Counted from the stretch's first letter, positions 1-25,055 are shown. The stretch is DNA of 25,055 bases from Candidatus Nanohalarchaeota archaeon (GCA_017610385.1 JAFCCC010000009.1:1-25055); one strand, 5' to 3'. Notes: generated by a model from the letters alone, not told the origin. Numbers and translations are program-made.

Positions 1-4
1 AAAA

Positions 5-143
5 TGAGCTTTTCAGATAAAAGCTCACGGAAACTTGTTAAGTTTCCTAAATCGGAAATTAATGCATTTCCAATTCAAGCAAAATAAGCCTTTTAGTAAA
101 GGCTTAAGCGAAAACCAAAGAAGAGAATTATTTGTTAATTCTC
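5..143. repeat. Array of five short inverted repeats (hairpins) upstream of the 23S promoter
   Basis: TGAGCTTTT/AAAAGCTCA (5-27), GGAAACTT/AAGTTTCC (29-47), GGAAAT/ATTTCC (54-71), TAAGCCTTT/AAAGGCTTA (85-106), GAGAATTA/TAATTCTC (123-143). Confidence 0.75.
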
Positions 144-160
144 AGGGGGTGTATGATTTG

Positions 161-168
161 TTATATAT
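161..168 (+). promoter_or_regulatory. Putative TATA box of the 23S rRNA transcription unit
   Basis: TTATATAT about 50 nt upstream of the 5' processing-stem strand; no 16S 3' end is present in the preceding 160 nt. Confidence 0.5.
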
Positions 169-216
169 CCTCACGAGCACATGTTACCCAGAACAGTTAT
201 TGTGTTATGAAGAAAG

Positions 217-258
217 TAGGCAATCTGTCTAGTTTCATCGAGTAAATCGAGTTGGTAT
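217..258 (+). other. 5' strand of the 23S pre-rRNA processing stem with BHB motif
   Basis: TAGGCAATCTGTCTAGTTTC (217-236) is the exact reverse complement of 3203-3222. GAGT (240-243) pairs with GCTT, followed by a 3-nt bulge AAA. TCGAGTTGGTAT pairs with ATGCCAACTCGA. Confidence 0.9.
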
Positions 259-260
259 TA

Positions 261-3180
261 CAGGCCAGATAGTGAATGGCTTGGTTCGAGACGCTGATGA
301 AGGACGTGACAAGCTGCGATAAGCTTTGGGGAGGCGCATGTAGCCTTCGATCCAAAGATTTCCGAATGGGACTTCCCATCATCAGATGATCCGAAAGGAT
401 CGGGAACGCGGTGAATTGAAACATCTTAGTAACCGCAGGAAAAGAAATCAATAGAGATCTCCTTAGTAAAGGCGATCGAAAAGGAGATAGGGCAAACTGA
501 ATCCCTTAATGTGAATTAAGGGAGATGTGGTGTGACCTAAGTTAGATTCTCTATAGTTGAGTTGAAGTGAACTGGAAAGTTCTACCTTAGAGGGTGATAG
601 TCCCGTAAATTAAAACTGGTGAGAATTGATTAGGTTCAAGAGTAAACGGGCTTGGCATTGCTCGGAGAATGTGGGGGTCATCAACCTCCAACCCTAAATA
701 CGTCTCGAGTCCGATAGCGTATAGTACTGTGAAGGAAAGCTGAAAAGCATCCCTAAAAAGGAGATGAAAAGAGCCTGAATTTATCTGGCTATAGTCTGTT
801 AGTGCCCCGAAGGAATGATAATCTACGAAGGAATTAGTCGAGAGGCTATAGTACGAGTAGAGAGTACCAGGGTTCTAACGTGCGTTTCGAAAAACGCGGC
901 AGGGAGTGTGTTTTTCTGGCAAGGTTAATCTTTGTAAAAGAGAAGTCGTAGCGAAAGCGAATGCTTGCAACTTTGTGAGAAGCAACCTGATAATACGGGT
1001 TTAGTCAGCGGAACACGATCCGAAGCCTGTTGATCTAGTCCTGAACAGGGTGAAGCCCATCGAAAGATGGGTGAAGGCCCGAACCGTTGCTGTGGACAAG
1101 CGCTCGGATGATTTGGGATTAGCGGTGATATGCCAATCAAAACAGGTAATAGCTGGTTCCTCCCGAAATGGACCAAAGCCCAGCCTGGAGCGAGATTTCT
1201 AGCGAGGTAAAGCCACTGATCAGGTGTTACGGCCTTTCACGGGTCGGCATCTTGTCAAACTCAGAATTCGCTAGTATCGTAGACCTCTGGAGTCGGGGGC
1301 GTGGGGTAAGCTCGCGTCCCGAGAGGGAAACAACCCGGACTTAGATTAAGGTCCCTAAATACTGGCTAAGTGTAAAGAAAGGTAGTCTTGAGTCTTAGAC
1401 AGCGGGGAGGTTGGCTTAGAAGCAGCCATCCTTTAAAGAAAGCGTAATAGCTCACCCGTTGAGGCTCGGGGCGCCGTAAATGGACGGGGCTAAAGCCAGT
1501 TACCGATATCCAAGTCTTGTAGTATAAACTACAAGAGGTAGGGAGGCGTTCTGCATGGGCGGAAGCACAGGTGTGAATTTGTGTGGACCGTGTAGAAATG
1601 AGAATCCTGCCAGTAGTACCAGCCTAGAGTTGTGAGAATCAACTCCGCCGAAAGGGCAAGGGTTCCCCCGCAACGATGATCGACGGGGGGTTAGTCGATC
1701 CTAATTCGTACCCTAACAGGAGTACGAAGAATGGGAAATCTGTTAATATTCAGATACCACAATAAGCTCTGTTAATCGTTACATTTCTGGATAATCTAAG
1801 TGGAACCATCGTTCCATTTAACCGTATAAATTCGGGGATTATAATGAAGAGATCCGAAGGAAATTGGGAATAGCCTAAGAAATTATCTTGGGTTTAGATG
1901 AATCCTGGAATCATGGAAAATTCGATTAAGCCACTTGTTGTGTTCGTACCCAGAACCAGCACTGGTGCCCTGGCTGAAAAGGCTAAGGTGTCTCGAGTAA
2001 TAATTAGACTTAGGGAATTCAGCAATTTAGCCCCGTATGTTCGCTATAAGGGGTGCCCGAAACCGCTTCGGCGAGTTTTGGGTCGCAGTAACAAGGAGGA
2101 CACGACTGTTTACTAAAAACGTAGCCGACTGCTAGAGAGAAATCTTGTGTATAGTTGGTGACTCCTGCCCAGTGCCAGTACCTGAACCTTTGTTTCAACA
2201 GAGTGAAGGGCTGGTAAACGGCGGCGGTAACTATGACCGTCTTAAGGTAGCGTAATCCCTTGCCAATTAATTGTTGGCCCGCATGAAGGGAGTAACGATG
2301 TCCTCAGTGTCCCAAGTCTAAGCTCGGTGAACTTGTCATACAGGTGAAAAGACCTGTGATATCTAGTGGGTAGCGAAGACCCCGTGAATCTTTACTACAG
2401 TCTGTGGTTGAGGTACGAGTTTGAATGTAGAGTGTAGACAGGAGACGTCGAAGCGATCTCGTCAGGGATCGTGGAGTCGCTAATGGAACACTGTCCTTTT
2501 AAACTTGTACTTCTTACTCGTAAGAAGACATCTGCAGATGGGTAGTTTAGCTGGGGCGGCATCACTCTGAGAAAGCATCAGAGTGGCCCAATGGTCGACT
2601 CAAACCGGTCGGAAATCGGTTGTAGAGTGCAAGGGCAAAAGTCGGCCTGACAGGATTATGAACATTAAGTTTTCCTGACACGAAAGTGTGGCCTAGCGAA
2701 CTCCTGTAATTTTGTTGATGAATTGCAGGAACGACAGAAAAGGTACTCCGGGGGTAACAGGATTGTCTCGGGCGCGAGTCCATATCGACCCCGAGGCTTG
2801 TTACTTCGATGTCGGCTCATCGCATCCTGGCTGTGCAGCAGCAGCCAAGGGTGGGGGTGTTCACCCATTAAAGCGGTTCGTGAGCTGGGTTTAGAACGGC
2901 GCGAGCCAGTTTGGTCGTTAACTGCTAGATATGTTGGTAGTCTGAGAGGAAGATCCATATAGTACGAAAGGAACTATGGAGCGCAGCCTCTGGTGGATCA
3001 GTTGTCCGATAGGGCACGCTGAGTAGCTACGCTGTAAAGGATAAGCACTGAAAGCATCTAAGTGCGAAGCCACCCTCAAAAAGAGACTGCTTAGGCTCTC
3101 CTAAAAGAGGAGTTAATAGAGCGGAAGTGTAAGAATCAAGGCAACGAGATTTTCAGCTCACCGCTACTAATAGCCAAAAA
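261..3180 (+). rRNA. rrl: Archaeal 23S rRNA (ends approximate)
   Basis: Universal LSU motifs: GAATTGAAACATCTTAGTA, GGTAACTATGACCGTCTTAAGGTAGC (H69-71), archaeal GCGAAGACCCC, CTGGGGCGG (P-loop), TCGATGTCGGCTC, sarcin-ricin loop AGTACGAAAGGAAC. About 2.92 kb long and enclosed by a BHB stem. Confidence 0.98.
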
Positions 3181-3181
3181 T

Positions 3182-3222
3182 ATGCCAACTCGAGCTTGTA
3201 GAGAAACTAGACAGATTGCCTA
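3182..3222 (+). other. 3' strand of the 23S pre-rRNA processing stem with BHB motif
   Basis: ATGCCAACTCGA-GCTT-GTA(bulge)-GA-GAAACTAGACAGATTGCCTA, complementary to 217-258. Confidence 0.9.
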
Positions 3223-3285
3223 AATCTTCAATTTTTCTAAATTTTTCAAACTAATATATAAAAATAGTACATAGTAGTAGTTAGC

Positions 3286-3294
3286 TTTATATAT
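3286..3294 (+). promoter_or_regulatory. TATA box of the RNase P RNA gene
   Basis: TTTATATAT ends about 24 nt before the P1 helix start at 3318. Confidence 0.65.
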
Positions 3295-3317
3295 GTACTA
3301 AAAACAATATAAAATTA

Positions 3318-3597
3318 GTCTGAAGAGGTAGAAGGCAGCAGTTCCTTAGGGAATTAGGAAAGTCCCGCCCCCATTAAATTCGTGCCTCTGGGAGAGAGGG
3401 TGGTGAGAACCACGCAACAGTATCAGAAACGTAACTTCACTCAGTATATGCGATGAAATATCGTTTTTTAATCTTAATTGAGAAAAAAATGAAAGAGATC
3501 TCTGAGATGAAGATGAAACGGACAGTCCACGTGGAGCAAGCTTTGTGCGCTTAGTAGAATGCCTTAAACAGAAGCGGGCTTACTCACCTCATCAGAC
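3318..3597 (+). ncRNA. rnpB: Archaeal RNase P RNA (about 280 nt)
   Basis: P1 GTCTGAAGAGGT/ACCTCATCAGAC; P2 AAGGCA/TGCCTT; CR-I AGGAAAGTCCCG; CAGAAAC and TGAAACGG conserved regions; GGAGCAAG; CR-V AACAGAAGCGGGCTTAC. Confidence 0.93.
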
Positions 3598-3604
3598 CCT
3601 TATC

Positions 3605-3724
3605 TTATATATCTTCTTTTAAATCAATTATCCTGGAATCAATAATTTTTGCTAAGTTTACTATTTCTTCTTTCAAAGAAGTTTTATTATAGTTTACATT
3701 AATTATAATTTCGATGATTTTCAA
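3605..3724 (-). CDS. Possible 39-aa small ORF or gene remnant (TTG start; MKIIEIIINVNYNKTSLKEEIVNLAKIIDSRIIDLKEDI)
   Basis: Open frame fills the rnpB-secG gap with protein-like composition; no homology recognised. Confidence 0.25.
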   Translation of the reverse strand: MKIIEIIINVNYNKTSLKEEIVNLAKIIDSRIIDLKEDI

Positions 3725-3762
3725 ACTACAAGCTTAAATATTTTTTCATCTAAGGAAGATGT

Positions 3763-3942
3763 ATGGCACGAAAGAAACTAACTATGCCTTCTAGCTCAGG
3801 AGGTCTTGTAAGATATTATGATGAAGACACAGATGCAATTAGAATTGATCCGAAATGGGTTGTTGGTGCTATTGGATTTTTAGTAATTTTAGAAGTGTTT
3901 TTACATCTTTATGGGAATGCGTTCTTAGGCACAATTGTATAG
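3763..3942 (+). CDS. secG: Preprotein translocase subunit Sec61beta/SecG (59 aa; missing from the ORF track)
   Basis: Manual translation MARKKLTMPSSSGGLVRYYDEDTDAIRIDPKWVVGAIGFLVILEVFLHLYGNAFLGTIV: the GLxRYYDED..I.IDP motif followed by one C-terminal TM helix. Confidence 0.93.
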   Translation: MARKKLTMPSSSGGLVRYYDEDTDAIRIDPKWVVGAIGFLVILEVFLHLYGNAFLGTIV

Positions 3943-4042
3943 AGATTGAGCTTAACTTTAAAAAGTCACACATTTAATTTCTTTTTAATATTATGGGGCT
4001 TCCTTAAAGGAATGTTACCTTTAATACGGAAAATTTATAACG

Positions 4043-4107
4043 GTTTCCTGATTCGTGAATCTTCATTTACGAGTGAGTTAAATCTATGATTTAACAAAAT
4101 AGGAAAC
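4043..4107. repeat. Branched hairpin cassette (three-way junction) upstream of the tRNA
   Basis: GTTTCCT (4043-4049)/AGGAAAC (4101-4107) encloses TTCGTGAAT/ATTTACGAG and GTTAAATC/GATTTAAC. Confidence 0.6.
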
Positions 4108-4145
4108 TCTCTGAATTTTCACAATAATCAAACTTTCATAAGTTT

Positions 4146-4295
4146 GGGCCTGTAGCTCAGTTGGATAGAGCACCAACTAGGAAAATAACCTAAATGTTTC
4201 TTAGGTGTATGCCTTCTACCAGTTAGAAGAACTGATCCGAAAGGAAATGATTGGAAGATAGCTGGGGGTCGAGGGTTCGAGCCCCTCCAGGTCCG
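4146..4295 (+). tRNA. trnR-TCT: tRNA-Arg(TCT) with two introns (4176-4210 at 29/30; 4219-4259 at 37/38); CCA not encoded
   Basis: Acceptor GGGCCTG/CAGGTCC, D arm GCTC/GAGC, T arm GAGGG-TTCGAGC-CCCTC. Removing both introns restores CCAGC-CTTCTAA-GCTGG. Arg identity elements A20, C35 and G73 are present, and both introns have BHB-like junctions. Confidence 0.92.
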
Positions 4296-4297
4296 AT

Positions 4298-4329
4298 TAA
4301 GCCTTTTTAGTAAAAGGCTTAAGCGAAAA
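4298..4329 (+). repeat. Second copy of the palindromic element TAAGCCTTT(T)-TAGT-(A)AAAGGCTTA-AGCGAAAA (first copy 85-114)
   Basis: Near-identical to 85-114, with one extra T-A pair in the stem. Confidence 0.85.
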
Positions 4330-4431
4330 TAAAACAGCGAGTTACGAGTGTAACTCACTTCAAAAAATAAATGTTGTGAGAGAAGGCGGTATTCCGCTGG
4401 AAGCTGCCCTTAATTATTAAGAGATAGGAAG

Positions 4432-6129
4432 ATGCACAAATTTACCGAAGAAGTAGCAAAATTAATTGCAAAAGAAACAAAATTAAATCTGGAAGAGATT
4501 TCAAAAAGTCTTGAATTTCCTCCAAATCTGGAAATGGGTGATCTGGCGTTTCCTTGTTTTTCTTTAAGTAAAAAAATGAAGAGGAATCCTATTGAAATTT
4601 CTAATGAATTGGCTGGGAAGATTAAATCGTCTGGGTCAATCAAAGAAGTTAAATCAATGGGACCTTATTTAAACTTCTTTATTAAACCAGAAAAATTAGC
4701 TGAATCGGTTTTGGAAGAAATTTCTACTCAAAAAAAAGACTATGGCTCTAAGAAAAGTAGTGGTAAAACGATTTTAGTTGAATTTCCAGCGCCAAATACG
4801 AATAAGCCACTTCATGTAGGACATGTAAGAAATATGTGCATAGGGGAATCTATTTCAAGAATTTTGGAAACTCAAGGGCATACGGTTTTTAGAGTTAATT
4901 TGAATAACGACAGGGGAGTTCATATTTGCAAATCAATGTTATCTTATCAGAAATGGGGTAAGAACACGAGACCAGATAAAAAATCTGATCATTTTGTAGG
5001 TGAATTTTATGTTTTATTTGCTAAAAAAGCAAAAGACAGTCCTGGGTTAGAAAAGGAAGCGCAAGAATTATTAAGACTATGGGAAGCCAAAGACGATAAA
5101 ACAAGAGCTCTTTGGAAAAAAATGAATAAGTGGGCTTTGGATGGTTTTAAAGAAACCTATAAGAATTTTGGAATTAGGTTTGATAAAGAATATTTTGAAA
5201 GTGAAATGTATGAGAAAGGAAAAGAGATTGTCAATACGTATCTTAAAAAGGGTGTGTTTCGTAAAGGCACAGCCGGAGAAGTTTTAATTGATCTTGGAAA
5301 GGAAATAGGGAAGAAAGTTTTATTAAGGGCTGATGGAACCACGGTTTATATTACGCAAGACTTGTATCTGGCTGAGTTAAAATACAAAGATTATGCTTAT
5401 GATAAATCAATCTATGTGGTGGGAAGTGAACAAAAGTATCACTTTAAGGTCCTATTTGAGATTCTTAAGAGAATTAAGTTTAAGGGCGCAAAAGGATGTT
5501 ATCATTTGAGTTATGGAATGGTTAATTTGCCTGAGGGAAAATTAAAATCAAGGGAAGGAACTGTTGTTGATGCAGATGATTTGCTTGAAGAGGTTGCTGA
5601 AGCTGCTGAAAAAGAAATTAAAAAAAGGCAGAATGTTTCTGTAAAAGAAGCTAAAGAATTATCTTTAAAAATCGCGCTGAGCGCAATAAAATATTTTATG
5701 TTAAAACATTATGCACAAAAGGATTTCATTTTTAGACCAAAAGAATCTATTTCATTTGAAGGGAATACAGGACCATATATTCAGTATTCTTTAGTAAGAG
5801 CCAATAAAATTTTAGAAAAAAGTACAGAAAAAATAAGGGATAAAGTTGATTTCTCTTTATTAACGGAAAAAGAGGAAATTAAATTAATTAAAAAATTAAG
5901 TTTATTTGGGGAAATTTTAGAAGAAACTAGTAAGAATTACGCTCCGAATATTTTGGCGGAGTATGTTTATTCTTTGGCAAATTTATTTAGTCAATTTTAT
6001 GAGAAGTGTCCTGTAATTCAAGAAGATAAAAAGAGAGAAAGATCAAGGATATTTTTAATTCAGTGTTTTACACAGGTTTTAGAAAAAGGACTTAATCTAT
6101 TAGGAATTGATGCTGTTTCTAAAATGTGA
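4432..6129 (+). CDS. argS: Arginine--tRNA ligase
   Basis: N-terminal GDLAFPCF and GPYLNF; PNTNKPLHVGHVRN (HIGH-like motif); YVVGSEQKYHF; KLKSREG; GNTGPYIQY; C-terminal DALR-type domain. Confidence 0.97.
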   Translation: MHKFTEEVAKLIAKETKLNLEEISKSLEFPPNLEMGDLAFPCFSLSKKMKRNPIEISNELAGKIKSSGSIKEVKSMGPYLNFFIKPEKLAESVLEEISTQKKDYGSKKSSGKTILVEFPAPNTNKPLHVGHVRNMCIGESISRILETQGHTVFRVNLNNDRGVHICKSMLSYQKWGKNTRPDKKSDHFVGEFYVLFAKKAKDSPGLEKEAQELLRLWEAKDDKTRALWKKMNKWALDGFKETYKNFGIRFDKEYFESEMYEKGKEIVNTYLKKGVFRKGTAGEVLIDLGKEIGKKVLLRADGTTVYITQDLYLAELKYKDYAYDKSIYVVGSEQKYHFKVLFEILKRIKFKGAKGCYHLSYGMVNLPEGKLKSREGTVVDADDLLEEVAEAAEKEIKKRQNVSVKEAKELSLKIALSAIKYFMLKHYAQKDFIFRPKESISFEGNTGPYIQYSLVRANKILEKSTEKIRDKVDFSLLTEKEEIKLIKKLSLFGEILEETSKNYAPNILAEYVYSLANLFSQFYEKCPVIQEDKKRERSRIFLIQCFTQVLEKGLNLLGIDAVSKM

Positions 6130-6134
6130 TTGTG

Positions 6135-6148
6135 TCCGAGCGCTCGGA
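6135..6148. promoter_or_regulatory. Perfect 14-bp palindrome TCCGAGCGCTCGGA, copy 1
   Basis: Identical to 13804-13817; intergenic and GC-rich in an AT-rich context. Confidence 0.6.
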
Positions 6149-6300
6149 TATGTGATTTCTTTTACTATGGTTTTAAACTAACAAATCAAGCTTATTCTAT
6201 TCGTTTCACAGGAAACAGACCCCAAAAGATATAAGGCATCAATCTTAATTTAAGTAATTGTAGTGGATTATACGCTATAATTTAACCATAGTTAAAACAT

Positions 6301-7734
6301 ATGGTTAAAGAATGTGACATTATGGGTAAATATGTTCACGCGGGAGTGGGAATCTCCAAAGCTGATGACCCAGCTCAGGCCGGTAAAGAGGCCGTTGAGA
6401 TGGCTTTGGAAAAAATGAAAAAAGACGGCGGGAAAAAGCCGACCTTTGGAATCTTATTTTGTTCTGGCGGAAAATACGGAAAAAACCGAGAAACTCTTGA
6501 AGAACTAGTTTCTGGTGCTCATTCTATTTTTAAAGATGTGCCCTGGGTCGGATGCACTACTTGTGGAGAAATTAGTAATTTAGGGGTCATTGAGCATTCA
6601 TGTGTAGCGTCTGTAATATCTTCAGATTATCTGCAAGCCGGAATTGGCATAGGAACTAAGGTACATGAAAATCCCGAGAATGCGGGAGAATTAGCTGTTA
6701 AAGACGCAATTAAAAATCTTAAAAGGGAAAAAATGATTACTCCATATTTGCGTTATCTTGCGGAGAAGAAAAAATCTTCTGTTGAGCTAATGAAACAGTA
6801 TTCTTATTTTATGTTCTTGTTCTCTCCAGGACATACGTTTACTTTAAGCGGGATGGAAGACGCGGTACTGCAAGGAGCACATAGAGTAATAGGTCATAAT
6901 ATTCCTATCATTGGTGGTACTGCGGGTGATGATGCTAAAATGATTGGAAATTTTGAATTTGCTAATGGGGTGATATATAATGATGCTGCTATTGGCATGG
7001 CAATATCTGTTGGGTTGAAAGTAGGTTTTGCTTTCGGTCATGGATACATCCCAACCAATAAAACTTGTATTGTAACCAAATCTGAGGGATATATTGTTCA
7101 TGAACTAGATGGCAGACCTGCCGCGGAAGTTTATGCGGAGTTAATTGGAATCAAATTTGAAGAACTTTGGAGCCACAAAACCAATATGATGATGAAGCTG
7201 GTTCCTGTTGTTAAAGCAGCAGTAAAGTATTTCTCTGCAAAGATGGATTCTAAGATGATACCTTTTGCTTCGACAGCATATACGAATCCTTTTGGGATTA
7301 TAGATCTTCATGGCAATATTGCCGTAAGGGTACCTTTAAAAGTTGTGAAAGGTAAAAAACTGCTGTTTGCAGAGAAGATCCCAGAAAATATGGTATTGAA
7401 TAAACTTAAAATTGATCCAAAAAAAGTAATCAACGCAGAGAGTAATGCTATACAGGATGCACGAAAAGATGCGGGAGCTAAACCAAAGATTATTTTCATT
7501 TTTGATTGTTCTTTGCGCAGAATATTTGCATTGGGAGAGAAAAAACTAGATAGAATTATTAAATCTATAAATAAAAAATATCCTGATGCGCACATACTAG
7601 GTTTTGGGTCTATGGGAGAGTATACATTCAATCCTAAATCTGAACCGGTAGCTAATTCTGCTACAGTTTCTATAGGAATAATATCAGACGAACTGATAGC
7701 TGAAAAAGGCAAAACTCAAACGAAAGATTTATAA
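6301..7734 (+). CDS. FIST N/FIST C domain sensory protein (start may be 6322)
   Basis: FIST motifs GCTTCGEI, IIGGTAGD, GHGYIP, VHELDGRPA, DCSLRR and GFGSMGE. Confidence 0.9.
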   Translation: MVKECDIMGKYVHAGVGISKADDPAQAGKEAVEMALEKMKKDGGKKPTFGILFCSGGKYGKNRETLEELVSGAHSIFKDVPWVGCTTCGEISNLGVIEHSCVASVISSDYLQAGIGIGTKVHENPENAGELAVKDAIKNLKREKMITPYLRYLAEKKKSSVELMKQYSYFMFLFSPGHTFTLSGMEDAVLQGAHRVIGHNIPIIGGTAGDDAKMIGNFEFANGVIYNDAAIGMAISVGLKVGFAFGHGYIPTNKTCIVTKSEGYIVHELDGRPAAEVYAELIGIKFEELWSHKTNMMMKLVPVVKAAVKYFSAKMDSKMIPFASTAYTNPFGIIDLHGNIAVRVPLKVVKGKKLLFAEKIPENMVLNKLKIDPKKVINAESNAIQDARKDAGAKPKIIFIFDCSLRRIFALGEKKLDRIIKSINKKYPDAHILGFGSMGEYTFNPKSEPVANSATVSIGIISDELIAEKGKTQTKDL

Positions 7735-7758
7735 ATACTTTATAACTATTACAGAGTA

Positions 7759-8958
7759 GTGATGATGACAGATATAAAATCCGTCTCGAAATCTCAAGAA
7801 GATTTAGATGTAGAGATTTCGAGGATTCTAGATGAACGGGGTGGCAATTTGGAGGAAGATAGATTTAATAGATTGGCCTTGGAGCTTTTTAGATCTCAAT
7901 TTGAAAGTAATAATATCTATAGGCGTTTTTGTTTAGAAGGAAATTTAACTCCAGAGAACGTAAGTGACTGGAGAAGTATTCCCGCGATTCCAACTGCAGC
8001 ATTTAAACATGCATCCGTATCCTGCTTTCCATCAGAAAAAGCGGTTAAATCATTTACTAGCAGTGGAACGTCAGATTCAGAAAGAAAGGGGACGTATTAT
8101 CTTGATGAACGTGGAGTAAAAATATATGATAAAGCAGTTATTAGAGGCTATGAAGAATTTATGGTCCCAGATAGAAAAGTAATGCAAATTTTAGCATTAT
8201 CCCCCTCTCCTGAATTTCTTCCAAATATGTCAATGGCTAATGCGATACAGCTGTGGGTGAATTGCTATGGGAGAGAAAATAGTACATTCTTAATAGGAAA
8301 AGATGGATTAAATACAAAGGCATTTATTACTGCACTTAAACAAGCAGAAGAAACAGGAGATCCCGTTAGTATCATTGGAGCCACATTTGGTTTTGTACAT
8401 TTTCTTGATGCGTGTGCAGCAAGAGATATGAACTTCCAGTTGCCTGAGGGTAGCAGAACAATTGATGGTGGAGGGTATAAGGGAAGAAGTAGAGAAGTTC
8501 CGAAAACAGAATTCTTCTCGCAACTCTCAGAGACGTTAGGGATATCTAAGGATCACTGCATTAATCTGTTGGGAATGACGGAGCGAGCATCACAATTTTA
8601 TGATAATGTTTTAAGAAACGCCTACTTCGGAATAGAAGAACCTAGATACAAGCCAGATAGTCCATGGACTAGAACGGTTGTAGTGGATCCAGAAGATTTT
8701 AATAGGATTCTAGAACCTGATAGTCCTATGGAAGGATGGCCAGGTTGCTTCAAGAGTGAAACGGGGCTACTAAGACATTATGATTTAGCAAATGTAAGTA
8801 CTGTTTTAGGTGTACAAACAGACGATATAGGATATAGTATTAAGACTGCCTATGGAACTGGGTTTGAGATTTTAGGTAGAGCAAATGGTGCCGAAGCCAG
8901 AGGATGCTCTTTAGCCATTGAAGAACTTATGGGTGAAGCTAAAAATGGCGGCAGTTAA
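7759..8958 (+). CDS. luxE: LuxE-family acyl-protein synthetase (start may be 7762 or 7765)
   Basis: IPAIPTAAFK, AMP-binding FTSSGTS, GGGYKGR, GMTE, DLAN..VQTDDIG and the C-terminal GR...ARGCS with the conserved Cys. TATA-like TTTATAA at 7739-7745. Confidence 0.9.
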   Translation: MMMTDIKSVSKSQEDLDVEISRILDERGGNLEEDRFNRLALELFRSQFESNNIYRRFCLEGNLTPENVSDWRSIPAIPTAAFKHASVSCFPSEKAVKSFTSSGTSDSERKGTYYLDERGVKIYDKAVIRGYEEFMVPDRKVMQILALSPSPEFLPNMSMANAIQLWVNCYGRENSTFLIGKDGLNTKAFITALKQAEETGDPVSIIGATFGFVHFLDACAARDMNFQLPEGSRTIDGGGYKGRSREVPKTEFFSQLSETLGISKDHCINLLGMTERASQFYDNVLRNAYFGIEEPRYKPDSPWTRTVVVDPEDFNRILEPDSPMEGWPGCFKSETGLLRHYDLANVSTVLGVQTDDIGYSIKTAYGTGFEILGRANGAEARGCSLAIEELMGEAKNGGS

Positions 8959-10360
8959 TTTATATTCAGCAGTTTCTGTAGATACAACGGATTTATCTTT
9001 TGGAGAAAATGAGAATAAAGTAACTTTTTCGGTTCCAACGTTTACTCCTGAATCTTTGCAAAGTGCAATGACTGAAATTAAAACAAATAGAGCAAGATAC
9101 TTGCAAGACCGGCCTGTTTCTGAAATTGTTGAAGTCTTGGATCGGGTTAATAGAAAGTGGTTGGATCCCGAGTATAAGTTACGACAACAGGCGATAGAAC
9201 AGCTTCCTATTACTAGTGGATTCTCAGAAGAAATGATTGCTTTTACGCTAAACGGTATTGCAGGTATGTTTACAGAACAACAAATTTATAATATGATCAT
9301 AACAGATCTAGGAGATTCAAGAGTTTTAGATACATATATTGATAGAGAAGGCTTAGATGGGAAAATAAGAGCGTATGGTCCTGATATTATTACTAATATT
9401 TTTGCGGGGAATGTTCCTGCATTGCCGATAATCAGTTTAACACGGGGATTACTAGTTAAATCAGCGAACCTAGGAAAGGTAGCTTCTGGGGAGCCGCTCT
9501 TTGCACACCTATACCTAGAATCCATTGCAGAAGAGGATCCAGAATTAGCAAAAACAATTGCTTTGGGGTATTGGGTAGGAGGAGATGAAGAAATGGAACG
9601 ATTGGCATTTGATGTTCCAATTGTGGTAGCTTATGGTGGCCCTCAAGCAATTCAACAAATAAGTAAAAAAGTGGGGCCAGAAACTAGATTTGTTCCTTAT
9701 GGACACAAATTAGGTTTTGGAGTTATTGGAAAAGAAGGATTAACAGGGGAAGATTTATTAGGGTTATCACAACGTGCAGCCTTGGATGCTTCATTATATG
9801 ATCAGCAAGGGTGTTTGTCTCCCCATATATTTTATGTTGAAGCGGGTGGAGAAGTTTCACCTGAGCAATTTGCAGAGGAATTAGCCAAACAAATGAGTAA
9901 GTTGAGTGTAGATCTGCCACGAGGAAATTTATCTATAAAATCTAAGGCAAGTATCGCGTCTATAAGACAAAACTATGAAATGAAATCTCTTTTTGGGGGT
10001 GAAGTTAAAGTTTTCACGCCAGAAGAAGGGCTTGATTGGATGGTCATTTATGACGAGAATAACAAATTTGAGCCGTCTTGCACTTACAGGGTAATTAGAG
10101 TGAAACCAGTGAAGAGTGTAGATCAGGTATTTGAGCTAATGACTCCTTTTTCAGATTATTTGCAAACTGTTGGGGTTGAACTACCTGACGATCGCTTAGA
10201 CGCATTTGCACAAGAAATGGGCAAACTAGGTGCAACAAGAATAACGCCTATAGGTAGAATGGGAATGCCTTTAGCGCAAATCCCTCATGATGGCCATTTT
10301 GGTTTGTCTGATCTAGTTCGTTGGGCAGTTATAGAAAATGGATCATCTGCTAACTTTTAA
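8945..10360 (+). CDS. luxC: LuxC-family acyl-CoA/acyl-protein reductase
   Basis: IFAGNVP, VAYGG, YGHKLGF, YDQQGCLSPH (catalytic Cys), LQTVG and PHDG. ATG 8945 has a GGTGA RBS at 8932-8936 and overlaps the end of luxE, so it is preferred over the track start at 8918. Confidence 0.9.
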   Translation: MAAVNLYSAVSVDTTDLSFGENENKVTFSVPTFTPESLQSAMTEIKTNRARYLQDRPVSEIVEVLDRVNRKWLDPEYKLRQQAIEQLPITSGFSEEMIAFTLNGIAGMFTEQQIYNMIITDLGDSRVLDTYIDREGLDGKIRAYGPDIITNIFAGNVPALPIISLTRGLLVKSANLGKVASGEPLFAHLYLESIAEEDPELAKTIALGYWVGGDEEMERLAFDVPIVVAYGGPQAIQQISKKVGPETRFVPYGHKLGFGVIGKEGLTGEDLLGLSQRAALDASLYDQQGCLSPHIFYVEAGGEVSPEQFAEELAKQMSKLSVDLPRGNLSIKSKASIASIRQNYEMKSLFGGEVKVFTPEEGLDWMVIYDENNKFEPSCTYRVIRVKPVKSVDQVFELMTPFSDYLQTVGVELPDDRLDAFAQEMGKLGATRITPIGRMGMPLAQIPHDGHFGLSDLVRWAVIENGSSANF

Positions 10361-10390
10361 ATTCTCAGAGATAAAGATAATTAGAGTAAA

Positions 10391-10456
10391 ATAAAAACAG
10401 AACACTACTTTGTAAATCTAATTGATCTGCCGGAGATATTGCCATTTACAATTTCG
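10391..10456 (+). pseudogene. Duplicated, start-less 5' fragment (22 codons) of the gene at 12088
   Basis: 60/66 nt identical to 12088-12153. ATG is changed to ATA and the other five differences are synonymous. The frame then diverges and stops at 10495. Confidence 0.88.
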
Positions 10457-10507
10457 AGGGTGGAGGGAGAATGGAACTCACCAGCAACATTCTAATTATT
10501 TTTTAAT

Positions 10508-11917
10508 TTATTTTTTAATCACTCTTTCCAAATCACTCAGATCAAAACAATAAACTTTTTTTCCTTCGAATTCATTAATTTTGCTTTTAAAACTCTTGGC
10601 AAAAACCGCATAGATTTCCTTTCTTTCTGTATTGTGCCACAGAACAAACTTTGTTTTGCTTGCCAAATCTCTAATAATTTTTTCAGCAGTTACATTTTCT
10701 TTCCATTTGCATTCTCCGAAGAGTATTTCGTTTTTGGATTCGTTTAAAGCCAGGAGATCTATTTCAGCAGTTTTTCTTTCATTATTTTCTCTATAGAATC
10801 CCCACCATTTGCCCCACTTAACATATTTCCTTGGCAAAAGAGAGGGTGCTAATTTCTTGCAGACTTGTTCAAATTTTCTGCCAACATATGCATTTGTATC
10901 TGCTTTTATTGATTCAATAACTTTTTGTTCGCGCCTTTTATAACCGGATATGTTCTTGTAGAAATATCTGAACCAGAAATTCATAAGAGGGTGTTTTATA
11001 TAAAATATTTTTTTATGATTTATCAGTGACTCTTCTACCCCAATTAGTTCAAAATAGTGTCTTAGTTCATTCATTTGTCTAGCTATAGCACTTTCTTTTT
11101 TACGGAGAAAAGACGCAATCTCGCTTATTTTTGTGTTTCCACAAGCAATTGCGGAAAGTATATCATAATAAACGCCGGAGCGCTTTCCAAACTCCAGTGC
11201 GAGAATTTCTTTAACTTCTTCTTCCAAAGTTGCCATTTCAGTAAAGAAGAATTTGTCCATTATTTTCATAAAATCATTTCCTTTCAAATTCTCATCCTCT
11301 AAACTTATGTAATATTTCGGAAACCCCCCAAAAATTGCATAAAGTTGAATAACTTCTTCTATATTTCTTATACCCAACTCCCCACACATTTCAAAAACAC
11401 TTTTAAAAGAAAGCTCTCTTAATAAAAACTTCCTCTTAATTCGACCATATAATGGTTCCTTTCCGCTAGAAAACAGTTTATTCATAAGACCAACTAAGGA
11501 TCCTGAAAAAATAAGCAGAAGTTCTTTCCTATTTTCATTGAGATCAATGTATTTTTGCAATATTCCATATACTGCTTTATCTAAAAAAGAAAAATTTTGA
11601 AACTCGTCAAAGGCCACCACCCCATGAAAACGCTTAAATAAAACTTTAAAGAAATCATCCCAAGTTTCTATCCTTTCCAGCTCTTTTAGAACCCCTTTTT
11701 CTTTTAATACGAGTTCATACTCTGCAAGAAGGCTTTCTGTTGATTTGTATTTATTTACAAAAAAATAAAGATTCTTTTCTTTGAGAAATTCTAGAATTAG
11801 GCGGGTCTTGCCTATTCTCCTTAACCCGGAAATAGAAACAGTAAAAAGTTTGCTGTGGGCTAGATCTTTTGCTTCTTTTAAGTAATTTAATTCTTCGGTC
11901 CGGTTTATAAATTTCAT
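10508..11917 (-). CDS. Archaeal AAA+ ATPase with wHTH, DUF234 and PD-(D/E)XK nuclease domains (COG1672-like)
   Basis: N-terminal FINRTEEL, Walker A GLRRIGKT, Walker B VVAFDEFQ, PLYGR, GGFPKY, FWFRY, EIDLLA...FGECKW. Confidence 0.92.
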   Translation of the reverse strand: MKFINRTEELNYLKEAKDLAHSKLFTVSISGLRRIGKTRLILEFLKEKNLYFFVNKYKSTESLLAEYELVLKEKGVLKELERIETWDDFFKVLFKRFHGVVAFDEFQNFSFLDKAVYGILQKYIDLNENRKELLLIFSGSLVGLMNKLFSSGKEPLYGRIKRKFLLRELSFKSVFEMCGELGIRNIEEVIQLYAIFGGFPKYYISLEDENLKGNDFMKIMDKFFFTEMATLEEEVKEILALEFGKRSGVYYDILSAIACGNTKISEIASFLRKKESAIARQMNELRHYFELIGVEESLINHKKIFYIKHPLMNFWFRYFYKNISGYKRREQKVIESIKADTNAYVGRKFEQVCKKLAPSLLPRKYVKWGKWWGFYRENNERKTAEIDLLALNESKNEILFGECKWKENVTAEKIIRDLASKTKFVLWHNTERKEIYAVFAKSFKSKINEFEGKKVYCFDLSDLERVIKK

Positions 11918-11921
11918 TTAT

Positions 11922-11960
11922 ATTCACTTACTGAATAATTCACTAAATGAATATATAAAA
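11922..11960 (-). promoter_or_regulatory. TATA box plus tandem palindromic operator of the ATPase gene
   Basis: ATTCACTTACTGAATA (11922-11937) and ATTCACTAAATGAATA (11938-11953) lie between a minus-strand TTTTATATA (11960-11952) and the ATG at 11917. Confidence 0.65.
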
Positions 11961-12087
11961 CTTTCTACTGAGAATCTAGTTTTTAGGCATGAAGAATCAT
12001 GAGTATATACTCGTAGTTCAACTATCTAAAACTTTTATTATAACAAATCAGTTTTTAAATTCAGAAAACAAAATAATATCGTAAAAA

Positions 12088-12558
12088 ATGAAAACAGAAC
12101 ACTACTTTGTAAATCTAATTGATTTGCCAGAGATATTGCCATTTACTATCTCAGATATTGATGAAGAAAGACTTGAAGCTAATATTACTGTTCAGGAAAA
12201 AAGTAGTAAAAAACTATTTGAATTTGTGGATCATTTGGAACGTAAATTTGTTCCTATTCATTATATTGGCCAAGACAATATTGAAGGTAAATTTTATCAA
12301 AGATTTTTATTTTCTAGTAACGGCTTTTTAGAAATAATGCAAACGGCTCCAGCGGCGGTAATTGCACACTTTTCAGATAAGAAAGAGGCCCAAAAGTTCT
12401 CAAAAGCACTAAAAAACGCTGTTAAAAAATTTGCAATAGATCAAAGAGCTGCTAAATTCTTAATTAAGGATATTGAGGTTCAACAAGATAAAGAAGAAAA
12501 CTTGACCTATCAAACATGGACAAAACTCAAAAATATTCGTAAAGATGTGGAGTTATAA
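12088..12558 (+). CDS. Hypothetical protein (156 aa)
   Basis: Clean ORF; synonymous-only divergence from its duplicated 5' fragment indicates a real protein; TTTTAAAT TATA-like box about 30 nt upstream. Confidence 0.85.
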   Translation: MKTEHYFVNLIDLPEILPFTISDIDEERLEANITVQEKSSKKLFEFVDHLERKFVPIHYIGQDNIEGKFYQRFLFSSNGFLEIMQTAPAAVIAHFSDKKEAQKFSKALKNAVKKFAIDQRAAKFLIKDIEVQQDKEENLTYQTWTKLKNIRKDVEL

Positions 12559-12562
12559 GAAA

Positions 12563-13063
12563 ATGCATTCACTAGCTAAAAAATTAATGATGGCTCGCAA
12601 ATTAAGTTTTGGGGCAGATGGAAAAGCAGAACTTTTAGATAATGATGTCTTTTTGATGTATGGTTCTATGTTACTTCAATTACAAGATAAAGCTGGCGAA
12701 AAAATTTCATATGAGATTGGAAAAGAAATGGGAACCAGTATGATTCAAGACATTCGAAAAATGGGTTTAAGTGGAACAAAAATGATTGATTTTATTATGG
12801 ATTTATTAACCATGAAAGGTTTGGGAGAGTTTACTATTGAAAAATTTGATTTGAAAACCAAAAAGGGGGAAGTTTGGGTTAAAAACGGGCTTCTTTTGAG
12901 AGAAGCAGAAAAGGTCAATAAAAAAACAGTTAAAAATACTTTCATAGAAGGATTACTATCGGGTGTCTTTTCTAAAAATTATGATCAAGACATAGCTTGC
13001 AAAGAAATTGCTCGTGTAATGGATAATTCTAAATTATGTAGGTTTATGTTAAAATTAAATTAA
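12563..13063 (+). CDS. V4R (4-vinyl reductase) domain protein
   Basis: YEIGKEMG, GLGEF, FIEGLLSGVFS and the C-terminal KE......SKLCRF pattern. GGAG RBS precedes ATG 12563 (track start is 12545). Confidence 0.75.
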   Translation: MHSLAKKLMMARKLSFGADGKAELLDNDVFLMYGSMLLQLQDKAGEKISYEIGKEMGTSMIQDIRKMGLSGTKMIDFIMDLLTMKGLGEFTIEKFDLKTKKGEVWVKNGLLLREAEKVNKKTVKNTFIEGLLSGVFSKNYDQDIACKEIARVMDNSKLCRFMLKLN

Positions 13064-13755
13064 CGTACTTTCATAAATTCTTCTTCAGTTTCAAACACTT
13101 TTATTCCCTTATTTGTTATATGCATTGGGAATGTTCCTTTCTTTTGATTTGTTCTTCTCATTTTTTTGATTTCAATATTCCTATACAGGCCACTTCCAAT
13201 AGATAAATAATACATAACAATTACTCCATCTGAAACGAATTCTTCTACACCAAATCGTGAAAGAGATCCTTTATCTTGCTCTGGAATTTCAGCGGTTAGC
13301 AATGCAGTGACGTGCGATCTTCTTAGGATTCTAATTAAAGAGTATAATCTTTCTCTTACTTTTGCATCAGTTGAACTATACATACCTAAAACACTAGTAG
13401 AATCAAGAACAATCCGGGATGCTTTCATATGGTCTACCATATCTTCGATTCTTGTCTCAAATCCGTGTCCTTCTAACGGGTTCATATACTGTATTGAGAG
13501 CTTTTTCTTTTTTTCATAACTCTCAAAATTCCATCCAAATTCTTTTGCGTCAGCTCTAATCTCTTCTGGTTCTTCTTCTAGAGTTAAATAAATACATTTC
13601 TCTCCGTTTTTAATCCCTTCTAAAATAAATTGACAACAGAAAATGGTTTTACCTGTACCTGCGCCACCAGTAACTAAGGTAACAGAACCTTTTGGTACCC
13701 CTCCGTTCAGTAAACCATCAAGTCCGGGAATACCTGTTTTTAATCTTTCAACCAT
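13060..13755 (-). CDS. KaiC/RAD55-family single-domain RecA-fold ATPase (COG0467)
   Basis: RLKTGIPGLD, Walker A GGAGTGKT, TLEE, RIVLDS, SRFGVEEFVSDG, KMR. Confidence 0.93.
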   Translation of the reverse strand: MVERLKTGIPGLDGLLNGGVPKGSVTLVTGGAGTGKTIFCCQFILEGIKNGEKCIYLTLEEEPEEIRADAKEFGWNFESYEKKKKLSIQYMNPLEGHGFETRIEDMVDHMKASRIVLDSTSVLGMYSSTDAKVRERLYSLIRILRRSHVTALLTAEIPEQDKGSLSRFGVEEFVSDGVIVMYYLSIGSGLYRNIEIKKMRRTNQKKGTFPMHITNKGIKVFETEEEFMKVR

Positions 13756-13803
13756 AGAAATGTATTATGTTTTTCGGTATAAATAATTGAGTATAACTAA
13801 AAC

Positions 13804-13817
13804 TCCGAGCGCTCGGA
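13804..13817. promoter_or_regulatory. Perfect 14-bp palindrome TCCGAGCGCTCGGA, copy 2
   Basis: Identical to 6135-6148; about 50 bp upstream of the kaiC-like start at 13755, next to a TATA-like element at about 13778-13786. Confidence 0.6.
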
Positions 13818-13931
13818 TGCTGCAAAATTAAATTCAATTTGCATCATCATAAAAAGTAATGAAATTCTTGGAAAATTACTGAAAAAGTGACTATGTATGT
13901 AAAAATCTGCATTCAAAAGAGAATATAAACT

Positions 13932-14198
13932 TCATATATTTCCCAAAAGTTCTTGTAATGCGCGATATTTTTCAACTTCAACTGGCCAAGCAACTAAAGC
14001 TCGATCAATTTTTTTAACATTAATTTTATGTTCTCTAGCTAATTGATCAAAGTGGTATTTTACCTTGGCAATGGTGGATTTGTTTTCAGGGTCAGATTCT
14101 GGAAACATTTTTAGAATTCGAGCAACTTCAGAAACATGAGTTGGCCATTTAGCTATAATAACTTCATAAATTCTATCTCTTAAAACTTTTCCTTTCAT
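13932..14198 (-). CDS. Small winged-helix DNA-binding protein (88 aa)
   Basis: Helix-turn-helix pattern HVSEVARIL...KVKYHFDQL followed by a beta-wing KINVKKIDRALVAW. Confidence 0.7.
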   Translation of the reverse strand: MKGKVLRDRIYEVIIAKWPTHVSEVARILKMFPESDPENKSTIAKVKYHFDQLAREHKINVKKIDRALVAWPVEVEKYRALQELLGNI

Positions 14199-14236
14199 AA
14201 ACTTTTTATAACATAGTAAGAATAAATAAGTTTGTT

Positions 14237-15586
14237 TTACTCAAATTTGCCAGAACGATCATGAGTGATAATGCCCCAATTAACTGTATCTGAGCGAGTA
14301 AGTCCTAAATTCTCTCGACCAATCCAGCTCCAATCTATATTGATACAGTACATTACGGGCTGATTCCATATGTAAATACTAATAAGATCTAGGCGATCAG
14401 GAACATGATAAAGATAGTGTGCGCGACCCTCATCTAAACTAAGCTGATACCTTGCACCCATTGGCAAATTTACAGTTTTTCTTTCACCGTTATAATCAAC
14501 TTCTAAAACAGCACCAGAGGTGTGAGTAAATGTAGCAGGTAGCTCATCCAGATTTAATTCATCAGAAAGCCATTCCTTATAAAATGGGAGCTCTCCTGAA
14601 ACAACACAGACAGAACCGAAAGTTGTTTCTTTTTTTCGTTCTAAAAATTTAATGTGATTAAGAGCGATTCGCTCGAGAGCGGCTACTTTTTTGTTGAGCG
14701 CCTTGAAAGATACAACAGGACCATATAATGAAGAATTCGTTGGATAAAGTGATTCGTACAGCTCTCGGAATTCTTTTGTTAACTTTTGAAAATAACCCAA
14801 AAGAGAAGGGGGTATTTCGACTTCTGCTTTAAGAGGGGTGGTTGTATATGGAACACCTAAAGAAGACAAAGTCCTTGCGTTATTTGCAACCAATCTTAAT
14901 CCATATAAATGAACTAGTAAGAATTCTTCTGCCTCATTTCTCCATATAGAATTCGTTACAACGGTAAGAGCGTTTAAAACGCCGTCATAAATGCCTAAAA
15001 TTGGCTTGGAGGAGTTTAAATCAACCCCCAAAACATTAAATTGATCTTTAAATCCGAAACTATATGGTACAAATAAAGATTGGGCCAATTGTACATCAAA
15101 AACTTCTTTATATTTATTTACCATTCTGACTGAAAAATTTAAAGCGTGTAATGCGCTTGAAAAATAATTTTCTAAAGAGATTGTTTTTTTGTCATAAAAG
15201 GGCTCACAGAGTTTTGATGCCAAAAGAGCTGCTTCTACTTGAAGTTCCAGGGGAAATTCATCAATTTCTTCGTTTGGGTCTCTGTCCCAGGCATTTCTTA
15301 ACTCTTGTATTTCAGTAGTACAGGTTGTATAATACTGTAACCAAGGATCATCATACGGAACCTTTTCGCTAGAATCTAAAATGTGTTCAATTAAAGATGG
15401 TTCTGACTTTGGATGTTCTTTTTCATCGCAAGAAGACAAAACCAAAGGCAAAAATAAAGCGGAGAAGATAATTAAACCGCTACTAAATCGCGAGAATAAT
15501 TTTTTTAAATCAAACCTGCTTTGTCGGACTTCTTCATAAATTGTCTGACCAATGTCTTTTGACTTCAGTACATCTTCATCTGACAT
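14237..15586 (-). CDS. Hypothetical membrane-anchored protein or lipoprotein (449 aa)
   Basis: Long ORF with the hydrophobic stretch GLIIFSALFLPLVLSS-C (lipobox-like); no family recognised. Confidence 0.75.
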   Translation of the reverse strand: MSDEDVLKSKDIGQTIYEEVRQSRFDLKKLFSRFSSGLIIFSALFLPLVLSSCDEKEHPKSEPSLIEHILDSSEKVPYDDPWLQYYTTCTTEIQELRNAWDRDPNEEIDEFPLELQVEAALLASKLCEPFYDKKTISLENYFSSALHALNFSVRMVNKYKEVFDVQLAQSLFVPYSFGFKDQFNVLGVDLNSSKPILGIYDGVLNALTVVTNSIWRNEAEEFLLVHLYGLRLVANNARTLSSLGVPYTTTPLKAEVEIPPSLLGYFQKLTKEFRELYESLYPTNSSLYGPVVSFKALNKKVAALERIALNHIKFLERKKETTFGSVCVVSGELPFYKEWLSDELNLDELPATFTHTSGAVLEVDYNGERKTVNLPMGARYQLSLDEGRAHYLYHVPDRLDLISIYIWNQPVMYCINIDWSWIGRENLGLTRSDTVNWGIITHDRSGKFE

Positions 15587-15624
15587 TAATACTTTTATTT
15601 AGGCTAAAGTTCAATATTAAATTA

Positions 15625-17274
15625 ATGAATTTTTTAATCAGGAAGAAGAAAACTGAAAAAGAGAAAAAAATAAAGAAGAGTTTGCTTTATGGCCTATTAG
15701 ACGTTAGAATTAAAGAAAGGGAACCACATTTTGAAATTGAAACTAAAAAAGAAATTGTTGTTATTCCTACATTTGATAAATTACAGGAGATAGATATACG
15801 ATATAAGTTAATGGCGCCTTTTGCTAAAGCGCATATTAAGTGGAATTCTAAGAAAAAAGAGGTAATTTATACTGTAGAGGAACCAAAACTGACTCAAACT
15901 GAGAAAAAGATTTTTTTAAAAATACGAACTGGTCTAGAAGAAACATTGGAAACTTCTTTGAGTTCTTTGGAAACAAAAGAACAGATAATTGGTTATTTGG
16001 AAAACCGAATTTTGGCGATTCTAGAGGAGCTTGGACTAAAAGTAAATGAAAAAGAATACAAAAGAATAATGTATTATGTATACCGAGACTTTGTTGGTCT
16101 AAATGAAATAGAACCAATAATGAATGACCCATATATTGAAGATCTTGGCTGTTCAGGAGTTAATATTCCTCTTTTTGTTGTTCATTCTAAATTTGGCAGT
16201 ATCAAAACAAACATAAATTTTAAGGATGAGAACAAATTACGGGATCGTGTAGTTAAATTAGCTGAGCGTTGTGGAAAATATATTAGTTATGCGGAACCGC
16301 TTTTAGATGGTTCTTTACCAGACGGATCACGAGTAAATGCAACGTTTACAAGAGATATAACGTCAAATGGACCAACATTTTCAATAAGAAAATTTAATTC
16401 AATTCCTTTTTCAGCTATAGATCTTTTGGATCTTAAAACAGTTGATTTGGATATTTTGGTATATTTGTGGTTCGCAATGGAATACAGAAAATCTATGTTA
16501 ATTACTGGTGGAACTGCTACAGGGAAAACTTCTTTCTTGAATGTGGTTGTTTCTTTCATTCCTCCTGAAGATAAAATCGTTTCTATAGAAGACACTCGGG
16601 AATTAAAATTGCCTCATCAAAATTGGATTCCTTCTGTTGCAAGACCAAGTTACGGTTTTGAAGAACATGGAGAGATTACAATGTTTAAGTTATTAAAAGA
16701 AAGCTTTAGGCAAAATCCCGATTATGTAGTCGTAGGAGAGGTAAGAGGGACAGAAGCGTCTGTTTTATTCCAAGGAATGGCCAGCGGACACTGCTGTTTA
16801 GGAACTATACACGCATCGTCTCCTAATGCAGTTATTAAACGACTTATTACTCCTCCAATTAATTTATCTCCCGCACTAGTTGAAACTTTAGATATTATCG
16901 TAGTTATGACGCAGGCCAAAGAATTAGGAAAAAGTGCGAGAAGAATTGAATCAATTCATGAAATAGAAGCAGTTACATCGAATCAGAATGTAATAACTAA
17001 TCAGATTTTTTCGTGGACCCCAATAGATGATTCAATTGATTTTAAAGGAATAGAAAATAGCAGAATTTTGGACAAGATTAAGAAGCAGTACGGAATCGGT
17101 CAAAGTCAGCTAAAAAAAGAGATTAATATCCGAAAAGAAATTTTAAAGAAGATGAGAAAAGAAAATATTAGAAGTTTTGAGGATGTTTCTCAAATGATCT
17201 CTAATTATTATAAAGACAAGGCCAAAGTCCTGTCTGATTTGAAAATTAATAAAACAGAGCCGTATTCAGAGTAA
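15625..17274 (+). CDS. Type II/IV secretion / type IV pilus assembly ATPase (TadA/FlaI/VirB11 family)
   Basis: DPYIED, LPDGSRV, FSIRKF, Walker A GGTATGKT, Asp box SIEDTREL, RQNPDYVVVGEVRG, His box GH...TIHA. ATG 15625 avoids overlap with the divergent gene. Confidence 0.95.
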   Translation: MNFLIRKKKTEKEKKIKKSLLYGLLDVRIKEREPHFEIETKKEIVVIPTFDKLQEIDIRYKLMAPFAKAHIKWNSKKKEVIYTVEEPKLTQTEKKIFLKIRTGLEETLETSLSSLETKEQIIGYLENRILAILEELGLKVNEKEYKRIMYYVYRDFVGLNEIEPIMNDPYIEDLGCSGVNIPLFVVHSKFGSIKTNINFKDENKLRDRVVKLAERCGKYISYAEPLLDGSLPDGSRVNATFTRDITSNGPTFSIRKFNSIPFSAIDLLDLKTVDLDILVYLWFAMEYRKSMLITGGTATGKTSFLNVVVSFIPPEDKIVSIEDTRELKLPHQNWIPSVARPSYGFEEHGEITMFKLLKESFRQNPDYVVVGEVRGTEASVLFQGMASGHCCLGTIHASSPNAVIKRLITPPINLSPALVETLDIIVVMTQAKELGKSARRIESIHEIEAVTSNQNVITNQIFSWTPIDDSIDFKGIENSRILDKIKKQYGIGQSQLKKEINIRKEILKKMRKENIRSFEDVSQMISNYYKDKAKVLSDLKINKTEPYSE

Positions 17275-17961
17275 ATCTATTCCTTCTCCAAAAATATCAA
17301 AGGGAATCCAGTCCAGAGGATGCTTTGTTTGTGACATCTTGATAATTTTTAAAAACCGCTTGCCGTCTTCCTCTTTTAATTTAATGCATCCGTCTGAAAC
17401 AAAATTTAGCATGTTAATTGTTTTTTTATCATGAACTCCCTCTTCTATAGTCATTACTAAGCAAGAATCCGATGCTTTGCTTTTAGCGCTGACTGTTTGC
17501 AAAAATCTGGCAACAGAATCCGCATCAGTATACAATATCATAGAAGAAATTGAATCTATAACAATTCTTTTTTTGACAGGTCCTAAGAAAACTAAGGCAT
17601 CAGATAAAGTTATATTCATTTGATTTAAATCAGTTAAACCAGTTACAGCGAACTTTGATTTTTCTTCATTTGTTCTCCAAGAATACGCATCTAAGAAAAT
17701 TAATCGTTTATTTTCATTTGCTTTAAAATTATGAGAAAATTCAATTGCCATTTCTTTTATTTCTCTAGGAGAATGATCTGTTGTAATGTATAAAACAGTT
17801 TCTTTTTCTTGAAGTCCTTTATCTACAAATTGATTAATAAAAATTGTTTTACACGTTCCTGGGGCACCAACTAACAAAATAGTTGAGTTTTTTGGAAATC
17901 CGCCCTGAAGTAATTTATCTAGTTTGTCGATTCCAGTTTTTATTCTCTTTATTTCCAGCAT
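17266..17961 (-). CDS. KaiC/RAD55-family ATPase with divergent active-site motifs
   Basis: RIKTGIDKLD, GAPGTCKT, TTDHS, RIVIDS, FVSDG, KM; minus-strand GAGGT RBS just upstream. Confidence 0.9.
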   Translation of the reverse strand: MLEIKRIKTGIDKLDKLLQGGFPKNSTILLVGAPGTCKTIFINQFVDKGLQEKETVLYITTDHSPREIKEMAIEFSHNFKANENKRLIFLDAYSWRTNEEKSKFAVTGLTDLNQMNITLSDALVFLGPVKKRIVIDSISSMILYTDADSVARFLQTVSAKSKASDSCLVMTIEEGVHDKKTINMLNFVSDGCIKLKEEDGKRFLKIIKMSQTKHPLDWIPFDIFGEGIDLL

Positions 17962-17989
17962 ATTTACCTCTTTATATTATAATCGATAA

Positions 17990-18145
17990 TCTATGTTATA
18001 TTTTGCAGTAGGGTCTAGGTTAGATTGTGTGTTCTAATCTATATTATATTCTATATTCTAATTTACGTTATATTCTATATTATAGTCTGTATCATATTCT
18101 AAATTATGATCTGTACTTTGATTTATGTTATAATATATAGTAAAA
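17990..18145. repeat. In-phase degenerate 12-bp tandem array, about 13 units, consensus TCTATRTTATAW
   Basis: Units every 12 nt from 17990: TCTATGTTATAT, TTTGCAGTAGGG, TCTAGGTTAGAT, TGTGTGTTCTAA, TCTATATTATAT, TCTATATTCTAA, TTTACGTTATAT, TCTATATTATAG, TCTGTATCATAT, TCTAAATTATGA, TCTGTACTTTGA, TTTATGTTATAA, TATATAGTAAAA. Confidence 0.8.
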
Positions 18146-18208
18146 CTACCATATAACAAAAATAACATATTTATTTTTCCGTTTATAAAGTAAATAAGTT
18201 GAGATATA

Positions 18209-18922
18209 ATGAAAAATATTCCCCGCGTTAAAACAGGAATAAAAGGATTAGATGAATTAATGGGTGGTGGAATACCAGAAAAAAGCACTATTTTACTTGC
18301 AGGTGGTGCTGGTTGTGGAAAAACAACATTTGCACTGGAATTTTTGTATAAAGGCGCTAAAGAATTTGGAGAGAATGGTCTTTTTATTTCTTTTGAGGAG
18401 AGTGTAACCGAATTAAAAAGAAACCTGCCATTTAACTGGGATTTAGATGCATTAATAGAAAACAAAAAACTGCTTATTGTTCGATATGACCCATATCAAT
18501 ATGAGGACATACTAGATTTAATTCGTTCAAATGTGAAAGAAACAAATGCAAAAAGAGTAGTAATTGACTCGATTACTGCTTTAAATTTGTATGTAGAAAA
18601 CGTGAAAGATGTGCGAAAATTAATTATGGATATTAATGAGCAACTAGGAAAGCTTGAATGTACTTCTTTATTCACTGGCGAGATTAAAAATGATGTACCA
18701 CAGCAGATTAGTAGGTTTGGTGTAGAAGAATTTATTGCAGACGGGATAATCTTACTTTTATTAAATCCGCGCGGTTCTGAATTAACCAATGCTATTTTAA
18801 TTAGAAAATTGAGGGGGGCTCTTCATGATAAAAAAATGCATCCTTTCAAAATCGGCGAAGATGGCATAATTGTGTATTCCAAAGAAGAAGCGTTATCAGA
18901 ATCAAAAGTACACTCATTTTAA
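18209..18922 (+). CDS. KaiC/RAD55-family single-domain RecA-fold ATPase (COG0467)
   Basis: RVKTGIKGLD, GGAGCGKT, SFEES, RVVIDS, SRFGVEEFIADG, RKLRG. Confidence 0.93.
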   Translation: MKNIPRVKTGIKGLDELMGGGIPEKSTILLAGGAGCGKTTFALEFLYKGAKEFGENGLFISFEESVTELKRNLPFNWDLDALIENKKLLIVRYDPYQYEDILDLIRSNVKETNAKRVVIDSITALNLYVENVKDVRKLIMDINEQLGKLECTSLFTGEIKNDVPQQISRFGVEEFIADGIILLLLNPRGSELTNAILIRKLRGALHDKKMHPFKIGEDGIIVYSKEEALSESKVHSF

Positions 18923-18940
18923 ATTAAAAACATAAACTTT

Positions 18941-19918
18941 ATGATTGAAAACTCCGAATTAGTCTTTATGATTAAAAAATCTCCTAAAAAGAAGACAAAT
19001 CCTTTTAAAAAATCAAAAAAGGAGAAATTTAAGATTTTTTGGGGAAGAAAAGGTTATGTGGGTTTATCAAATTCTTTATTTGGGGAGTTTGTGGATAAAC
19101 ATCCGAATCTATTTTCTTCATTAAAGCAGGATTTAATGAAGGGTAATTTTCATACGCTTTCAAGAACCTATTTTTGTGAATTATTATTGACGCCTCTGTT
19201 AGTATATTTGGTTTCTTTTTTGCTATTTTTAGTTATTTTCATACTTTCTAAACTACCAATTATGTTCAGAGGCGTTTTATTAATAATGGGACCCTTTGCT
19301 TTAGCATTGTTTAGTTTTACCATATTTTTCTTGTATCCATCAATAAGAGTTAAAGCAAGAAAAGCAAGCATAGAAACAAATCTTCCTTTTGCATTAAATC
19401 ATATGTCTGCGGTTACTGGGTCTGGTATACCTCCTTCTGCGTTATTTACACTTTTAACAAATTTTCAAGAATATGGCGAACTTTCTGCAGAAGCTAGTAG
19501 AATTTTAAAAAGAATTAAAATCTTTGGTGAGGACTTGGTAACTGCTTTGAAAACAGTTGCAAAAAAGACACCTTCTGAGGCGTTTATGGAAGTTCTATAT
19601 GGAATTATATCCACATTAGAGAGCGGTGGCTCTTTGAAAAAGTATTTACAAGAAAAATCTAAAACTGCACTTTTTGATTATAAAATTAGACGTAAAAAAC
19701 ATATTCAGAATTTATCAGTTTATGCGAGTGTTTATACTGCAATTTTGGTGGCTGCACCATTGTTTTTAATAGCAGTATTATCTGTTTTAAATTTGATGGG
19801 TGGAAATCTTCTTGGTTTTGAAATTGAAAAAATCATGTATGGTGGAGTTTATTTTTTAATTCCACTGATAAATCTAATATTTTTGATATTTTTATCAACA
19901 GTTCAAAAGGAGATGTAA
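18941..19918 (+). CDS. TadC/FlaJ-like (T2SS F family) membrane platform protein
   Basis: Two TM helices, then YP...IETNLPFALNHM..GIPP, YGELSAE, GEDLVTAL...TPS, ESGGSL, then C-terminal TM helices. Start may be 18968. Confidence 0.9.
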   Translation: MIENSELVFMIKKSPKKKTNPFKKSKKEKFKIFWGRKGYVGLSNSLFGEFVDKHPNLFSSLKQDLMKGNFHTLSRTYFCELLLTPLLVYLVSFLLFLVIFILSKLPIMFRGVLLIMGPFALALFSFTIFFLYPSIRVKARKASIETNLPFALNHMSAVTGSGIPPSALFTLLTNFQEYGELSAEASRILKRIKIFGEDLVTALKTVAKKTPSEAFMEVLYGIISTLESGGSLKKYLQEKSKTALFDYKIRRKKHIQNLSVYASVYTAILVAAPLFLIAVLSVLNLMGGNLLGFEIEKIMYGGVYFLIPLINLIFLIFLSTVQKEM

Positions 19919-19924
19919 TTGATT

Positions 19925-21100
19925 ATGGAATTCATAAAACATCATAAAATTTTGTTGGCATTCTTTGTAGTTTTTGCAATAATGGGAATGACTCTGATTA
20001 TTTTCAATACCTGGCAATATAATGTCCGAGTGAATACTGTTGAAATTACATATGGAGATCAAACTAAAACTGTGCTTTTAATGAATCAAAAAAATTCAGC
20101 GAATATTAAATTTATTACTCAGAATCCAAACAAAATAGATCATTTGATAATTGAAATGCAATGTAGAGAAACTAATGCAACTTTAGTTTCTATGGAATTA
20201 AATGGCGTTTTAATTCGCGAAATACAAAATCCTGTCGCAAACCAAGTAGATTCAATAACACTGGAAAAAGGTCTTGTTTTGTTAAATAACGAGCTTGTTC
20301 TAAATTCAAATGGTCGCGTTACTCTGCAATATCTTAGAATTAAACAATATTATTATGCGCGGAAAGTTTCATATCTTCTCTTGAATTTATTAGGGGCATT
20401 AATCATGGTTGGTCCAATTTTCCTTTGGAGATATTTTGAGTTTCTAAAAAAAGAAGCTTATGAAGATAGATTTCCAGACTTTTTGAGAGATGTTGTTGGC
20501 GGTTTAAAGGCGGGTATGTCCCTAACTCAAGCGGTTACAGCAACTAAAAAAATGGATTATGGCAAACTAACACCACACATTAAAAAAATCATTGCTAAGT
20601 TGGATTGGGGACTTTCATTTGAAAAAGCTTTAGAAGGCTTTGCAGAGAAAAGTGGCTCTAAAACAATAAAAAGATCAATTCGTGCAATTATTCAAACATA
20701 CAATTCTGGAGGAAAGATTTCTAATGTACTAAATTCAATTGGAGAAAATTTAAAGGAATTAAGAAAATTAAAAAAAGAACGCCAAACAGAACTTTATGGA
20801 GAAGTTTTGACTGGTTATATTGTTTATTTCGCGTTTATTATTGTACTAATTGGATTAATGAGATATTTGGTACCAACATTAAATCTTTCAGGAGATGTTT
20901 TCTCACTGCAGCCAGGAGGAGGAACAGCTAAATCATTTATTAGTCTATATCGTGTAATGTTCCGTAATTTAATAGTTATTCAATCTATTTTTTCAGGCTT
21001 GGTCATTGGCAAATTAAGTGAAGGCAAATTGACTGCCGGATTTAAACACATGGCCATTTTGTTAATTTTAGGCTATACTGCCGCGGTTCTTTTAATCTAA
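19925..21100 (+). CDS. TadB/TadC-like (T2SS F family) membrane protein with an extra N-terminal extracellular domain
   Basis: EDRFPDFLRD...AGMSL, DYGKL, WGLSFEKAL, SGGKI, GLVIGKLSEG...GFKH. The ATG at 19925 is preceded by GGAG. Confidence 0.9.
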   Translation: MEFIKHHKILLAFFVVFAIMGMTLIIFNTWQYNVRVNTVEITYGDQTKTVLLMNQKNSANIKFITQNPNKIDHLIIEMQCRETNATLVSMELNGVLIREIQNPVANQVDSITLEKGLVLLNNELVLNSNGRVTLQYLRIKQYYYARKVSYLLLNLLGALIMVGPIFLWRYFEFLKKEAYEDRFPDFLRDVVGGLKAGMSLTQAVTATKKMDYGKLTPHIKKIIAKLDWGLSFEKALEGFAEKSGSKTIKRSIRAIIQTYNSGGKISNVLNSIGENLKELRKLKKERQTELYGEVLTGYIVYFAFIIVLIGLMRYLVPTLNLSGDVFSLQPGGGTAKSFISLYRVMFRNLIVIQSIFSGLVIGKLSEGKLTAGFKHMAILLILGYTAAVLLI

Positions 21101-21204
21101 GGTGCGTTGTCCAGAAATAAAAAAGAAATTGAGCATTTACTTACTTTTATATTCCAGCCACTCCAAATAATTTAAAGTAAGTTAATCGCCTGTCGTGAGT
21201 GCCT

Positions 21205-24200
21205 ATGAGAAAGGGATGTATTTTGAAAGAAGTAAGAGTAGTTTTCCTACTTTTCTCTATATTTTTGTTTATCTCTTTATTTTCGCAAAACGTTTTTTCT
21301 TCGTCCTATGACTGGTGGAATGGTTCCTGGAACTATAGAATGGACGTAAATGTGTCAACTTCTACGTATTCCCGAGAAAATTCACCGGTAGAATTATATG
21401 TCAATTTTACAAATGAATTAAGTTCTTTAACCTCAGAAATGTTTGATAATAATTCTGTGAGGGTAGTGGAATATAATGCGACAGGTAGTGTTCTTTATGA
21501 GATTGCTAGTCAATTTGATGAATTGGAAAACTACAATTCTGAGAACGCTGTTGGAACAGTAATTTGGTTATTAAATGGAACAACGGCCGCTAGTGAAACA
21601 AGATACTTTCAAATATATTTTGACACTACCAGCGATTCTAAAACAGAAGCAGATTACAATAGTTTTATTAATTATTCATGGAGTGGGGAAGAAGTTTCTG
21701 TGAATAATTCTGTATTGGAATTAAAAATTGATACAGATAAAAATGATGTTTCTGGGTTGTATTACGCGAAAAGAAGTTCAAAAGAAATCTTTAATGGTGT
21801 GTCCGATACCTATCCAATAGAGTATAGTTCTTACTCAAATGGCTCAAAACTAACATACAATCTAAAAAATAATGCAACAGTTATTTCAGGACCAATCAGA
21901 TTAACAATCACTCAATCAGGAGATGAAATATTATTTGGTGATGCTTCAATCACGACAGGCGAAGCAAACATAACAAAAAAATATTATATATACAAAGACA
22001 ATCCGTGGATTAAAATTAAACATACGCTTACAAACAAAGACGCTAGTTCAATTGAAAGGTATAACGCAGACGTTTGGCCATTAACGATAGATGCTGAGCG
22101 CGGATTTGGAATAGACTTTATGACGTCTCCACAAGAAGACCCATACTCGTGGAGTTCTGTTTATACAACAGCAGGGGAATTGGGATTGGGAGTAATAAAT
22201 CTAAATGAAAGCGGAACAAGTAATTTTCAAGCATATGGTTCAGTAACTTTAGGTTTTGTAGGTATTAGATTAAGCGATTCAACAGTCATTCCTTCTGGAG
22301 ATTCCCTAACAGAAAGTGCGGCGATATTATTTAATAATGAATCAAGTCATACTCCTGTGGAAAATTTAAAAAATAGATTTCAAACACCCTTAACAATAAC
22401 TAAATCAAATTGTGAAACATACACTGCAACTTCAGAAACACTTACACCTTATGAAATCTATAATTTGAATGATAATCTGAATATTCGAGTGAATATTACG
22501 CAAGATACACAAAATTTAGTTAGGTATGTAACTTCTATCTTAGATTTAGGCACAATTAGTGAGTTAGATGATGTATCAGTAATTTTATATGATGATGGCA
22601 CACATGGGGATGTAAGCAATGGGGATTCGATTTATACAAATGAATATTCATTTTTAGAAACTGGTGCTGTAGGTTCTTGGACTATAACCTCTAACGTATA
22701 CGATGGTACGTATTTTCTTTTAAATCAAACTCAAAAAAGTATTGAGCTTTCTAATCAATATTATAGTAATTTGTCAATTGTTAATCCTGCAGGACAAATA
22801 GAACGAACAATTTATGGAAATATTTCAGTAAGCAATTGTAGAAACGACACAGGAATAACTTCTGTGACAGTTAATTGTTCTTATAATGGAACGCAAGTAA
22901 CACAGTATTCTGATACAGGACTTGGAAATTACACCTTAAATTTCACAGCACCATCTACTCCTGGAACATATGAATTAAGTTGTATTATGAGCAAATATAA
23001 CAATTCTGGAACTGATTCTCAATTATTTACTGTTGATAATCCAACTACAAATTTAGAACTTGTATTAACTCCCAATAGTACGATTGTTGAAAATATTACT
23101 CAGAGATACGCACAAAATTTTACAATTAATGTTAGTATAAATAATCCAGGACAAAGTACAGCATATTACTCGAATCTTACACTAAGCTTGCCAGAAAATT
23201 GGACTGCTTATCCTTCGTATTATTATTGTGGGAATATTACCCAAAGCGGTTCTTGTGATCACTCTTTTAATATTACCGTAGCGAAAGCGTATGTTCCTAA
23301 TAATTATATGGTTACTGCTGAAATCAGCTGGATTAATTTAAATACGTCAATAAATTCAACTCAAGATAGCTCAACAATTGAAATAGAAAACACTCCTGTT
23401 TTAGAGGTATCTGAAACGTCAATTAGCGGAATTGTTCCAGAAGGAAGCAGTGCGTTATTAGACAATTTTACAATTAATTCTACAGGAAATGGTAATTTAT
23501 CTACAATAAATTTTACATGCCAAGCTGGAACCGCTTGTGACAATTTGACAATTATTTTTTCTCCAACTTCTTTAATTGGTTTGGAACTATCCAATACGTA
23601 TGAAATTGAGATTAATATTACAGTTCCAGAAGGATTGGATACCGGCAATTATTCAGGCATAATAAATGTTTCTTCTAGTAATGGTGGTTCAGATATATTT
23701 AGTGTGAATATCTCTGTTCCAGAAAGTGATGCATGGTCAATATCCTCTCAAACATGTTCTATTAATGCCTTATCTGATTTCATCGGTTCTGTTTGTAATT
23801 TAACTCTTTCAAATTTAGGTAATACTCAGGTAAATCTAACATTGAGTCCCGAAGAAGGCAACTATACAAAATTAAATGAAACTTCTATTGTAATAAATGC
23901 ACAATCTTCTGCGGTTTTAGAAGTTAGTTATAATTCTACAAACGCGGGTGTGGGCACGTATAATTCAACTTATACAATAAATTCTACAGGCACGCCAACT
24001 CAAAGAACATTAAATGTGTCTTTAAGCATTGTAGTAGGACCAACTATAACTTCTTTAATTGAATTGGAAAATCAGCAGGGAGATTCAGTAAACTTATTAG
24101 CAAATTTGCAGGACTTATCTTTACAAGGCATTAGTACAGTTAATGCAACAATTGTACAACCCAATGGAACTATACAATATGTTAACTTAACAAACATAAC

Positions 24201-25055
24201 TCAAAATAGTGCTGGTGGTTTTTCTAATTGGTCTTATTCATATAATAATACATTACAAAGAGGTCGTTATAATGTAACACTAAATGCTATAGACAATGGC
24301 GGCGGACCACGTTCTCTTGTAACTTATTTTATGGTCTATGCATATTTGAACGCTTCATTAAGCACAAATTGGGCACATTATTTTACTGGTGAAACTGCGA
24401 CAATTAATGCGGGATTAGAAGATTATAATTCAGTTTCTTTGAGCGGAAATGTTAGTATTTTAGTATTATATGATACGAACGTCTTACTGAATGAATCTCA
24501 TAAAGTAATCAATGGGGTACTTGATGTTGTTCCAACATTTCAAATCGCTTCTGACGGAAATATTGGAAATTATACTTTGAAAGCTATTTCTAAGTATTAT
24601 GATGCGATATCAGACATTAATGTAACGAAAACAGAGTATTTTTATTTTACAGTACATAAGGCGTTAGAAATGGATCTGGAAACAAGTATTGTATGGTATC
24701 CGGAAAACACTATGAGATTTTATATTTTGCTGTATGGGAATGGCAATATAACATCTGAGGTAGATAATACCTCACTTAATTTAAAAGTATATGATCCTGC
24801 TGAAAATTTATTTTTTAGTGTTTCTAAAGATAATTTAACTGTTTTTGATCAAACTTCAGATTCTATTCTCTATAAATATGCTTATGCTCTTCCGACGCCA
24901 GTTACGACAGGCTTATACTTGGCGAAAATAACAAAAACGCAGGGAGATAGAAATGAAATTGATTTAACTTCATTCAGAGTTTCTTCTGGGGGTCCTTATG
25001 ATGTAGTTATTGAATCAATAACTTCTGAAGCGCCTCAAGGAGATAATATGAATTT
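21205..25055 (+). CDS. Large secreted surface glycoprotein/adhesin, >1280 aa, partial (runs off the window; missing from the ORF track)
   Basis: Manually read with no stop from ATG 21205 to the window end. Signal peptide (VVFLLFSIFLFISLFSQNVFS), WWNGSWNYR (typical start of DUF2341-type domains), LYDDGTHGDVSNGDSIYT, Ig-like beta repeats with paired Cys, very dense N-x-S/T sequons. Confidence 0.92.
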   Translation, partial: MRKGCILKEVRVVFLLFSIFLFISLFSQNVFSSSYDWWNGSWNYRMDVNVSTSTYSRENSPVELYVNFTNELSSLTSEMFDNNSVRVVEYNATGSVLYEIASQFDELENYNSENAVGTVIWLLNGTTAASETRYFQIYFDTTSDSKTEADYNSFINYSWSGEEVSVNNSVLELKIDTDKNDVSGLYYAKRSSKEIFNGVSDTYPIEYSSYSNGSKLTYNLKNNATVISGPIRLTITQSGDEILFGDASITTGEANITKKYYIYKDNPWIKIKHTLTNKDASSIERYNADVWPLTIDAERGFGIDFMTSPQEDPYSWSSVYTTAGELGLGVINLNESGTSNFQAYGSVTLGFVGIRLSDSTVIPSGDSLTESAAILFNNESSHTPVENLKNRFQTPLTITKSNCETYTATSETLTPYEIYNLNDNLNIRVNITQDTQNLVRYVTSILDLGTISELDDVSVILYDDGTHGDVSNGDSIYTNEYSFLETGAVGSWTITSNVYDGTYFLLNQTQKSIELSNQYYSNLSIVNPAGQIERTIYGNISVSNCRNDTGITSVTVNCSYNGTQVTQYSDTGLGNYTLNFTAPSTPGTYELSCIMSKYNNSGTDSQLFTVDNPTTNLELVLTPNSTIVENITQRYAQNFTINVSINNPGQSTAYYSNLTLSLPENWTAYPSYYYCGNITQSGSCDHSFNITVAKAYVPNNYMVTAEISWINLNTSINSTQDSSTIEIENTPVLEVSETSISGIVPEGSSALLDNFTINSTGNGNLSTINFTCQAGTACDNLTIIFSPTSLIGLELSNTYEIEINITVPEGLDTGNYSGIINVSSSNGGSDIFSVNISVPESDAWSISSQTCSINALSDFIGSVCNLTLSNLGNTQVNLTLSPEEGNYTKLNETSIVINAQSSAVLEVSYNSTNAGVGTYNSTYTINSTGTPTQRTLNVSLSIVVGPTITSLIELENQQGDSVNLLANLQDLSLQGISTVNATIVQPNGTIQYVNLTNITQNSAGGFSNWSYSYNNTLQRGRYNVTLNAIDNGGGPRSLVTYFMVYAYLNASLSTNWAHYFTGETATINAGLEDYNSVSLSGNVSILVLYDTNVLLNESHKVINGVLDVVPTFQIASDGNIGNYTLKAISKYYDAISDINVTKTEYFYFTVHKALEMDLETSIVWYPENTMRFYILLYGNGNITSEVDNTSLNLKVYDPAENLFFSVSKDNLTVFDQTSDSILYKYAYALPTPVTTGLYLAKITKTQGDRNEIDLTSFRVSSGGPYDVVIESITSEAPQGDNMN

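Follow-up and report, generated by a model that had tools for sequence, protein, structure and literature searches.

A tRNA-Arg(UCU) intron of a DPANN-type archaeon as a candidate single-K-turn guide for methylation of its own wobble uridine

The second intron of a tRNA-Arg(UCU) gene (positions 4219-4259) is probably a single-K-turn C'/D' guide for the formation of Um34 in its own tRNA. Judged from its sequence, it would be both a BHB-spliced intron and a minimal methylation guide. That the module in this intron is a selected K-turn-plus-antisense element appears very likely from the sequence comparisons given below. The Arg intron would be one of at least seven "self-guiding" introns of the same genome, all aimed at position 34. 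The device has been described for tRNA-Trp and for one tRNA-Met; the introns assembled here would extend it to further tRNAs of a single genome.

The tRNA-Arg(UCU) gene and its second intron

The source genome is that of a DPANN-type archaeon (788 kb, or 0.79 Mb, in 18 contigs; 32% GC; 93.5% complete). The window, i.e. the whole 25,055-nt stretch of DNA that was analyzed, is contig C6 of this genome. The comparison set consisted of 70 genomes of one order (the source genome, G000, and 69 others), among which there was no second genome of the genus or family of G000. Within the window, the 23S rRNA gene occupies 248-3192 and the RNase P RNA gene 3321-3594, and one tRNA gene is present (4146-4295). 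Intron borders were determined using a BHB-based splicing solver written for the analysis, and the spliced products were validated with ARAGORN. At default settings, ARAGORN called no tRNA at 4146-4295. With introns allowed, it returned a tRNA-Pro for this interval, which was rejected as a miscall: on the output of the BHB solver, ARAGORN identified the spliced product as a 74-nt tRNA-Arg (tct). Rfam searched at a permissive threshold gave the tRNA as the sole match in 4100-4340. A tRNA-Gln was not found in the assembly. The features of the gene and of intron 2 are as follows.

4146-4295, + strand: tRNA-Arg(UCU) gene with two introns; exons at 4146-4175, 4211-4218 and 4260-4295 (Rfam tRNA, 41.9 bits; BHB solver and ARAGORN)
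4176-4210, + strand: intron 1, 35 nt, at position 29/30; relaxed BHB with a 4-bp central and an 8-bp inner helix, without a guide module (BHB solver)
4219-4259, + strand: intron 2, 41 nt, at the canonical position 37/38; perfect hBHBh', bears the guide module (BHB solver and ARAGORN)
4223-4229, + strand: antisense (guide) element TTAGAAG, complement of anticodon-loop positions 32-38 (7/7 Watson-Crick pairs)
4230-4231, + strand: 2-nt spacer AA, which sets the N+5 register (exactly 2 nt in all members)
4232-4235, + strand: box D'-like CTGA, the putative non-bulged K-turn strand (sequence)
4236-4245, + strand: putative K-turn C-stem hairpin TCC-GAAA-GGA (pairs T4236-A4245, C4237-G4244 and C4238-G4243; GAAA loop)
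4246-4248, + strand: putative 3-nt K-turn bulge AAT (sequence; its first position also varies among paralogues)
4249-4253, + strand: box C'-like GATTG (G4249/A4250 can face A4235/G4234; T4251 faces T4233)
4254-4259, + strand: BHB central-helix strand GAAG and the two bulge nucleotides AT, up to the 3' splice site (sequence)

An initial annotation of this DNA had placed a 41-nt intron with a miniature guide RNA at 4219-4259. The borders were reproduced by the BHB solver and ARAGORN, and every sequence feature it had listed was located at its position. Among these was the pairing of TTAGAAG with the loop sequence CTTCTAA, which was verified as seven Watson-Crick pairs out of seven; the partners are loop positions 38 to 32 (A4260, then A4218 to C4213). 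The fifth base 5' of CTGA, A4227, pairs with T4215, which is U34, as the N+5 rule prescribes for a target at that position. An extension of the duplex from CCAG to CTGG, with G39 bulged, had also been suggested; it can be drawn on paper, but it has no counterpart in the paralogous intron of tRNA-Lys.

Intron 2 has the hallmarks of an archaeal BHB intron, in that two 3-nt bulges flank a 4-bp helix and the cuts fall after the second bulge base. The central helix is formed by CTTC (4213-4216) and GAAG (4254-4257; 4/4 Watson-Crick), and the bulges are TA/C and AT/A, with the slash marking the cut. The inner helix has 6 bp (CAGTTA, 4220-4225, with TGATTG, 4248-4253), and the outer helix is the anticodon stem. 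Thus, the "C-like box" is also the 3' strand of the BHB inner helix, a point that the initial annotation had overlooked. Because of this double role, intron 2 taken alone is ambiguous.

At the sequence level, an internal D'/C' motif is found at 4232-4251 (CTGA, a 3-bp capped stem, AAT and GA(U)). A K-turn is predicted here, given a canonical stem, a 3-nt bulge and tandem G.A/A.G oppositions. T4252-G4253 pair with A4221-C4220, which makes a 2-bp h' helix common to the Arg and Lys introns. A terminal pair of box C (RUGAUGA) and box D (CUGA) is absent from intron 2, which has a single CTGA and a single TGA-type C' element. In place of the canonical two spacers of ~12 nt with a duplex of ~10 bp, there is one 7-bp guide, and with this one guide the intron is not a double-guide sRNA for positions 34 and 39. 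The C' box is degenerate, as a U faces a C where canonical boxes show a G-C pair. The K-turn of the Arg intron has two competitors, namely the 6-bp BHB inner helix and a hairpin, CAGTT/AACTG (4220-4224 / 4230-4234); the latter had been flagged as a caveat at the outset and is real. RNAfold predicts this hairpin for the Arg intron, K-turns being outside what RNAfold can score. Over its first 13 nt, intron 2 is formatted exactly like the genome's 13-nt minimal introns (Asn, Arg-TCG). The intron hairpin is identical over 13 nt to 23S rRNA 387-399, which was dismissed as a coincidence of GNRA hairpins.

Recurrence of the design in the genome and among relatives

Seven introns of the genome have position 34 at N+5, namely those of Arg-UCU, Lys-UUU, Glu-UUC, Leu-UAA, Leu-CAA, Met-CAU and Trp-CCA. 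Their hosts comprise four known Nm34 targets (Leu-CAA, Leu-UAA, Met and Trp) and three split-box U34 tRNAs (Arg, Lys and Glu). A genome-wide scan for CTGA followed by a hairpin, 3 nt and GA yielded the second instance, which lies in a two-intron tRNA-Lys(UUU) gene (C11:148624-148787). The 37/38 intron of that gene is 47 nt long and contains, in order, the guide TTAAAAG, the spacer CT, CTGA, the stem GGTC/GACC, the bulge TGT, GATTGG and the BHB strand. The Lys guide is the exact complement of its own loop. Relative to the Arg guide, it has G replaced by A precisely where the anticodon changes from C35 to U35; the boxes are invariant, and the hairpins are entirely different, yet both pair. As the BHB inner helix of the Lys intron is CA/TG only, the two introns were taken to have one shared fold: a 2-bp h' leads into U.U, A.G and G.A, after which come the 3-nt bulge and the capped stem, and the guide forms a loop in the 5' strand. 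Four members conform to a strict K-turn pattern (defined below), and their stems are as follows.

Arg-UCU: TCC/GGA
Lys-UUU: GGTC/GACC
Met-CAU: GAAAAC/GTTTTC
Trp-CCA (C17 gene): GTCC/GGAC

The hairpins of these four paralogues are unrelated in sequence, and all of them pair. The module is weaker in the remaining members: the 3-bp stem of Leu-UAA is a weak one, and Leu-CAA and Glu-UUC are stemless, with K-loop-like spacing (5 and 3 nt between the boxes, respectively). Across the members, the guides pair with 5-7 loop bases, always including 32-36; the guide of Leu-UAA is palindromic, such that a copy of the loop is indistinguishable from its complement. A T stands opposite A38, i.e. across the splice junction, in 5/7 guides (P = 0.03), which may point to the spliced loop as the target. 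The 5' part of each member's intron has the format of the genome's minimal introns of 11-16 nt. Pairing of the terminal BHB strand is poor in Leu-CAA (2/4) and Trp (C17; 3/4), and the internal copy is perfect in both. The module is absent from 12 of the 17+2 introns examined in this genome. By the tests applied, none was present in a further tRNA-Trp gene (on C13) with a 177-nt intron.

The first statistical test covered 16 curated canonical introns, in which NTGA was sought at spacings of 0 to 6 nt behind a complement of the intron's own loop (32-36). Four of the 16 were positive (Leu-UAA, Lys-UUU, Arg-UCU and Glu-UUC), always with a spacer of 2 nt; the other spacings in this range gave zero matches. 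When tRNAs and introns were deliberately mismatched as a control, 2/240 pairings were positive. The member in tRNA-Leu(CAA) was added by a whole-genome scan. An unbiased listing was then made of every second copy of the 4-nt loop-complementary strand (32-35) in 17 canonical introns, with the downstream sequence unconstrained. It contained 8 second copies in 7 introns, and NN plus NTGA directly followed 6/8 of them, now including Met-CAU. With shuffled intron interiors (n = 20,000), the mean number of introns with the motif was 0.048 and the maximum was 2, compared to the 6/17 observed. At the frequency of TGA in the introns (0.035 per position), the binomial P for NTGA after the copies was 5e-8.

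The strict K-turn pattern was defined as NTGA, a hairpin of 3 bp or more in which no more than one pair is G.U, and NNT-GA. The genome has 165 matches to it, and the reversed genome has 94. In the 0.6% of the genome that is taken up by tRNA gene regions, 4 were found versus ~1.0 expected; all four were intronic and on the sense strand, with a complement of their own loop located 2 nt 5'. CTGA followed by GATTGG was unenriched genome-wide across spacing bins (20, 18, 16, 9 and 17 matches), and one such match, at C9:6842, was discarded as an element because of its location inside an ORF. The module is thus more than chance, and it is visible only at the level of the genome; the recurrence resolves the ambiguity of intron 2 taken alone.

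An anticodon-loop pattern had matches in 51 of the 70 genomes of the order; G000 was missed because its intron 1 is longer than the allowed gap. Among the 30 loci listed, there were 27 distinct tRNA-Arg(UCU) genes, 22 with a 37/38 intron (37-182 nt) and 5 without. None of these 22 introns resembled intron 2 of the window. Their longest extra complement to the own anticodon stem-loop was 4-5 nt in 18, 6 nt in 3 and 7 nt in 1 (locus L055), and CTGA was beside such a complement in 0/22. When the introns of relatives' tRNA-Arg genes with UCU and CCU anticodons were pooled (40 introns), 19 second copies were present, with NN-NTGA after 0/19 (Fisher p = 9e-5 vs. the 6/8 above), and the K-turn pattern occurred in 0/40. 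Two metagenome scans with exon-only patterns for close homologues of the intron returned 0 loci and then 4, all with unrelated short introns. A scan of a genome collection with an exon-only pattern returned one bacterial contig and no close homologue, and a DNA search over 61 genomes gave exon fragments only.

One syntenic relative, termed X1 (contigs of unknown kind), was obtained as a 1,767-nt contig in which both intergenic flanks are replaced; no joint was seen at the intron. The differences amount to 21/297 in the RNase P RNA and to 21/116 and 13/97 in the downstream gene. Over the 151 nt that span the tRNA and both introns, there are two, one in the loop of intron 1 (T4186C) and one at the first base of the K-turn bulge (A4246G); the guide, boxes and stem of intron 2 are identical. 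Conservation of the X1 intron was not accepted as proof of guide function, since it is non-specific: in a congeneric pair (L050/L051), an unrelated Arg intron is equally conserved, with differences at 2/58 intron positions and at 9/75 exon positions. The introns of another pair (L039/L012) differ at 5/58.

For tRNA-Lys, a pattern of loop, guide, NN and NTGA was applied to the 70 genomes, with no K-turn demanded. It had 14 matches, which is the level of a control pattern. CTGA, a hairpin, 3 nt and GA were present in 4/4 of the matches inside tRNA-Lys(UUU) genes and in 0/10 of those outside tRNA genes (Fisher p = 0.001). The four hosts are G000, G004 (family f5), and G046 and G035 (family f4), three families in all, with the stems GGTC/GACC, GGGA/TCTC, GCCAC/GTGGC and GCCACG/CGTGGC. 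The equivalent Arg pattern had 7 matches; the one in a tRNA gene was that of G000 alone, and a K-turn was found in 0/6 of the others. A specific Arg/Lys-type pattern matched, among the 70 genomes, G000 only, twice. Judged by this distribution, the Lys guide is old within the order, and the Arg guide is confined to the lineage of G000. GATTGG is common to the Arg and Lys introns of G000, whereas the Lys introns of the relatives have GACGAA in that place; from this sharing we infer that the Arg module derives from the local Lys module, by retargeting. Conservation in orthologous introns, which had been named at the outset as a check, was borne out in part: boxes are retained with a guide that tracks the anticodon in X1, in the covarying paralogues and in Lys orthologues of three families, but the Arg module itself is present in 1/70 genomes of the order.

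Proposed mode of action and competing accounts

The genome encodes fibrillarin (266.5 bits), Nop5 (Nop, 121.5 bits) and L7Ae (99.8 bits), the three proteins whose genes the initial annotation had singled out for confirmation. Nop5 is a 284-aa short form that is closest to that of A. fulgidus (1nt2_B). The notion that a Nop5 without a dimerisation domain could be the reason for single-K-turn guides was unsupported, the protein being a short, A. fulgidus-like form. A strict regular expression for canonical box C/D sRNAs had 0 matches in the genome, and loose C-then-D pairs were no more frequent than by chance (13 vs. an estimated ~16). Half-units numbered 27 versus 9 in the reversed genome, and none made a convincing two-unit sRNA. 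With no recognisable canonical box C/D sRNA, there is no local box consensus for calibration. Stand-alone single-K-turn hairpins were considered as rRNA guides and rejected, as their complementarity to 16S and 23S rRNA equaled the control distribution. Loss of Elp3 was likewise rejected as a driver for want of a clean correlation with the modules: Elp3 was not found in G000 (93.5% complete), family f3 is also without a true Elp3 and without the Arg module, and Elp3 occurs together with the Lys module in G004, G046 and G035.

In the mechanism that we propose, the guide, spacer, CTGA, capped hairpin, 3-nt bulge and C'-type GA(U) would fold into one kink-turn. L7Ae would bind this K-turn and recruit Nop5-fibrillarin. 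The antisense element would pair with loop positions 32-38, and the ribose of U34, opposite the fifth guide base, would be 2'-O-methylated. Alternatively, the same loop bases would pair with the 3'-terminal GAAG, forming the BHB. Since guide and BHB compete for these bases, the methylation- and splicing-competent states would be mutually exclusive. The module may act in cis before splicing, or in trans via the excised intron. The single-K-turn C'/D'-type guide with U34 of its own tRNA at N+5 had been put forward in the initial annotation. It has gained support from six further introns of the same design, each matching its own loop, from Lys orthologue modules in three relatives, from the unchanged guide and boxes in X1, and from the presence of the protein genes.

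Counting against a Um34 guide are a duplex of 5-7 bp, the single K-turn and the lack of a terminal C/D pair and of a second guide. In addition, a BHB 3' splice site (with its central strand, two bulge bases and cut) has exactly the geometry of a complement of 32-35 followed by 2 nt, and the N+5 = 34 register could thus be a legacy of splicing instead of having been selected for methylation. Splicing geometry accounts for neither NTGA, the hairpin, the 3-nt bulge and GA nor for their covariation. It suggests how such guides arise, and it is compatible with a role in splicing control. Such a role would mean that the module is real and selected, but for the folding or splicing of the pre-tRNA. 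L7Ae, which is also an RNase P and ribosome protein, would sit on the K-turn, and the antisense element would hold the anticodon loop, as a chaperone or as a timer that toggles against the BHB. This account fits with the competition for loop bases between antisense element and BHB strand, with the agreement of the module's register with BHB geometry, with the poor terminal strands next to perfect internal copies in Leu-CAA (2/4) and Trp (C17; 3/4), and with a duplex that is short for a C/D guide. However, this account offers no reason for the targets to be known Nm34 tRNAs (Leu-CAA, Leu-UAA, Met and Trp) together with other split-box U34 tRNAs; 12 other canonical introns are spliced without the module; the distance from box to guide is precisely that required by the N+5 rule; and half-mer guides of like layout are active in vitro, according to the cited passages of PMC9670817. 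We regard a folding or splicing role in place of methylation as unlikely.

The duplicated strand could also be an evolutionary vestige. A minimal intron (1 nt, the loop, the 4-nt central strand and 2 nt) that received a second insertion at its 3' splice site would carry a duplicated splice strand, and the boxes would now be functionless. The 13-nt format at the start of intron 2 agrees with this, as does the fact that the extra segment begins 2 nt after the internal complement in each member; moreover, the 28-nt remainder of the Arg intron could form a BHB of its own with the inner helix TGATC/GATTG. That alternative inner helix is unconserved in Lys or Met, however, and a vestige leaves unexplained both the NTGA after 6/8 copies and the hairpin, 3 nt and GA with compensatory stems. 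The 19 duplicated strands in relatives' introns are all boxless, from which it follows that duplication alone does not create the module. A vestige is accordingly rated as quite improbable. Chance resemblance, in which an ordinary BHB intron with an A/G-rich interior happens to hold CTGA, a hairpin and GA, draws on the fact that TGATTG is required anyway by the BHB inner helix, on the one relative's intron (L055, 1/22) that also has a 7-nt extra complement, on the lack of genome-wide enrichment of CTGA-GATTGG, and on the tetraloop hairpin that underlies the 13-nt match to 23S rRNA. Against it stand the seven introns in one register, the Lys modules of orthologues and both controls (shuffled and mismatched), and it is strongly disfavoured, to the point of being barely credible.

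A wider reading builds on the Um34 guide, and we hold it tentatively, as somewhat doubtful taken as a whole. This DPANN lineage may have a suite of "self-guiding" tRNAs, in which each tRNA in need of Nm34 carries its own one-K-turn guide in its canonical intron. The hosts would be all recovered split-box U34 tRNAs plus Leu-CAA, Met and Trp, in a genome where recognisable free-standing box C/D sRNAs are scarce. As BHB geometry (a 4-bp helix plus 2 nt) coincides with the N+5 rule, any canonical intron could become a position-34 guide. The route may have been duplication of the 3' splice strand and gain of a K-turn directly behind it, possibly a general path from intron to guide RNA. On this view, the Arg(UCU) guide may have come from the older Lys(UUU) guide by recent retargeting, through a single compensatory change of base.

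If these proposals are true, one 0.79-Mb genome has seven self-guide introns, including U34 guides for Arg, Lys and Glu tRNAs, and the modules are natural "half-mer" guides, a layout that the cited passages of PMC9670817 otherwise present in engineered RNAs. Many DPANN tRNA introns would have a concrete function and a reason for their retention, and the suite in particular would supply a selective reason for keeping tRNA introns. The modules would also provide a minimal natural substrate for studies of C/D RNP assembly and a hint as to how guides evolve from splice motifs. The module is a searchable signature that could be used in tRNA intron annotation and in the prediction of Nm34 sites in uncultured archaea.

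Relation to known guide RNAs and introns

Um34 and related Nm34 nucleosides are present in archaeal tRNAs, as described in the cited part of PMC7668247. In the passages cited, a 2014 and a 2024 review call the tRNA-Trp intron the unique or only self-guide intron (PMC4090602, PMC11408192). Among the papers listed by a full-text literature search, none dealt with an Arg, Lys or Glu intron guide or with a multi-tRNA suite. Within this search, the remark in the initial annotation that the arrangement was not known to have been described stands for Arg, Lys and Glu; it does not stand for introns of this general kind, since tRNA-Trp introns and one tRNA-Met intron of N. equitans have been published.

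A close precedent in the cited passages is the guide in the euryarchaeal pre-tRNA-Trp intron (Haloferax volcanii; Pyrococcus sR50), which, like the Arg module, lies in a 37/38 intron, is antisense to its own tRNA and has N+5 at position 34 (PMC7994747, PMC11408192, PMC4090602). The likeness would extend to the use of L7Ae, Nop5 and fibrillarin and to the mutual exclusion of the guide fold and the BHB, which for the Arg RNP is proposed here. Unlike the Arg intron, the tRNA-Trp intron, as described there, is a complete sRNA with C, D', C' and D boxes, two guides (for C34 and U39) and a median length of ~65 nt. The Arg intron has one K-turn, one 7-nt guide, 41 nt in total and a uridine as its putative target, and seven tRNAs of one genome carry modules.

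The 66-nt intron of N. equitans elongator tRNA-Met is reported in the cited passages as a stable RNA of high abundance that has a single box D and an imperfect box C, and it was proposed to be a methylation guide (Randau 2012, PMC3491384). It shares with the Arg intron a DPANN origin, a host other than tRNA-Trp and this set of boxes. It concerns a single tRNA (Met), and neither target nor register is worked out in the passages cited; in the present genome, Met is joined by Arg, Lys, Glu and two Leu tRNAs. Pyrococcus C/D sRNAs target position 34 of tRNA-Leu(CAA), Leu(UAA), Met and Trp, i.e. the same position in four of the same tRNAs, but they are, in the cited description, free-standing, with two K-turns and guides of ~12 nt (PMC7994747). 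The Arg guide lies within the intron of its own target.

Ordinary archaeal 37/38 BHB introns have in common with intron 2 the perfect hBHBh' and the need for removal by the splicing endonuclease. They differ from it in having no combination of antisense element, box and K-turn, as in 12 of the 17+2 introns here and in 40/40 of the relatives' tRNA-Arg introns. The layout of the module resembles that of engineered half-mer or monopartite guides (Yang et al. 2020, cited in PMC9670817), which have one C/D set or stem, a 5' guide and a target at position 5. In the cited passages of PMC9670817, half-mer C/D RNAs that consist of a guide and a single C/D set work in vitro, the engineered guides being active with archaeal Nop5/fibrillarin. 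Where a stem has its guide on the 5' side, the base selected is that opposite guide position 5, and the guide duplex of the canonical RNP is ~10 bp. The engineered half-mers are artificial and have 12-nt guides, whereas the natural module has 5-7 pairing bases and adjoins a splice motif (PMC9670817).

Introns of other tRNA genes

Four further tRNA genes were considered, on other contigs (C11, C13 and C17) of the window's own genome, G000:

C13:47608-47721, tRNA-Leu(CAA) (locus L077)
C11:148624-148787, tRNA-Lys(UUU) (locus L073), with a guide intron at position 37/38 and a second intron
C13:67127-67376, tRNA-Trp(CCA)-like gene, intron of about 170 nt
C17:23520-23757, tRNA-Trp(CCA)-like gene (locus L075), intron of about 170 nt

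For tRNA-Leu(CAA), the bulge-helix-bulge (BHB) splice motif at the real 3' splice site is poor, as GAAG faces the loop sequence CTCA with only two of four positions paired. A perfect BHB is possible with the internal guide copy, TGAG followed by AT, in which case the cut would fall just 5' of CTGA. The second intron of tRNA-Lys(UUU), 44 nt long, is located in the T-arm at position 53/54; its BHB is strong, featuring a 4-bp central helix and an 8-bp inner helix. Of the tRNA-Trp(CCA)-like pair, the gene on C17 has the guide/K-turn module (a complement of the gene's own anticodon loop, 2 nt, NTGA, a hairpin, 3 nt and GA) and the gene on C13 lacks it; the terminal BHB strand of the C17 gene was read as pairing at three of four positions. 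A hairpin-plus-tail segment is common to both genes, in opposite orientations.

Surroundings of the tRNA-Arg gene

Upstream of tRNA-Arg(UCU) in the window, the following RNA gene was noted:

3321-3594, RNase P RNA (136 bits)

This gene lies 129 nt 3' of the 23S rRNA and approximately 550 nt 5' of tRNA-Arg, on one strand (window 248-3594). Because of this spacing and the shared strand, co-transcription of the three RNAs is possible. The same order is retained in the syntenic relative (contig in run X1).

A conserved hairpin element occurs in 18 copies in G000; it comprises, in order, AAGCC, a T-run, a short loop, an A-run, GGCTT and then AAGCGAAA. Copies were located as follows:

window 86-113
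window 4299-4328
contigs C3, C9, C11, C12 and C13 of G000

One copy is directly 3' of tRNA-Arg, and another is likewise directly 3' of tRNA-Leu(GAG). The region called by ARAGORN as a 276-nt "intron" of a tRNA-Pro on C9 contains several of these elements.

Box-like elements outside tRNA genes

Two strings were noted outside tRNA genes:

C9 ~1951, minus strand, CTGATGA (C-box-like), a 13-nt spacer and CTGA, upstream of 16S rRNA (C9:281-1748)
window 21890-21919, minus strand, K-turn-like string of CTGA, a 4-bp AT-rich hairpin, TCT and GATTGG

The former could be a half guide embedded in the 16S leader; no rRNA complement of at least 9 nt was found for it. The latter is probably a chance occurrence in coding sequence.

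Distribution of Elp3

No Elp3 (TIGR01211) was detected in the 93.5% complete genome G000. Among the 70 genomes of the order, 51 had Elp3 above the cut-off, and true Elp3 was present in no genome of family f3. Its absence or presence is relevant to the mode of U34 modification in G000 and in the lineages of the order.
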